Below, in pieces: positions 1-64,000 of a stretch of 64,000 nt of DNA. A program made the position numbers and the translations under genes. The DNA lies in contig QHNT01000055.1 of the NCBI GenBank assembly GCA_003218515.1, positions 10,644-74,643 on the forward strand. Reading direction: 5' to 3'. Position 1 is the first letter of the stretch. Every line of letters starts with the position of its first letter. The DNA is from Verrucomicrobiota bacterium (GTDB taxonomy: Bacteria > Verrucomicrobiota > Verrucomicrobiia > Limisphaerales > AV2). Under the pieces are notes generated by a model. It worked only from the letters and a program-made list of their open reading frames with translations, had not been told where the DNA came from and did no database searches.

Positions 1-1
1 T

Positions 2-133
2 CAAGCCTCGACCAACTTGGTGGAATGGTTTCCGATCGGAACGGTGGTGCGAACCAATGGCCGGTTTCGCATTGTGGATACCAACGCAGCAATCTTCAAC
101 CTCCGCTTCTACCGGGTGATTCAAACGCAGTAA
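2..133 (+). CDS. 3' end (partial) of a probable secreted protein, tail ...STNLVEWFPIGTVVRTNGRFRIVDTNAAIFNLRFYRVIQTQ*
   Basis: Frame is open from the window edge to TAA at 131-133. The tail matches the C-terminal ends of the proteins at 54687-56387 and 58760-61828 (xNLxxxxW...RFYR[VL]). Confidence 0.45.
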   Translation, partial: QASTNLVEWFPIGTVVRTNGRFRIVDTNAAIFNLRFYRVIQTQ

Positions 134-287
134 TCTTTTGCCTGGCGCGCGGCAGCCAGCCTGGTCTTCCCTACAAACCGCCGCAAAAAGACCCATTCAA
201 TGCTTGCAATCAGACTCCGCTTGGGTATTTTCCCCAGTCCGCTGCTTTCAGACCGAGAGCAGTTGCGAACGAAAAACGGATAGATTT

Positions 288-845
288 ATGCCAGCAGCAA
301 ACGACTTACGCAAGGGCATGGCGATCCTCTACAACGGTGATGTCGCCGTCGTCCTCGACACACAACATCGCACGCCGGGCAACTTGCGCGCCTTCGTCCA
401 GGCCAGCATCCGCAGCCTCAAGTCCGGCAAATCGTCGGACGTGCGGTTCAGCTCCACGGAAAAAGTGGAAGTGGTGCCGATGACGACGCGGAAGATGGAG
501 TTCAGCTATAAGGACGGCGACGACTTTGTTTTTTCGGATCCGGAGACATACGAAACCGTGACGTTGCCGCCGGAACTGGTCGGTGACGCCAGGAATTATC
601 TGGTGGAAAACGCGCCCATCACGATGACTTTTGTTGAAGATAAAGCCGTATCGATTGAGCTGCCTGCCAGCGCCGTGTTGCGGGTGACCGACGCGCCGGA
701 GGGAATTCGCGGTGATTCCGCCAACAACGTGCAGAAAGCGGTGAAACTGGAGACCGGCATTTCGATTCAGGTGCCGCTTTTCATCAAGACAGGGGAGAAG
801 GTCAAGATCGACACACGCACGGGAAAATACATGGAACGGGCGTGA
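288..845 (+). CDS. efp: Elongation factor P
   Basis: ATG at 288 inside ORF 138..845. The 185-aa product reads as EF-P throughout (...GMAILYNGDVAVVLD..., ...ETGISIQVPLFIKTGEKVKIDTRTGKYMERA). Confidence 0.9.
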   Translation: MPAANDLRKGMAILYNGDVAVVLDTQHRTPGNLRAFVQASIRSLKSGKSSDVRFSSTEKVEVVPMTTRKMEFSYKDGDDFVFSDPETYETVTLPPELVGDARNYLVENAPITMTFVEDKAVSIELPASAVLRVTDAPEGIRGDSANNVQKAVKLETGISIQVPLFIKTGEKVKIDTRTGKYMERA

Positions 846-964
846 GGCCAGTTCCAAATTTCGAGGTAAGACCAATTGCCAAAGGAAATTTCCGAAATGA
901 AACCAATTGTCGAATGCCCAGAGGCTCCCCGCACCCGACATTGATTGGAAATTACTACCACTCT

Positions 965-988
965 AGCTCGCTTCGCGCGGGCTTTTTT
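965..988 (+). terminator. Candidate rho-independent terminator after efp
   Basis: A 6-bp GC stem (gctcgc / gcgggc, one G-U pair) with loop ttcgc, followed by TTTTTT at 983-988. It abuts the stop of the convergent PfkB gene. Confidence 0.5.
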
Positions 989-2037
989 CATTCCGTTGTT
1001 TCGAGCGCCGGACGGAAGTGGTATTTTCTTGCGAGGTCGAGAGCAGCTTTAAGCGGCTTGATGCCGCCCGTGCAAGTCGGGTCTGAAAGCGATGCGGCTG
1101 CGACACAAACGCCCGTTTCCAGGCAACGTCGCAAATCCGATCCTTCGTGCAGCCCTAAAAGCACCCCGGCGCAAAACGCGTCCCCTGCCCCGGCCATGCC
1201 CGCGATGTATTTGGCTGGAAGATTAAGCGAGGATTGCCAGTGATCCTCACCTTTACGCGTGCGGGCAAAGGCGCCTTCCGGAAAATGGATAACCACCAAC
1301 TCATGCACACCCATCTGCAGGAGCGCGCCGGCGGCATGCCGCAGTGCTACGGTGTCCAGCCGTCCGTCCGGCTGGCGGACCCTGAAGCCTGTCGTTTTCC
1401 CCGCTTCGATTTCGTTCACAACGCAGTAGTCAACGTGCTTGAGGGCCGGCGCGACGATGTGGGCATAACGGTCGCTGTCTTCGCTGACCACATCCAGGCT
1501 GGTTTTAAGTCCGGCTTCCCGGGCAGCGGCGAGCAGCGCGGCGGCCCTGGTGCCGAACCTTTTGTCGGACGCATCGAGCCCGTCCAGCAACAACAGGTAA
1601 CCGAGATGAAAAATCCGTGCTTTGACTCTGGTGAAATCCAGGTCGTCGCCGTCCCACAAAGCGTTGGCGCCCCGGTGGTGGAAAAAGGTGCGACGACCGC
1701 CGTTTGTCTCAGTCATGACATCCGTGTATGAAGTCGGCGCTTCGGAGGTGGCGCGCAGAAATCGCGCGTCGATCTTGTATTTTCGGCAATCCGCCAGAAT
1801 CAGTTCGCCCAGAGGGTCTTTGCCGACCAGGCCGGCGGCGAAAAGAGGAAAAGCGACGCCCAATTTGGCGAGATCAACCAGGACGTTGTAGGGTGCGCCG
1901 CCGGTCCCCTGCGCCTGCCTGCGAATGTTGGCAAGCTGTTCCGGCTGCGGGTAGACATCAATCAACTTCACCTGGTCAATGATCCAGTTGCCGCCGGCGA
2001 GGAGACCACTGCGAGCCGAGGCAGGTTTGCTTTTCAT
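988..2037 (-). CDS. PfkB-family carbohydrate kinase (ribokinase-like)
   Basis: 349-aa ORF with the C-terminal PfkB signature ...AGAGDAFCAGVLLGL... and an N-terminal GG dipeptide region. Confidence 0.75.
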   Translation of the reverse strand: MKSKPASARSGLLAGGNWIIDQVKLIDVYPQPEQLANIRRQAQGTGGAPYNVLVDLAKLGVAFPLFAAGLVGKDPLGELILADCRKYKIDARFLRATSEAPTSYTDVMTETNGGRRTFFHHRGANALWDGDDLDFTRVKARIFHLGYLLLLDGLDASDKRFGTRAAALLAAAREAGLKTSLDVVSEDSDRYAHIVAPALKHVDYCVVNEIEAGKTTGFRVRQPDGRLDTVALRHAAGALLQMGVHELVVIHFPEGAFARTRKGEDHWQSSLNLPAKYIAGMAGAGDAFCAGVLLGLHEGSDLRRCLETGVCVAAASLSDPTCTGGIKPLKAALDLARKYHFRPALETTE

Positions 2038-2159
2038 GATGTGCTTGAATTGAGCGTCCGCCGGGTACTGGACTTACGCGAGTCTAATGGAAAATACGAT
2101 CCTTGTCTTTAATGAATTCCGTCCGCTCAGGCAAGCTGTTTGCAACCGAACGCGTGTCC

Positions 2160-2621
2160 TTAAATCACAAAATCGACAGGATTGGCATGAAGCTCTTGTA
2201 GTTCGCGGGCACGCTCGCAGAGGTCGGCCACGGTCAATTTTTCGACGATGCCCACGACGGCATCGCGCGCCTGTTTCATCACACTGCGAATGGCGCACCG
2301 GGCTTCATCAGGGCAGGAACATTTTTCGTAGAAGCATTCGCTCACGCAACTCACCGGGGCCAACGCGCCTTCGATGTGGCGGATCACGCTGGCGAGCGAA
2401 ATGTCCGCCGGCGGACGCGCCAGCCGGTAGCCCCCTGCGACGCCACGTTTGCTTTCAACCACACCCGCCGACTTCAGGTCATTGAGGATCTGCTCCAGGA
2501 ATCGCTTCGGGATGTTCTGATGTTGAGCAATGGTTTGAATTCGCACGACTGACTGTTTGTAGTTCAGTCCCAGCACCAGCAGGGCGCGCAATGCGTATTC
2601 ACCGCGCAGAGATAACTTCAT
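2160..2621 (-). CDS. Rrf2-family transcriptional regulator, Cys-rich (possible Fe-S/redox sensing)
   Basis: MKLSLRGEYALRALL... wHTH typical of Rrf2/IscR/CymR. Cys cluster CVSECFYEKCSCPDEARC. Divergent from the sulfate-uptake operon. Confidence 0.85.
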   Translation of the reverse strand: MKLSLRGEYALRALLVLGLNYKQSVVRIQTIAQHQNIPKRFLEQILNDLKSAGVVESKRGVAGGYRLARPPADISLASVIRHIEGALAPVSCVSECFYEKCSCPDEARCAIRSVMKQARDAVVGIVEKLTVADLCERARELQELHANPVDFVI

Positions 2622-2732
2622 TGCGCAGACGATAGAATCTACATTAAAACTATCAAGAATTACTTCACTTCATTTGATACGACCCATAAACACGAATAAA
2701 TACAGTGATAAAATAATTCATAAAAATGTCTA

Positions 2733-2760
2733 TTGACTTAGTGTATATTAAACTTATTAT
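2733..2760 (+). promoter_or_regulatory. Candidate sigma70-type promoter for the porin/sulfate operon in an AT-rich divergent intergenic region
   Basis: TTGACT (2733-2738), 16-nt spacer, TATTAT (2755-2760), about 40 nt upstream of the porin ATG at 2800. The surrounding 2622-2799 is strikingly AT-rich compared with the rest of the window. Confidence 0.4.
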
Positions 2761-2799
2761 CGCTCTGAATTTGCAATTCGTGAGGCACGAAAAAGCGAA

Positions 2800-4203
2800 A
2801 TGAAACCAACTCTAGGGGCAGTCGCCGCGGCTGTGATCGGCAGTCAATCAATGACCACCAACCATTTGTTGGCTGATGACACGGCCGATACCATCAACGG
2901 TCTCAAACAACAAATCGAACAACTCGACCAGAAGGTCCGCATACTCGAACGCAATCGCGAACTGGAGAAAGAAACCGCTGACACAAAACCCAAAGACGCG
3001 CCGAAAATCAGTATCGGCGAGAAGGGCTTTTCCTTCGGCTCCGCCGATGGCAACTTCGCGATCAATCTGCGAGGCGTCTTGCAACTGGATTCGAGAACAT
3101 TTTTTAAAGACGGCGGGATCAAAGGCAATGATGGTTTCCTGCTGCGCCGGGCCAGACCCGTCATTGAAGGCACTGTTTTCCGGGACTTCGACTTCGTGTT
3201 CGTTCCGGACTTCGGCGGCAGCACACCACAGATTTTTGATGCGTACCTTAACTATCGCTATAGTCGTGGTCTGCAGGCGCAGATCGGAAAGTTCAAGTCC
3301 CCGGTTGGGCTTGAGCAGCTCCAAGCCGACGCAAATCTGCAATTTAACGAGCGTTCAATGGCGACTGACCTGGTGCCGAACCGCGACCTCGGCGTGCAGC
3401 TTCACGGCGATTTGTTTGACGGCACGATGAGCTACGCGGCCGGCATATTCAACGGCGTGGGCGACGCGCGCAATTCCAGCAATGCCGATTTTGAAGACGA
3501 CAAGGAGTTTGCCGGGCGACTCTTCCTCCGGCCTTTGATGAAATCCAGTTTGTCCGCCCTCCAAGGATTTGGTTTTGGCGTAGGCGGAAGCTATGGGGAC
3601 TCCTCCACGGTCAATGCGCTGCCGGCGACGACCGGCGGAACCGCGCCCGGCTACGTCACGGACGGGCAGCAACAGTTCTTCGCCTATCGGAATACCGTCG
3701 TCGCCGGTGGCAAACACTGGAGGGTCTCGCCGCAAGGTTCCTATTATTACGGCCCGTTCGGCTTGCTGGGGGAATACGTGATCTCGGCCCAACGGGCTCA
3801 AACCAACTCGTTGAACACTGCAGCGCTCAAGAATAGGGCGTGGCAAATCACCGGCTCCTGGGTCCTGACCGGCGAAGACGCCTCCTACCAGCGCGTGGTC
3901 CCTGCCAAGCCCTTCGATCCCGCCGCAGGCCGCTGGGGCGCGGTCCAGCTTGTCGCCCGCTACGCACATCTGGACATTGATCGTGATGCGTTTCCCTTAT
4001 TTGCCGATCCGACTACGTCGGCAAGATCGGCGTCGGCCTGGTCCGTGGGCCTCAACTGGTACTTGAATCGGAACGTGCTCGTGAAGACCAGTTTTTCGCG
4101 CACCACCTTCTCCGGCGGCGGCGGGGCCGGCACCACCGCGCCGGCCATCATAACGCGGCAACCGGAAAATGTGTTGTTCACTCGGGTCCAATTGGCGTTT
4201 TAG
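2800..4203 (+). CDS. Anion-selective porin, phosphate-selective porin O/P (OprO/OprP)-like
   Basis: 467 aa with a signal-like N-terminus and a coiled-coil segment ([22 protein letters not shown]). This is followed by beta-barrel-like alternating sequence ending ...FTRVQLAF, with a terminal aromatic residue. Confidence 0.6.
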
Positions 4204-4225
4204 CCCGGCCCAAAAAGAAAATGTT

Positions 4226-5245
4226 ATGACAAAAAGAAACTCAAACAAACGTCCGATCACTTTTACGGCGGCGTTGGCGCTCTCCCTGGTTTGTTCCTTC
4301 GCCAGGGACATCAACCTCCTGAACGTTTCTTACGACCCCACTCGTGAGCTGTATCAGGATTTCAACGCCGCCTTCTCCAAATATTGGAAGGAAAAGACCG
4401 GCGACGCGATCATCATCCGGCAATCGCACGGCGGCTCCGGCAAACAGGCGCGGGCCGTCATCGACGGCCTCGCCGCCGATGTCGTCACTCTGGCGCTGGC
4501 TTATGACATCGACGCGATCGCTGAGAAGGCAAAGTTGCTGCCGCCCGACTGGCAAAGGCGGTTGCCGAACAACAGTTCGCCCTACACTTCCACCATCCTC
4601 TTCCTCGTCCGCAAGGGAAATCCAAAGGGAATCAAGGACTGGGACGATTTGATAAAACCGGGCATCGCGGTTGTCACGCCCAACCCGAAGACCTCTGGTG
4701 GGGCGCGCTGGAACTATCTCGCTGCTTACGGCTACGAATTGAAGCGCGCCGGGGGCGACGAAGCCAGGGCGAAAGAATTTGTGCGGAAGTTGTTCAAGAA
4801 TGTGCCGGTGCTCGATTCGGGAGCGCGCAGCGCGACGACGACCTTCATTCAACGCGGAATCGGAGATGTACTCATCGCGTGGGAAAACGAAGCGATCATG
4901 GCAATCAAAGAGCTTGGCCAGGGGCAGTTCGATCTGGTTGCCCCCTCCATCAGCATCCTGGCAGAACCGCCCGTGACCGTGGTTGACAAGGTAGCCAGGA
5001 AGCGCGGCACGGAGGAGGCAGCCAAAGGGTATCTCGAATATCTCTATAGCGAAACCGGCCAGGACATTGCGGCGAGGCACTACTATCGTCCTCGGCTCGA
5101 ATCGGTCATGCAAAAGTATGCCGGCCAATTTACGCAACTGAAACTGTTCACTATCGACGAAGTGTTTGGCGGCTGGCAAAGGGCTCAAAAAACACACTTC
5201 AACGACGGCGGTGTCTTCGACCAGATCAGTCAAGCCAACCGGTGA
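4226..5245 (+). CDS. sbp: Sulfate/thiosulfate ABC transporter substrate-binding protein
   Basis: ATG at 4226 inside ORF 4169..5245. [20 protein letters not shown]...[33 protein letters not shown] closely matches the E. coli Sbp/CysP sequence as I remember it. Confidence 0.9.
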
Positions 5246-5312
5246 CGAACGAAGATTTCTTTTGCCGCGTCTCCGGGTTCGGATAAGCTTCGCCGCAACC
5301 TCACGACCACTC

Positions 5313-6137
5313 ATGGCAGAAAAAAAGTTCAACGCCCTGCCGGGATTCGGCCTGACGATGGGTTTCACCATCTTTTATTTGAGCGCGATTGCCCTCATTC
5401 CGATCGCCGGTCTGTTTCTGAAAACGCTGGAGATTTCCCTGACAGACTTCTGGCGGCTGGCCACGACCGACCGCGCGCTGGCCGCCTACGAACTGACGTT
5501 CGGCGCCTCGCTGGTCGCCGCGCTCGCCAACGCTCTGTTCGGAACTGTCCTCGCGTGGGTGCTGGTCCGCTACGAGTTTCCCGGCAAACGGTTCATCGAC
5601 GCACTGGTTGATTTTCCGTTCGCTCTGCCGACGGCGGTCGCGGGCTTGACCCTCGCCAATCTCTTTGCCGACAACGGCTGGCTCGGTCAATGGCTCGTGC
5701 CGCTCGGGATCAAAGGCGCATTCACTCCACTGGGCGTGATCATCGCGCTGACGTTTGTCGGGATGCCCTTCGCGGTTCGCACCCTGCAGCCGGTGCTGGA
5801 AAACCTCGAACGCGAGGTCGAAGAAGCCGCGGCCACGCTCGGCGCAAGCCGGGTCCGCACTTTTTTCAGCATCATCGCGCCGACGCTGCTGCCCACGATC
5901 ATTACCGGATTCGCCCTGGCCTTTGCGCGCGCGGTGGGCGAATACGGCTCCATCGTTTTCATCTCCGGCAACCAGCCGTTCAAAACGGAGATCGCCCCAT
6001 ATCTGATCGTCATGCGTCTGGATGAATACGATTACACCGGAGCCGTGGCGCTCGCCGTCGTGCTGATGGTGATTTCATTCGCGATGCTTTACGTCATCAA
6101 CTGGCTTGAAACCTGGTCGAGTCGCTTCCAAAACTGA
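5313..6137 (+). CDS. cysT: Sulfate ABC transporter permease CysT
   Basis: ATG at 5313 inside ORF 5166..6137. Multi-TM permease with an EAA-loop-like ...EEAAATLGASRVRTFFSIIAP...; lies between sbp and cysW. Confidence 0.88.
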   Translation: MAEKKFNALPGFGLTMGFTIFYLSAIALIPIAGLFLKTLEISLTDFWRLATTDRALAAYELTFGASLVAALANALFGTVLAWVLVRYEFPGKRFIDALVDFPFALPTAVAGLTLANLFADNGWLGQWLVPLGIKGAFTPLGVIIALTFVGMPFAVRTLQPVLENLEREVEEAAATLGASRVRTFFSIIAPTLLPTIITGFALAFARAVGEYGSIVFISGNQPFKTEIAPYLIVMRLDEYDYTGAVALAVVLMVISFAMLYVINWLETWSSRFQN

Positions 6138-6139
6138 TC

Positions 6140-7108
6140 ATGGGCGGCGCTCCCTCAACCGACACTGCAATCATCCGTCGCCGCGTCAGCCGGAGCCAGT
6201 CGCAACGCGGCACGGAAGAGCCGCCGCTGATCAAATGGACGCTCATTGCGATTGCGCTCGCCTTTTCGTTGGTCTTTCTGTTGCTGCCGCTGGTGAACGT
6301 GTTCGCGCAGGCCTTCGCCAAAGGATGGCAGGCGTACTGGAATTCGCTGACGGAGCCTGATTCCTGGGCGGCGATTCGCCTGACGCTGATCGTCGCCGCC
6401 ATCGCTGTTCCGCTGAACGTGATGTTCGGCGTAGCCGCGGCCTGGGCCATTGCCAAATTTGAATTCCGCTGGAAATCTCTGCTGACCACATTGATTGATC
6501 TCCCCTTTTCCGTGTCGCCGGTCGTTGCGGGTCTGATGTTCGTGTTGATGTTCGGGCTGCAAGGCTACTTCGGCAAATGGCTCGAGGCGCACGAGATCAA
6601 GATCATCTTCGCCGTGCCCGGGATCGTGCTCGCAACGGTCTTTGTCACCTTTCCCTTTGTGGCGCGCGAACTGATCCCGGTCATGCAAGCGGCCGGCTCG
6701 GAGCAGGAGCAGGCGGCGCTGACGTTGGGCGCAAGCGGCTGGCGGACGTTCTGGCACGTGACGCTGCCGTCGGTCAAATGGGGGCTGATCTACGGCATCA
6801 TCCTTTGCAACGCGCGCGCGATGGGTGAGTTCGGCGCGGTGTCCGTCGTTTCCGGACACATCATTCGCCAGACGGAAACGATGCCGCTGCGCGTTCAGGC
6901 TCTTTATGAAGGCGGCTCCGCGGTGTCGGGTGCGGCCGCTTTCGCGGTGGCGAGCTTGCTGGCATTGCTCGCGTTGATTACGCTGGCGATCAAAACTTTT
7001 CTGGAGTGGAAGCAGGCCCGTGACTACGCGCGCGCGCAGCAACTGGCCATGCCGACACCCGAAAGCGACAGCGACACGGCCTTCCTTGCGCGGCAGAACC
7101 TCAGATGA
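6140..7108 (+). CDS. cysW: Sulfate ABC transporter permease CysW
   Basis: Multi-TM permease with ...EQAALTLGASGWRTFWHVTLP... Its stop overlaps the cysA start (ATGA at 7105-7108). Confidence 0.88.
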   Translation: MGGAPSTDTAIIRRRVSRSQSQRGTEEPPLIKWTLIAIALAFSLVFLLLPLVNVFAQAFAKGWQAYWNSLTEPDSWAAIRLTLIVAAIAVPLNVMFGVAAAWAIAKFEFRWKSLLTTLIDLPFSVSPVVAGLMFVLMFGLQGYFGKWLEAHEIKIIFAVPGIVLATVFVTFPFVARELIPVMQAAGSEQEQAALTLGASGWRTFWHVTLPSVKWGLIYGIILCNARAMGEFGAVSVVSGHIIRQTETMPLRVQALYEGGSAVSGAAAFAVASLLALLALITLAIKTFLEWKQARDYARAQQLAMPTPESDSDTAFLARQNLR

Positions 7109-8208
7109 GCATCGAACTCAAAAACGTGACCAAAAAGTTCGGTGAAGTCACCGCCGTCAACGACGTCAGCTTCTCAGTGAACGAAGGCGAGTTGATGGCG
7201 CTGCTGGGGCCGAGCGGCGGCGGCAAGACCACCGTGCTGCGCATGATCGCCGGGCTGGAAATGCCGACCACAGGCGACGTTTTCATCCGCGGCCAGCGGG
7301 TGAACGATCTTTCCGTGCAGGAGCGCAATATCGGTTTTGTGTTCCAGAATTACGCGCTGTTCAAAAACATGAACGCGTTCAAGAACATCGCTTTTGGCCT
7401 CAAGATCAAGAAGTGGAAACGGCCCGACGTTGAAGCGCGCGTGATGGAATTGCTGAAACTCTTCGACCTGGAGGGACTGGAAAAGCGCTATCCGCACCAG
7501 CTTTCGGGCGGTCAACGCCAGCGCGTCGCCATCGCCCGTGCGCTCGCGCCCAAGCCAGGCGTGCTTCTGCTGGACGAACCGTTCGGCGCCGTGGACGCGA
7601 AGATTCGACAGGAACTCCGCGAATGGCTCGTGACGCTGCACCACGAATTGAACGTCACCACCATCTTCGTAACGCACGATCAGGAGGAGGCGATGGAAGT
7701 TTCCAACCGCACGGTGATTTTCTCGCGCGGCAACCTGGAGCAGATCGGCACGCCGCGCGAAGTCTATGAGCAGCCGGCCAATGAATTCGTCGCCCGTTTC
7801 ATCGGCGTCATGATCGTGCTCGAACTGCACGTGAGCAAAGGCGTCGCGCGGTTGAACGAGCTGGAATTCCCTTCGCACGGCCTGCCCGATGGCGAGCGCT
7901 TGCGGATCGGTTTTCGCCCTTACTCCGTTCAGATTTCGTCGGACGTCAAAGCCTATCGTTACCGCGCCATCCTGCGGCACACTTACTTCCTCGGCGTCAT
8001 GCTGCGGGTCGAACTCGAACTTCCCAGTGGACTGCTCATTCGCGCCCGCATGACCAAGGAGGAATATGCCTTTCAGGGACTCGCCGACGGCAAGGACGTT
8101 TCATTTCAAATCCGGCAATATCGCGTGCTCGCGCGTGAAGGGGAGAAACTGGCACCGGAAGTGGCCGTGACGCACGACGTCCCGCTGACGCTCGGCGAGG
8201 GGATTTAA
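7105..8208 (+). CDS. cysA: Sulfate/thiosulfate ABC transporter ATP-binding protein CysA
   Basis: Walker A GPSGGGKTT, signature LSGGQRQRVAIARAL, Walker B LLLDEPF, plus a C-terminal TOBE-like regulatory domain. Confidence 0.9.
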   Translation: MSIELKNVTKKFGEVTAVNDVSFSVNEGELMALLGPSGGGKTTVLRMIAGLEMPTTGDVFIRGQRVNDLSVQERNIGFVFQNYALFKNMNAFKNIAFGLKIKKWKRPDVEARVMELLKLFDLEGLEKRYPHQLSGGQRQRVAIARALAPKPGVLLLDEPFGAVDAKIRQELREWLVTLHHELNVTTIFVTHDQEEAMEVSNRTVIFSRGNLEQIGTPREVYEQPANEFVARFIGVMIVLELHVSKGVARLNELEFPSHGLPDGERLRIGFRPYSVQISSDVKAYRYRAILRHTYFLGVMLRVELELPSGLLIRARMTKEEYAFQGLADGKDVSFQIRQYRVLAREGEKLAPEVAVTHDVPLTLGEGI

Positions 8209-8211
8209 TAT

Positions 8212-8994
8212 ATGAACCAGAACAACACCGTCTTAGTCGTCGGCTCCGCGGGCCGCATCGGCCAGGCAGTCGTTGCCGAATTGCGGAGGCGAAAACTACC
8301 GGTTCGTGGATTCGATCTAGTCAAGACGCCGGGTGTGGATGATTGCGTGGTTGGCGACATCACCAAACCAGAAGGATTGAATCGAGCCGCGGACGGAATA
8401 GGAACTTTGATTCATCTGGCGGCCACACCCGACGACGACGATTTCCCGACGAAGCTTCTGCCCAACAACCTCGTCGGCGTTTATCACGTGATGGAGGCGG
8501 CCCGGCTCGGTGGCGTACCCCGGCTCGTCCTGGCCAGCAGCGGACAGGTGAACTGGTGGCAGCGGACGGCTGGAAAACTGCCCGTTCGCGTGGAAGACCC
8601 GCCCAGTCCGCGTTACTGGTACGCGGCCACGAAAATGTTTCTGGAAGCCATCGGACGCGGCTACGCCGAAACGCACGGCATTGGCGTCATCGCGGTGCGG
8701 CTCGGGTGGTGTCCGCGCACGCCGGAGCAGGTGCAGGAAATCGCCGCGAGCGAATGGGCGCAGGACGTTTACCTGAGTCCGGGCGATGCCGGCCGTTTTT
8801 TCGCCTGCGCCGTGGAAGCCAGGACCAACATCCGTTTCGCCATCGTTTATGCGTCCAGCAAACCGATTCATCGCGTGCATTTCGACCTGGAGCCCGCGAA
8901 GAATCTGGTCGGTTTCGTCCCGCAGGAAACCTGGCCGCAGGGGATCGAAGTGGTTGAAGCGACCGCTCGCCGCCGAACTTGCGGCTTGAAATGA
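8212..8994 (+). CDS. NAD(P)-dependent epimerase/dehydratase (SDR family)
   Basis: N-terminal Rossmann motif VLVVGSAGRIGQAV and catalytic YAATK (YxxxK). Confidence 0.7.
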   Translation: MNQNNTVLVVGSAGRIGQAVVAELRRRKLPVRGFDLVKTPGVDDCVVGDITKPEGLNRAADGIGTLIHLAATPDDDDFPTKLLPNNLVGVYHVMEAARLGGVPRLVLASSGQVNWWQRTAGKLPVRVEDPPSPRYWYAATKMFLEAIGRGYAETHGIGVIAVRLGWCPRTPEQVQEIAASEWAQDVYLSPGDAGRFFACAVEARTNIRFAIVYASSKPIHRVHFDLEPAKNLVGFVPQETWPQGIEVVEATARRRTCGLK

Positions 8995-9100
8995 TTTTCC
9001 GGGCCGCTATACCAACAGGGAATCGTTGCGCGGCTTGAGCGTTTGTTTCGGCATCGACCAGTCTCCACGAGCTAACGCTTTGGCCGATGCGTGTCGCATC

Positions 9101-10183
9101 ATGAGTGCTTTTTTTTCCCGCGCGATCGGACCGGCTCTGATTCTCTTCCTCGGCCCTGCCGCCGGCTTTGCCTGGGACTACGAAGGTCATCGTCTGGTCA
9201 ATCAATTGGCGGTGGCTACGCTGCCGACAAACTTCCCCGCTTTTGTCCAAACACCGGAAGCGCGGGAGCGCATCGCCTTTCTGAGTGGAGAACCCGACCG
9301 TTGGCGGAACACGTCCGATCTGGCGTTGAAACATTTCAATTCGCCCGATCACTTCATCGACCTGGAGGACCTGGCGCTTTATCACCTGAAGCCGTCAACC
9401 CTGAGCCATTTCCGCTACGAATTCACGGCGCAACTGGCCGTGGCGCGCGCAGCCGACCCGAAAATCTTCCCGCCCATCGTCGCGACCAACGACCTCGACC
9501 GCACCAGAGCATTGATTGGTTTTCTTCCGTGGACCATCACGGAGTATTACGCGAAGTTGAAATCGGCTTTTTCCTACCTGAAAACCTTCGAAGAGGCCGG
9601 CAACGCGGAGGAAATCTCTAACGCACGGCAAAACGCCATTTTCTTCCTGGGTGTCCTGGGTCATTTCGTCGGCGACGCCGCCCAACCCCTGCACACGACG
9701 CGCAATTTCAACGGCTGGGTGGATCGCAACCCGCGCGGTTACACGACCAACCATAACTTCCATGCCTGGATCGACGGCGGTTACTTTCAAAAAACCGGTC
9801 TTCCCGATCCGGCTGATCTGCGAAGCCGCCTGCGCCCGGCGCAAATGCTTTGGCCGGACGATCCCAAAGCGCATCACGACGACGTTTTTCCGGAAGTGAT
9901 GCGGTTCATCGTCGAACAGCACAAGCAGGTGCAGCCGCTCTACCAATTGGAGAAAGAGGGAAAACTGAGCGGTGAAATCTGGACAAGTTTGCCAGGGCGC
10001 GCTTTTCTCGGTGATCAGTTGGTCCGGGCCGGACAAATGCTCGGGGATCTCTGGTATTCGGCCTGGGAACAGGCGCCCATCGACGCTTATCTGCGCACGC
10101 AGTTGCTCAAGCGCAAGAATGGCATCAACCAGAGCCCATCACACACTTCAGTCCTCAATCCGAAGTCGAGCATTGAGAATTGA
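9101..10183 (+). CDS. S1/P1 nuclease-family (zinc-dependent phospholipase C fold) secreted protein
   Basis: ATG at 9101 inside ORF 9026..10183 with a signal-like N-terminus. Mature start FAWDYEGH, and HFVGDAAQPLHTT and NFHAWID motifs resemble the S1/P1 zinc ligand motifs. Confidence 0.6.
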   Translation: MSAFFSRAIGPALILFLGPAAGFAWDYEGHRLVNQLAVATLPTNFPAFVQTPEARERIAFLSGEPDRWRNTSDLALKHFNSPDHFIDLEDLALYHLKPSTLSHFRYEFTAQLAVARAADPKIFPPIVATNDLDRTRALIGFLPWTITEYYAKLKSAFSYLKTFEEAGNAEEISNARQNAIFFLGVLGHFVGDAAQPLHTTRNFNGWVDRNPRGYTTNHNFHAWIDGGYFQKTGLPDPADLRSRLRPAQMLWPDDPKAHHDDVFPEVMRFIVEQHKQVQPLYQLEKEGKLSGEIWTSLPGRAFLGDQLVRAGQMLGDLWYSAWEQAPIDAYLRTQLLKRKNGINQSPSHTSVLNPKSSIEN

Positions 10184-10340
10184 GTTGCCCAAGCACCTCG
10201 GATGTCACTCATCTCCATGCCCCTCCGCGCCAGTTACACGCTTCTGCGCCGTCGCATCCGCAGTCAGTGGAGAAGCCGTTACGCCAACTGTGCGCGCGCT
10301 GGCCACTCCGGGGGCAGCGGGTGAACGTGCACTTACCCCG

Positions 10341-10379
10341 AAACAAAAAAGGGCGGCCCGTAACCGAGTCGCCCCGCCC
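10341..10379 (-). terminator. Candidate rho-independent terminator closing the long minus-strand array
   Basis: On the minus strand, GGGCGG...CCGCCC (6-bp GC stem, long loop) is followed by TTTTTTGTTT. It lies ~150 nt downstream of the thioesterase stop. A separate perfect 8-bp hairpin (cgtcggct/agccgacg, 10485-10505) sits just after the stop but has no U-tract. Confidence 0.4.
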
Positions 10380-10528
10380 TCATGTGAAAGGGACCGCACC
10401 GCATGTTGGACAAGCACGCTGAAATGAAGCTTTGGAACGGGCAGTGTCCTGATTCAGCGTCGAGTGGGCTGTCCTCGGCACACTCGTCGGCTGAGACAGC
10501 CGACGCTACAATTCAATTCAGGGCATTC

Positions 10529-11515
10529 CTATTTGACACTCCGTGCGCGGCACTCCCTGAAGAGCTCGGCAAACACAGGTGCGTAATGCTCGCGGAGCAT
10601 GATGTCGGTGTTGCAACCGTCCGGTCCGAAGTATTCCTCGGCGTGCTGCGCCACTGATCTCCACCGCAGTGGTTCATTGCCAGAGCGCACCCATTCTTTG
10701 CACGGCAAGAACAGGCTGACACGGCCCGCGAAGTGACCGGGTGTGTAGCGACGCGCCGCCGCAATCGTGGCGCGCTCAACCTTGGCGCGCAGGACCAGCA
10801 CTGAATCCGGCTCGGCAGGACGCTCAGCAGTTCGTTGCGCCTCGTGGTTGCGCAGTTTCTCGGCGATGTACAACCGCCGTTCCCTGGAGGACCGCGATGC
10901 CAGCGCCCGGGTGTGCGTGATCACTCGCGCCACCTGATCCACGAGTTGCTGCCGCAGTTGCGGCAGCAACCGGTACGAGGTCGGATAAGGGGCGCCAAAC
11001 AGGGCGAGAAAGCTGATCGCCGCGCGTTCCTGCAGGAGTTGGCGCCCCAACTCGAAAGCGATGGTGCCGCCGGTGCAGAAGCCGGCGATGATGTAAGGTC
11101 CGCCCGGTCGGAACGCGCGGATCTGGGCTGCGAAGTACGCCGCGAGGTCCTCGATGCGGGTGAGCGGTTCGCTCTGGCCGTCGCGACCGGGAGGCTCGAG
11201 CCCGTAGAACGGCTGATCGTCGCCCAAGTGCCGCGCGAGAGCGCGGTAGCAGAAGACGTCGCCGTTGTGCCCGGCCACGGCAAAAATGGGGGTGCGCTTC
11301 CCGCGCGGCTGCAGCGGCACGATGGCGCGCTGCTGCTGAGCAAGCGCTCCGGCCGAGTGCAGGAACTCCAGGATATCGTTCTTGCGTTGCTGCAACTGAT
11401 CGCGCAGCTCGGGTGTCAGCGCGTCGGCCGGAGCATTACACCGCAGCCGATCGCCGTCGGCCCAGACCTGGATATCCCGGCGGCGCAACTCAGCGAGCAA
11501 GGCTGGCACCCTCAT
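10529..11515 (-). CDS. Stand-alone thioesterase with N-terminal TubC-type beta-hairpin docking domain; nucleophile motif GxCxG
   Basis: ATG at 11515 overlaps the NRPS stop (ATGA). MRVPALLAELRRRDIQVWADGDRLRCNAPADALTPELRDQLQQRKNDILEFL looks like a TubC_N docking domain. The alpha/beta-hydrolase TE core PIFAVAGHNGDVFCYRALARHLGDDQPFYGLE...IIAGFCTGGTIAFELG has Cys (codon 11075-11077) where GxSxG Ser is expected. Confidence 0.8.
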   Translation of the reverse strand: MRVPALLAELRRRDIQVWADGDRLRCNAPADALTPELRDQLQQRKNDILEFLHSAGALAQQQRAIVPLQPRGKRTPIFAVAGHNGDVFCYRALARHLGDDQPFYGLEPPGRDGQSEPLTRIEDLAAYFAAQIRAFRPGGPYIIAGFCTGGTIAFELGRQLLQERAAISFLALFGAPYPTSYRLLPQLRQQLVDQVARVITHTRALASRSSRERRLYIAEKLRNHEAQRTAERPAEPDSVLVLRAKVERATIAAARRYTPGHFAGRVSLFLPCKEWVRSGNEPLRWRSVAQHAEEYFGPDGCNTDIMLREHYAPVFAELFRECRARSVK

Positions 11516-13320
11516 AGCTCGATCTCCACCCTGTCGCCGGCAAGGGCGGGCTGCTGCCGGGAGCTTGCTGCCCACACGAGGGCATCGATGGCCTCGGCCA
11601 GCGCTGAAACAGTCGGCCGTTCAAAGAGAACACGAAGCGGCAAATCGAGGCCCGAGGCGGCACGAAGTTGAAACATGATCCGGGCCGCCATGAGCGAATG
11701 GCCGCCGAGGTCAAAGAAGTTGTCGAACACCCCGAAATCGGTGCGGCCAAGCACACCGCGGAATACGCTCGCGACCATTTCTTCACTGGGCGTCCGAGGG
11801 TCAACCGCGACGGCGCTTGGCAACCCATCTCCCAGGCTGGGCGCCGGCATCGCCTTGCGATCGAGTTTGCCGTTGTGGGTTCGCGGCAGCGCCTTGAGCA
11901 TGACGAAGTGGGCGGGGACCATGTACTCGGGCATGGCGGCGCGCACCAGCGCGCGCAACTGACCGACCAGGTCGGCCGGCGGGTTCTCGGCGACGAGATA
12001 GGCAACGAGGCGCTTATCCCCCGGGGTGTCCTCGCGCGCGATGACTGCGACCTCCCGAACGGCGGGGTGCTGCGCGATACCGGCCTCGATCTCCCCCACT
12101 TCGATGCGAAAGCCGCGGAGCTTGATCTGGAAGTCAAGTCGGCCAAGGTGCTCGAGCGTGCCGTCATTGCGCCAACGTGCGCGGTCACCGGTGCAGTAGA
12201 GGGTAGCTCCTGGGGTCGTGCCGAACGGGTCCGGGATGAATCGGTCGGCGGTGAGCTCGGGGCGATTCCAGTAACCGAGAGCGACCCCATCGCCTCCGAT
12301 GCACAATTCGCCAGGGACGCCGACAGGGCACAGGCTCTTCCGCACGTCGAGGACGCGGACGGTGGTATTGGCAATTGGCTTGCCGATGGTGATCCCGTTG
12401 GAGGTGTTGGTAATGCGGGCGCAGGTGGACCAGACCGTGGTCTCGGTGGGGCCGTACATATTCCACAACTCAATGCCGCCTGCGATCAACTGATCAGCAA
12501 GATCTTCAGGCATTGCTTCGCCACCGACCAACGCCTTGAACGCCGTCCTGGGGGTCCAGCCTGCCTCCAACAGCAGGCGCCAGGTGACCGGGGTGGCTTG
12601 CATGACGCTGGCGCAATGCCGTTCAAGGAGGCAACCGAGGGCATGGCCGTCGACGGTTTCATCGTGGGTCGCGATAACGACCGTGGCGCCAACCGTGAGC
12701 GGCAGGTAGAGCTCGAGCACGGCAATGTCAAAGGATAAGGTGGTGACGGCCACGAGCACGTCATTGGCGGTGAGGCCGGGCTCGCGGGCCATGCTGCTGA
12801 GGAAATTGACGACCGCGCGGTGTGGCACGACGACGCCCTTGGGTTTGCCGGTGGAACCGGAGGTGTAGATGACATAGGCCGGGTCCCCGGGCTGCGTAGC
12901 ACACACATCGGCCGGCACATGGGTATCCGACGTGGAATGGATGGTCTCGCCATCGGCCTCGAGAAGCAGATGGGCGCCCTGGAGCGGCTCGTCCAACAGC
13001 ACAAGACTGACGGCGCTGCCCTCCAGACCGGCAGCCAGATTCTTTTGGGTGACGACAACGGCGACGCGCGAGTCGGCGAGCATGAAGGCGAGCCGCTCTT
13101 TCGGGAAGGCCGGGTCGAGCGGCAAATAGGCGCCGCCAGCCTCGAGAATGCCCAAAATGCCGACGACCATCTCCAACGAGCGTTCCACGCAAATACCCAC
13201 AAGCACGTTTGGGCCGACGCCCAATTTGCGCAAATGCTGAGCGAGCTGATTGGAACGGCGATGTAATTCCCGGTAAGTGACGTGCTGATCTCGGAACGTA
13301 ACCAGACACGCGGCGCTTGG
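11512..13320 (-). CDS. NRPS module 2 adenylation + thiolation (A2-T2), Gly-like code; no convincing own start, out of frame with upstream C domain
   Basis: ORF 11512..13461. Homology starts only at ...ACLVTFRDQHVTYRELH... (A1 core), followed by YTSGSTGKPKG, NMYGPTE, GELCIGG, YCTGD and T-domain FFDLGGHSLMAA. The first ~45 codons of the ORF are an out-of-frame read of the C domain. Confidence 0.75.
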   Translation of the reverse strand, partial: PSAACLVTFRDQHVTYRELHRRSNQLAQHLRKLGVGPNVLVGICVERSLEMVVGILGILEAGGAYLPLDPAFPKERLAFMLADSRVAVVVTQKNLAAGLEGSAVSLVLLDEPLQGAHLLLEADGETIHSTSDTHVPADVCATQPGDPAYVIYTSGSTGKPKGVVVPHRAVVNFLSSMAREPGLTANDVLVAVTTLSFDIAVLELYLPLTVGATVVIATHDETVDGHALGCLLERHCASVMQATPVTWRLLLEAGWTPRTAFKALVGGEAMPEDLADQLIAGGIELWNMYGPTETTVWSTCARITNTSNGITIGKPIANTTVRVLDVRKSLCPVGVPGELCIGGDGVALGYWNRPELTADRFIPDPFGTTPGATLYCTGDRARWRNDGTLEHLGRLDFQIKLRGFRIEVGEIEAGIAQHPAVREVAVIAREDTPGDKRLVAYLVAENPPADLVGQLRALVRAAMPEYMVPAHFVMLKALPRTHNGKLDRKAMPAPSLGDGLPSAVAVDPRTPSEEMVASVFRGVLGRTDFGVFDNFFDLGGHSLMAARIMFQLRAASGLDLPLRVLFERPTVSALAEAIDALVWAASSRQQPALAGDRVEIEL

Positions 13321-16300
13321 GTGAAGCGACCATCGCTTCGAGCAGCGAGCGCCAATTCGTCGCCATGCGCGCGATAGTCTGCTCCTCGAACAGATCGGTG
13401 GCGTACTCGAAGAGTGCGCTGAGTCCCTCGGCCGTCTCCTGCACGTGCAGCGTGAGGTCAACCATTGCCACTCCGGGGTCCACCTCGAGCGGGCTGAGCG
13501 TAAGGCCCGGCAGGTCCAGCGGCCGCAGCGGCGCGTTCTGCAGCGCGAACATCACCTGGATCACGGGGTTGCGGCTGAGGTCGCGCGCGGGTCGCAACTC
13601 CTCCACCAGCCGCTCGAAGGGCAGGTCCTGGTGCGCAAAAGCGTCCAGGCACACTTCGCGCATGCGGCCGAGGAACTCCTTGGCCGACGGATCGCCCGAT
13701 AGATCGGTGCGCAGCACCAGGGTGTTGACGAAAAAGCCCACCACATCCTCGATCTCGGCGCGGTTGCGGTTGGCAACTGGCGTGCCGACAAGAAGGTCTT
13801 GCTGACCGCTGTAGCGCGAAAGCAGCGCCGTGAAACCGGCCAGCAAAGTCATGTAAAGCGTCGCGCCCTCGCGCCGCGCAAACCCGCGCAGCGCCGCAGT
13901 CAGCTCAAGGGGCAAGCTGAACGAATAAAGCGCCCCGCGGTTGCTCTCCACGGCCGGCCGCGGCCGATCGGCGGGCAACTCAAGCACTTGAGGAGACTCA
14001 GCAAGACGCGACCGCCAGTGCACGAGCAGTCCCTCCAGCGCTTCGCCCTGCAGCCAGTTGCGCTGCCAACGCGCAAAGTCACGATACTGAAAACGAAGCG
14101 CCGGCATCGTTGCCCCCTCTCCCCGGCAGAAGCGGCCATACAACTCGCCCAGCTCCCGGAACAAAATGCCCAGCGACCAGCCGTCGGAAATGGCGCTCAA
14201 GTCCACCACCGGCAGCAGCGTCCACTCGCCCGGCTCCGACACAACCTGCAGCGGCCGTCCCTCGACGTTCACGAAGCTCGTGCGCAGCGACTCATGGCGG
14301 CGGACGAGCTCCCCGAGCGCGCGCTCAAGCATCGGCGCATCGAGCGCCCCGCGCATCTCGAGGGCTCCCGCGATCACATAAGTCGCCTTTCCGGGCTCCA
14401 TCTGGTCCAGGAACCAGAGCCGCTGCTGCGAGAAAGAAAGTTCCGCCGGTCCGGGTTCCGCGGCCGCCTCCAATGGCCGAGCCGTTAGACCAGGCGCGGA
14501 GCCCGCCTGCAACACCCCGATGCGCGCCGCCAGGCGCGCAACCGTCGGGGCGGCGAAGAGATCGCGCAACGGCAACTCGACGGCGAGCGCCTGGCGCACG
14601 CGGGAAACGACCCGCATGGCCAGCAGCGAATTGCCGCCCAACTCGAAGAAGTCTTTGTCGATCCCCACACGCTCGAGGCCGAGAACCTCCGCCCAAGTGC
14701 CGGCCAGAATCTCCTCGGTGGGAGTTCGCGGTGCCAAGCAGGCAATCTGCTCCGAGTCAGGGTGCCTGGGGACCGGCAGTCGCTTGCGGTCGATCTTGCC
14801 GTTAGGGGTAAGCGCAAAAGAATCCAGCAGGACAAAGGCTGCCGGAACCATGTACTCCGGCAGACTTGCGCGAAGCAGCGCGCGCAACTCGCACACCAGA
14901 TCGGCAGACGGCTTCTCGGCCACGACGTAGCCCACCAGGCGCTTGTCGCCCGGGACGTCCTCGCGCGCAAGCACCACCACCTCCCGTACGGCAGGGTGTC
15001 GGCTGAGGGTCGATTCGATCTCCCCCAGCTCGACGCGAAAGCCGCGGATTTTGACCTGGTGATCAATGCGCCCGAGAAACTCGATACACCCGTCTGCGCG
15101 GAATCGCACCAGATCACCCGTCTTGTAGAGCCGCGCCCCGGCCTCACCGCTGAACGGATCGGGGACAAACTTCTGCGCGGTCAGCTCCGGCTGGAGCAGA
15201 TACTCGCGTGCCAGTCCATCGCCCCCGATGCACAACTCCCCGTACACACCGATCGGCACCGGCTGCATGTGGTGGTCCAGAACGTACACCCTCGTGTTGC
15301 TGATCGGTCGGCCAATCGGAACCGTCTGATCGATGCGGCTCTGCGCCGTCATGACGTGACAGCAGGTAAAGGTGGTGTTCTCGGTCGGACCGTACCCGTT
15401 GATGAGCCGGTTCTTTCCGACCATTTCGAGCATCCGGCGCACATGGGAAACGGACAACGTCTCTCCCCCTGTCAGCAGTTGGCGCACGCCCTGCAGACAT
15501 CCGATCTGCTCGTCAACCATCTGGTGAAACAGCGCCGCCGTCAGCCAAAGCGTGGTCACGCCATGCTCTTGAATCACGCGACCCAGCTCTTGTAGCGACA
15601 GCGGCCCCGCAGGGCACACCACCAGCCGGGCACCGTTGAGCAGACTGCCCCAAAGCTCCAAGGTGGACGCATCGAACGAGATCGGCGCAAACTGCAGGAA
15701 CACCTCTGGCGGACCCAACTCCACATAATTCGTGGACTTCACCAGACGCACCACGCTGCGGTGCTCGATGCAGGTCCCCTTGGGCCGACCGCTGGAGCCC
15801 GAGGTGTAGATCACGTACGCGAGGTTGCGGGCGTTGAGCCCAACGTTCAGGTCGTTCTGGTCCTCGAGCGCGATCTGCGGCCAGTCCGCATCCAGAAATA
15901 CGGTTCGCCCGGCACACGCCGGCAATCTGTCGCGCAGTTTGGCCTGTGTCAGCAGCACTGGCGCGGCAGTGTCCTCGAGCATGAAGCTCAGGCGCGACGC
16001 CGGATAATCGGGATCCAATGGCACGTACACCCCTCCCGCCTTGAGAATGCCCAGGATCCCCACCACCGTCTCCAGGCTGCGCTCCACGCAGATGCCGACC
16101 ATGACTTCCGGCCCCACCCCATGACGCGCCAGGTAACGGGCGATTTGATTAGCCCGGTCATTGAGTTCTCGGTACGTGAGCCGCTGTCCCTCATACTCGA
16201 GCGCTACTGCGTCGGGCGTGCACCTCGTTTGCGCCTCAAAAATTTCGTGGATACACGAATTGCGCGGGTAATCCACGGCTGTTTGGTTCCAATCCACCAG

Positions 16301-17749
16301 CAGTTGCTGGCGCTCAGCATCGGTGAGCAACGGTAACGTGGAAATACTTTGGTCCGGCTCGCGGGCGATCGCTTCCAGAAGGTTTCCGAAATGTCCACAT
16401 AGACGCCGAATGGTCTGAGCTTCGAATAAATCCGAGCAGTACTCAAACCGTCCCTGGTAATCTGCGGCGTCCTCGTAGAGATGAAGACTTAAATCAAACT
16501 GGGCGAACTTCAGATCAAAATGAAAGCTGCTGATGTCCAGGTCGCCGATTCTCGGCGGGGTGCCGGCCAACACCTGCAACACGACCTGAAAGACAGGATT
16601 CCGGCTTGGGTCCCTTTCAAACTTCAGGTGTTGCGTCAGGGCTTCGAAGGGCAGGTCGCTGTTGGAAAAGGCATCGAGCGTTGTGTCCCGAGTCCTTCGC
16701 AGCAATTCGATAAAGGTTGGATTGCCCGACAGGTCGCATCGCAAGGCAGCCATGTTGAGGATAAGCCCGATCAACGGCGCGAGCTCGCCGGGGTTTCTCG
16801 CAGCGAGAGGCGTTCCAATAACAATATCCTCCGCGCTGGAATACCGCTGAAGCAGCACTTGAAAGGCCGCCAAGACGGTCATGAAAAACGTGCAGCCTTC
16901 GCGCGCGCCGAGTGACTTCAGGTCCTGCACCAGCGCGGCGGGGATGTTGAAAAAGACATTCGAGCCGTGGAAGGACTGGAGGGCCGGCCTGGGTTTGTCC
17001 GCGGGCAACTCGAGGACGGGAAGCGTGCCGTCCAACTGCTTCTGCCAGAACTCAATCTGTTTGGCATAGGCGGCTTCATTGAGCATCATGTTCCGCTGCC
17101 ACAGGGCAAAATCCCCATACTGCACGGTCAACTCGGGTGGACGCGTTTCGATACGCTCGGTGAACGCCCGATAAAACGTGTTCAGCTCGTTCAACAGCAG
17201 CTCAATGGACAGTCCGTCCGCCACGATGTGATGCAGGTTGATGATTAAGACGTGTTCGGCTTCCCCCAGCTTGAACAAGGAGACGCGGATCAGCGGGAGC
17301 CGAGACAGGTCGAACGATTTGACGGATACTTCCGAGGCCAGGGCTTGCAGTCTGTTCTCGCGTTCCTCGCCCGCGACGTGATCCAGTTCCGTGACATTTA
17401 TTTTGATTTTGAGTTCGGGATGGATGAGTTGCAGGGGCTCTTCGTCCTTCACGGCGAACGTGGTTCTCAGTGCCTCATGCCGTTTGATGACTTCATTGAA
17501 GCTGTCTTCCAGAGCCGTCAATTTCAACTGGCCACGAAGACGAAATCCGTACGGCAGGTTATAAGCCGGATTACCCGGCGTCATCTGATCGATCAACCAC
17601 ATCTGGCGTTGAGTAAACGACAGGGGGGCGGAGTCACGATTGGGCCGTCTGGGTATTTCAGGACGCCTGGCCAAACCGTGGGAAGCCCTCTTCCAGCGCC
17701 GCTCCAGCAGCGCTTGCTTCACCGGTGAAAGCGTGGATGACTTCTGCAT
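13319..17749 (-). CDS. NRPS: C1-A1(Val-like)-T1-C2(degenerate). Reading frame runs on as nonsense to 12761
   Basis: ORF 12761..17893, with the likely start at M49 (17749), after the PKS stop at 17784. C1 has HHIVADGLS. A1 has YTSGSSGRPKG, NGYGPTE and YKTGD. T1 is FFELGGNSLLAM. C2 lacks HH (VVDLSA|ISDGWS). Homology ends at ...LLEAMVASP (about 13319). Confidence 0.8.
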
Positions 17750-17783
17750 AAGACTCAGGTCACTCTCTGGCGGGAGGCTAAAG

Positions 17784-20700
17784 TCACTCGCTCGAGACAA
17801 GCTGCCGAGCTTCCTCATCCGTGAGCGCTTCAATTTCAGCGACGAGTTGCTCTTTGATACACTTTGAAAGTTCGGCGATCGTTGGTGCGTCAAACAGCGC
17901 TCTTACCGGCAGGTCGATCTGAAAAGCCTTGCGTAATTCGGATACGATCCGAATGGCAATAAGAGAGTGCCCTCCCAGTTGGGAAAAAGCGTCATGGATT
18001 CCTATTTCGTCAATCCCGAGCGCATCCTCCCAAACGCGAGCAATCTGTTGCTCGGTTTCATCACGCGGAGCGTCATATTGCGTTGGCAAACTGGGCCGCT
18101 GGGAAAGCGGCGATCGGGTCGGACCGGCTGCGTCCGCCAGTCCCGCTGGATTCAGCGACTCCAGGTTGATCCATTGCTTGATCCTTGCGGCCAGATCGCC
18201 GGTGGACACAACGAGTTGGCTGGCGGTCCTCACCGCCAGGACAGTTTCCATCATCGTCGTCGCTTCTTCGGCGCTCATGCCCAGTTCCTTGAGCGTTGTC
18301 CCGAGACCCGAACCAAACGCGGCTTGATCGTGAATGCGCCATACGTCCCAGTTCACACTCAGCCAACGAACGGGGGACGTCCGCTTATGCCTGCGCGCAA
18401 ACGAGTCCATGTAGATATTGGACGAGGCATAGGCGGCTTGCCCGATTCCTCCGAGAATGGATGTCAAAGAGGACAGCAGCAGGCAGAAGTCCAATGTTTT
18501 GCCCTTGAGTACGTCTTCCAACACAAGCAAGCCGTGCGCCTTGGCCTGAAAGTGCGAGTCGCAATTGTCATCGTTGCTGTCTTTGATTTCCCGATAGCCG
18601 TCCTCCCCGACGACGCCGGCCCCATGGATGACACCATGGAGGTTGCCAAAGCGTTGATACGCTTGCTCGATGGCGCCACGCATCGCGTTGACATCCGCCA
18701 CACTCGCGTTCACGTACAAAACCCTGCCGCCCAGTTTCTCGATCCTTTCGATGGTGCGGATTCTCGCGCTGACGGGATCATCAGCCGGGTGGCTGGCAAT
18801 CCATGTGTCCCAGGCTTTCCTGGCGGGGAGGCTGGAACGCCCCACCAACACCAGGCTGGCTCTGTACTTTTCGGCCAGGTATTCTGAAATTGCGACGCCG
18901 ATCCTGCCAAGTCCACCTGTGATCAGGTACACGCCGCCCTCTCGGAGGGACGATCGGGCTTGAGCGGTGTTGCCTGATACAACTGGCTCATAGGTCTGGA
19001 CCCAGCGCTGCGTGTTTCGATAGGCAACGAACAAGCTCGAATCAGAATCAAGAAATTCGCCAAAAACAAGATCCGCGGCTGATTCATGCTCACTGGCATG
19101 CTCAGAGACATCCACATCAATACTCTTCAGTCGGATATTTGGGTATTCCTGACGGATCACCATACACGGCCCCAGCAGCGTCGATTTTTCCGGGCATAGT
19201 GTTTCTGTGCCGCAGACCTCCTGGACGTTGTTGGAAAGGACGAACAGTTTGATCTCGTGTCCAACGTTGTGTGCGGCGAGTGCTTTGGCGAGAAAGAGCA
19301 GGCTGTAGAAGCCCAGAGCCTGCGCCTGTGCGAAAGTGCCGGCTTCCGGCTGGGCGGAAGGGATTCCGCTGACGCTCCACGCATGGACGATACGATTCGG
19401 CAGTGACTGGTTCGTCTGCAAGGCTCGGATCAACAAATCATAGTGTTGAGAGTTGGCTGGTTCGATTGTGAAACTGCGCGGGTCCGCTTGTCGAAAACCG
19501 CTGCCGGCCTTCACGGTAACCACGTTCTGACCGGCGGACTTTAATCGTGTGATCAAAACCGAGGTGAAACCACAGTCATTCGCATAGACCAGCCATGTTC
19601 TGGTTTTTTCCATCCGCAAAGCCGCCTCCTGGCTGCTGACGGTCATCGGCAAGAGACGTTTCCACGATGGCACGTATAACCATTGAGAAGTATCCGGGTT
19701 CTTTTGAACCGACACTTGTGGTTGCCGGCCCACGTCCGGAAGAGAAACCGGTTCCAGCCAGTGCTGCTGTCTTTCAAAGGGATAGGTCGGCAACGGAACT
19801 CTGCGCCGCTGTTCTCCAGAGTGCGCATTTTCCCACTTGATCCCGGCTCCTGACAGCCAGAGCCTGCCGATGCCGTGCCACAGAAATTCAACATCCGACT
19901 GGTTTTCATAATGGTGCCTGATCGAGGAAACCGCCACGGGGTCTCCGGCATCCTGCCGGTCGGGATGCTGCATAGCCAGCACGCCCAGCGTCCGACCGGG
20001 CCCCGCCTCCAGGAGAATGGGATTCTTGAACTGCCACAGCTCATGCAAGGCGTCGCTGAACCTGGCTGTGTGATTGGCATGCCTGGCCCAATAGGCAGGC
20101 TTGACAGCCTCGCGTGCTGTTATCCACGTCCCGGAGACGTTGGATATGTACGGAATTGTCGGCTCGTTCAATTGAATCTTGTTCACCTCCGCTTGAAATG
20201 CCGTCACGATCGGATCAAGCATTCTCGAATGAAAGGCATGGGCATTCTGAACGCGCCGACAAATGATGCTCTTTTCGTTCAGCATCCTCTCGAACTCGGC
20301 CACAGCCGCGACCGGACCGGCCACGACACACAAGCATGGACCGTTGATCAAAGAGATGGACAAATCTTCAGGGAGCAAGGGAAGCAATTTATTTTCCGGC
20401 AGGGTAACGGCAAGCATGGCTCCCTGAGGCAACTCATTGACCAGCCTGGCTCGCGTTGCAATCAGCCGCAACGCATTCTCCAGCGACAACACCCCAGCCA
20501 GACACGCCGCCACGTATTCACCCATGCTGTGGCCGACAATAGCGTCCGGGGTGACGCCCAACGATTGCCAGAGACGGCTCATCGCATATTCGATTGTGAA
20601 CAGCGCCGGCTGGGCAAACAGCGTCTGATTCAGATTCCCGGCGTCCTGATCCACCGGCGCATCGGTTTTTCGACCGAGCATCTGCTTTAAGTCAATTCCC

Positions 20701-22460
20701 TTGGGTTTACCCTCCTTCTTCCAGTTTTGGTTGTTCGGATAAATGATGTTCCGGATATCGACTCCCAGGCGCGACTCAAGAATATGCGAGCATCGATCAA
20801 CTTCCTGTTTGAAAATCGCCCATGTTTGATAGAGATCGTGGCCCATACCCACGTAGTGATCGCCGATGCCAGGCAATAGCAAGATCAACGGACGCCGGGC
20901 CGATTCGTCCGTCCGGCTGGAAAAGACTCGCTTCGAGCGTTCCTGGCCGAGGGCGGTGATCGCGTCCTCCCGGTCGGCACAGACCAGACACCGTCTGTGC
21001 GGAAAAGCCTTTCGTCCAATCTGCAAGGTGTAGGCCACGTCACTCATGTTCAATGAGCCGTTACGATTCAGAAACTCCCGCAACCGATGCGTGGCCTGAT
21101 CAAGCGCCGTTTCCGTCCTGGCCGACAGAATCAACAAGTGAGGAGCGGTGGCATTGGTCGATACCAGCGGTTCGGGCGCCTCCTCGAGGACGACATGGGC
21201 GTTCGTTCCGCCCATGCCCGTGGACATCACTCCTGCTCGCCTGGGGCCCTCGCTGGTCCATTCCCGCAGTCGCGTGTTTACGCAGAACGGGGTGCTCGGA
21301 AAATCGATCTCTGGATTGGGCTCGCTAAAGTGGAGACTCGGTGGAAGTTGTCGGTGCTTGAGGGCAAGGACGGTCTTTATGATGCCGGCGACTGCCGCCG
21401 CGGCGTCGAGGTGCCCGACATTGGTTTTTACCGAACCGATGGCGCAGTAGCCTGAACGCTGCGTAAAGGTGCGGAACGCTTTGGTCAAGGCTCTGATCTC
21501 AATGGGGTCCCCGACGGGCGTCCCCGAACCATGAGCCTCGAGATAGCTGATGCTGTCGGCCTCGACCCCGGCATTGGCCAGTGCCTCCACGACAGCGTCG
21601 GCCTGGCTGTTGACGCCGGGCGCGGTGTAACCGGCTTTTTCCGACCCATCGTTATTGACGGCCGAGCCCTTGATCACGGCATGAACGGTGTCGCCGTCTG
21701 AGAGTGCGTCTGCCAATCGTTTCAGCACCAGGATGCCGCCGCCGCTGCCGAAAACAGTGCCGTTTGCCCTGGCGTCAAACGCCCTGACGCGCCCGTCCGG
21801 AGAGACCACGCCGCCACCGTCAAAAAAGTAACCGGCACGATGAGGAACCCGCACTGAGATGGCCCCGGCCAGCGCCATATCCGTCTCTTCGCTCAAAAGA
21901 CTCTGGCGGGCCAGATGGACGGCGACCATGGAGGTCGAGCACGCGGTCTGAATCGTAATGCTCGGCCCCTTGAGATTCAGTTTGTAAGAAATCCGAGTAC
22001 TCAGAAAGTCTTTGTCGTTGCCGATGAGCGTGGGAATGTACTCCTCGGCCAGTCGGCTGTTCAGCCCGACGTTCGTGAAATACGTGTTCAGAGCCGCACC
22101 GGTGAACACGCCGATGCGTCCTTGATAGCGTTCCGGGTCACAGCCCGCGCTCTCGAGCGCCTCGTAAGACAGCTCCAACAAAATGCGGTGCTGTGGATCC
22201 ATGGTCCTGGCTTCCAGCGGCGAGAAACCGAAGAACCCCGCGTCAAAATGGCCAGGCTCCTCCAGGATTGGCGCCGCCTTCACATAGCTCGGATGGCTCA
22301 GGTAAGCTGCAGGCACGCCCGATTCCAGCATCTCCTGGTCTGTAAACCGGGTAATCGACTCAATGCCTTCGGCCAGGTTATGCCAGAACTCGTCGAGGTT
22401 GCGCGCGCCTGGAAAACGGCCGGACATCCCGACAATGGCGATATCGAACTCGTTGTTCAT
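17784..22460 (-). CDS. Type I PKS module KS-AT-KR-carrier protein
   Basis: KS has TACSTS, EAHGSGTPVGDP and GHLDAAAA. AT has GHSMGEYVAA and HAFHS (malonyl-type signature). KR has VYLITGGLGRIG...YASSNIY. The C-terminal carrier is FSQLGGHSLIAIRIV. Confidence 0.9.
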   Translation of the reverse strand: MNNEFDIAIVGMSGRFPGARNLDEFWHNLAEGIESITRFTDQEMLESGVPAAYLSHPSYVKAAPILEEPGHFDAGFFGFSPLEARTMDPQHRILLELSYEALESAGCDPERYQGRIGVFTGAALNTYFTNVGLNSRLAEEYIPTLIGNDKDFLSTRISYKLNLKGPSITIQTACSTSMVAVHLARQSLLSEETDMALAGAISVRVPHRAGYFFDGGGVVSPDGRVRAFDARANGTVFGSGGGILVLKRLADALSDGDTVHAVIKGSAVNNDGSEKAGYTAPGVNSQADAVVEALANAGVEADSISYLEAHGSGTPVGDPIEIRALTKAFRTFTQRSGYCAIGSVKTNVGHLDAAAAVAGIIKTVLALKHRQLPPSLHFSEPNPEIDFPSTPFCVNTRLREWTSEGPRRAGVMSTGMGGTNAHVVLEEAPEPLVSTNATAPHLLILSARTETALDQATHRLREFLNRNGSLNMSDVAYTLQIGRKAFPHRRCLVCADREDAITALGQERSKRVFSSRTDESARRPLILLLPGIGDHYVGMGHDLYQTWAIFKQEVDRCSHILESRLGVDIRNIIYPNNQNWKKEGKPKGIDLKQMLGRKTDAPVDQDAGNLNQTLFAQPALFTIEYAMSRLWQSLGVTPDAIVGHSMGEYVAACLAGVLSLENALRLIATRARLVNELPQGAMLAVTLPENKLLPLLPEDLSISLINGPCLCVVAGPVAAVAEFERMLNEKSIICRRVQNAHAFHSRMLDPIVTAFQAEVNKIQLNEPTIPYISNVSGTWITAREAVKPAYWARHANHTARFSDALHELWQFKNPILLEAGPGRTLGVLAMQHPDRQDAGDPVAVSSIRHHYENQSDVEFLWHGIGRLWLSGAGIKWENAHSGEQRRRVPLPTYPFERQQHWLEPVSLPDVGRQPQVSVQKNPDTSQWLYVPSWKRLLPMTVSSQEAALRMEKTRTWLVYANDCGFTSVLITRLKSAGQNVVTVKAGSGFRQADPRSFTIEPANSQHYDLLIRALQTNQSLPNRIVHAWSVSGIPSAQPEAGTFAQAQALGFYSLLFLAKALAAHNVGHEIKLFVLSNNVQEVCGTETLCPEKSTLLGPCMVIRQEYPNIRLKSIDVDVSEHASEHESAADLVFGEFLDSDSSLFVAYRNTQRWVQTYEPVVSGNTAQARSSLREGGVYLITGGLGRIGVAISEYLAEKYRASLVLVGRSSLPARKAWDTWIASHPADDPVSARIRTIERIEKLGGRVLYVNASVADVNAMRGAIEQAYQRFGNLHGVIHGAGVVGEDGYREIKDSNDDNCDSHFQAKAHGLLVLEDVLKGKTLDFCLLLSSLTSILGGIGQAAYASSNIYMDSFARRHKRTSPVRWLSVNWDVWRIHDQAAFGSGLGTTLKELGMSAEEATTMMETVLAVRTASQLVVSTGDLAARIKQWINLESLNPAGLADAAGPTRSPLSQRPSLPTQYDAPRDETEQQIARVWEDALGIDEIGIHDAFSQLGGHSLIAIRIVSELRKAFQIDLPVRALFDAPTIAELSKCIKEQLVAEIEALTDEEARQLVSSE

Positions 22461-22466
22461 GGGCGT

Positions 22467-24098
22467 TTATGAAGGACTCACCTGAATGACAGGTTCCGGC
22501 AAGGCCTTGCGATCCGCTTTCCCGCTCGGCGTCAACGGCATTTCATCGATTTTCTCAAAACGATTTGGGATCATGTAGTCGGGAAGGTGTTTTTTCAGGT
22601 AACGCTTCAGACCCTCAACCTCCAAGCCAGATTTGCAAACAAAGTAAGCGATAATGAGGATGATGTTCTCCGAGTACTCCTTGACCAGCGCAACGCAGTC
22701 GGTGATGCCCGGGTACTCCCTGATCGTGTTTTCGATCTCGCCCAGTTCGATCCGCAATCCCCGAATCTTTACCTGGTGATCCTCCCGGCCTAGATACTCG
22801 AGATTCCCGTCGGTCAGCCAGCGGGCGACGTCGCCGGTTCGATAAATCCTTTCACCGGGGTTGACAGGGTTGTCGGTGAACTTTTCATCGGTCAGGGCCG
22901 CGTTATTCAGGTAACCTCTGGCCAGACCGATCCCGGCAATGCACAATTCTCCGGGCTCACCGATCGCCACCTGCCGGCCGTCTCTGATGACGTAAAGCCT
23001 GGTGTTATGGATCGGTCGCCCGATTGGAATGTTGTCGAAATCATTTTGCGCGGGGCAATCGAAATAACTGACGTCCACCGTCGCCTCGGTGGGGCCGTAG
23101 AGGTTGGTCAGCCGGGCTCCGGTCTTGCTACCCCAAATGTCATTGAACTTTCTGACATGACTGGCAGTCAGCGCTTCACCGCTCGCAAATACCCGCCGAA
23201 CCGAAGCCAGGCTTCTCAGTCCGCAAGCAGACTTGCCATCCAAATACTCCAGAAACACGTTCAGCATGGATGGCACGAAGTGCATGACGCTGACGTGCTG
23301 TTTCTTGACGGTCTCAACAATGACCAAGGGATTCCTTTCTCCGCCTGGCATCAAGAAGCAGAGTTTGGCGCTCTGCAGTGCCCACCAGAAAAGCTCCCAC
23401 ACCGAGACATCAAAGTAGTAGGGCGTTTTTTGTAGCACGACGTCGTTTTCATCGATCGGGTAGGCTTGCTGCATCCAATGCAAGCGGTTGACCAGAGAGC
23501 GGTGCTCGATCATCACTCCCTTGGGTTTGCCGGTCGATCCGGAGGTATAGATCACGTACGCCAGATCGCGCGGCTTGTTGAGGATGGCGGGGTTCGCTGT
23601 TGAGCCACGGTAAGTGTCCAGATCGTCAAGATTGATGATCAGCCCTCCAAAACCGATCCGGCCGGCTGTCTTATTCTGCACCAACAGTATTTTGACTCCG
23701 CCATCCTTCAGCATGTAGTCGCTGCGCTCCGGCGGATTGTCCGGTGATACAGGCAGATAAGCCCCTCCGGCTTTTACGATCCCCAGGATGCCGATGATCA
23801 TGGCAAAGGATCGTTCCACCATCAACGCAACGATGTGTCCGGGCCGAACGCCCTCAGCCCTCAATAAGTGCGCCAGTTGATTGACCTTGTCATTGAGCTG
23901 CGCGTAAGTCAGGGATGGCACGCCGAAAACTTTGTCGTGGTCACAAAGGACGGCCGTTCCGAACAAATGTTTCTCGATCTGTGCCTCGATTAATTCTTGA
24001 AGAGTGACGTTATCCGGAAACGCCGCCTCCGTGCGGTTGAATTGAACGATCCTCGCCAGATCGGCTTCCGCAGCGGCGGGTGGAGGGTGAGCGGCCAT
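22467..24098 (-). CDS. Stand-alone NRPS-type adenylation enzyme, Ser-type specificity code
   Basis: YTSGSTGKPKG, NLYGPTEA, GELCIAG and YRTGD motifs, with no carrier domain. Specificity residues read by eye are D-V-W-H-F-S-L-V-D, the same as the EntF Ser code as I recall it. Confidence 0.85.
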   Translation of the reverse strand: MAAHPPPAAAEADLARIVQFNRTEAAFPDNVTLQELIEAQIEKHLFGTAVLCDHDKVFGVPSLTYAQLNDKVNQLAHLLRAEGVRPGHIVALMVERSFAMIIGILGIVKAGGAYLPVSPDNPPERSDYMLKDGGVKILLVQNKTAGRIGFGGLIINLDDLDTYRGSTANPAILNKPRDLAYVIYTSGSTGKPKGVMIEHRSLVNRLHWMQQAYPIDENDVVLQKTPYYFDVSVWELFWWALQSAKLCFLMPGGERNPLVIVETVKKQHVSVMHFVPSMLNVFLEYLDGKSACGLRSLASVRRVFASGEALTASHVRKFNDIWGSKTGARLTNLYGPTEATVDVSYFDCPAQNDFDNIPIGRPIHNTRLYVIRDGRQVAIGEPGELCIAGIGLARGYLNNAALTDEKFTDNPVNPGERIYRTGDVARWLTDGNLEYLGREDHQVKIRGLRIELGEIENTIREYPGITDCVALVKEYSENIILIIAYFVCKSGLEVEGLKRYLKKHLPDYMIPNRFEKIDEMPLTPSGKADRKALPEPVIQVSPS

Positions 24099-24118
24099 AT
24101 GAAATCAACCGGCTCCAG

Positions 24119-25288
24119 TCACTTGCCGAACCTGCCAGCTTGATCGACAAATATCTTCCCCAGAATGTCCTCATGGATCTGGGTGGTGCCTTCAATGATC
24201 TCCATAATCTTGGCATCACGGTAATACCGGGAAACCGGTGATGATCCGTGGCAGCCCGAGGCCCCCTTGATCTGAACGGCGTCAGACGCGGCTCTCACGG
24301 CGGCTCTCGACGTAAAATATTTAGCCATCAAGGTCTTTTCAAAGGCTTCCGGAAGATGACTGTCTTCCGCGCGGCAGGCGTTGTGGCATAAGAGACTCCC
24401 GGCCTCCAGATCGGTACCCATTCTGGCGATCAGTGATCGGACCATCCCCAGGTCTCCCACGGTTTTGTCACCAATCTTTCGTGTGCCCGCGTAGGCGATG
24501 CTTTCTTCAAAACATCCTCTCAGAAGCCCCAAGGCCGAGCAGGCCGTGCTGATTCTTCCATAGTGCAAACCCACCTGTGCGACGTGGGACAGGGCGAAAC
24601 CAGGTTTGCCAACGAGGTTGGCTGATGGCACTTCCACATCGTGAAAGTGAAGCTCGGCCAGACCGGCCGCACGGAACCCCATCAAATCGGAAATGGCTTC
24701 AATGTGAAGACCGGGAGTTTCTCTGGGCACCAAACACGCCGCCGAACGTTGGCCGAGTGTCCCAAACACCAGAAACACCGCGGCGAATTGGGCGCAGCTT
24801 ATCCATTTCTTGTGACCGTTCAGAAGAAGACAGTCACCTTTGGAATTCGGAGTGAATTCGGTGGTCAGGGATTGAAGGGCGCTACCAGCGCCCGGCTCCG
24901 TCAGCGCAAAGGCCCCGATCATCTCCCCCTTGGCCAGTGGAGGCAGCCATTTCCGCTTTTGCTCCGTCGTGCCCCATTTGAGCAGCGCCATGGAAACCAT
25001 GGCTTGGACCGTCACCACATCGGTCAAAGCGGACGATCCTCTCCCCAGGGCTTCATTGAGCAAATCAAACGTGACCGTGTCCCATCCTTGTCCAGCGTAC
25101 TCTCGTGGCAGGCTACAGCCCAGGTAACCGCGCTTTGCCAACTTGTCTATGACGGATTCAGGAAGTCTTTGCTCCCGATCCCACTGTTCGGCAAACGGTT
25201 CAACATCGAGCCTCACGAAGGACTTGAATTCTTCGTGCCGGCCCTTTTGCGCCCCAGTCAGCAGCTGTTGTCCCCCGCTCTTATCCAT
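24119..25288 (-). CDS. Acyl-CoA dehydrogenase-family enzyme (FkbI/ZmaI-like candidate acting on acyl-ACP)
   Basis: ATG at 25288 overlaps the ACP stop by 8 nt. ACAD fold sequence throughout (...GAFALTEPGAGS..., C-terminal ...YRDAKIMEIIEGTTQIHEDILGK). Confidence 0.8.
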   Translation of the reverse strand: MDKSGGQQLLTGAQKGRHEEFKSFVRLDVEPFAEQWDREQRLPESVIDKLAKRGYLGCSLPREYAGQGWDTVTFDLLNEALGRGSSALTDVVTVQAMVSMALLKWGTTEQKRKWLPPLAKGEMIGAFALTEPGAGSALQSLTTEFTPNSKGDCLLLNGHKKWISCAQFAAVFLVFGTLGQRSAACLVPRETPGLHIEAISDLMGFRAAGLAELHFHDVEVPSANLVGKPGFALSHVAQVGLHYGRISTACSALGLLRGCFEESIAYAGTRKIGDKTVGDLGMVRSLIARMGTDLEAGSLLCHNACRAEDSHLPEAFEKTLMAKYFTSRAAVRAASDAVQIKGASGCHGSSPVSRYYRDAKIMEIIEGTTQIHEDILGKIFVDQAGRFGK

Positions 25289-25544
25289 TCGGGTGCCCGT
25301 TCTTTTGCAGGACAAAAGCCGTCATCGCGTTCAGCGACTTGAAATTCTCGATGTCCAAATCGTCCGTTCCCACCTCGATGGCAAAGGTCTTTTCGATGAA
25401 CGTCATCAGTTGAACGGCAAACAGGGAATTGACGATTCCCGATTCAAACAGGTTGTCGTCGTCATCCAATTTCGCGATACTGATCGAGCTCGATATGAAA
25501 CGCTTGACGGTTTCTTTGATTCCTTTTTCGTCTGTAGTAGTCAT
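25281..25544 (-). CDS. Stand-alone acyl carrier protein
   Basis: 87 aa. ...DDDNLFESGIVNSLFAVQLMTFIE... has a phosphopantetheine Ser context (xNSL). Confidence 0.75.
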   Translation of the reverse strand: MTTTDEKGIKETVKRFISSSISIAKLDDDDNLFESGIVNSLFAVQLMTFIEKTFAIEVGTDDLDIENFKSLNAMTAFVLQKNGHPNG

Positions 25545-25783
25545 AGACTTTTCTGAATGATACCAACACCTTCGATTAGATGGTATGATCTACTTGGTTG
25601 GCGCTACTTTGATCAGTGCGAAATCCGCGTGAATCTTTGAGTCTCTTTGGAAAACCACCCTCGCAGGTCTCACGATCAGATGGCTTGTTGAGTGTTGAAA
25701 GGCAACCGCACATCGTTGCAAGCGCGGCTGCTGCCACGAACCTTGTGATGAACCTGGCGCCAATGATCCAGCGGAATCGGTAT

Positions 25784-26554
25784 CTAATGCGCGGAGCGCG
25801 CGGAGGATGAGGTTCGCGCATTTCGCGGCTTGCGCGTCACGCCGAGGTGGCCGACACGAGTGGGCCGAAGGTCGTGCTTCACGCAGAAGTCGTCCCAGGC
25901 GCCGTGGAGGTGCGTATCGTCGCTCATGAGCAGGCCCCCATGCTTAAGCCTGGGAAAGGCCTGCTCGAACTCGAACGACATATTTTCATAGGAATGATCG
26001 CTGTCGTGTAAAAAGATGTCCACGTGACCGAGGGTCCGCAGGAGGTCGGGCAAGAGCTTCCGCGAATCGCCAATCTGCAACTTCCAACGGAACCGCAGGG
26101 AATCAGGCACAATCCAACCGGACGCGCGCCCGTCCGGGAGCACTGAGCCCTGTTGGACGTTGGGCAGGTCAATCGAGTGCAGCGTGCCCGTGCCGTTCGC
26201 GGCAAGCGCCCGCAAAATGTGGGCCGACGAGAGGCCACTGGCAACCCCCGTTTCGACGATCACACCGGGTTTAATCGCGCGCACGACGGCATAGACCTCG
26301 GCCGTCTCGGGAAAGATGTAGGGGACATCGACAAGGCAGCGCTTGAGGTGCCCTTGAAACTCAGCGTCGTCGCGGAGCTCACGTCGGTAACGCATGACTT
26401 CGGCGTAGGGCAGACCCGCATGGTGTGCCAGGAGCACCCAACGGCGCAGGAGGTTCCACGCACCGCGCGGGTTAACGAAGGCGCGCCCAAAGTCATGAGC
26501 GAGCGACCACGCCGGGAACGATTGCTTCATTTGCTGAACATTGCTTAGTCTCAT
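25784..26554 (-). CDS. Class I SAM-dependent methyltransferase (O-methyltransferase-like)
   Basis: 256 aa. ...VIVETGVASGLSSAHILRAL... is a SAM-binding glycine-rich loop. ...DIFLHDSDHSYENM...HGGLLMSDD is typical of Methyltransf_24-like enzymes. Confidence 0.65.
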   Translation of the reverse strand: MRLSNVQQMKQSFPAWSLAHDFGRAFVNPRGAWNLLRRWVLLAHHAGLPYAEVMRYRRELRDDAEFQGHLKRCLVDVPYIFPETAEVYAVVRAIKPGVIVETGVASGLSSAHILRALAANGTGTLHSIDLPNVQQGSVLPDGRASGWIVPDSLRFRWKLQIGDSRKLLPDLLRTLGHVDIFLHDSDHSYENMSFEFEQAFPRLKHGGLLMSDDTHLHGAWDDFCVKHDLRPTRVGHLGVTRKPRNARTSSSARSAH

Positions 26555-26643
26555 TTCTTTTGCTCCTCTCGGATACAGTCAACTGCCTCGGCCCACGTCG
26601 CCTCGGCCGCTGACTTCATAGCTCTCACCTCGCGCGTTAAATC

Positions 26644-29600
26644 CTACGAAGCTTGTCGCCTCATTGTCTTATATCGCCTTTGCTGACCCCGCTGGGCGGC
26701 CCCCGCAGTTGTGGTCCCGACGCGGGCAACTCCAGACGTCGAATTCAATTTGGCGGCGAGAAGTGCCACCGTCGGGCACTCGAACAGACTGACAATTGAC
26801 AGATTCTGTTTCAGCTCCTTTTTGATCATGGCAATCACCTGGACGGCTCTGAGCGACGTTCCGCCCGCCTCAAAAAAGTTATCATTCATCCCGATTCGCG
26901 GCCTGCCCAAAACCTTTCTCCATATGTTAATGAGCGCGGCTTGCAGCGTGTTGCCCGGTGCGACGTCCGTCCGGGCATGGAGAGGTTGCTTCCCGAGCCG
27001 GTATTCCTCAATGGCCGTTGCAATCCGGTCGATATCGTACAGGTCCTCCCCAATCCGCTGCAGGCGCTCGGATCGGTCAGCGACGCCGAATCCCCATGCC
27101 GGGCGTGGCGCGAGTTTTTCCGGGTTGACGGTTGCCTGCATCTCGTGCCCGACCGGCGCCGTCGCGTCCGGATTGTATTCCACGCCTGCCAGGCATTCTG
27201 CTGGAAAGGTCCAGGACGTGCCGGCCTCGTTCCGATGCTGATCGCCGAGGTGGGTGAGGAACTCCAGTGCCGGCCGATTCTTTTCCGTCGGCAGATACCT
27301 GAGTTCTACAAATCTTTTTCCTTCCTTGACCGCCCGCCGGCCGAGTCGGGACACCACCGCGTGTTCCACTCCCCGGCCCAATACCCGGCAGCTCAGCAAC
27401 AAGGTGTCCACCTTGTAACGGTCAGCCTCCGTCCCATACATCACGACCCCGACGAGCCCATAATCCCCAAATCGATCCACCACGCGAACCACCAGACAAT
27501 GGGCGCCTTCACTCATCAGGAAGCGTTTGATGTCATTTTCCGAGCGCCGGATGGTGGTGAAGTTGAATTGATTTGTTCTGAACGTCAGTTGCGAGACACG
27601 GCCGAGTTGATTTTCAGTCGCTTCAGCAATCTCGACGCTGAGTTGCAGTCCTTTGACAAAATCCTTCAAGGAGAACGAACGCTCACGGAACTGCTGCCTT
27701 TCCGTGTTTTCCCGATACATCCTGGTGCGGTTTTGATCCTCCTGGGTCGCACCCGTGTGATCGAACGCCCAAATATGATTCAGGAACGCAGGGAACAATT
27801 CGGCGTTCCGCGGCAATTGCAGCGCCAAAACGCCGGGGCAGTTGATCCTGACATCCGCGCAATCAACCGGGTTGTCATCCATGAAAAAGAAACTGTCCAG
27901 CCCAAGATTGAGCTCGTTCGCGAGCGATTTGATGTTTCCCGACTTGCTGTTCCAATTGATGCGCCACGAAACCAGGTGCTCGCGTTTCAGGAGCATATCG
28001 GTTCGTTGATCAAAGACGTCCTGCGCATCCTTTTCATTGTTCTTGCTGCACAGACAGAGCAGCATACCGGCGTGCAATTGACCGATCATGAATTCCTGCA
28101 ACGCGCGGTAAGGCGCAGTCAGTTCAATTCCCCAGGGACCATCCTCACCGCAAACCCCTTTCCAAAGCGTGTTGTCGCAGTCCAACACGATCACTTTGAA
28201 TGGGCTCCCTTTCAGGTTGAAGAGGGTTCGGACGAGCGCGGTCCCGATCGCGGCGTAACACTCCGGTGTGTACGGGATATGACCCGCATGATGACTATGT
28301 GGATCGTAATAGTCGTTGACCGGATAGCGCTGCAACAGCGCCGCCGAACTGATGGTGTGAACATTCGCTATTCTGGCCGCTTCTGATAACAAGGACTCCT
28401 CGGCATCGCTCAATGCCGCCTTCAGTTCCGCATCGGCTTCCGCGGCCGGGGTGCTTGGACAGAAACACAGGACCAGAGGTACCGCAGCCTGATTCATGAG
28501 CGAGCGCAGCGCCGCGCAGAACTCCCCGACGGTTCGTTGCAAACTGGCAACGCTCTGGCCCGTTTGACGCGTTCCATTGAGGCAGTCCCCTCTCCCTTTC
28601 TCCCTGTCCCCATTAGATGGGGAGAGGGATGGGGTGAGGGGTTTGCTGCCGGCCTCGCCCCGGGTTGCGTAAAGATTAAACAATCCGGAATGCTCGAGCA
28701 GTTTTTCGTGTTCGACGGCGCAACGGTACCCCCGCTCGCTCAGCAACTTTTCAATCCGCTTGACCGCCTCGCCAGTGCGGTCGTGAATTTCGATCACGAT
28801 CTGATCGATTTTCGGCCAGTCGCGGTCGTCGATGCCCTGAATGATGTCCAGCTCGCTTTTCTCCGCATCAATCTTGAGGAGATCGATTTTGTCGATCTGA
28901 TTGTCCTGGATAATGTCCGACACCGAGGTCAAGCGGCACTCGTGGGTCCTGCGGCGGAGCCTGTCGGCGGTGAGTTCATTGACGTATTCCTCCACGGATT
29001 CTCCTGCGACCGATTCGTTGTTCAGCATGTTCCGCACGACCGTTTGAATGGCCTCGCGATCCTCGTTTTCATCCGAATGAAAACCGGAGAAGACCGAGGA
29101 TTTTTCATAAAAGGTAAACGTCGCGGTCCGGGGCTTGTCCGACACGCCGGCGTTCAAGGCCCGGACATTCGATCCGTAGGCATCGCAGTTTGCCTTCAAC
29201 AGGTCATACACAACCGGAGCCGGTTCGAAGGCGAAAATGTTTGGGTTGGCACAGCGGCTCATCACGAACAGCGAAAAGAGCCCGATGTTCGCCCCGATAT
29301 CCACCACGGTCGCCCCGTCCCGCAGGCGGATGCCATGCCTCAAATAGCATTCATCCTCAAAAACCTCCTTGTAAACATAGTCCGTCTCATACCGGTTCAA
29401 ATGAACAATTTCCAGGCCATTCGGCAGGACGTATCTCGGACGATCGCCGAAGCATGGCTTTAACCTTTCCTGGTTGAGCGTCAGGACGGCAGACCGATGC
29501 TCTCCGGCCCATTCCTCCAACCTCAAGAGGACAACGTTGACCCCGTCGCGGTTCTTGCGAAACGCACTGCCCGCGTCCAGCAACTGCTGAAAGATCTGGT

Positions 29601-30711
29601 TGTAGGGCGCAAATTCGAGATGGATTGGAACGCCGAAATGGTCGCCCCAGAATTTCAGCGAATCTTCCATTGGCTCGGCGGTGAAATTGGCAGCGATGAC
29701 GACGTGGGCTGCCTTCTTTTCGTCGGCAGCGTCAACGCGGTCCAGTAAGGTGAAGGCGACGCCCGAGAGTTCCACATACGGTTTGCCCCCCTGGTCGAAA
29801 ACGCGAACGTTGCCGACAAGACCCCTCTCCCTTTCTCCCTCTCCCCATCGGACGGGGAGAGGGACGGGGTGAGGGGCATCCTGCGCCTGCAGGGTTGCGT
29901 GACCCCACAGCGTATCGGGGAAATTGACGTCGGTTACTTCGATCTTCTCAATCGATCGCAAGACGAAGGTCTTCCCCTTCTCCATGATGAAGGGCGCCAG
30001 CAACTGAGTTATCGAATCCAGCAGACTTGGGTGCAAGTCATGTGCCTCGATTTCGCCAGCCTGGCGCGCCACGGAAAGTTTTCCCAGGGATTGATCGCCC
30101 GTGCGCCAAATCGCGGAGATGTTTTGAAAGCGGGACCCGTATTGGTTGCCATTGTCACGCAGCTTTTTGTAAAAATGTTCCGAGTCGATCACGGCATGAG
30201 ACTGCGCCTGGAATGCTTCGATGGAAAACGGTTCGGTGCCCGCTCCCGGAAACGTTGATGGATTCCGGTCAATTTCGAGCTTGGCGGCAAATTGGCGGAC
30301 GGGAGGCCGGGCGCTGCCATCCCCGACATCTGCTTCGTAGAACGTGTACTCAACCGGCCCGCCGCTGTTGTCCCTGACTTCGATCCTGATGACGGTATCC
30401 TCTGCCGAAAGAATGATGGGGGTTTGGAAGGTCACGTTTCGTACGAGGCCCGGAACGCGCTTAAAAAGTTCGCGATACCCAACCAGGGCCAGGTGAATAT
30501 AGAAGGACCCCGGCAGCACGATCATGTCCTGAAAACCGTGATCAGCCAAATACGGCACGGAACGAACACCGATCCTGAATTCCGCGGAGGCTGCCAGCGG
30601 CCGATCCGTGGGGAAACTGACACTGTGTATCGAGGCGGCTTCAGGAGCCCACTTGCGAGGAGAGGATGGATCGTGGCCCATCAAATCAGAAGAATTTGCG
30701 CATGCTTTCAC
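26644..30711 (-). CDS. Multidomain loading enzyme: PKS-type dehydratase - FkbH N-region interrupted by an FkbM-family methyltransferase - HAD-IIIC (FkbH) - GNAT-like - carrier protein
   Basis: DH has YLADHGFQDMIVLPGSFY and LHPSLLDSITQLL. FkbM has VVDIGANIGLFSLF...FAFEP...IDLLKIDAEKSELD. FkbH/HAD has KVIVLDCDNTLWKGVCGEDG...LCSKNNEKD. GNAT-like region has VVDRFGDYGLVGV...LLLSCRVLGRGVEH. C-terminal carrier is FFEAGGTSLRAVQVI. Confidence 0.85.
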   Translation of the reverse strand: MKACANSSDLMGHDPSSPRKWAPEAASIHSVSFPTDRPLAASAEFRIGVRSVPYLADHGFQDMIVLPGSFYIHLALVGYRELFKRVPGLVRNVTFQTPIILSAEDTVIRIEVRDNSGGPVEYTFYEADVGDGSARPPVRQFAAKLEIDRNPSTFPGAGTEPFSIEAFQAQSHAVIDSEHFYKKLRDNGNQYGSRFQNISAIWRTGDQSLGKLSVARQAGEIEAHDLHPSLLDSITQLLAPFIMEKGKTFVLRSIEKIEVTDVNFPDTLWGHATLQAQDAPHPVPLPVRWGEGERERGLVGNVRVFDQGGKPYVELSGVAFTLLDRVDAADEKKAAHVVIAANFTAEPMEDSLKFWGDHFGVPIHLEFAPYNQIFQQLLDAGSAFRKNRDGVNVVLLRLEEWAGEHRSAVLTLNQERLKPCFGDRPRYVLPNGLEIVHLNRYETDYVYKEVFEDECYLRHGIRLRDGATVVDIGANIGLFSLFVMSRCANPNIFAFEPAPVVYDLLKANCDAYGSNVRALNAGVSDKPRTATFTFYEKSSVFSGFHSDENEDREAIQTVVRNMLNNESVAGESVEEYVNELTADRLRRRTHECRLTSVSDIIQDNQIDKIDLLKIDAEKSELDIIQGIDDRDWPKIDQIVIEIHDRTGEAVKRIEKLLSERGYRCAVEHEKLLEHSGLFNLYATRGEAGSKPLTPSLSPSNGDREKGRGDCLNGTRQTGQSVASLQRTVGEFCAALRSLMNQAAVPLVLCFCPSTPAAEADAELKAALSDAEESLLSEAARIANVHTISSAALLQRYPVNDYYDPHSHHAGHIPYTPECYAAIGTALVRTLFNLKGSPFKVIVLDCDNTLWKGVCGEDGPWGIELTAPYRALQEFMIGQLHAGMLLCLCSKNNEKDAQDVFDQRTDMLLKREHLVSWRINWNSKSGNIKSLANELNLGLDSFFFMDDNPVDCADVRINCPGVLALQLPRNAELFPAFLNHIWAFDHTGATQEDQNRTRMYRENTERQQFRERSFSLKDFVKGLQLSVEIAEATENQLGRVSQLTFRTNQFNFTTIRRSENDIKRFLMSEGAHCLVVRVVDRFGDYGLVGVVMYGTEADRYKVDTLLLSCRVLGRGVEHAVVSRLGRRAVKEGKRFVELRYLPTEKNRPALEFLTHLGDQHRNEAGTSWTFPAECLAGVEYNPDATAPVGHEMQATVNPEKLAPRPAWGFGVADRSERLQRIGEDLYDIDRIATAIEEYRLGKQPLHARTDVAPGNTLQAALINIWRKVLGRPRIGMNDNFFEAGGTSLRAVQVIAMIKKELKQNLSIVSLFECPTVALLAAKLNSTSGVARVGTTTAGAAQRGQQRRYKTMRRQAS
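28587..28641. repeat. GC-rich palindromic repeat element (REP/MITE-like core), in frame inside the loading-enzyme gene
   Basis: cccctctccctttctccctgtcccc-attagat-ggggagagggatggggtgagggg. Translated on the minus strand as ...PLTPSLSPSNGDREKGRG... Confidence 0.8.
29822..29875. repeat. Second copy of the GC-rich palindromic element, same plus-strand orientation, different reading frame
   Basis: cccctctccctttctccctctcccc-atcggac-ggggagagggacggggtgagggg. Translated on the minus strand as ...PHPVPLPVRWGEGERERG... Confidence 0.8.
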
Positions 30712-30799
30712 GAGAGGGCAAGGGTGAGGGTGAGGAGAAGGGATCGTGCGGCCGCGAGTAATTTCTTCAATACTTCTCCGGCGTTGGGTTCGTGGCGGG

Positions 30800-31882
30800 T
30801 CACCGTCTGGCTGACGCCACGGCCCGGTTCACTGAGGAGATGGCTGGAATGGAAAGGCGGTCGGAGGACGCGAGAAGTCGAATGGACCTGCCCTCGCGTG
30901 TAATATCCTCATAGCAACGCTTCAACTTTTGAGCCACACTCAACGTCGAAAGGTCCTCGAGCCGCGTTCGACAGTCGAGACGCTTGCCGCGCTGCCGAAC
31001 CAGACCAAGCTTTGCGGCCAGTTCTGCTGGCTGAGGCCGCGCCACATAACAGCCTTCAACGCCTTCGATTCGCTCGGCAACGTCTCCCACGTCAACCGAG
31101 ACCACGGGAAGGCCGCACGCCAGGGCTTCTTTCACAATAGTTGGTGATCCCTCGTGCATCGACGTGAGAAGCAAAACATCGCTCGCATTAAGCCAGACCG
31201 GCACTTCCGCATTTGGTATCGCGGTCAGGAAATGAAGCTCCGACGGACGCACCGAATTGTTCAATTGCGCGACGGCATCTTTTGCCAGCCATGGGCGCTT
31301 CACCGGGTCGCCGTTGCTGGACGCGAACAGCACGTGGAAGGACTCGGTACCCCAGCCCAGCCGGCGCTTGCAGGCAAGCGGATCCATGGGCTTGAAGCGT
31401 TCCAAGTCCACGCCACACGGGATCACGCGGACTTTGTCAGCCGTGGCGGCGCCGTTCAAAGCTCCTGTCAGATGCCGCGCCACGACGATCACGCCCTCGG
31501 CCGCTTTTGCCGCCCTTCTCGAGCAATGCACCCCGTAGCGTGAAATTATTTTCCGCACGCAGCCGGAAAGATTCTCGCCCAGTAAATCCGAACCATGGAA
31601 AGTCACCACGAGCGGGCGGACATGGTGACGGCGCACGATCTGGTCCGCCATAACTCCGCCATACATCACGTGAATTGCCTCGGGCTCGAACTCGGCGACG
31701 GCATCGTTGATTTTGCTCCGCAGCCGATAGTACGCCGAGGGTCCCTCGGCCTGTCGATCGACAAACAAAACGCGCACGCTCAAGCCGATAGCGCACAGAC
31801 CCTTGACCTGTTCCTGCACAAAGACACCCCTGGCTGGGAACGCCGGCGACGGGTAAATATTTGTGATGGCCAGGATTCGCAT
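30800..31882 (-). CDS. Glycosyltransferase family 4
   Basis: ATG at 31882 inside ORF 30800..32017. MRILAITNIYPSP... N-terminus and the C-terminal ...LLLTSMHEGSPTIVKEALACGLPVV (E-x7-E region). Confidence 0.8.
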   Translation of the reverse strand: MRILAITNIYPSPAFPARGVFVQEQVKGLCAIGLSVRVLFVDRQAEGPSAYYRLRSKINDAVAEFEPEAIHVMYGGVMADQIVRRHHVRPLVVTFHGSDLLGENLSGCVRKIISRYGVHCSRRAAKAAEGVIVVARHLTGALNGAATADKVRVIPCGVDLERFKPMDPLACKRRLGWGTESFHVLFASSNGDPVKRPWLAKDAVAQLNNSVRPSELHFLTAIPNAEVPVWLNASDVLLLTSMHEGSPTIVKEALACGLPVVSVDVGDVAERIEGVEGCYVARPQPAELAAKLGLVRQRGKRLDCRTRLEDLSTLSVAQKLKRCYEDITREGRSIRLLASSDRLSIPAISSVNRAVASARR

Positions 31883-31904
31883 AGAGAGGGACCCTGGAAA
31901 CTTC

Positions 31905-33335
31905 TCACCTGGGCACGTCCATGCCCGCGACGGGGTGGAAGGGCTCCTCGAATCCGGGCTCTCGACCCGGACGCCGGCCATTCCTCTTGTCCTTGCCCTC
32001 ACTCCCTGCGCGTGCATCCTTAAGCGGGGGTACGCCGCCAGTAAACTGTCCCAGTTGTGGCTGGTATTCAGGGACAGCGCATTTCAAGAACCATTTGAAC
32101 TCGTCCGGCCGCAGCTGATCTATTTGCTCAACCAATTCGAGCACGAAGGCGCGGACCTGTTCGTAGGGCAGAGGTTCACAAAGCAATCGCATGATCTTGG
32201 GATGCCGAGTGCCGGTGATTCTCTCGCCTCGGTAGCTGAGCTCTTCGAACAGTTTTTCACCGGGACGAAGCCCGGTAAACTCAATCCGAATATCCTGATC
32301 GGGAGTGAAACCGGAAAGCTCGATCAACTGCCGTGCCAGGTCCAGAATCCTGACCGGCTTGCCCATATCCAGGGTGAAAATTTCCCCGCCAGATCCGAGC
32401 GCGGCGCTCTGCAAGACGAGGCCCACGGCCTCCGGGATGGTCATGAAATACCGCACCACATCCGGATGAGTGACGGTGACCGGTCCGCCGGTGGCAATTT
32501 GTTTGGTGAAAATCGGAACGACGCTGCCGGAGGATCCGAGCACGTTGCCGAACCGGACCGCCATAAAGCGGGTGGCTCCCGGCTGGTTGACGTGGAGCGA
32601 CTGCACACACATTTCCGCCAGTCTCTTGGTTGCCCCCATGACACTGGTCGGGTTAATGGCTTTATCGCTTGAAATCAGGACGAAACGGTCGGTCGGGTGT
32701 TTTGCGCATGTCTCGGCGAGCCGCAAAGTTCCCAGCGCGTTGTTTTTGACGGCCTCGCCGGGTTGCGTTTCCATCATGGGCACATGCTTGTGGGCGGCCG
32801 CATGAAAAATGACCTGGGGATGATAGTGCTGGAAAATATAGTCCACTCGCCGTTGATCCAGAATATTCGCCACCAGAGGCACGACCGCTTCGCCGCAGCT
32901 GCAATGCATCAAGTCCTGTTGGATTTGAAAAAGTTGAACTTCAGATTGCTCTACCAGCAGCAGACGACGCGGAGAATAACCGGCGATTTGCCGGCACAGT
33001 TCGCCGCCAATGCTTCCGCCGGCGCCCGTCACCATCACCACGCGATCCCGTAGAAGCTGTTCAATGTCGTCGGTGGCCAGCCGCACCTGCTCCCGGCCCA
33101 GCAGATCTTGAGCTTCCACGGACCGCAACTGGCTCACCTTGGCCTGGCCGGTAGTGAGTTCGTAGATGGAGGGGACGGTGCTGAATTTGATTTGGAGCCG
33201 CTGCTGAGTCTTGTTCCGCAGTGTAATGCTGGACGTAGAAGGGAACCTCGGGTCTCGGGCCGACCAGACCCGCGCCGATGATTCCCGCGCGTCGCGCGCG
33301 TTGGCGGGGCAGGCTTGGCGTGCGGGCGGTGGCAC
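31905..33335 (-). CDS. CapD/WbpM/PglF-type polysaccharide biosynthesis SDR (nucleotide-sugar 4,6-dehydratase) catalytic domain; N-terminal membrane part detached
   Basis: Homology begins near 33190 (...IKFSTVPSIYELTTGQAKVSQLRSVEAQDLLGREQV), then VMVTGAGGSIGGELCRQI...SSDKAINPTSVMGATKR. Codons upstream of ~33200 are an out-of-frame read of the 59-nt patch and the membrane module. Confidence 0.75.
   Translation of the reverse strand: MPPPARQACPANARDARESSARVWSARDPRFPSTSSITLRNKTQQRLQIKFSTVPSIYELTTGQAKVSQLRSVEAQDLLGREQVRLATDDIEQLLRDRVVMVTGAGGSIGGELCRQIAGYSPRRLLLVEQSEVQLFQIQQDLMHCSCGEAVVPLVANILDQRRVDYIFQHYHPQVIFHAAAHKHVPMMETQPGEAVKNNALGTLRLAETCAKHPTDRFVLISSDKAINPTSVMGATKRLAEMCVQSLHVNQPGATRFMAVRFGNVLGSSGSVVPIFTKQIATGGPVTVTHPDVVRYFMTIPEAVGLVLQSAALGSGGEIFTLDMGKPVRILDLARQLIELSGFTPDQDIRIEFTGLRPGEKLFEELSYRGERITGTRHPKIMRLLCEPLPYEQVRAFVLELVEQIDQLRPDEFKWFLKCAVPEYQPQLGQFTGGVPPLKDARAGSEGKDKRNGRRPGREPGFEEPFHPVAGMDVPR
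33211..33269. repeat. 59-nt copy of an internal sugar-transferase gene segment, embedded in the CapD gene
   Basis: 57/59 identical to 34727-34785 (only aa vs cg differs). Encodes LVGPRPEVPFYVQHYTAEQ on the minus strand. Confidence 0.95.
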
Positions 33336-33720
33336 GAGTGCGCGCCTGGCGAAACGCCAGGCGGATGGCGGTCAGCCCGAGGATGGAGAAACTGAAGTCG
33401 ACCAAAACCACGCTCCGTGGCGGCGCGTAATCCGAGCCCAGATTCGTGGAGATCCCGAACACGATGAAACTCGTGGCGAGCAGAACCCAGAACAGCCGCG
33501 AAAAATCCGGCAGGCTGAAATAACCCACGAGCACCTCGAACTGGCGCAATCGCCACAGACAAACCAGCTTGAAGCCGATGACCCAGGCGAACACGGGCAG
33601 AAACGTTCGCTCGGCTTCCGGCGGCACAGCAAAGTCGAATCGAAGTTGATACCCCAACCACAGACTGCCGACCAACCCGGCAGCGTAGGACAGGACAAGG
33701 CAGATGCGAGTAAAGCTCAT
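33270..33720 (-). pseudogene. CapD/WbpM-type N-terminal membrane module (4 TM + start of GxGxxG), separated from its catalytic domain by a patch and a frame change
   Basis: ORF 33061..33720. MSFTRICLVLSYAAGLVGSLWLGYQLRFDF...RRAGIIGAGLVG is paralogous to residues in the C-terminal half of the 33782..35434 product. It then runs into the 59-nt patch and nonsense. Confidence 0.6.
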
Positions 33721-33781
33721 GGAAATGTATCCCCGTTAAACAGTTGAGACAGCCGTGACGCCAGGAGGCGTTAACGATGGA

Positions 33782-35434
33782 TCACGAGGTCTGTTGCCGT
33801 CCCCAGAATTTGATCGGGCAACTGACCGTATAGAATCTCAAGCCGGTTTGGCGGAGCAGTTCATCCAGCTCACGGATTCGCTCCACAGGAGCGCTGGGCA
33901 TGGCGATGACCACTTCGTCGAGTTTTTCGCTCCAGCCGTCGAGCAGACATTCAGGCATGCCGACCACGGGCACTTCGTGGATGCGCTTCTGCCATTTCTG
34001 AGAGTCATCGTCGAAGAAAGCGACGATGACCCGGCCGAATTTCCTTTTGACGATCAGCTCCAACGCGAGTTTCGCGCCCGTGCTTCCGGCCCCGATGATG
34101 CCGACTCGCGCCGGCGGATCGACAGACGCGTCTTCCTCTCCCGCCGAGCGCTCGCGCCACAGCCGCAGCAAAACGCGGAAGCCACTGAGCAAAGAAAGCG
34201 ACAAGAGAAAATCGACGAGAATGAAGTTCCGCGGAGGGCTGCCCGCGCCGGCAGCCCACCAGGCGAGCAGACCGAGAGTAGCCAGGCCCAGCGCGGTGCC
34301 GACTTGCCGCAGTTCGGGAAAACTGAAGTAGCTGAGCAATCCCCGGCACTGATTACGCCACGTCAGGCACGCAAGCTGCAAGGCGAGCACCACGGAAATC
34401 TCACGCCAAAACTGAAGCGCGGACATTGCCGGTGGCACGAAATCGTAAACCAGTTGGCAGGAGAGCCAAAAGGATGCCGCCAGGATGATTCCATACGTTG
34501 CCAGCACGCCGATCCAATACGGACAGACGGTTCGCACAATGATCCAGGTATCGCTTAACAAGTTCGCGCGCAGGGCGTATTCCCGATTGAGCGCCAGCTT
34601 TCGCGGCATGCATTGCTGAATGTAAAACTCCTCCAGGTTGTCCGCGTTTCCCAGCAACACCTCCTCGTCGCGGAAACACAAAGATGCCAGATCGGTGATC
34701 CCGGGCTTGCACTGCAAAATGTCACGTTGTTCCGCAGTGTAATGCTGGACGTAGCGGGGAACCTCGGGTCTCGGGCCGACCAGACTCATTTCGCCCGTCA
34801 ATACATTCCAAAGCTGTGGCAATTCGTCCAACTTCGTCCGGCGCAGGATCCGTCCGATCCAGGTAATGCGAGCATCACCGTCCTTCGTGACGAACGGCCC
34901 GACCTGCTCCGCCGCGGGCACCATAGTGCGGAATTTGCAGATTCGGAATGGTCGTCCCTGAAGACCAATCCGTATTTGCCGGTAGAAAATGTCTCCCCCA
35001 TCGGCAATTTTTATGAGCGCGCCAATCAGCAGAAATGCCGGGCTGAGCGCCACCAGACCGGCCAGGGAAAAAACAATGTCGTAGAGACGCTTGGCCGCGG
35101 GGAAGGCCCGGACCGCAGCGGTCTCATGCGCCGGCCCGCTCGTTCCCGGAAAGACGGGCCTTTCCACCCAACGCACCGCCGTGCGGAGAAAACTTGTCGC
35201 CCTTCGGAGCGTCGCTTGGGCGGTCGAGAGGATGGCGGCGATCGGGCCAGGGACGGAGGCCGCACAAGGTTGCCCATTTCGCCTCGCCATCTGCCTGGAG
35301 GCGTCCCGGTTTACGAAGCCGGGTCGCCACCGATGTCTGCGCGGCCGGATTCGGAATGCGTTTGTCTGCGGCTGTAATTCGTTCATACGGTCGATTGAAG
35401 GTTGCAGGAGAATCCGCCAGCGGCGGACTTTCAC
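33782..35434 (-). CDS. Bacterial sugar(-phosphate) transferase domain fused to a CapD/WbpM-type membrane + Rossmann-like N-module
   Basis: Bac_transf motifs: KRLYDIVFSLAGLVALSPAFLLIGALIKIADGGDIFYRQIRIG..., KFRTM, DELPQLWNVLTGEMSLVGPRPE. Next come 4 TM segments, then VGIIGAGSTGAKLALEL...VAFFDDDSQKWQKRIHEVPVVG...DEVVIAMPSA. The true start is uncertain. Confidence 0.75.
   Translation of the reverse strand: MKVRRWRILLQPSIDRMNELQPQTNAFRIRPRRHRWRPGFVNRDASRQMARRNGQPCAASVPGPIAAILSTAQATLRRATSFLRTAVRWVERPVFPGTSGPAHETAAVRAFPAAKRLYDIVFSLAGLVALSPAFLLIGALIKIADGGDIFYRQIRIGLQGRPFRICKFRTMVPAAEQVGPFVTKDGDARITWIGRILRRTKLDELPQLWNVLTGEMSLVGPRPEVPRYVQHYTAEQRDILQCKPGITDLASLCFRDEEVLLGNADNLEEFYIQQCMPRKLALNREYALRANLLSDTWIIVRTVCPYWIGVLATYGIILAASFWLSCQLVYDFVPPAMSALQFWREISVVLALQLACLTWRNQCRGLLSYFSFPELRQVGTALGLATLGLLAWWAAGAGSPPRNFILVDFLLSLSLLSGFRVLLRLWRERSAGEEDASVDPPARVGIIGAGSTGAKLALELIVKRKFGRVIVAFFDDDSQKWQKRIHEVPVVGMPECLLDGWSEKLDEVVIAMPSAPVERIRELDELLRQTGLRFYTVSCPIKFWGRQQTS
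34727..34785. repeat. Source copy of the 59-nt segment, inside the sugar-transferase domain
   Basis: Encodes SLVGPRPEVPRYVQHYTAEQ, part of the conserved transferase core. 57/59 identical to 33211-33269. Confidence 0.95.
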
Positions 35435-35462
35435 GCCGGCAAAAGCGACTTCGCACGCGACG

Positions 35463-36710
35463 TTATCTCGGGATAATGGCTTCCTTTTGCTCGGCCGCCG
35501 AAACGCCCGCGCCTCGGACTGCCAGGCGCGAACGGCCGATGATTTTCTTCAGGGTCCGACAGACATACTCCACCTCATCAGAGGTCATGTCCGGGTACAG
35601 AGGCAGGCTCAATAACTCCGGGTAGAGGGTTGCGGAACATGGACAGTCCGATGGCTCGTAGCCGAACATGTGGCGGTAATAGGGATGCATATGGAGCGGC
35701 ATCCAATGCACACTGGTGCCAATGCCAGCGCTCTTCATTTCGGAAATCACCTCCGCACGATCGACACTCAAACGGTCCAACCTCAAGCGGACAGAGTAAA
35801 GATGCCAGGAATGGATGCGGTTCGGCATCTCCTTCGGCAAGATCAACTCGTCCACCTCGCTGAGATACTCGGAGTAAAGTCGCGCCCACTGCGTTCTCTT
35901 CTCGTGCAACCGATCCGCTTTGCGGAGTTGATGCAATCCAATGGCCGCAGCGGTGTCGGGGAGGTTGTATTTGTATCCCGGCGCGATGATCTCATAGCGC
36001 CACGAACCCTCCGCGGTGTAGCGTTTCCATGCGTCGCGCGAGATGCCGTGCAGCGACATGATCCGCATGCGGTCGGCGTGCTCCTGGGATTCCGTGCAAG
36101 CCATTCCTCCCTCCCCGGTCGTGATGGTTTTATTCGCGTAAAAGGAAAAGCAGCTGATCTCGGCTTCGGTTCCAACAGTCTTCCAAGGCGATCCTGCGTC
36201 GTCGCGGTAGTACGCGGGACAGCAGTGAGCGGCATCCTCAATGATTTTCAAATCGTAGCGCTCGGCCAAGGCGGTGACGCCGGCGATGTCCCCGATCTGC
36301 CCTCCATAATGGACGGGGATAATCGCCGTGACTTCTTCGCCTCGCGCGAGGGCGGCTTCGATTCGCCGGTCGACATCCGCGACGTCGAGGTTGAGGTCCG
36401 CCGCCCGGCAATCGACCAGCAGCGGCGTGGCGCCGAAATAGCGGACCACCTCAGCCGTGGCCGCAAACGTCATCGTTGGCACCACGACCGTTTGGCCGGC
36501 CTTCAATCCGACCGCTTCCAGCGCCAGATGCAGCGCGGCGGTGCAGGAATTGACCGCGACGCCGTGAGTGTGCCGTATGTAGCGGGCAAACTCCGTCTCA
36601 AACTGTTTTGCCTTCGGACCGGTCGTCAGCCAACCGGTCCGCAAACAATCCACCACCTCATTGATTTCCGCCTCGCCGATACTCGGCTTGTAAAACGGGA
36701 TCGAGTGCAT
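35463..36710 (-). CDS. DegT/DnrJ/EryC1/StrS-family PLP-dependent sugar aminotransferase
   Basis: 415 aa. MHSIPFYKPSIGEAEINEVVDCLRTGWLTTGPKAKQFE... and ...SFYANKTITTGEGG (PLP Lys context). Confidence 0.85.
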   Translation of the reverse strand: MHSIPFYKPSIGEAEINEVVDCLRTGWLTTGPKAKQFETEFARYIRHTHGVAVNSCTAALHLALEAVGLKAGQTVVVPTMTFAATAEVVRYFGATPLLVDCRAADLNLDVADVDRRIEAALARGEEVTAIIPVHYGGQIGDIAGVTALAERYDLKIIEDAAHCCPAYYRDDAGSPWKTVGTEAEISCFSFYANKTITTGEGGMACTESQEHADRMRIMSLHGISRDAWKRYTAEGSWRYEIIAPGYKYNLPDTAAAIGLHQLRKADRLHEKRTQWARLYSEYLSEVDELILPKEMPNRIHSWHLYSVRLRLDRLSVDRAEVISEMKSAGIGTSVHWMPLHMHPYYRHMFGYEPSDCPCSATLYPELLSLPLYPDMTSDEVEYVCRTLKKIIGRSRLAVRGAGVSAAEQKEAIIPR

Positions 36711-36743
36711 AAACCTCCTCCAACCGGCAAACCCTCTGTTCTC

Positions 36744-37490
36744 TCAAGATTTTATCAGCACCCCGAGATAATGGCTGCGCAAGAACAGCAAAGAGGCAAG
36801 CCAAGGGTATAACAGGTCTGTAAGACAGCCCGCCCGCCGGGCCAGCGGCGGCAGCAAAGTGACCGTCATCAGACGCGAATCATACTCCGGAAACAATCTG
36901 CGAACTCCTTTGCGTGAAATGCCTCGCACATGTGGATTAAACGGGTTGTTCATTCGAAAGTCATACCAGACGACCGCCCCGCCGGAGCGCAGGATGCGGT
37001 TGATTTCCCGACTGACGTTGCGCGCCATCTGATGATCGCGAATCGAAGTGAACACTGTAAACAATGCGACCAAATCAAAAAAGCCGTTTGCGAACGGCAA
37101 CGCCTCGGCATTGGCCTCTTGAAACGTCATCTCCGGGAAATTGTCCTTTGCGCGTCGGATGCGCTCTGCCAGCAAATCAACGCCGAAAAGATTTTCCGGC
37201 CTGGCCCCCCACGCCTCGAAGCCGGCCAAAATTTCGCCCGTGCCGCAACCCACATCCAAAATGCGCCGGTTACCCAGCGGGAGAAAACCCGCGCGTTGCA
37301 GCAACTGTTCCAGCTTTCGGTCGCGTTCCTGTTGGATGGCTTGATTGCCTCGGTTTGTGACCGCCCATTTCTTTTTGCCCCAGCCGCGTTCACCATATTG
37401 CCGGTAAACGTCCTTAAGGCGATCGACTTCGAAGTGGGTTTCCATGCGGCTCTCCAGATTCCATCGGCTGCCGTCCTTTGAAATCAGCAT
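36744..37490 (-). CDS. Class I SAM-dependent methyltransferase
   Basis: ILDVGCGTGEILAGF SAM motif. Start is either ATG 37490 or ATG 37445 (the latter preceded by GGAGAG). The longer ORF to 37961 overlaps the GT2 gene. Confidence 0.7.
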   Translation of the reverse strand: MLISKDGSRWNLESRMETHFEVDRLKDVYRQYGERGWGKKKWAVTNRGNQAIQQERDRKLEQLLQRAGFLPLGNRRILDVGCGTGEILAGFEAWGARPENLFGVDLLAERIRRAKDNFPEMTFQEANAEALPFANGFFDLVALFTVFTSIRDHQMARNVSREINRILRSGGAVVWYDFRMNNPFNPHVRGISRKGVRRLFPEYDSRLMTVTLLPPLARRAGCLTDLLYPWLASLLFLRSHYLGVLIKS

Positions 37491-37555
37491 GCCTTCAGGT
37501 CTGCGCCGAGTTATACGGCCGATTCGATTCAAGATCTGACACTGCCCGGCTTTGG

Positions 37556-38596
37556 TCAGTGTTTTCTGGTTAATTGGACAAACTGTGTGTCGGGCGCATT
37601 GTGGAGGAGCACCAAATCCAGGATTCCACGAAGGAATCCGTAGCCATAGCCGAAATGAAAGCACCAAACGACAACGGGTAAAACCGGGAGCAATGCCCAT
37701 TGTACGCGGGCAGCGGTGACAAGCGAAACGGCCAGCGCTGCGGCGGCATAGAGGACTGCCAACCCGGCGGCCCCCCATAGTGCCGGGGACCAGAACAATC
37801 CCAGGGCCGCCAGCAAACTGAAACAACCGACGAAGGTTCCAGGCACGAGATGTCGGAAGGACGCGGGGGTCTGGTGTTTTCGAATGACCAGAGCTTTCCA
37901 GTATCCATATTGCATGTATTGGCGGAACAGAGCCTGGAGTGAGCCCCGCACATGGTACCAACTGCGAATGCGCGTGGACTGATAGATTTTACCGCCGGCG
38001 CGGGTGAGGCGAAGATTGTGCTCGTCATCCTGGTTGCGGACCAATTCTTCGTCGAAATAACCGATGCGCTCAAAAACGCTCTTCTTCCAGCAACCGTAAA
38101 TCACGGTGTCCACATAGCCTTCATAACCGGCCTGGTGCGAGCGCGCGCCGCCCACTGCGAAAGCCGAATGAAACACGGCGCGAATCGCCCTTTCCATAAA
38201 TGTCTCGGCCGTGGTTTGCATGGGTCCGCCAACATTGTCGGCTTCGGTTTCGCTCATGACCGCCAGGCACTGCTGCACATAATCAGGCGCATAGATGGTA
38301 TGAGCATCCATGCGAACGATGATTTCACCGCGGGCGGCTCGAATGGCCGTGTTCAGCCCGGTGGAGACAATGCGACCGGGATTGTCGAGAATACGGATTT
38401 GGGGATATTGTGTGGCGATCTGCTGCAAGTACTCGCGCGTGCCATCGGTTGACATCCCATCCGCGACAAGGATTTCAAAGCCGGCCTCCGGCGGATCCTG
38501 ATGGAGAGCTGATTGCAGGCAAGCCTGGATGTAGCCCTGTTCATTCCGGCACGGCAGCACGATCGAAACCAACGGATTGGGATCAGACGATTTCAT
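37556..38596 (-). CDS. Glycosyltransferase family 2 with C-terminal TM segments
   Basis: VSIVLPCRNEQGYIQACLQSAL...ILVADGMSTDGT...VRMDAH (DxD/GT-A motifs). Confidence 0.8.
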   Translation of the reverse strand: MKSSDPNPLVSIVLPCRNEQGYIQACLQSALHQDPPEAGFEILVADGMSTDGTREYLQQIATQYPQIRILDNPGRIVSTGLNTAIRAARGEIIVRMDAHTIYAPDYVQQCLAVMSETEADNVGGPMQTTAETFMERAIRAVFHSAFAVGGARSHQAGYEGYVDTVIYGCWKKSVFERIGYFDEELVRNQDDEHNLRLTRAGGKIYQSTRIRSWYHVRGSLQALFRQYMQYGYWKALVIRKHQTPASFRHLVPGTFVGCFSLLAALGLFWSPALWGAAGLAVLYAAAALAVSLVTAARVQWALLPVLPVVVWCFHFGYGYGFLRGILDLVLLHNAPDTQFVQLTRKH

Positions 38597-38679
38597 AGTT
38601 TGTTCGACAGAGTCATTAGTTTGGTAGAAAGGGCGTGTTCCAAAGATCCAAAACGGGCCGAGCCAAATGCGTAGGGAGG

Positions 38680-39618
38680 TCAGATAGATTGTGGGCTTTG
38701 GCGAAGCGCACTCCTCCGCTTATCAACCTGCCGATACGCTCTTCCTGATCCGTCCGGGTTAGCCAAAACTCCTCGCAACCCTGCCAAGGCAACCTTTAGT
38801 TCGATTCGAGTCCGGGTGGATTCTCCGAAGAGCTGAATGCGGGGGAGCCGCCACAGCGCAGAATGGCTCTCGGCCCATACTGGTTCCGTTGTCATGACGG
38901 TGCTGGCCCCACATTGCAACGCGTGCTGCGCCAACTCCGGGCTGTAATTCCCGTTTGGAAAAGCGAAGGTTTTGCACGGAGCACCCAGTTCGGAGCTTAC
39001 TTTTGCGAGACTCTCTTCGATCTCCGCGAAGGCCCTCTCTCTCGTTTCACGTATGAGGATGGCGTGTGTCAAGCCGTGGGCGCCGATAACGAATCCACGC
39101 CGACTCAAGCTTCGCGCGTCCTCCCAGGACATCGGCCGAACGTCATCTGATTCCATTTCCGGCCTGACTCCAAATTGAGCGCAGGCTCGATCCAGCCGCT
39201 CGTTCAACGCGGCGAAGGCCAGTTGCTTCAGCGTTTCCAGTTCAAGCCCGGCCGGACACTGGCCGAGCGCGCGCACCAACGCCTTGCGACGGTCGAACCA
39301 GAGGGCTGTCCCGTTCGTGAGAAAGGCGGTTGTGACGTAAAAAACCGCCGGCACTCCGAGGCGTTCCAACTCCGGCGCGATCTCGGTGACATTGCAGCGC
39401 TTGCCATCATCAAAGGTTAATAGGCAAAACGGCCGTCTGCCCGGCTGTGCCAACCGGCGGGGCAGTTCGTCAAGGCGGATAAAGTCAAACCACCGCCCCA
39501 GCACTCCGACATGCCGGCGGGTCTGAGCTGACGTCAGGTCGTGTTCATTGATGATCACGCCACCGCGCTTCACCTGCCTGACCAGCGCCAGCAAGAACGA
39601 CATAGCAATGGGAAACAT
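38680..39618 (-). CDS. Polysaccharide deacetylase (NodB-homology) family protein
   Basis: ATG at 39618 inside ORF 38680..39786. ...FCLLTFDDGKRCNVTEIAPELERLGVPAVFYVTT...GAHGLTH. Confidence 0.7.
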   Translation of the reverse strand: MFPIAMSFLLALVRQVKRGGVIINEHDLTSAQTRRHVGVLGRWFDFIRLDELPRRLAQPGRRPFCLLTFDDGKRCNVTEIAPELERLGVPAVFYVTTAFLTNGTALWFDRRKALVRALGQCPAGLELETLKQLAFAALNERLDRACAQFGVRPEMESDDVRPMSWEDARSLSRRGFVIGAHGLTHAILIRETRERAFAEIEESLAKVSSELGAPCKTFAFPNGNYSPELAQHALQCGASTVMTTEPVWAESHSALWRLPRIQLFGESTRTRIELKVALAGLRGVLANPDGSGRAYRQVDKRRSALRQSPQSI

Positions 39619-39667
39619 TTGGAGTCCTGTGCGAGGAGCAACCGCGACGTGGCGATGGTGACCTGGA

Positions 39668-40816
39668 TCAGACCGAGGTGCCCTGAACCACCCTGGTCGT
39701 CGAATGGCGCGTCGTCGGAACGGCCAGTTGATAGAGACCGCGCAGATACACGGGAAGCCGGTGGAGGCAGTGGTTTTCTTCAACATCGGACCGAGCGCAT
39801 TGCCCCATTTCCCTTCTGAGTTCGGAATTCTTCACAAGCTTGACCAGTGCCGCGACGAGACCTTCGAGATCGTCAGGCTGGAGCAAAAAACCCGTCTGGC
39901 CGTGCCGGACAATACCTGACACCCCTCCCACCTTCGTGGCCACCACGGGCAACCCGCAGGCCATCGCTTCGAGCAACACGTTGGGTGTGCCTTCGAAATC
40001 TGAAGTGAGGACGCAGACCGCCGCCTCGTGGTAAGCCGACCGGATATCCGAGACACCGCCTCTGAATTGAAGAAAGTCCGGAAACAACCCGAGGCTCCGG
40101 GCTTGACTTTCCAACGCCGGCCGAAGGTCCTCGTTTTGGCATCCTGGCCCAACTATCAGACCTCTTACGTCCAGACGGAAATCCGACCGCAAATGGGCCA
40201 GGATCGAAATGAAACGGTCCAACCTCTTCTGTTTCACCAAACGTCCCACTGCGACCAGGGTGAGCGGTCCCGTCGAACAGGGGCTTGAAGGCTTGAACCA
40301 GTCCGTATCCACGACGTTCGGAAGGAAATAGAGCCGCGAGGCCGGCACACCCCGGGCGATGGCGTATTTCATGGCGACCCGCGAGTTCACCGCAATCGTT
40401 CTGGGCAGGTGCAAATTCAGCCAGCCTCCCAAAGGTCCACTATCACTCACCTCGGTACGTCCGTTGTTGCGCATTGCGCCGATCCCGCTCGCCTGCAAAA
40501 GCCACGCCGCCACACTGACATAAGCATTCGCGTAAAAATGCTGGCTCTGCAGGACATCGGGCGGGTTTTTCCACAGTTCTTTCAGGACCCGAAAGAGCCG
40601 CGTCAGGCGTGAGGGTTGGTCGCCCACCCAGGTGACGCAAATTCCCAAGGCCTTTATCTTCTCCTCCCAGAATTCGCTGTGATCCAGTGACAGCAACCGA
40701 GGAGTGGCTCCCGCCTGGCAGAGCGCCTGGAGAACATAAAAAAGTTGGCGTTCCGCTCCCCCATGCTCCAGCGTTCCTGCCAAAAAGCACAGCTTCAGTT
40801 TGGAAAGATTGCTCAT
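39668..40816 (-). CDS. Glycosyltransferase family 4
   Basis: ATG at 40816 inside ORF 39668..41065. KLCFLAGTLEHGGAERQ... and ...VLTSDFEGTPNVLLEAMACGLPVVATKVGG. Confidence 0.8.
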   Translation of the reverse strand: MSNLSKLKLCFLAGTLEHGGAERQLFYVLQALCQAGATPRLLSLDHSEFWEEKIKALGICVTWVGDQPSRLTRLFRVLKELWKNPPDVLQSQHFYANAYVSVAAWLLQASGIGAMRNNGRTEVSDSGPLGGWLNLHLPRTIAVNSRVAMKYAIARGVPASRLYFLPNVVDTDWFKPSSPCSTGPLTLVAVGRLVKQKRLDRFISILAHLRSDFRLDVRGLIVGPGCQNEDLRPALESQARSLGLFPDFLQFRGGVSDIRSAYHEAAVCVLTSDFEGTPNVLLEAMACGLPVVATKVGGVSGIVRHGQTGFLLQPDDLEGLVAALVKLVKNSELRREMGQCARSDVEENHCLHRLPVYLRGLYQLAVPTTRHSTTRVVQGTSV

Positions 40817-40868
40817 AGCATCAAGCTCGCCGGTTTCACATGCCAGTACCCAAGGCTCCAAACACGGA

Positions 40869-42116
40869 TCACGCTGCGGGCCCCTCGAGGAGCAATGCCC
40901 CTGAGAGCGTTTCGGTTTTCCTGGTGGGAACGCCGCGCTCCAACATTTCAAGCAAGCAGGCCCTCCGCTGTCGGGCGGCGAAGCTGTGAAATATGGCCAC
41001 CAGGCGGCCCGCGAGTGATCCATAATCATATTCCTGCTCGACGCGTTTGCGGCCTGTTTCTCCAAAGTTCAATCTCGTCGAAGGTGATCGCGCCAGTCGA
41101 ACCATGAACGCGGCCATGCCTTGGGTATCCTCCCTTTCAACCACATAGCCGGTTTTGCCATGTTGCACGACCAGGCTGGCATCTCCTGCCGGCGTGGTGA
41201 CGACCGGGAGGCGAGCCGCCATCGCCTCGAGAATGACATTCGGGAAGCCCTCGTAATCCGAAGAAAGAACCAGCAAGGCAGACCGAGTGAGCAAGGCTGG
41301 AACTCGATCGCATTCGCCCACGAAAGTGAGATGCTCCGGCGCCAAGCCCAACGCGTTCGCTTTTTCCTGCAATGCTGCTTTGGCTCCGCAATCAGCCCCG
41401 GCGATAACGCCGGCCAATGCCGGCTCGCTGCGCCGTGCCAGCGCGAGCGCCTCCAGAAACCGATCAAAACGCTTGCACGGATGCAGGCTGCCGACGGCGG
41501 ACGCGATTATCCGGCCCGAAGGCAGAGAGATCTCTGAAGGCAGCGCACTCCGGGCATCAAAATCCTGCAGATCGATGACGTTCGGCAGCAATTCTATTTT
41601 CTCACGCCGGATCCCTTGAGACACCAGAGTGAGCCTGCCGCGACAGGAATTCGCGACCAGACCATGAGCCAGACGGAGCATCCACTGACTCAGCCGACCC
41701 CGATCGTTGAGCTCGTACCAACCATCACTTCTTACGCCTCCCAGGGTTAGCGCATTGCAAAGCCGGCCTGCGGTGCCGCCATGAACAAGGTCGCCAAATT
41801 GACTCACCAGGACTATATGGGGCCGCAATAAACACAACGCTCCGATCAACCTCGCGAGAATGAGCCACGGTCTATTGGGGGCGTAAATCTGGATTATCGG
41901 GACGCCTATCTGTTGCAAGACAGTCTCGTAATGGCCACCGCCGCCGAGGTAAAACAATCGCGCATCGATTCCGGTCTGGACCAAGGCCCGGGCCATGTAA
42001 ACGGTCTGCTTTTCGGCCCCGGCCAACCTCAGACTCGAAGTAACCAAGGCCACGCGCAGGGACCGCGACCGGGAAGCCTCGGTGAACAGCCCGCCTTTGT
42101 TCAAATGATGGGACAT
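40869..42116 (-). CDS. Glycosyltransferase family 4
   Basis: ...VALVTSSLRLAGAEKQ... and ...VLSSDYEGFPNVILEAMAARLPVVTTPAGD. Confidence 0.8.
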   Translation of the reverse strand: MSHHLNKGGLFTEASRSRSLRVALVTSSLRLAGAEKQTVYMARALVQTGIDARLFYLGGGGHYETVLQQIGVPIIQIYAPNRPWLILARLIGALCLLRPHIVLVSQFGDLVHGGTAGRLCNALTLGGVRSDGWYELNDRGRLSQWMLRLAHGLVANSCRGRLTLVSQGIRREKIELLPNVIDLQDFDARSALPSEISLPSGRIIASAVGSLHPCKRFDRFLEALALARRSEPALAGVIAGADCGAKAALQEKANALGLAPEHLTFVGECDRVPALLTRSALLVLSSDYEGFPNVILEAMAARLPVVTTPAGDASLVVQHGKTGYVVEREDTQGMAAFMVRLARSPSTRLNFGETGRKRVEQEYDYGSLAGRLVAIFHSFAARQRRACLLEMLERGVPTRKTETLSGALLLEGPAA

Positions 42117-42128
42117 CGTGACGAAGTT

Positions 42129-43418
42129 TCAGGCCGCTCCAGCCAGGGCATACGCCATGGCAAACCAAAAAACCAAATCGTGACTGGGATCACACACGAT
42201 CGCGCCCGCTATCGTGAGCGGCAGAAGGAGAGCTAACGGCAGCGAGCCGCAGGGATTGCGACGGGCCCTCCACGCCGCGGCCAGCGCCGTCCCGACCCCG
42301 AACGAGAAAAGCAGAAAACCAATCACGCCGGTCTCGACCAGCAGCAACAAAACGAGATTATGAGCGGCGATGGTCCTCTGCTCCTTGATCAGGTAAGGCA
42401 GCGCTCGGCGGGTCAACTCAAATTGATACCGATCCGGTCCGGATCCATAGATGGGGCTTCTCAGAAACATTTCCCAAAGAACAGGCGCCATTCGGACCCG
42501 CCCCTCCTGCTGGTAGATATTGGAGGAGTTCACCTTTTGAAACCGTTCCATGACTGTCGGTATCTGCCGGACGATCGCCGCCAGGACCGCGCCAATCAGC
42601 AGCAGACTGGCAAAGCGCTTCGTTCTTGAACCGAACGATCGGCCCTGGAAAAGCAGCACGAGCACACCCATGACGAGAATCAGAACGGCGGTCCGGGAAC
42701 CGGTCTTGGCCATTCCAGCTCCAACCACGGCGGTTAAAACGAGCATCAGGAGCCGTTCGCGCAGTTTGACACCGGGGAACATCCCCAGTCCCACCAGGGT
42801 GATCACCGCTACGGCGTAGATCGCGCCGATCACGTTTGCATTCTGGCCAAAGACCGAGGAACGCCCTTCGATTCCATGATCCACTTCGACCACGCCGATC
42901 CCGGCGATGTGGAAGGAGGCGCAGAGCGAGCAGCCCCAGACCAAAGCCCACAAGCCGCCGCGGCGCGCCTGGGGAAATTGCAGGACGTTGAACATCATCC
43001 ATAGCCACGGGAGCGAGAACTCAAGCAATTCAAGAGTGCTCGGCCACCAAAGCGTGGACAACTCGGGTGTGAACCATAAACCAGAGAGAATTCGGACCCC
43101 GCAATAAGCGAGAAACCAAATCATGGCCACCGGAACCAGCCGGAGACAGACTCGCGGTTGGGAGAGGACGCCGCACAGGATGAGCAGCTGCGCCAGTCTG
43201 GTGACCCCGACTCTCTCGCCTGTGCCTGGCAGATAGAGATGGCCAAAAGGGACGGAGAAGATCGACAGGTAGAAGGCCCAACGCACAAGAAAGTTTGGTC
43301 GCAAGGCATCGTCGGCCTGCGCCCCGAAAAGGGGGCGGCCAGCCTTGGACTCCGTTCCTGCGTCCGGCTTCGGAAAGCCGCCGGGCGGCGAGCTTATTAC
43401 CGGGGCTATGGCTGGCAT
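42129..43418 (-). CDS. O-antigen ligase/polymerase-like (Wzy_C) integral membrane protein
   Basis: Start taken at M52 (43418), a 13-nt overlap with the AsnB-like stop. About 10 hydrophobic segments and a ...KTGSRTAVLILVMGVL... loop typical of the O-antigen ligase family. Confidence 0.55.
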   Translation of the reverse strand: MPAIAPVISSPPGGFPKPDAGTESKAGRPLFGAQADDALRPNFLVRWAFYLSIFSVPFGHLYLPGTGERVGVTRLAQLLILCGVLSQPRVCLRLVPVAMIWFLAYCGVRILSGLWFTPELSTLWWPSTLELLEFSLPWLWMMFNVLQFPQARRGGLWALVWGCSLCASFHIAGIGVVEVDHGIEGRSSVFGQNANVIGAIYAVAVITLVGLGMFPGVKLRERLLMLVLTAVVGAGMAKTGSRTAVLILVMGVLVLLFQGRSFGSRTKRFASLLLIGAVLAAIVRQIPTVMERFQKVNSSNIYQQEGRVRMAPVLWEMFLRSPIYGSGPDRYQFELTRRALPYLIKEQRTIAAHNLVLLLLVETGVIGFLLFSFGVGTALAAAWRARRNPCGSLPLALLLPLTIAGAIVCDPSHDLVFWFAMAYALAGAA

Positions 43419-45418
43419 AATTCCGCTTCCGTCATTCTTTCCGCAGCCAACTCGGCGGCGGTCTCTATTCGGTCCGGCACAACCTTTTGCTGGTCCAGCC
43501 ACGCTTGGAACATGAGCGCGTGCCACAGTCCCGCCGACCAATCGCGCTTGCCGGAAAGGTGCTCGGTCCACCGTTGTCGCAATGTTTCAGGTTCGAGAAA
43601 TCCCTCCTGACGCAAACGCGTTTCCCCGAGGAGGTCCTCGGCCCAGTCGCGCAGCGGGCCGCTCAGCCATTCCGCGATTGGCGCTGCAAAACCTTTTTTG
43701 GGGCGCTCCACGAGAGCGGGCGGGACATATTGATCCAGAATTCGACGCAACAGCCATTTCCCCTGATTCCGTCGTTGTTTAAACGAAGTGGGAAGACTAT
43801 AGGCGAATTCTATGATTCGATGATCCAGCAGTGGAATACGCGTTTCCAGGCCGACCGACATGGCAGCCCGATCCACTTTCACAAGTATGTCGTCCGGAAG
43901 ATACGAAACGAAGTCCAGATACGTCATCCTCTGCAATAGTTCAGGCAAGCTCTCCCAGAATGAACGCGACCCGAATTGGATTTGTGGTTCCATTGCATCC
44001 CTCAGCCATACGCGAGAATCACGGTTCGGGGACATCAGCCGTTGGTATAGTGACCTGTCAGTCGGCGCAGGCAGAATGTCCGATAGGTTCGAGAGCCGGT
44101 TCAAAATCTGCCTCACCGGGCGGGATGTGACTTCTCTGTCCAGTCCGGCGCTGGAGAAAGACTTCAAGCGGCAGGCAAGCCGCTTGCGAACGGGCTCGGG
44201 AATCCTCCCGATCGCCCTCCAGATGCGCTGGGCTTTGCGATAGTGGTCGTATCCCCCGAACAGTTCGTCACCCGCGTCGCCGGATAAGCTCACCTTCACC
44301 TGTTCTCCCGCCAATCGGCAGAGCAGAACTGTCGGAATCTGAGAAGGATCGGCCAAAGGTTCGTCGTAGATGCTCGGCAACCTGGAAATGACCTGCTGCA
44401 GTTCACTGGTCTGGACGTAAAACTCGGTGTGGTCGGTTCCAAGATAGCGGGCTACGCCTTTGGCAAAGGGGGCCTCGTTAAAGGTCTCCTGCTCAAATCC
44501 AATGCTGAACGTCTTGATCGGCCGCGGACTCTGTGCCTGCATCAACGCCACCACCAGGGAGGAGTCAATCCCGCCTGAAAGGAAGGCGCCCAATGGGACG
44601 TCTGCGACCATTTGCTGGGCGACAGACCTGCGCAACAATGCTGCCAGCCCCTCGCTCGCCTCCTCCTCGACCCCGTCAAACGGATGGGCTGTTCCCGCTT
44701 CCACAATCGTTTCCAACGACCAGTACGGCTCCGGCTGGGGCGTATTACGTGTGCGGATTTGAGCCTCGGTCAAGGTGAGCACGCAACCCGGCGACAACTT
44801 GCAAATGTTTTCATAGATACAAGACGGCGCCGGGATGTACCCGTAGCGAACCAACAGAGCCAACGCGCCGCGGTTTACCCCGCCGCGCCACCCGGGGTGA
44901 GCCCGGAGAGCTTTTAATTCCGATCCGAAAACAAACGCGTCCCCGGCCCACCCATAATACAACGGCTTCTCCCCTGCCCGGTCGCGAACGAGGCTCAGTG
45001 TGCGCGCCCGGCGATCCCACAATGCGAACGCGAACATGCCGACGAAACGCTCCAGGGCCGGGAGGAGCCCCCATTCACAGAGGGCGGCCAGCATCACCTC
45101 GGTATCGGAGCGGCCCCGGAAAGAGTGGCCTGTCTTTTCCAACCTGCGTCGGAGGGCGTGGAAATTGTAAATCTCTCCGTTGAACGCCAGCACGTAACGG
45201 CCATCGACGGAGTGCATCGGTTGGTGCCCCTCGGCGCTGAGGTCCAGAATCGCCAATCGACGATGGCCCAGGGCCAGCCCCGTGCGGGCATCCGCCCAGG
45301 TGCCTTGATCATCCGGTCCGCGATGGTGCAAAGCCTCTGCCATTCGCAGGACAAGCTGCTCCAGCTCGACCTCGCCAACATCGCGCGGCGAATTCCAGAA
45401 TCCGGCAATCCCGCACAT
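43406..45418 (-). CDS. Asparagine synthase (glutamine-hydrolysing) family amidotransferase
   Basis: ATG at 45418 gives MCGIAGFW... (Ntn Cys2). SGGIDSS PP-loop motif. About 670 aa. Confidence 0.85.
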   Translation of the reverse strand: MCGIAGFWNSPRDVGEVELEQLVLRMAEALHHRGPDDQGTWADARTGLALGHRRLAILDLSAEGHQPMHSVDGRYVLAFNGEIYNFHALRRRLEKTGHSFRGRSDTEVMLAALCEWGLLPALERFVGMFAFALWDRRARTLSLVRDRAGEKPLYYGWAGDAFVFGSELKALRAHPGWRGGVNRGALALLVRYGYIPAPSCIYENICKLSPGCVLTLTEAQIRTRNTPQPEPYWSLETIVEAGTAHPFDGVEEEASEGLAALLRRSVAQQMVADVPLGAFLSGGIDSSLVVALMQAQSPRPIKTFSIGFEQETFNEAPFAKGVARYLGTDHTEFYVQTSELQQVISRLPSIYDEPLADPSQIPTVLLCRLAGEQVKVSLSGDAGDELFGGYDHYRKAQRIWRAIGRIPEPVRKRLACRLKSFSSAGLDREVTSRPVRQILNRLSNLSDILPAPTDRSLYQRLMSPNRDSRVWLRDAMEPQIQFGSRSFWESLPELLQRMTYLDFVSYLPDDILVKVDRAAMSVGLETRIPLLDHRIIEFAYSLPTSFKQRRNQGKWLLRRILDQYVPPALVERPKKGFAAPIAEWLSGPLRDWAEDLLGETRLRQEGFLEPETLRQRWTEHLSGKRDWSAGLWHALMFQAWLDQQKVVPDRIETAAELAAERMTEAELCQP

Positions 45419-45426
45419 AAGAGCTG

Positions 45427-46251
45427 CTACCTCAATAGCTGCACTGCGTTCACGTCCGCACAAGGGAGGCGCCTTCGTCCGGCGCCCCTCCAACTCCAGA
45501 GTTTAAGTTCCGAACGAATCAGAAAACGCGAGATACGAGGGCGGGTGCAGAGCCAAGCCGACCATTTGCATTCCGGCGGGGCGCCCCGATCCAGAATGGC
45601 ATCGAGCGACATGATGTTCGCGCCATACTGATCCACATCCTCGCGAAATCTCCTCGGCTGTGACGCGCTCCATTGATTATGATGGTAGCAAACCGTCCAC
45701 ACGCCCGCTGGCGCCGGACGGAAATAATACAACTGCTGTGGCACCCAGGTCATTCGCCTCGGACAAACGTACGGATAGCGGAAATACCCGCCGCTTATGA
45801 CCCGGATTCCAAACTCCGGGAGCAGTGCGACCGTGGCGGCGTCGAACGAGTCGCCAGGAGCAATCCAGACACGCGACGTGATTCGTTCGCGCTCGAAGAT
45901 TTCCAGCCCGCGCCGAAGCTTCTCCCGCTGCACCTCGGCCGGCAAACCGGCAAACTCGCTCTTCTTTCGGACGGCGACCATGCCCGCGCTCCTGGTTACG
46001 TAGCGATGCTGGAATCCGTGCAGCGCGATCGTCCAGCCGCGGTCCTGCCAGGCGCGCACGCGGTCCCAAAAATCCCCGGCCGGCGGGTCCACCTGCAGCC
46101 CGGGATCGCGATTGTCCGGCACCACCGCCAGGAGCGGCTTGAACCGACGCTGAACCAGTACCGTTTCAATCTCCGCCCACGCCCTCCAGTTCATGGTCGG
46201 GCAGATGTCATCAAACCGGAGGAGATATTGCGTGGTGCTCGTCCGCTTCAT
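45427..46251 (-). CDS. DUF2334-like (polysaccharide deacetylase-related) protein
   Basis: YLLRFDDICPTMNWRAWAEIE...LLAVVPDNRD...IALHGFQHRY resembles the DUF2334 pattern as I remember it. Confidence 0.5.
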   Translation of the reverse strand: MKRTSTTQYLLRFDDICPTMNWRAWAEIETVLVQRRFKPLLAVVPDNRDPGLQVDPPAGDFWDRVRAWQDRGWTIALHGFQHRYVTRSAGMVAVRKKSEFAGLPAEVQREKLRRGLEIFERERITSRVWIAPGDSFDAATVALLPEFGIRVISGGYFRYPYVCPRRMTWVPQQLYYFRPAPAGVWTVCYHHNQWSASQPRRFREDVDQYGANIMSLDAILDRGAPPECKWSAWLCTRPRISRFLIRSELKLWSWRGAGRRRLPCADVNAVQLLR

Positions 46252-46269
46252 CGGTGGAGGAGGAGGCCG

Positions 46270-47115
46270 TCACGCGGATGGGGCTGCCACGGGATGCCGA
46301 ACTGCCGGCGGAGGCGAGTCCGCGGCCGGCTTTCCTTGACCCGAAGGAAAGAGTTTCGTCTGCTTCAGTAATCTGGCGACGCGGAGCACCAACCAACCTT
46401 TGAGCGTCAGGATTTGCTCGCACTGGTATGCGCGCACGACCTGTCCGCCGAACCCTCTTTTGAACTCGTTGATTTTGAGCAGCGCCGGATCGGCAGTTCC
46501 AGGATACCAGCCGCCAAAGTCAAAGTACTTCAGACCTTGCGCCTTGTAGCGAAGCATATCACTCCAGATGAGATAGCGGTTCGCCCGGCCGATGGCGTTC
46601 CTCGCCGCGCTGGCGGAAAGCTTGCGGTACAGCGACGGCAAATACAATTCCGTCGCCCGATCTTGATTGCGGTAGTTGGCGTGGTACACGAGCACGTTGC
46701 CTTGTGAATCCTTGACGACGGACAAATCAAGAGCACCCGCGGAGGCCATGCCGTCTATCCGCGCCCGGTCCAATGGGAGCAAGCCCTTCAACGCCGCAAA
46801 CGGATTGTACATCTCCTCGAACCGATCGATGACAGCGTGATCGCTTGGATCGCAACACTCACAAGTGACCTTGTCCCGGTCACGGGCGCGCCGGATTTTG
46901 TATGCGGTATCCTCGTTCAAGCCCGCCAGCAGTTGCTCGCGACTTTGAGTCAGATCGATGAAGTAAGTGTAGAAGTATCTGCAGCTGGCGCCGGGAACCG
47001 GGCTCGGACGCTGGTTATAAAGTATCCAGTCCGCCGAGCGGGTATCGCCCGGTTCGTCATCAAACCAGACTTCAATTCGCGTCAGGAAACGTGACCTGTA
47101 AGTAATCATCGGCAT
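46270..47115 (-). CDS. FemAB/GNAT-fold (Acetyltransf_6-like) acyl- or aminoacyl-transferase
   Basis: ATG at 47115 inside ORF 46270..47253. The C-terminal ...YFDFGGWYPGTADPALLKINEFKRGFGGQVV is typical of FemAB-like EPS-locus proteins. Confidence 0.45.
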   Translation of the reverse strand: MPMITYRSRFLTRIEVWFDDEPGDTRSADWILYNQRPSPVPGASCRYFYTYFIDLTQSREQLLAGLNEDTAYKIRRARDRDKVTCECCDPSDHAVIDRFEEMYNPFAALKGLLPLDRARIDGMASAGALDLSVVKDSQGNVLVYHANYRNQDRATELYLPSLYRKLSASAARNAIGRANRYLIWSDMLRYKAQGLKYFDFGGWYPGTADPALLKINEFKRGFGGQVVRAYQCEQILTLKGWLVLRVARLLKQTKLFPSGQGKPAADSPPPAVRHPVAAPSA

Positions 47116-47173
47116 GCGGCGTGCCCGGGCTCCGAGAGGCGTCTCTGTGTGAGTTCGGGGAGGCTGGATTCGT

Positions 47174-48520
47174 TCAGGCGCTGACCTCGGAGATGGTATA
47201 ACGGTATTTGCCGGAAGGATGCGGCGGCAAGTCGTCGGGAAATTCAAAATCAACCCGGCAATCCGCCCCCATCACCAGTCGCGCTTTCGCCGCGATGTCC
47301 TCGAGTTCACTCCGGCTCGGGCCGCCGTTCGCCCGGACGCACTTGAACAGGACGTGCTCTTGGGCCTTCTGGACCACCTGAAACTTCCGGACCCAAGGCC
47401 GGAAATAGAGGAGGTGCGTAAAGTATTCTCCGTCGATCAGCGTCTGGTCGCGTGTCCTGAACACGTCCACGCTGCGACCGGACACCCGCTTGAGCACTTG
47501 AGTGCCCGGATGCTCGGCCAGCGTGTCGTCGGGACGCAGCGCGCCGCGATCACCGATCCAGTAGCGGAGCAGCGGCATGGCGTAGTTGGTCAGGCACGTC
47601 ACGACGATGTTGCCTTCCGTGCCCGGCGGCACCGGGCGGCCCGCCTCATCCACGATTTCCACAAAATTGCCCCAGGGCGCGACCCAGAGCCCGTCGAGGC
47701 CCGGCAGTTCACAGGCAATATCACTGACCTCGCGCGAACCATACAGGTTATAGACTTCACATCCGAACACGGTTGCGATCTTCTCGCGCATGAACGGATA
47801 GAGGGTGCCGGCCGAGGTGAGCACGGCCCGCTGCGGCGCGACGGAAATCCGCTCCCCTTCAGCAAACCGCGCCAGTTCATAAGCTGCTTGCACGTAAGCC
47901 ACGATCAGGCGCGGGCGCAGTCGATTCAGCGATTGAATGAACTGCCGCATGCGCTCCGGGGACATGAGAAACGCGTTCAACCAGGTGGTGTTGGTCAGCC
48001 AGTTGAAGAAGCGGGCTTTGCGGGAGTTCGTGCCTCCCTCCAGGTCGCGCTCGGATCCCCAGAGCCGGACAACCGGCTCGCCAACCTCACCACCCAACAG
48101 CCAATTGTAGAACAAGCCGATGGCGGCGCTGCGATCGTCGTATTCACTGTCCTGAACGAGTCGGACAGGTTCGCCAGTCGAACCGCCGGAGGTATTGTAG
48201 GACCACTTTCGGCGTCCAAGATCCGTGGACTGGAGTTTGACGAATTCAGCTCGAATCGTTTCTTTCGTCACGATCGGCAGGCGAAGCAGAAACTCTCTTG
48301 GATCTGCGTCTTCCAGGTGGGTGCTGTCTATGCTCCGAAAACGCTCGACGTAGTACGGCACGGCACCTCGGCAATGCCGTAGCAGCCTGGCTAAGGCACG
48401 CGTCACCGTCTCACGGCCCACTCCGCCCTCATATTCCCGCGAGTACTGCGCAAGCAACGACGGAAAACGATAGCCTCGCAAGGAAGCGTAGGACAGGTAA
48501 GCTGGTTTTCTCCAGTTCAT
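47174..48520 (-). CDS. CapK / phenylacetate-CoA ligase-family adenylate-forming enzyme
   Basis: ...WSYNTSGGSTGEPVRLVQD... (AMP-binding P-loop variant). About 448 aa. Confidence 0.7.
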   Translation of the reverse strand: MNWRKPAYLSYASLRGYRFPSLLAQYSREYEGGVGRETVTRALARLLRHCRGAVPYYVERFRSIDSTHLEDADPREFLLRLPIVTKETIRAEFVKLQSTDLGRRKWSYNTSGGSTGEPVRLVQDSEYDDRSAAIGLFYNWLLGGEVGEPVVRLWGSERDLEGGTNSRKARFFNWLTNTTWLNAFLMSPERMRQFIQSLNRLRPRLIVAYVQAAYELARFAEGERISVAPQRAVLTSAGTLYPFMREKIATVFGCEVYNLYGSREVSDIACELPGLDGLWVAPWGNFVEIVDEAGRPVPPGTEGNIVVTCLTNYAMPLLRYWIGDRGALRPDDTLAEHPGTQVLKRVSGRSVDVFRTRDQTLIDGEYFTHLLYFRPWVRKFQVVQKAQEHVLFKCVRANGGPSRSELEDIAAKARLVMGADCRVDFEFPDDLPPHPSGKYRYTISEVSA

Positions 48521-48544
48521 CCGAAGGTCAACCGCCGGCGTGAG

Positions 48545-50101
48545 TTAAGGTTTCTTGCGAGAGCGGAAGGTCGCATCCCTTACAGTCAACCGTTCCTCAG
48601 GGCTCAGAAGAAGGTAAACGACCGCTGCGTAAAGCAACGCTACCCCCAAGGCCGCTATCCCAAAATCGATCCAGTTCGAAACAACCCAGCGCCACAGAAT
48701 CAGTCTGCACATCCCGATGGTCGCCAACGTTGCCAGGACAATCGGGACAACTGCCCGGAAGAATGTTCCATAAGTCCGATTCAAAACCCGCGCTCCGTAA
48801 AGCGGGGTGAACAGCAGATGCCGGACTGTCAGCGTAATCGCCCCCGCCGCCGCCAGGCCGTAGAGGCCCCAACCGAAGACCCCGGCCAGAAGCAGGGCGA
48901 GCAGCAGATTCCCCACGCCGATCGCGAGCGTCACCACCCCCGGCACTTTCACGCGATTCGCGGCCAACGGCAGAGCGTAGAGCGGGTACATGGAAAGACT
49001 CATACAAAGGTGTATTGCCATCAGAAACAACAACGACGCCAGACTGCCGAAGGCCGGGCCAAGCCATAGCCTCAGCAGCGGTTCCGAAAACCCACAAATC
49101 AACCCGATGCACAGCGCCATCACCAGGCCGACGAACTTGATCGCGCGATTCAAATAAACCACGAGGCCGTCGATATCCCCTCGGGCATAAATGTGATACA
49201 TGGTCGGCGCGAAGATTCCTCCCACCGCACTGGCGAGCGAGCGAAGCAAGGTCGGCAGTGCCAGGACCGCGGCGTATCGACCCCCTTGCTCCGGGCCAAA
49301 CATGCGGTTGGCCAACAGCAGATCAATGTTCAAATACAACATGACCCCGAGCTGACTGATAAGGACCCAGCCACCGGTGCTGCACAGGTTCCTGAACATG
49401 GTCCAATCGAACTGACCCAGGCTGATCCTGAGACTTGGGGTGAGCACTTTCCACAGCCAGACCATGCCCACGGTTGAAACCATCGTCCCGGCGAGTATGG
49501 CCGTGCCGACGTATTCGATCCTGGGCGTGAAGATGCAGAACAGGAAAACTACCAGGCCCACGCGTGCGAGCGTTTCGCTGGCTGCCACGAGGTTCAGCAG
49601 GTCAAGCCGGTTGCGGCAAAAGGAGGAAACACCGAACGGTGTTTTGACCTGGTTTAACAGGAACGCGGCAACCATGCCGACAAAAAGCCACCGGGTCGGA
49701 GCTTCATATCCCGGGGGAATCCGCAGGATGTGGTCCACCTGCGCGATGGCAGCGGCTGCGGGAATCACCAGCAAAGCGCTGAGCGCGAGATTGCCCCAGA
49801 GCGAAACGTTGAAGATCAGATTCGCGTTTTCGTGATCCTTCCGCTCCAACGCGATTGTCAGGTATCTGGCCACCGCCGAATCAAGCCCAAAGGTGATGAG
49901 GGCCATATACGAAGTCACCAGCGAAGTGAGCGGAATCAGCCCATAAACGGCTGGACCCAGGTGCCTGACCAGAAACGGCACGTACAAAACCCCCACCACC
50001 ATGCTCAACCCGAGGTTTCCGACATTGGCAACCAGGTTGAGCGCAAACCGTCGGGATTGAACCGGGCGAATTGCCTGGATCGTGGCTGCTTCGGCGCTCA
50101 T
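48545..50101 (-). CDS. MOP-superfamily polysaccharide flippase (Wzx-like)
   Basis: 518 aa with about 14 hydrophobic segments. Lies next to the chain-length/kinase gene. Confidence 0.7.
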   Translation of the reverse strand: MSAEAATIQAIRPVQSRRFALNLVANVGNLGLSMVVGVLYVPFLVRHLGPAVYGLIPLTSLVTSYMALITFGLDSAVARYLTIALERKDHENANLIFNVSLWGNLALSALLVIPAAAAIAQVDHILRIPPGYEAPTRWLFVGMVAAFLLNQVKTPFGVSSFCRNRLDLLNLVAASETLARVGLVVFLFCIFTPRIEYVGTAILAGTMVSTVGMVWLWKVLTPSLRISLGQFDWTMFRNLCSTGGWVLISQLGVMLYLNIDLLLANRMFGPEQGGRYAAVLALPTLLRSLASAVGGIFAPTMYHIYARGDIDGLVVYLNRAIKFVGLVMALCIGLICGFSEPLLRLWLGPAFGSLASLLFLMAIHLCMSLSMYPLYALPLAANRVKVPGVVTLAIGVGNLLLALLLAGVFGWGLYGLAAAGAITLTVRHLLFTPLYGARVLNRTYGTFFRAVVPIVLATLATIGMCRLILWRWVVSNWIDFGIAALGVALLYAAVVYLLLSPEERLTVRDATFRSRKKP

Positions 50102-50131
50102 CAGAAACTCACTCTCATTCTTTAGCAGGAC

Positions 50132-52420
50132 TTAGCCGCCGGTGGCGTCGGGAGCGGAGTGGCCCGCCAGCGCGGTTGCGCGTCTGGTCTCCTTGGGTTC
50201 CCAACGATAGGCGCGCCGATAACGCTGATAATAATCATGCCCGTAAGGCGAGGAAGCTGCGCGGTTGAAAATCAGACCCAACACATGGACGTGACGCTGC
50301 CGTAATGCATCCAAAGCTCCGCGCGCCATTCGCGCCGAAGTGAACGACCCGCGCACCACGAACAGGACGCCATCCACTTTAGGTGCCAGGCTCGCCGCAT
50401 CGTCGGTCGCCAATACCGGAGGTGTGTCCACCAGAATGTAGTCAAACTGCGGTTTAGCTTCAGCCAGAAAGCCCGGCCAGACCTGGCTCAACACCAGTTC
50501 GCCGGGATTTCGATTTGCTTCGCCGGCCGGCAGCAGCGCCAGATTTTCCAACCCGGTGGGAACAATCGCCTCCGCGAAGGAAATTTCCTCGTTAAGAATC
50601 TCCGCCAGGCCGGGACGGGGGGCTGTGCCAAAAAACGTGTGCAAAGTCGCCCGGCGCAGGTCCGCGTCAATGAGGAGCACACGCGAGTTGGCCCTGGCCA
50701 GCGTGGCGGCCAGATAAAGCGCGACCGTCGATTTGCCTTCCTCAGGGACCGAACTGGCGACGATAATCGTTTTCGGTTTCGTTCCCCCATTGCTCATGAA
50801 CAGGAGCGAGGAGCGGATGCTGCGGAAGGCCTCCAGAAACTCGAAGCGCTGCTTTTCCAGCGCTTCGACGCCGAGCTGGCGTCTGGGTTTCTTGATGGAG
50901 ATGGCGGGGATTTGACCCACCACTTCCTCGCAAAGCTGGTTGGTCAGTTCCGCCAGCGAGGCAAAGTCATCCTGAAACAAACCGATACAATAGAGTAATC
51001 CGAAACCCAGGAGCAGAGAGCCGATCAGTGCGATCGCCATGTTTCTGAGCACCCGATGGGTCGGCGTCGCCACCGACGCCGGTTCCAGAATACCGACATT
51101 CTCCTGCTCCACCTTTTTGCTCACATCCACCGTCTGGATGAGAGTCAACGTTTTGTCGTAAGCGGTCTGGAGCCGCTGCAGATTTTGGCGGATTTGTTCG
51201 TAATCAGCCATTTTGCGGCTGGACTCGATGGCTTTGGCATCCCATTCCTTGAACGCGGCTTCCAAATTTTGGACCTGCAACTCGATGGCCTGACGCCGAT
51301 GAGCCAGTTGTTTCAGCGCTTCGTCCCGCGAGATTTGAACCAGTTTCTCCTGAGTCGCGATCTGTTCGTTTAGTTTTAAGATTTTCGGATGTAACGGGCG
51401 CAGGAAACGGGAAAGCTCATCACGCTTGGCCTTGAGCAACTGCATTTGTTGGTTCGCCTTGAACAATTCGAGCTGCGGCTCCGCCAGGCTTGCCAACATC
51501 TCTTTCTCAGTGGCTGGGTCCGGCAAAGATTCACCGGCTGGCACGCCTTTGTGGCCGGTTTCGATCCACTGCTCAGGCTGGAGCGACTGCAGCAGTCTCA
51601 GCTCGGTGCGCAGAGTGGCGAGCTGCTTGTTCAGCGAGGCCAGATAGCTTCCGGCGCTGTTCCCTTGCTCCTGCAGAAACACGACGTTGTTCGACGCCTG
51701 GAAAGCGTGCAATTTCTCCTGCTGAGCCTCCAACTCACCCTTCAACTGTGTCACCTCGGCGCCCAGGGATGTCGCGGTCCGGTCGGAAGTCTTCTCCCGA
51801 GATTCTTTTTTGAAGCTCAGATACTCCTCCATCAGGCAGTTAAGAAAGGCCCGGGTCGAGGCGGGCTCTGCTCCGATGGCCCGCAGCTCCAGAGTGCTGC
51901 TTTTGGCGCCTTCCAGAACTTTGACGTCGAACGGAAACCGCGGCGGCGCATTGCTGCTGGAGGTAGAGCCGGATGCAAACAGCCTCTTGCAAAGCGCCTT
52001 GGGCTTGTGGAGCAGTTCTGATTGCCTTCCACCGCCATCGAGGAGCACAGCAAGGTCGGGATTGAGTTCCGAGCGCAACCTGGCCAGTGCGCGGCCCTGA
52101 ATCGCCGGGCTGCGCAGCAATTCCGCCTGGGTCCCAAGAAAATTGATCAACTCTTCCGTATAGAGCCGGCCCTCGTAGATATCGAGTCGGCCGGTCAGCC
52201 ACATCCGGGCCTTCGACTCATAGGCGGGCAGAGAATTGAAGCTCAGGACACCGACCGGCCCCAGCACCAAAACCAGGATCAAAACAATCACCCACCAGTA
52301 CCGGCCCAGCAGAAGCCACCACCGATGCAGCCGTCCATACAGCCTTGAGGCCGAAACGAACCTGTCCGCAGGGGCGAACAAATCCACTGCCGCAGCGTTA
52401 GGGTGGTTGTTGTTGTTCAT
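50132..52420 (-). CDS. Polysaccharide co-polymerase with C-terminal BY-tyrosine kinase (Wzc/GumC/EpsA-B-like)
   Basis: N-terminal TM segment, long coiled-coil periplasmic region and a second TM segment. Walker A SVPEEGKST, A' LLIDADLRR, B YILVDTPP, and a Tyr-rich tail PYGHDYYQRYRRAYRW. Confidence 0.85.
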   Translation of the reverse strand: MNNNNHPNAAAVDLFAPADRFVSASRLYGRLHRWWLLLGRYWWVIVLILVLVLGPVGVLSFNSLPAYESKARMWLTGRLDIYEGRLYTEELINFLGTQAELLRSPAIQGRALARLRSELNPDLAVLLDGGGRQSELLHKPKALCKRLFASGSTSSSNAPPRFPFDVKVLEGAKSSTLELRAIGAEPASTRAFLNCLMEEYLSFKKESREKTSDRTATSLGAEVTQLKGELEAQQEKLHAFQASNNVVFLQEQGNSAGSYLASLNKQLATLRTELRLLQSLQPEQWIETGHKGVPAGESLPDPATEKEMLASLAEPQLELFKANQQMQLLKAKRDELSRFLRPLHPKILKLNEQIATQEKLVQISRDEALKQLAHRRQAIELQVQNLEAAFKEWDAKAIESSRKMADYEQIRQNLQRLQTAYDKTLTLIQTVDVSKKVEQENVGILEPASVATPTHRVLRNMAIALIGSLLLGFGLLYCIGLFQDDFASLAELTNQLCEEVVGQIPAISIKKPRRQLGVEALEKQRFEFLEAFRSIRSSLLFMSNGGTKPKTIIVASSVPEEGKSTVALYLAATLARANSRVLLIDADLRRATLHTFFGTAPRPGLAEILNEEISFAEAIVPTGLENLALLPAGEANRNPGELVLSQVWPGFLAEAKPQFDYILVDTPPVLATDDAASLAPKVDGVLFVVRGSFTSARMARGALDALRQRHVHVLGLIFNRAASSPYGHDYYQRYRRAYRWEPKETRRATALAGHSAPDATGG

Positions 52421-52432
52421 CGAGCTCTCCCA

Positions 52433-53077
52433 TCAATAATTCACCAGCCGGGCGGGTACAACGATCAAATCGTCCGGCTGAACCACCAGGTCTTTATCCA
52501 GATTCCCCTTCTCCCAAATATCAACGACGTTGATGACAAAAGTCTGCTTCCCGTTGGCGGTCTTGCGGATCAACCGCACGTTCTTCTTGTCGGAAAAGTC
52601 GCTGAACCCACCGGCGCTCAAAATCGCCTTGCTGACGGTGAGGGTCTCGCCTCCGGGAATTTCAAAGCCACCCCGGTTGCGCACCTGGCCGGTAACATAG
52701 ACCTTGCCGGAAACCCGCGTCTTGTTCACTACCTCAATGGCGATGATCACCGTCGCTTGATAATAAAGTTGCTTCTCTAAAAGGCCTTTGACTTCCTTCG
52801 CGAGCTGCAGACTGGTTTTGCCCGCAGCGTGAACCAGCCCAAGGTAGGGCACTTCCAGATCGCCCGAATCGGTTATCGTCAGGGAGCGAGGGTCGTCCTG
52901 GTCCTCGATCACGCGGTAAGTGACACGGTCGCCAGGCCCCAGCTTCTGGCGATCGTCCAGCAAAGTTATTGGCCTGGCAGCGTCCGGGAGCACCAGGCTG
53001 TTGGTTTCCTTCGTCTCGGCGCTGGCAAGATGCACGCCGAAACAAATAGCCATCAAAATAAGGGATCGCCTTTTCAT
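52433..53077 (-). CDS. Polysaccharide export protein (Wza-like; Poly_export + SLBB)
   Basis: ATG at 53077 gives the signal peptide MKRRSLILMAICFGVHLASA. ...LGPGDRVTYRV...LEVPYLGLVHAAGKT...VYVTGQVRNRG... Confidence 0.8.
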   Translation of the reverse strand: MKRRSLILMAICFGVHLASAETKETNSLVLPDAARPITLLDDRQKLGPGDRVTYRVIEDQDDPRSLTITDSGDLEVPYLGLVHAAGKTSLQLAKEVKGLLEKQLYYQATVIIAIEVVNKTRVSGKVYVTGQVRNRGGFEIPGGETLTVSKAILSAGGFSDFSDKKNVRLIRKTANGKQTFVINVVDIWEKGNLDKDLVVQPDDLIVVPARLVNY

Positions 53078-53181
53078 GATCTTAAAGACGCTTCGGAATT
53101 TTCGTGGAGAGCCTTCTCGGCCATATTTCCGACGACAACGGACCACACGTCTCCGGCTGAGGAGCGACCAAACCCTGCTTT

Positions 53182-54480
53182 TCAATAGCTGAAGGCCAAA
53201 TCCCAGGAGAGCCGATTCCGAGCAAAATCTCGCGACGGGAAGTCCGACTCTTTCAGGTAGAAATCATATCCCAGGTCTGTCCGCCAGTACTTGTGGAACT
53301 GATAGCCAATCGTCAGGCCGGCGCGATAATAGGTGAATTTTTCACTAAAGGCCCCGCCGAATTCCTCTGCGAAATTGATGGATAAATTCGCTCCCAGGTC
53401 CACATGGTTGAGGACGGGCGAGGAAATCGAGTAGCGAACGCGGGTTGTCCTCAAGTTGTTCGCGTTGTCGCCAAGCAGATGCTCCCGCGCGGCCGTCAGC
53501 GCATGGGTGAACAAACGTGTTTCCTGCTGGATTCTCACATACACATAGTACGTCTCAAAATTGCCGTCAGCACCAGCGGCATCAAAACGGGCCGTATCGA
53601 AACCGCCCCCGGCCCGCAGGCCGATTTTCTCTTCGGAGTTGACTTCCACAAACGGCCCCACCCTGGCCCTCCAATTGTTATTGAGCACAGTTTCCCGCCC
53701 GTAATCGTGCCGACTCGCTTGCGCTTCCAAACCGGTTTGCGCGTTGTCGCCGATCCGCAATGACGCGCTGGCTCTAAACCATTCTGAAGCCCGATTCAGG
53801 TAGTCAAACTGCGTCGTCACGGGGATGAAATTCTCATGGTCGTACCCCGCTGAGAAAACGACCTTATTGAGGTCCCAATCGACGTTCAGCCCGGCCAGAT
53901 TGTCCCAGCGGGAGAACTTGCCCACATCATTGAAATTGAAGAACAGCTCGTTCGCGCCAGGGAACGAGTTGAAGAACAGGCTCTCCTGATAAGAGAACTT
54001 CTCGTGCAATTTGATTCGAAAATCACCCACGAAGACATTGAACCCCAGTTCTGAATCCGGGTTAATCAGCGGTGCACCGCTGTTCAGGATCGTGTTGTTC
54101 AGATACCATTCATAGCCCAGGCCAAGGGACAGCCTCAGCGTGTTGAGTTCGGTGATCGGCCATAACGCCCGCAGATCAACTTCCGGGTTGACCAGAAAAT
54201 CCGCTTTCCGATTCTTTTCAGAGTAAAAGACGTTGTCCGTGTACCCCAGGCCCACGCTGCCCTGGGTTTGGAAGCGGACAGGACCGTACTTCAGATTATA
54301 CTCCTCAGCCGCAATCGACTTTTTCAGTGCCTGCGCCGCTTCCTCTCCGGCCAGCGACCCGCGAGTTTGGGCCTGTCCGACCGGTCCCGAAAATACGCAA
54401 CCGCAGGCAACGAAAACCCGCAGACATGCGAAATCGGTCAATGATCGAAAGCCGCTGCCGGGCAGGATCGTTTTGTCCAT
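53182..54480 (-). CDS. Outer-membrane beta-barrel protein of the EPS locus
   Basis: ATG at 54480. Signal-like N-terminus, alternating amphipathic pattern, and the C-terminal ...LSWDLAFSY with a terminal aromatic residue. Confidence 0.6.
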   Translation of the reverse strand: MDKTILPGSGFRSLTDFACLRVFVACGCVFSGPVGQAQTRGSLAGEEAAQALKKSIAAEEYNLKYGPVRFQTQGSVGLGYTDNVFYSEKNRKADFLVNPEVDLRALWPITELNTLRLSLGLGYEWYLNNTILNSGAPLINPDSELGFNVFVGDFRIKLHEKFSYQESLFFNSFPGANELFFNFNDVGKFSRWDNLAGLNVDWDLNKVVFSAGYDHENFIPVTTQFDYLNRASEWFRASASLRIGDNAQTGLEAQASRHDYGRETVLNNNWRARVGPFVEVNSEEKIGLRAGGGFDTARFDAAGADGNFETYYVYVRIQQETRLFTHALTAAREHLLGDNANNLRTTRVRYSISSPVLNHVDLGANLSINFAEEFGGAFSEKFTYYRAGLTIGYQFHKYWRTDLGYDFYLKESDFPSRDFARNRLSWDLAFSY

Positions 54481-54686
54481 GAATCGTCCCCTTGTCCTCG
54501 TCGTCGTCCTCGTTCTCGGTCGGTGAACCTGGTTTCGAACGCGAGGAGCAATATGAGGACAATCCGGTTCATGGTCGGTGAGCAGGTCCAAACGGAACAG
54601 GAGCCTTTCCATCAATCCGCAGGCGGTGCTCAGTCGATGCTTCTTAATCGAAAGCACCCAGTTTGGCCTGTGCGAAAGACCGGGCG

Positions 54687-56387
54687 CTATGGGGCGGCTC
54701 GCAACCGGTAAAACCGGGCGCCCTGCGAAATGGAATTCGTCACTACGTATTGACCGCCGACGACGACAGGGGTGCTGAGATCATCCGTCCAGGCGCTGTT
54801 GGGGGACAAGCTCTCCGTGAATTGCAAGACCCACTTGCCGGAGTTCGTCGGCCAGGAGATCTGCGCTTGACCATCCACCGCCGCGGCTTGCAGACGGACC
54901 GAACCGGGCAGCAGGATAAAGACGTTGAAAGTCGGCCCGGTTGGCGGCGGGGTGAGCAAGGGACCGTTGGGGACGGCTACTTTCAAGCCTGTCATTGGAA
55001 GGTCCAGCGGCTGGCCGTCAAAGACGCCGCTCAACACCGGCGGAGCGAAGAAATCCTGAGCGTTTCGCACTTCGTAAGCCGCGCCTGGCGCCAAGGTCGA
55101 GCTGACATCAACGGTCACGTCGCTCAGTTTGTCCCAGTTGTAAACAATAATGTTCGCCCGCCCTGCCTCATACCGGTTGGGCCGCACAAAGACCTTCGTG
55201 CCGGTGAGCTTGGCCACGCTGTAGGTGCTGTGGCTGTCATAGCCCGTGTCGCCCTGCCAATCATAAAAGCCGTACTCGGTCGAATTTCCCAGGAAATCCC
55301 CGCCCGCTCCCGAACGCGAGTAACTGTTGTCATTCCAGGCGGTCGCCAACGGGACCTGCGTCTGGTTCAAATTGACGATGTAACTCGAGCTTTGCGCCGC
55401 GAACAGATTCCCGGCCACCGCGGCAATGGTCCAGTTGTTCATCACCAGCCCCTGCGGCAGGTAGTTGTTCAGGAGAGCCACGCTGCCGTTCACCCCTTCA
55501 CGACCGATCTGCACCTGCTCGAGTGCGCCCGATCCCGCCGCGTAGTAACCCATGTTGTTCTTCAAAATAATGCCGTCCGCGCCCACCGCCGGAGCGTCCA
55601 CCCCAACGATCCAGTCTCGATAGGTCCGCACCGCCTGGATCGCCCCTGCATTGAAGGCCACGTTGCCGTCCAGCGTGATTCCCACCAGGCGCATGTTGGT
55701 GGCGTTTTCATAAATCTGAAAATTGGCCCCCGATGCGTTGAAGGCCATATTGTCCGTTATCTCTCTCGTCCCCCGGTTGCTTTGAACGTAAAAGTTGTGA
55801 CCCTCAGCGTTGTCGGGCGAAGCCCAGCCGTTATTGTAAACCAGACACCCATACACAAGATTGTTCGTCGCGTATTCCGAAATGTAGAAACCGTGGCGGG
55901 TCTGATCATGAACCACGAGATTGATGAAGCTCATATTCGGCACATAAGACGCGACTCCGGGAATGATCTTGATGTCGGTCGGATCGAACCCGGCGCCGAT
56001 TTGAGCGCTGAGGCGGTTCGTGTCCGAGCGGTACAGTTCAAAATCTCTGAGGACCACATTTCCCGCGCTGGAATAGAAGGTCAGCGAACCGTCAACGCGC
56101 GCCCTCTCTCCAGGCATTTGGCGGAACGTGATCGGCTGTCCGGGCGCTCCTTCGATTTTGGTGTCGATGTGTCCAATCACATAGTTGCCGCCGCTCAACC
56201 AGACCGTATCACCCGCTTGTCCCGCTTGGCCTGACAGCGCCGTCGCCAGGTCGTACGGTTGCGCCATCGTCCCGGGACCCAGGGGAGTTCCGTCGGGGGA
56301 AACATACAAATCATTCCCCAGGATCCCGAGCGGAATGAGCAGAACGCAGAGAACGCATAAGCGCACGGCGAGGGCAGCGTGGACCAT
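54687..56387 (-). CDS. Secreted right-handed parallel beta-helix protein (candidate EPS lyase/epimerase) with C-terminal ...RFYRL tail domain
   Basis: ATG at 56387 gives a signal-like MVHAALAVRLCVLCVLLIPLG. DLYVSPDGTPLGPGTMAQPY... plus repeated N/G-rich beta-helix turns. Tail is ...ISWPTNSGKWVLQFTESLSPNSAW...GARFYRLRAAP. Confidence 0.7.
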   Translation of the reverse strand: MVHAALAVRLCVLCVLLIPLGILGNDLYVSPDGTPLGPGTMAQPYDLATALSGQAGQAGDTVWLSGGNYVIGHIDTKIEGAPGQPITFRQMPGERARVDGSLTFYSSAGNVVLRDFELYRSDTNRLSAQIGAGFDPTDIKIIPGVASYVPNMSFINLVVHDQTRHGFYISEYATNNLVYGCLVYNNGWASPDNAEGHNFYVQSNRGTREITDNMAFNASGANFQIYENATNMRLVGITLDGNVAFNAGAIQAVRTYRDWIVGVDAPAVGADGIILKNNMGYYAAGSGALEQVQIGREGVNGSVALLNNYLPQGLVMNNWTIAAVAGNLFAAQSSSYIVNLNQTQVPLATAWNDNSYSRSGAGGDFLGNSTEYGFYDWQGDTGYDSHSTYSVAKLTGTKVFVRPNRYEAGRANIIVYNWDKLSDVTVDVSSTLAPGAAYEVRNAQDFFAPPVLSGVFDGQPLDLPMTGLKVAVPNGPLLTPPPTGPTFNVFILLPGSVRLQAAAVDGQAQISWPTNSGKWVLQFTESLSPNSAWTDDLSTPVVVGGQYVVTNSISQGARFYRLRAAP

Positions 56388-56638
56388 GGTCACGTCCGTA
56401 GTTGAATAGAATCGGAGCAACATTGACCTGCCGGACGCAGCCTCGAGCCTTCGATCGGACGCCGACCAGAAGTTCCGGTCTATCCTCTTTCAGCAAAAGC
56501 TCTGGTGGCTCAGAATCGAAGCGAAACGCCGCGATCCTGAATTGACGCGTTAAGAGCCATCCCCAGCTCTTCTACACTCAACCGTCGTTGACCACCGGAC
56601 TCGTCCGCGGGCCATCCACTAAAGCCATATTCGCGCTG

Positions 56639-57265
56639 TCAAGCGGCAACTACTCCGGTCGGTAAAACCGGGTTCTGAACCATCGGCTCGTCCACGGAAA
56701 CCGATTCAACCCGCCGGAGCGCGATCCCGGCGGCACTCCGCCTGTTAAACAGCACGAAGTTCAGACTCAGTTCGGCAGGCACCGAGCGGCCCATAACGTC
56801 CACGAGAATTCGCGCTCGCTGTTTACCCGGCAGGACGTGTGTGACCAACGCCTTCGTGCCGACAAACGGCCCGGTGGCAATTTCTACTTCCTCTCCTTCC
56901 AAAGGAGCGTCCGTTAATACCGTGGAACCAAGTTCGCTCAGGCCTTGCCGCAAGTCCTCAATCACCCCGTCCGGTATTTCCGGCATCCGATCGCCAAATC
57001 GCAGCACCACCTTGACTGCCGGAGTGTACCTGACCTTCTCCAGCATGGACTTCAAAGCGAAGCGAGCGAACAGGTAATTGGGAAACAGAGATTCCGTGCT
57101 CCATCTACGGCCACGCCGCGTCGAGCGCAAAAGCCGCAGTTGCGGATTGAACACTTCCACGCCACGAATCTGCCGCAAATGGGCTGCGGCAATGTGCTCA
57201 CGCTTCATATGCGTACGGATGCATCGCCAGGCTTCGTCGGCTCGACAAGTGCAAAGCTCCGCCAT
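56639..57265 (-). CDS. NusG/RfaH/UpxY-family transcription antiterminator paralog (NGN + KOW)
   Basis: ...WRCIRTHMKREHIAAAHLRQIRGVEVFNPQ...SLFPNYLFARF...YTPAVKVVLRFGD (NGN), then GEEVEIATGPFVGTKALVTHV (KOW). Alternative starts are at 57286 and 57328. Confidence 0.75.
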   Translation of the reverse strand: MAELCTCRADEAWRCIRTHMKREHIAAAHLRQIRGVEVFNPQLRLLRSTRRGRRWSTESLFPNYLFARFALKSMLEKVRYTPAVKVVLRFGDRMPEIPDGVIEDLRQGLSELGSTVLTDAPLEGEEVEIATGPFVGTKALVTHVLPGKQRARILVDVMGRSVPAELSLNFVLFNRRSAAGIALRRVESVSVDEPMVQNPVLPTGVVAA

Positions 57266-57445
57266 TGGTGAGGAAGTGGCTTCCATCTCCGTTTTCACGT
57301 CGGCTTTCGTTTTGTTGCCTCGGACCACCCAGCATTGTCCCGACTCGAACTAGACCGGGAATCGATGGCCCAGAAGCTCGGCGGCTGGTGCGTAAATTAA
57401 AATAGTGGATTGCTGGTAGCTATGGGGTCTCTCCCTATTCTTCGT
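57230..57445 (-). repeat. Leader + 5' coding end of the antiterminator gene (copy A of a duplicated ~210-nt segment)
   Basis: Aligns block-wise with 58105-58315. Shared minus-strand blocks include acgaaNaataggga, accccatagNtaccag, ttcccgg, tagttcgag, ccgaggc, gagatggaNgcNacttcctc and gcggagctttgc. Confidence 0.7.
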
Positions 57446-57966
57446 AAAAATCCGGTTACAGTACTGTTGCAGCTCGACAGCGGGTCGGCCTTCCGGAACC
57501 CGCCAACACTGGAGTTGGCCACGCGGTAACCTTCCAGCCAGCCGTCAATCGCGCCCGCATGGTTGTGAATGGACAGAGCCCACGGAATCTCGACCTCGAC
57601 TTGACGCAGGTACAGGTCTTGAAAAACCATCGGCGCGGCTGGTGAATCCAGTCCGTTGCGTTGTGGACCGTGGAGTCCGTCCTCATAAACATCAGTATCA
57701 TCAGAATTACTGACGCCTCTACCTTCCCGCTGTTCAATCGCCGTGTGATAGATACATTCCGTCTGGGAGGCAAACGCCCGACGCAGCAATGGGCTGATGA
57801 CCCCATGTCGTTTACTCCCTTTGTTGCAGGAACCACAAATCACAAACTTGTGCGTGAACCTCTTCAACTTGGTTGAACAAAGTTTGGTGTCGCGGGCGCA
57901 GTTCAGCGCAGGTGAACCGTGAGGTTTCAGAGGATCTGAAACAGTGACAGAAAATCGTTGCACCAC
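57397..57966 (-). CDS. Hypothetical ORF (GTG start) in an AT-richer gap; no family recognised
   Basis: 189-codon ORF only. Its 3' end overlaps leader copy A. No RBS or motif that I can name. Confidence 0.15.
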   Translation of the reverse strand: MVQRFSVTVSDPLKPHGSPALNCARDTKLCSTKLKRFTHKFVICGSCNKGSKRHGVISPLLRRAFASQTECIYHTAIEQREGRGVSNSDDTDVYEDGLHGPQRNGLDSPAAPMVFQDLYLRQVEVEIPWALSIHNHAGAIDGWLEGYRVANSSVGGFRKADPLSSCNSTVTGFLRRIGRDPIATSNPLF

Positions 57967-58104
57967 TACAGAGAGGCGATTCTGCGCTGATTAGTTGCCG
58001 TCCTACAAAGGCCAAACGGGCGGCATAAAGCCAAACCATGATTCAACGGAAAAGTCCTTACAGAACACCGTCGAATCCGTACGGATGCAAAAACCAAGCT
58101 GGCT

Positions 58105-58315
58105 TTCTTCGACAAGCGCAAAGCTCCGCACTTCGCGAGGAAGTTGCCTCCATCTCGGTTTTCGCATCGGCTTGGATTTTGGCCTCGGCCCATATCCTGG
58201 ATCGTCCTTGCTCGAACTACGCCGGGAACCTATCCCATGGAGAACCTTCGGCCAACCCGCAGCGTAAGACAGTGGTTTACTGGTATCTATGGGGTTTATT
58301 CCCTATTTTCGTACT
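58105..58315 (-). repeat. Copy B of the antiterminator leader, followed by a truncated NGN-like start (...AWFLHPYGFDGVL*)
   Basis: Block-wise similarity to 57230-57445. The similarity continues through tgcatccgtacg (58078-58089), then diverges and hits a stop. Confidence 0.65.
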
Positions 58316-58759
58316 GGGTCCACCACGCCCGACAAACAACAGTCACGACCTGAAATCGACATCGGTAATGACCGTATATTCCCTGTCACCAGGGGTTGGA
58401 AGCCATTCTACGGAGAAGCCACAACTCGCAGCGCAAGGTCAGTGACTTCGCAGCAGGAACAAAAAACCTTGCACGCCTTTTTCCACCAACGCTGCTCCCG
58501 ATTCAGAAGCGATCGACCCGGATGAGTTGGCGTCCTACAAATACATCTCCGATGAAGCTTACGCCCCGCGTGAAACGGACGAGCAGAAAGCCAAAAAATG
58601 CCGCCGCAGGATGTTGACTTTCGACGGAAGCAGAACAGAAGAAGCTGGACGTTAATCCGGCGCGCGCCGCTATCTTCGGAATTTAAGTTCCCGAATCGCG
58701 ACGGATTGAAATCGAGTTGTCCCAAATGCGGCGATACGGGATAAGGCGCGATAAGGAGA

Positions 58760-61700
58760 TCAGGGACGCGTTATCACACTGTAAAACCGATTCCCAACCA
58801 CGTAGTCAGACCGAGAGGTGATTGTATTGGTAGCGGTCTGGTCAGCGCCCAAAGTCTCCCATGCGGCCTCGGTTAGATTCGTCTTGTACACGACTCGATA
58901 GGTTTTGCCCGGCATCGTCGGCCAGGCGAGCGTGACATAGCCGGCTGTGCCAAATGCAATCGAGGAAATTCTGACTGGCGGTGTTGTGGTTGAAAAAACG
59001 ACGTTAGGAACGTAATCGGGATCGTTCGTGACGAGGATCTGATCCAGCCCTGTGCCTGATTCCCGCGCGCGAAACACAATGCTGTGCAGTCCCGCACCCA
59101 ACCGAAACGTTCGAGGGTTGATTGCGAGCGCAGTTGTGAAATTAGTACCGCCCCGTCCATTGACAACCGTCCACTGCCACGCATTCGTCCTGGTGCCTTC
59201 GGCGGTGTCGTAGATATCTTCGCTTCCGCCGTCCACAGAGACGTAAAAGGAATCGCGACTGTCGTCCGGTGAAAGCACCCGACTCCAGATGGAATAAACA
59301 CCGGAAACTGGAATGTTTACGTCAAATGTGACACTGCCCGAATCAGAGATGGAGGACAGAATGAATTGGCCCTGACCGGCGTTCGTATCAGAGGCTACGG
59401 CCATGGGAGGAACCAATCCGGCTGACTCGGCTTCGAACGGCAGATAGACGTACGTGGGAACTGTGGCTGGGTTAACCGTCAACAAAAAGCTCGTGCTGGT
59501 CGTGGCAATGCCATCACTGACCGTCACGGTGATGGTTGCGGTGCCGGACTGAGTTCCTGCGGGGATGGCGGCAACAGTTCGATTGGAACCTGATCCAGCG
59601 AAGACAATGTTGCTTTTGGGAACCAACGCAGGGTCGGATGAACTGCCCGATACCGTGAGGCTGCTGGCCGCTGTCTCCGCATCGCTCACTGTAAAAGCAA
59701 GCGTGGTCAGGGTGCCCGCGCTGATGGTTTGATTGGCAATGCTCGAGATTTTTGGCGCCGTGTTCGGATTGTTGACGACGACTGAGAGGGCAGTCGCCGT
59801 GGACTGATTGCCGGCGGCGTCCCGCGCCACTACACTGAGCGTGTGCGTACCGTTCGCAATCGTCGTCGTGTTCCACGTCACGCTGTACGGCGCGCCGGTG
59901 TCTTCGGCACCCAGATTGGCCCCGTCCAGTTTGAATTGCACTCCAACGACGCCGACGTTGTCTCTCGCGTCAGCTGAAACCGCAACCGACGAGCCGGTCA
60001 CCGTCGCGTTGTTCGCGGGTGCGGTGAGCGAAACCGTTGGTGAGGTCGTGTCACCGGGCGGCGGCCCGCCGTTGCTGTCGAGGATAGTCAAGCTGAGGGA
60101 ATTCGGCGTGCCGACGCTGTAGTTGGCACCGGGTTGAATCGTCAGCGTCGCCGTCTCAGTGCCTTCGACAATATTGTCGGCCGCCGCCATGACCGTGATG
60201 GTCGCTGTGTTGGCGCCGGCCGGAATCGTGAACGTGTCCGGCATGTCTCCTTGCGCCGGACGGCGGTAATCATCCCACTTGGTGGCTGTGCCGCTGAACG
60301 TCAAGCTCACCGCCAGGTCGCCGGCCGTGCTGCCCGTGCGCGCGAGTGTAAACGAGGCCGTGTCGGTCGGCCCTTCCGTCGCCGTCGTATCCGCGCTGCT
60401 CACCGTCACCGTTGGTAGTGGCGTCGGAGTCGAGTTGCTCACCACCACGGACACGGAGTTCGCTGTCGTTTGTTTGCCAGCCGAGTCCCGGGCCACCGCC
60501 GTCAAGGTGTGCGTACCGTTCGGAATCGTCGTCGTGTTCCACATCACGCTGTACGGCGCGCCGGTGTCCTCGGCACCCAGATTGGCCCCGTCCAGTTTGA
60601 ACTGCACTCCCGCCACGCCGACGTTGTCCGTGGCGTTGGCGGAAACCGTAACCGACGAGCCCGACACCGTCGCGTTGTTCGCCGGGGCATTCAAGGAAAC
60701 CGTGGGGGGAATCGTGTCGGTATTGCCATATCGATAGGCGCCCAGGTCCCACCCTCCGGAGGCCGCTCGCGCTGCGCCGTCTTTGTCGGTGGTAAAGAAT
60801 GAGGAAAGATTCAGTCCGGCATTGATGGCAGGTGAACCGGCTCCCAGGTGCGAATCGAAACCCGCTGAACTGGAATTCACGAAGAGTGGCGCGACAGAGA
60901 TCGTCGTCCCTCGCGTGTAGGAATAATCCGATCCTCCATTGACGAAATTGTAGTCTCCGGAGCCATTCCCGAACAAGAGATTGTGATCGATGACGACGCC
61001 GCTGCCATGGGCATCCCAGGAGTTGATCCCGTAACTGCCGTTCTGGTAAATGATATTGTTTTTGATGTCCACGCCGTTGAGAGCCTGCCAGAGGATGACC
61101 CCGCTGGTGCCGTTAAAGGCCACCACGTTGTTGTAAACTTTCATGTTGCTCACCGTGGTGTAGCCGGCGATCTGCAGGCCGGTGGCCGCATTGCGGACCG
61201 ACACGTTATTGAGGACGATCTCATTGGCGCCGCACAGATACAATCCATGATCGAGATTGCTGCCCGGGCGTCCGTTGTCGTGAATGTAGTTCGCCGTATA
61301 GATATTATTACGGGTGCCTTCGTTGGAATAGACGCCATCTTTGCCATTGGTACTGGTGCTGGCGGGGTTGCCGTTGTGATGGATTTCGTTGTTGACGATT
61401 TGATTGGAATTTCCCCAGATCGTGACGCCGCCGTTGGGACCTCCCCTGATTTCAAATCCATCAACGATATTGTAACTGCCGTCAATATAGATGCCCTCGT
61501 TGCGATCCGAGGCGTTCTGTCCATCGATGATTGCCCCGCCTCTGACCTGGGATCTCAGCACGATGGGGCTGGATGCGCTGCCGCTAGCGCCGAGCCGAAG
61601 CCCCCAGCCGCTGGTATGGTCGGTGTACACCCCGGGCATTACGATGATGGTGGTGCCAGGGCCGGCCAGGCTGTAGGCGCGGGTAATCGTCCGGAATGGC

Positions 61701-61828
61701 TGCGCCGAAGTTCCGGGGTTCGAATCGCTGCCTTGGGTGGATACATAGAAATCAGCCGCTCGGACACTGACAACGCCCAGGCTTAGGATGAGTAACGCAA
61801 GCCGGTAAACAGAAACTTCAATTCTCAT
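58760..61828 (-). CDS. Large secreted protein: beta-helix (pectate-lyase fold) - Ig-like - Calx-beta-like - Ig-like - cadherin/Ig-like - CBM-like - ...RFYSV tail domain
   Basis: Signal peptide MRIEVSVYRLALLILSLGVVSVRA. DFYVSTQGSDSNPGTSAQPFRTI plus NosD-like repeats. Two 92-aa Ig modules (PTVSL.APANNATV.GSSV.VSA.A.DNVGV.GVQFKLDGANLGAEDTGAPYSV.WNTT). A Calx-like segment, the FEAESA... CBM-like domain, and the tail ...LAWPTMPGKTYRVVYKTNLTEAAW...GNRFYSVITRP. Confidence 0.75.
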   Translation of the reverse strand: MRIEVSVYRLALLILSLGVVSVRAADFYVSTQGSDSNPGTSAQPFRTITRAYSLAGPGTTIIVMPGVYTDHTSGWGLRLGASGSASSPIVLRSQVRGGAIIDGQNASDRNEGIYIDGSYNIVDGFEIRGGPNGGVTIWGNSNQIVNNEIHHNGNPASTSTNGKDGVYSNEGTRNNIYTANYIHDNGRPGSNLDHGLYLCGANEIVLNNVSVRNAATGLQIAGYTTVSNMKVYNNVVAFNGTSGVILWQALNGVDIKNNIIYQNGSYGINSWDAHGSGVVIDHNLLFGNGSGDYNFVNGGSDYSYTRGTTISVAPLFVNSSSAGFDSHLGAGSPAINAGLNLSSFFTTDKDGAARAASGGWDLGAYRYGNTDTIPPTVSLNAPANNATVSGSSVTVSANATDNVGVAGVQFKLDGANLGAEDTGAPYSVMWNTTTIPNGTHTLTAVARDSAGKQTTANSVSVVVSNSTPTPLPTVTVSSADTTATEGPTDTASFTLARTGSTAGDLAVSLTFSGTATKWDDYRRPAQGDMPDTFTIPAGANTATITVMAAADNIVEGTETATLTIQPGANYSVGTPNSLSLTILDSNGGPPPGDTTSPTVSLTAPANNATVTGSSVAVSADARDNVGVVGVQFKLDGANLGAEDTGAPYSVTWNTTTIANGTHTLSVVARDAAGNQSTATALSVVVNNPNTAPKISSIANQTISAGTLTTLAFTVSDAETAASSLTVSGSSSDPALVPKSNIVFAGSGSNRTVAAIPAGTQSGTATITVTVSDGIATTSTSFLLTVNPATVPTYVYLPFEAESAGLVPPMAVASDTNAGQGQFILSSISDSGSVTFDVNIPVSGVYSIWSRVLSPDDSRDSFYVSVDGGSEDIYDTAEGTRTNAWQWTVVNGRGGTNFTTALAINPRTFRLGAGLHSIVFRARESGTGLDQILVTNDPDYVPNVVFSTTTPPVRISSIAFGTAGYVTLAWPTMPGKTYRVVYKTNLTEAAWETLGADQTATNTITSRSDYVVGNRFYSVITRP

Positions 61829-62006
61829 GCACTGAGATTGAAGTCCTCACCTCCGTGCAGGAATCAGTGGCCGTCTGATCTTTCCGTAAGCATCCGTCTG
61901 TTTCTTCTGTCAGTCTCTGTCCGACGCGCCCTGCGGCCAAAAGCGCCGTCGGCTGGGCATCCGCGACGAAAGTCTGATGGGGTTCGTCCCAGCCCCTATC
62001 TTGTCA

Positions 62007-64000
62007 TTATCCTGTGACCTTGACCTCTCTCGCGTGTTCCCGCGATCGCCGGGGTTTGCCGGCTCGCAACACGCGCAGCGTGAACCCGCGACCATTGTCG
62101 AAATGCTCAACCCGAGCCTCGATTTCCAACACGGGATAGCGCACGGTTGCCAGGCCGTAACTCTTGTAAGTCTGCGCGAATAGTTCGGTTTCGACGATGC
62201 CCGTCCAGTCGGCCAGTGACAGAAACTTCATTGGCTCGCCGGTTATCTGGTGGTGAGCGCGTTGCTCGACGACGAGTCCGCAGGTGGTGACGGTCTCACC
62301 GACGAATTCACCGAGCCGATTCACGGGACAGTACGTGTCCCAGGCAACGTCCGCGAATAATTCCAGCGGGTGTCCGCTGACGGCAAAACCGAACAGGTCG
62401 GTTTCCCATTCCAAGCATTCACGGCGGCTTGGCTCATGGAGAGCCTCCATTCGCTTTTGCGCACGCATTGGGACCATGAACCACCCCTCACCCGACCTTC
62501 GGCCACCCTCTCCCCATCGGATGGGGAGAGGGGGCGGTTCATGGAAAGCCCCCTTTCGTTTTTCGCATGCATTGGGACCATGAACCACCCCCTCACCCGA
62601 CCTCCGGGCACCCTCTCCCCCTCCGAGGGGGAGAGGGATGGGGTGAGGGGGTGGTTCATGGAGAGGGATGCCGGGCAAGTGTTGCCAGCCGGGCGGTGGA
62701 ATGAGCCAGCCCTGGTTCGGCTCTACGCCCGCGCCGTAGGTCTTGAGCAGATGCTGGGCTTGCCAAAACTGGCGCGTCCGAGTCTCGCCAAATTCGTCGA
62801 ACGCTCCCACGCGGATCATCGCTTCCAGTTCCTCTCCCGCAGGAGCGACTCGATGAAAGAAATCCGCCAATGACTCAAACGGCCCGCGCTCGCGAGCGTC
62901 GAGGATCGCGTCCTTCGTGCGCGTCGTGAGTCCTTTCACCCGCGTCAATGGCACGCGGATGGAGTTGCCCTGCGGCACGAAGGCCGGTCCGGGTTCGTTG
63001 GTCGATGGCGGCGACAACTTCAATCCGAGCCGATGACATTCGAGGACATAAACAATCGGGTGGTAAAAGCCCTTGCCGTTGGTTAGCACGGCGGCCATGA
63101 ACTCGGCGGGAAAGTAGCGTTTGAGCCACGCCGATTGATACGCTTCGACGCCGTAAGCGGTGCTGTGCGCTTTGCAGAAGGCGTATCCAGCGAAGCCGGT
63201 GACCAGTCCCCACACTTCGGCGGTCTTCTCGGGCGAATGGCCGCGCGCTTGGGCGGACTCGAAAAACTCGCCGCGAATTTCCTCAATGAGGGCGCGCTTT
63301 TGTTTATTGAGAGCGCGCCGGAGCACGTCCGCCCGCCCGGGCGGCAAGCCGGCGAACGCTTCGCAGAGTTGCAGGATATGTTCCTCATAAACCACCAGCC
63401 CATAGGTGCTCCGCAGGCACGCTTCCAGTGACGGATGCGGATAGGTGACCGGCTCAAGACCTTGGTAGCGCCGTGTGAAGGCCAGCTTCTTGCCTTCGTT
63501 GGCCGCGCCGGGCCGAATGACGCTGACGATGGCAATCAGTCCGTCAATTTCGCGCACGTTGCACATCCGGCAGAGGCTTGTCATCGCCGGGCTTTCGATG
63601 TGATGGACTGCCCGCGCACTGCCGCTGGCGATCATCTCCCACACATTCGGGCCGCGCCACGGTTCGGGCGCTTGCGGGTCGCCGAGCAGCAAGCGGCCAT
63701 CGGATTTGTCCCGCGCAATACACCGGTCCAGGTCCACTTCGATGCCGCGCTCGCCGAGCATGGTTTTCACGTCGCGCATGGCCGCAAGTCCGCCCTGCGC
63801 GAGAATGTCCATCTTAACGAGGCCGATGGCTTCCACCGCGTCCATGTCAAAGTGCGTCGTGGCGTAGCCCTTGTTGGCGATGAAGGTCGGCGTCAACTGG
63901 TGCAGCGGCTGGCGTGAGAGCACGAGCCCGCACGGATGCATCTTGGGGTAGCGCGGCACGCCGTCGAGGAACTCCGCCATTTGCAGGGCCGTCCGGTAAG
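62007..64000 (-). CDS. dnaE: DNA polymerase III alpha subunit family (DnaE or DnaE2), C-terminal ~660 codons; 5' end outside the window
   Basis: ...KMHPCGLVLSRQPL..., KMDILAQGGL, ...FCKAHSTAYGVEAYQSAWLKRYFPAEFMAAVL..., and an OB-fold tail. The frame is open to the window edge. Confidence 0.8.
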   Translation of the reverse strand, partial: YRTALQMAEFLDGVPRYPKMHPCGLVLSRQPLHQLTPTFIANKGYATTHFDMDAVEAIGLVKMDILAQGGLAAMRDVKTMLGERGIEVDLDRCIARDKSDGRLLLGDPQAPEPWRGPNVWEMIASGSARAVHHIESPAMTSLCRMCNVREIDGLIAIVSVIRPGAANEGKKLAFTRRYQGLEPVTYPHPSLEACLRSTYGLVVYEEHILQLCEAFAGLPPGRADVLRRALNKQKRALIEEIRGEFFESAQARGHSPEKTAEVWGLVTGFAGYAFCKAHSTAYGVEAYQSAWLKRYFPAEFMAAVLTNGKGFYHPIVYVLECHRLGLKLSPPSTNEPGPAFVPQGNSIRVPLTRVKGLTTRTKDAILDARERGPFESLADFFHRVAPAGEELEAMIRVGAFDEFGETRTRQFWQAQHLLKTYGAGVEPNQGWLIPPPGWQHLPGIPLHEPPPHPIPLPLGGGEGARRSGEGVVHGPNACEKRKGAFHEPPPLPIRWGEGGRRSGEGWFMVPMRAQKRMEALHEPSRRECLEWETDLFGFAVSGHPLELFADVAWDTYCPVNRLGEFVGETVTTCGLVVEQRAHHQITGEPMKFLSLADWTGIVETELFAQTYKSYGLATVRYPVLEIEARVEHFDNGRGFTLRVLRAGKPRRSREHAREVKVTG
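62434..62665. repeat. Two tandem composite repeat units (catgga-type module + GC-rich palindrome) inserted in frame in the dnaE-family gene
   Basis: Unit 1 is about 62434-62539 and unit 2 about 62540-62665. Unit 2 holds a long imperfect palindrome, tgaaccaccccctcaccc...ccctctcccc-ctccga-gggggagaggg...ggggtgagggggtggttca. The palindrome core is the same family as 28587-28641 and 29822-29875. Confidence 0.85.

Follow-up and report, generated by a model that had tools for sequence, protein, structure and literature searches.

Membrane-bound dehydratases of the PglF / CapD (Cap5D, Cap8D) / WbpM type, which act as UDP-GlcNAc 4,6-dehydratases, are marked as a class by the Pfam domain Polysacc_synt_2, preceded at the N-terminus by a four-helix bundle and a CoA_binding_3-like domain. 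A dehydratase gene located beside genes for a DegT aminotransferase and a PGT is the pattern of diNAcBac-type pathways. [quoted passage not shown] Dodge et al. 2024 (PMC10942596) report a role of the PF13727 domain in dimerisation and in the binding of uridine nucleotides. The domain shared with WbaP holds WbaP homodimers together. The same two papers (PMC10942596, PMC11626204) describe the four-helix/PF13727 module in N-terminal position only; a module C-terminal to the PGT core is not described in them.

The window analysed in this work, a stretch of 64,000 nt from a Verrucomicrobiota contig, contains a locus of this kind in which all genes of the region 30800..36710 are on the minus strand (Table 1). 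More than 20 related soil assemblies have the same locus. In these relatives an aminotransferase gene is followed by the genes for a PGT that bears four membrane helices plus a Rossmann-like domain, a full-length CapD/PglF-type dehydratase of 653-661 aa, and a GT4 glycosyltransferase. Assemblies L002, L003, L027 and L030 show the gene order of the window, with an intact CapD of 653-661 aa. The region is probably where a Wzx/Wzy-type surface-polysaccharide locus begins in a population of soil Verrucomicrobiota, and the transferase/dehydratase gene pair is old and conserved.

Table 1. Features of the transferase/CapD region (positions in the window).
Feature	Position	Strand	Remarks
DegT/PglE-type aminotransferase gene	35463..36710	-	Pfam DegT_DnrJ_EryC1, E 2.2e-115; upstream neighbour, position kept in L002, L003, L027, L030
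PGT gene with C-terminal four-helix and Rossmann-like (DUF) module	33782..35434	-	longest ORF, 550 aa; conserved core begins near 35104
Monotopic PGT catalytic core	34526..35092	-	Pfam Bac_transf, residues 115-303, E 1.9e-56
Transferase segment matching the patch	34727..34785	-	CGC (Arg) allele on this contig, hence 57/59 to patch
Transferase C-terminal four-helix membrane bundle and Rossmann-like DUF	33803..34519	-	paralogue of the CapD N-terminal module
CapD native 5' part	33259..33720	-	membrane module and first DUF strand, to GIIGAGLVG; 154/154 residues identical to the 661-aa CapD of L030
Patch	33211..33269	-	replaces 219 native nt of the CapD gene
Left microhomology of patch	33269-33260	-	GTCTGGTCGG, 10 nt
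Patch stretch exclusive to transferase	33259-33213	-	47 nt
Right microhomology of patch	33212-33211	-	AA, 2 nt
Out-of-frame tail of CapD 5' fragment	33061..33210	-	38 junk codons, TGA stop
CapD native 3' part	31905..33210	-	linker and Polysacc_synt_2 SDR catalytic domain; 434/435 residues identical to L030
Private substitution	33205..33205	-	T to A on coding strand, Leu to Gln; 6 nt past right junction
GT4 glycosyltransferase gene	30800..31876	-	Pfam Glyco_trans_1_4 and Glyco_transf_4; downstream neighbour, position kept in relatives

The transferase ORF is identical to P0165/PYJ62907.1, with the NCBI protein PYJ62907.1 starting at Met17. Like other monotopic PGTs, it has a core that matches Bac_transf and a structural model that matches both PglC and WbaP (AF2, pLDDT 78; Foldseek match to PglC 8g1n with E 6.6e-11 and TMt 0.70, and also to WbaP 8t53). 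The PGT motifs KLDELPQ, containing the Asp-Glu pair, and GPRPE are located at residues 201 and 220, and both are invariant in an alignment of 38 sequences; they correspond to the catalytic Asp-Glu pair and the PRP motif of PglC. As accessory module the protein has the four-helix bundle plus PF13727 domain that also occurs in WbaP and PglF. In a model of 440 residues the helices were found at 196-318 and the beta/alpha domain at 332-434, and a Foldseek match of the module was 3nkl, deposited as UDP-D-quinovosamine 4-dehydrogenase (TMt 0.69). Unlike in WbaP-type large PGTs, the order in the window is catalytic core (115-303), helices and then CoA_binding_3, which Pfam places at residues 402-537.

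The C-terminal module of the transferase and the N-terminal module of CapD are 39% identical (E 9e-43), which agrees with the older duplication that an earlier note on this DNA had placed beneath the patch. That note had also stated that the transferase ORF continues into a CapD-type membrane module plus middle module and stops at the position homologous to the point where CapD resumes. The continuation was confirmed, but the ORF ends about 20-25 residues beyond that point. Transferase and C-terminal module are conserved and collinear, at 58-95% identity, in the 120 best matches, all of which are 361-550 aa long, and in loci with a complete gene downstream of the transferase this gene always encodes an intact full-length CapD. 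The proposal of a new transferase-CapD-N fusion is refuted by these data, as the architecture is kept in more than 100 relatives with intact CapD. Likewise, the implied link between the module missing from CapD and the one fused to the transferase fails, since relatives possess both the module-bearing transferase and an intact CapD. Judged by sequence comparison, the 'fusion' form of the transferase is old and widely conserved. Relatives with intact frames thus share the arrangement of the transferase but not the patch, which is present in none of them.

The dehydratase gene of the window is split. In the ORF 33720-33061 (minus strand) a CapD-type membrane module extends to GIIGAGLVG and is followed by PRPEVPFYVQHYTAEQ and 38 out-of-frame codons; the CapD 5' part is conserved in more than 15 loci. 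Read in the other frame, bases 33061..33210 correspond to the native linker leading to the SDR (short-chain dehydrogenase/reductase) domain. The Polysacc_synt_2 domain is encoded in a separate frame (33335-31905; E 1.6e-112, profile positions 1-290 of 293), the sole upstream start of which is GTG 33335. This fragment retains the NAD(P)-binding GxxGxxG motif (TGAGGSIG at residue 61) and an S/T-D-K motif (SSDKA at residue 180), the latter assigned as catalytic by analogy with PglF. SD-like sequence precedes candidate internal starts of the SDR domain. A single polypeptide joining four-helix bundle, Rossmann-like DUF and SDR domain is present in L002, L003, L027 and L030 and absent from the window.

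The intact orthologues in relatives (653-661 aa) share the exact architecture of PglF/CapD/WbpM-type enzymes. The window resembles this type in its membrane module and its complete SDR domain with both motifs, and differs from it in that 16 foreign codons take the place of the Rossmann-like middle domain (residues 155-226), with disruption of the frame. The observation that the patch directly follows GIIGAGLVG, changes the frame, puts the SDR domain out of frame and leaves the middle module missing was borne out, with more exact numbers from the comparison with L030. Decay around the patch is absent: no stop occurs in 434 codons, and both native parts are virtually those of L030 (434/435 and 154/154 residues).

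The direct repeats 33211-33269 and 34727-34785 had been noted as 57/59 identical; recomputation gave the same value, and no such match was obtained in 100 dinucleotide-preserving shuffles. The transferase copy encodes LVGPRPEVPRYVQHYTAEQ. Compared with L030, 219 native nt (residues 155-226 of 661) are exchanged for 49 nt of transferase sequence, resulting in a net loss of 170 nt and a frameshift, in support of the view that CapD is split or inactivated. Apart from the two microhomologies, the sequences flanking the junctions are unrelated between the CapD and transferase genes. The substitution at 33205 is the sole difference from L030 across 3.75 kb downstream, and no N bases are present in the window.

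L030 represents essentially the same strain as the window, with 9 differences in 10.8 kb (8/7086 nt upstream, 1/3750 nt downstream), and its CapD is intact (661 aa). The patch is 59/59 identical to a TTC (Phe) allele of the transferase from co-occurring strains, whereas the allele of the contig itself is CGC (Arg). Carriers of TTC are five assemblies (L010/L028, L025, L026, L027 and L029), and in L026 and the four others this perfect template is located 1.5 kb upstream. CGC is found in all other relatives and is the ancestral state; TTC is derived and linked to about ten more derived positions of the transferase gene. In L026 the TTC transferase occurs together with the CapD 5' haplotype of the window. 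In addition, where the window differs from L030 at 40323-40251, 37509 and 34572, it has the alleles of the TTC strains. The two mismatches of the repeat are not later mutations but the transferase allele of other strains of the same population. As the patch matches their TTC and not the CGC of the contig itself, the contig is most simply a strain mosaic. Recombination has been documented in these meadow populations, the consensus genomes of which were assembled with IDBA_UD (PMC7305173). The patched junction had no exact match in metagenome_contigs and genome_contigs, a patch-bearing protein was not found among 5.8 billion clusters, and the patch was absent from 18 of the 18 checked loci covering the site; L030 and L031 also read through as intact CapD. 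TTC predates the patch, given that it is derived, occurs in five assemblies and is linked to the other derived transferase sites. Copying in the reverse direction, from patch to transferase, is excluded on the same ground.

We consider it fairly probable that, in a surface-polysaccharide locus of soil Verrucomicrobiota, a recent microhomology-mediated template switch inactivated or split CapD, and that the contig is a mosaic of strains. A recent switch, as suggested in the earlier note, fits junctions that consist of microhomology only (10 and 2 nt) and flanks equal to the intact L030 allele. The gene conversion that had been named alongside it must be rejected if a homologous process is meant, as no homology exists between the transferase core and the middle domain of CapD. 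A DNA 3' end would have halted after GTCTGGTCGG in the dehydratase gene, re-annealed to the identical 10-mer of a transferase gene located 1.5 kb upstream on that strand, copied 47-49 nt and returned to the dehydratase gene 219 nt further along via a 2-nt match. Such a double template switch could follow the stalling of a fork or accompany break repair. The simplest setting would be an L026-like genome, in which the TTC transferase is found beside the dehydratase haplotype of the window, and the contig of the bin would then have become a strain mosaic through consensus assembly or real recombination. An origin in vivo needs this extra step (mosaic consensus, or recombination within 1.46 kb), as the donor allele is neither in cis nor on L030.

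Models of microhomology-dependent template switching were developed mainly in eukaryotes and E. coli. The locus resembles FoSTeS/MMBIR, or synthesis-dependent microhomology-mediated end joining, in (i) the microhomologies of 10 and 2 nt at two junctions; (ii) the short copy of a nearby template in the same orientation with loss of the intervening native DNA; (iii) the point change 6 nt from a junction. It differs in that the contig now has another allele in cis than the one that served as template. The sequences, their conservation, the junctions and the allele identities are observed; we infer that the event took place in vivo, by this mechanism and with loss of function. In the patched gene the core of the Rossmann-like domain (residues 155-226) is missing and the frame is shifted, and the predicted products are a membrane fragment of 219 codons that ends in a junk tail and a catalytic domain without a proper start. 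Cells with the patched allele would most likely have lost the first committed step of the pathway and hence the glycan.

That the patch existed in no cell at all is a rather unlikely explanation, yet one with several points in its favour. Two co-occurring strains would have been mixed, either in a chimeric molecule of the library or through mistakes in assembly or in automated scaffold curation, with transferase sequence of a TTC carrier ending up between the CapD flanks of an L030-type strain. The foreign donor allele, unlike the transferase of the contig, is expected of such an in-vitro or in-silico chimera too; of more than 20 assemblies from this population, one of the same strain included, this contig alone has the patched allele; sequence decay around the patch is zero; and in sister bins (L005, L008) the record titles carry the ending '_curated', presumably denoting automated local re-assembly of scaffold errors. 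However, junction overlaps of 10 and 2 nt were judged impossible for k-mer graph joins at k of at least 20. As the 10 shared nt are too short for a de Bruijn join at usual k (at least 20), reads spanning the junction presumably existed. A double switch within 50 nt would be very unusual in PCR chimeras, in a contig at least 64 kb long (87 kb) a chimera would have had to prevail over the correct path, and the window is free of N. Moreover, the transferase site is 1.46 kb away, beyond the read-pair span of about 0.8 kb of such data (PMC7305173), so that recruitment of mates during local re-assembly provides no explanation.

A real lesion need not be null. The SDR domain might be translated alone, for instance from TTG 33128, which follows AGGTGA, or after re-initiation close to the TGA at 33061, and yield a soluble dehydratase without anchor and regulatory Rossmann-like domain, with which the pathway would continue, possibly unregulated. 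N-terminally truncated PglF-like dehydratases are active in vitro. In favour of a free SDR domain, structural studies of PglF-like dehydratases mostly used N-terminally truncated constructs without membrane domain and DUF (PMC10942596), the SDR part of the window equals the intact allele at 434/435 residues with TGAGGSIG and SSDKA retained, and candidate starts with SD-like sequence are available. On the other hand, a very recent null allele would look just as intact, no candidate codon is conserved in its role as a start, a start at ATG 33035 would cost part of the first Rossmann strand, and no relative has a gene split at this point (18 loci checked). Independent function of the SDR domain is improbable. 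Hardly credible is the implicit view of the earlier note, namely that the patch was copied from the CGC transferase of the contig, that CG was changed to TT afterwards or by error-prone copying, and that the match to TTC is coincidental. The second private substitution (33205), adjoining the junction, makes error-prone synthesis plausible, but the identical dinucleotide change would be required twice.

Surface-polysaccharide loci commonly vary or suffer loss, and the lesion, a single strain-level and probably inactivating change in such a gene of an uncultured soil bacterium, is of value mainly as an example. If real, the template switch offers a clean bacterial deletion with templated insertion for which both junctions, the template allele and, in L030, the state before the event are identified. 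The donor analysis also illustrates that, in a metagenome bin, 'mismatches' between repeats may represent alleles from a different strain, which calls for caution when events are dated by repeat identity.

The shared module may be of wider interest, as a transferase and the dehydratase feeding its pathway each possess a paralogous four-helix/PF13727 module and complete two-enzyme fusions exist elsewhere. The paired modules bear on the question of Dodge et al. 2024 (PMC10942596) why unrelated enzymes have this module in common. The gene pair probably goes back to a complete PGT-dehydratase fusion, the central module of which was duplicated before fission separated the two enzymes. A speculative and quite improbable extension is that this natural fission left paralogous modules which join transferase and dehydratase as a heterodimer, and that the patched allele is a real deletion of precisely this interface and regulatory domain and leaves a free catalytic domain with an internal start; if so, the allele would be a ready-made natural experiment on the role of the shared domain. 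The bifunctional fusions, composed of PGT, four-helix, DUF and SDR parts with Polysacc_synt_2, measure 814-953 aa, and the transferase of the window is collinear with their first ~430 residues and ends before the SDR domain.

The segment 33211-33269, hereafter the patch, matches positions 34727-34785 of the neighbouring phosphoglycosyl transferase (PGT) gene at 57 of 59 nt, and no match of this kind was found in 100 shuffles of the window, which bears out the repeat seen earlier. All genes of the region are located on the minus strand. In the 5' fragment of the CapD/PglF-type dehydratase gene the membrane module extends to GIIGAGLVG and is followed by the transferase motif PRPEVPFYVQHYTAEQ and by 38 out-of-frame codons.

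Genes in the region of the patched CapD gene (window positions; SDR, catalytic domain of CapD)
Feature	Coordinates	Strand	Pfam matches and remarks
DegT-type aminotransferase	36710-35463	minus	
Transferase, 550-codon ORF	35434-33782	minus	Bac_transf (residues 115-303), CoA_binding_3 (residues 402-537)
5' CapD fragment, 219-codon ORF	33720-33061	minus	no match
SDR ORF	33335-31905	minus	complete Polysacc_synt_2 (E 1.6e-112); frame differs from that of the 219-codon ORF
GT4 glycosyltransferase	beyond the SDR ORF, at descending coordinates	minus	

The related contig L030 (ENA ERZ27315204) differs from the window at 8 of 7086 nt upstream and at 1 of 3750 nt downstream of the patch, and is essentially the same strain. 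It replaced L010 and then L026, two other related assemblies, as the progenitor haplotype; SNPs downstream of the patch, at one time regarded as private decay of the contig, proved to be common to L026 and L030. CapD of L030 is intact (661 aa), and the window matches it at 154 of 154 residues in the 5' fragment and at 434 of 435 in the SDR part. Relative to L030, 219 native nt are swapped for 49 nt; with a net 170 nt fewer, the reading frame is shifted and CapD is split, as the earlier note had proposed. The lost segment comprises residues 155-226 (TALAQEF...AKRVAEIV) and parts of both flanking codons.

At the left junction 10 nt are common to both genes (GTCTGGTCGG), while the right junction shows a 2-nt match (AA) with the displaced GCGGAA close by. 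Beyond these two matches no similarity between the transferase and CapD genes was found here. This contig alone has a substitution at 33205 (Leu to Gln), 6 nt beyond the right junction. The junctions point to a recent microhomology-mediated template switch as the mechanism. Homologous gene conversion, which the earlier note had left as an option next to a template switch, was rejected because homology stops at 10 nt. Homology-facilitated illegitimate recombination of incoming DNA was also dropped, as no natural fragment joins the transferase segment to CapD flanks. The lesion adds a further example of a familiar class of mutation in a familiar class of gene. The SDR domain was tested for relaxed constraint and gave no signal.

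The patch was not derived from the transferase allele present in the window. The latter has CGC (Arg) within the donor-homologous segment, as do nearly all relatives, and the patch has TTC (Phe). TTC transferase alleles, identical to the patch at 59 of 59 nt, are present in the related contigs L010/L028, L025, L026, L027 and L029 from several different samples. There TTC occurs in linkage with about ten further derived sites of the transferase gene; the allele therefore predates the patch and served as its source, and the reverse derivation, of TTC in other strains from the patch, was rejected. In L026 a TTC transferase occurs together with the CapD 5' haplotype seen in the window; there is thus a genome that would give rise to precisely this patch by a simple switch within the genome. 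The window otherwise follows L030, and at several of the few differing sites (40323-40251, 37509 and 34572) it has the alleles of TTC-carrying strains. Because of this mixture the contig is regarded as a mosaic of co-occurring strains. Sample names and the NCBI protein PYJ62907.1, which is identical to the transferase, suggest the Angelo meadow data set as the probable origin of the window. The Angelo meadow metagenomes were assembled with IDBA_UD into consensus genomes, and homologous recombination within populations has been documented there (PMC7305173).

The exchange at transferase residue 227 (Arg227Phe, CGC to TTC) is a tandem two-base change at 34755-34756 in five related assemblies. 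It is situated four residues past the GPRP motif of the core (GPRPEVP-R/F), where nearly all other relatives have Arg and one (L007) has Cys. In TTC-carrying strains the derived alleles cluster at 35.6-33.7 kb, and the remaining locus is more than 99.5% identical. Haplotype breakpoints among related contigs lie at 33738-33444 and 35598-35577; L026 has the transferase haplotype of TTC-carrying strains but agrees with L030 and the window in its CapD 5' haplotype. This pattern indicates short-tract recombination or mosaic assemblies in the population.

The patched junction had no exact match in metagenome_contigs or genome_contigs, and the native junction is present in each of 18 inspected loci that span the site. 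In L030 and in the related contig L031 the site reads through as intact CapD with no patch, and the 219-aa fragment, searched against proteins, matched only intact relatives and no patch-bearing protein. The restriction of the patch to a single contig, the zero decay around it and the origin of the donor allele in another strain would each be consistent with an artefact. Such an origin is nevertheless rather unlikely. As far as can be judged, overlaps of 10 nt and 2 nt are too short to join sequences in a k-mer graph; hence there must have been reads that contained both junctions. For a PCR chimera two switches within 50 nt would be unusual, the chimera would need to win over the correct path in a long contig, and the distance of 1.46 kb to the template site exceeds the read-pair span. 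A lesion that arose in vivo is the favoured reading and is fairly probable, this judgement including the small chance that the patched allele is not null.

As in PglF/PglE-type pathways, the dehydratase would provide the aminotransferase with its keto-sugar. A tblastn search of the 64-kb window found no second, compensating gene of the Polysacc_synt_2 type, and the glycan would most likely be lost in cells carrying the patched allele. Residual function could come from a soluble catalytic fragment translated from an internal start: a candidate TTG start is present at 33128 with AGGTGA ahead of it, re-initiation near the TGA at 33061 is possible, and N-terminally truncated constructs are usual, being used in most structural studies of PglF-like enzymes (PMC10942596). 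That the allele retains activity in this way is nonetheless improbable.

As an alternative outcome the earlier note had named a new fusion, connected with the patch, of the transferase to its CapD-like C-terminus. This reading did not hold. Related contigs share the gene order aminotransferase, transferase with C-terminal module, full-length CapD/PglF-type gene (653-661 aa, CoA_binding_3 plus Polysacc_synt_2), GT4 and a large PKS_DH/FkbM/ACP protein; a transferase bearing a CapD-type module is thus a stable arrangement alongside intact CapD, and occurs where there is no patch. At E <= 1e-10, 2751 relatives of the 550-aa protein were scored. The best 120 of them (361-550 aa, 58-95% identity) align collinearly with about 80-97% of its length; the named ones among these 120 are from Verrucomicrobiota/Pedosphaera bins. 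The older duplication assumed beneath the patch was corroborated, as the C-terminal 246 residues of the transferase and the N-terminal 240 residues of the adjacent CapD share 39% identity (E 9e-43).

An AlphaFold model of the transferase (pLDDT 78) consists of a PglC-like core, four long helices and a small beta/alpha domain, and Foldseek matched it to PglC (8g1n, E 6.6e-11), WbaP (8t53) and 3nkl (deposited as UDP-D-quinovosamine 4-dehydrogenase). Among the 1.84 billion cluster representatives searched, about 21 of 440-575 aa show the same collinear layout, and the first ~430 residues of the query align collinearly with at least 17 of roughly 600-950 aa. Five representatives from among the longest (P0201, P0213, P0225, P0229 and P0197; 814-953 aa) were scanned with Pfam; all additionally contain Polysacc_synt_2 and are therefore complete transferase-dehydratase fusions, one of which (P0229) ends in a response-regulator receiver domain. 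The layout of the transferase (catalytic core, four helices, PF13727 domain) corresponds to the front part of these fusions. It is likely that a fused gene underwent duplication of its central module and was then split into two genes. The transferase resembles a large PGT, but its accessory module sits behind the catalytic core, whereas it is described as N-terminal only in PMC10942596 and PMC11626204. The sharing of the PGT accessory module by PglF-like dehydratases has been noted as a puzzle (Dodge et al. 2024, PMC10942596).

Other ORFs around the region encode Wzx, Wzy, a chain-length/kinase-type protein, glycosyltransferases, AsnB and a deacetylase. The polysaccharide genes are directly continued by PKS/NRPS genes (10529-30711, minus strand), which encode (i) a 1355-aa PKS_DH/FkbM-methyltransferase/ACP protein with a positional counterpart in the related contig L003 and shorter matches in L008, L011 and L012; (ii) an acyl-CoA dehydrogenase; (iii) AMP-binding enzymes; (iv) a 1558-aa KS-AT-KR-ACP protein; (v) a 1710-aa NRPS-type protein with three Condensation-domain stretches, one adenylation domain and one carrier domain; and (vi) a TubC-docking thioesterase. 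This gene content suggests an acylated amino-sugar glycoconjugate as the product.

CapD is independently damaged in another soil contig (L013, WNGC01087267.1) at ~985-990 and 1320-1360. A 102-nt in-frame deletion removes the end of the Rossmann-like domain and the linker (P0122: ...LELEEV|TTGQAKV...), and a second, frame-shifting deletion of roughly 90-120 nt lies inside the SDR domain; either recurrent loss of CapD or poor assembly would account for this. In the TTC-allele contig L027 (positions 1-2600, equivalent to ~38700-40500 of the window) the deacetylase/GT4 segment is 78-80% identical to the window, and the gene call for the 312-aa polysaccharide deacetylase is broken into two pieces (132 and 169 aa), a further case of strain-level variation or damage in the locus.
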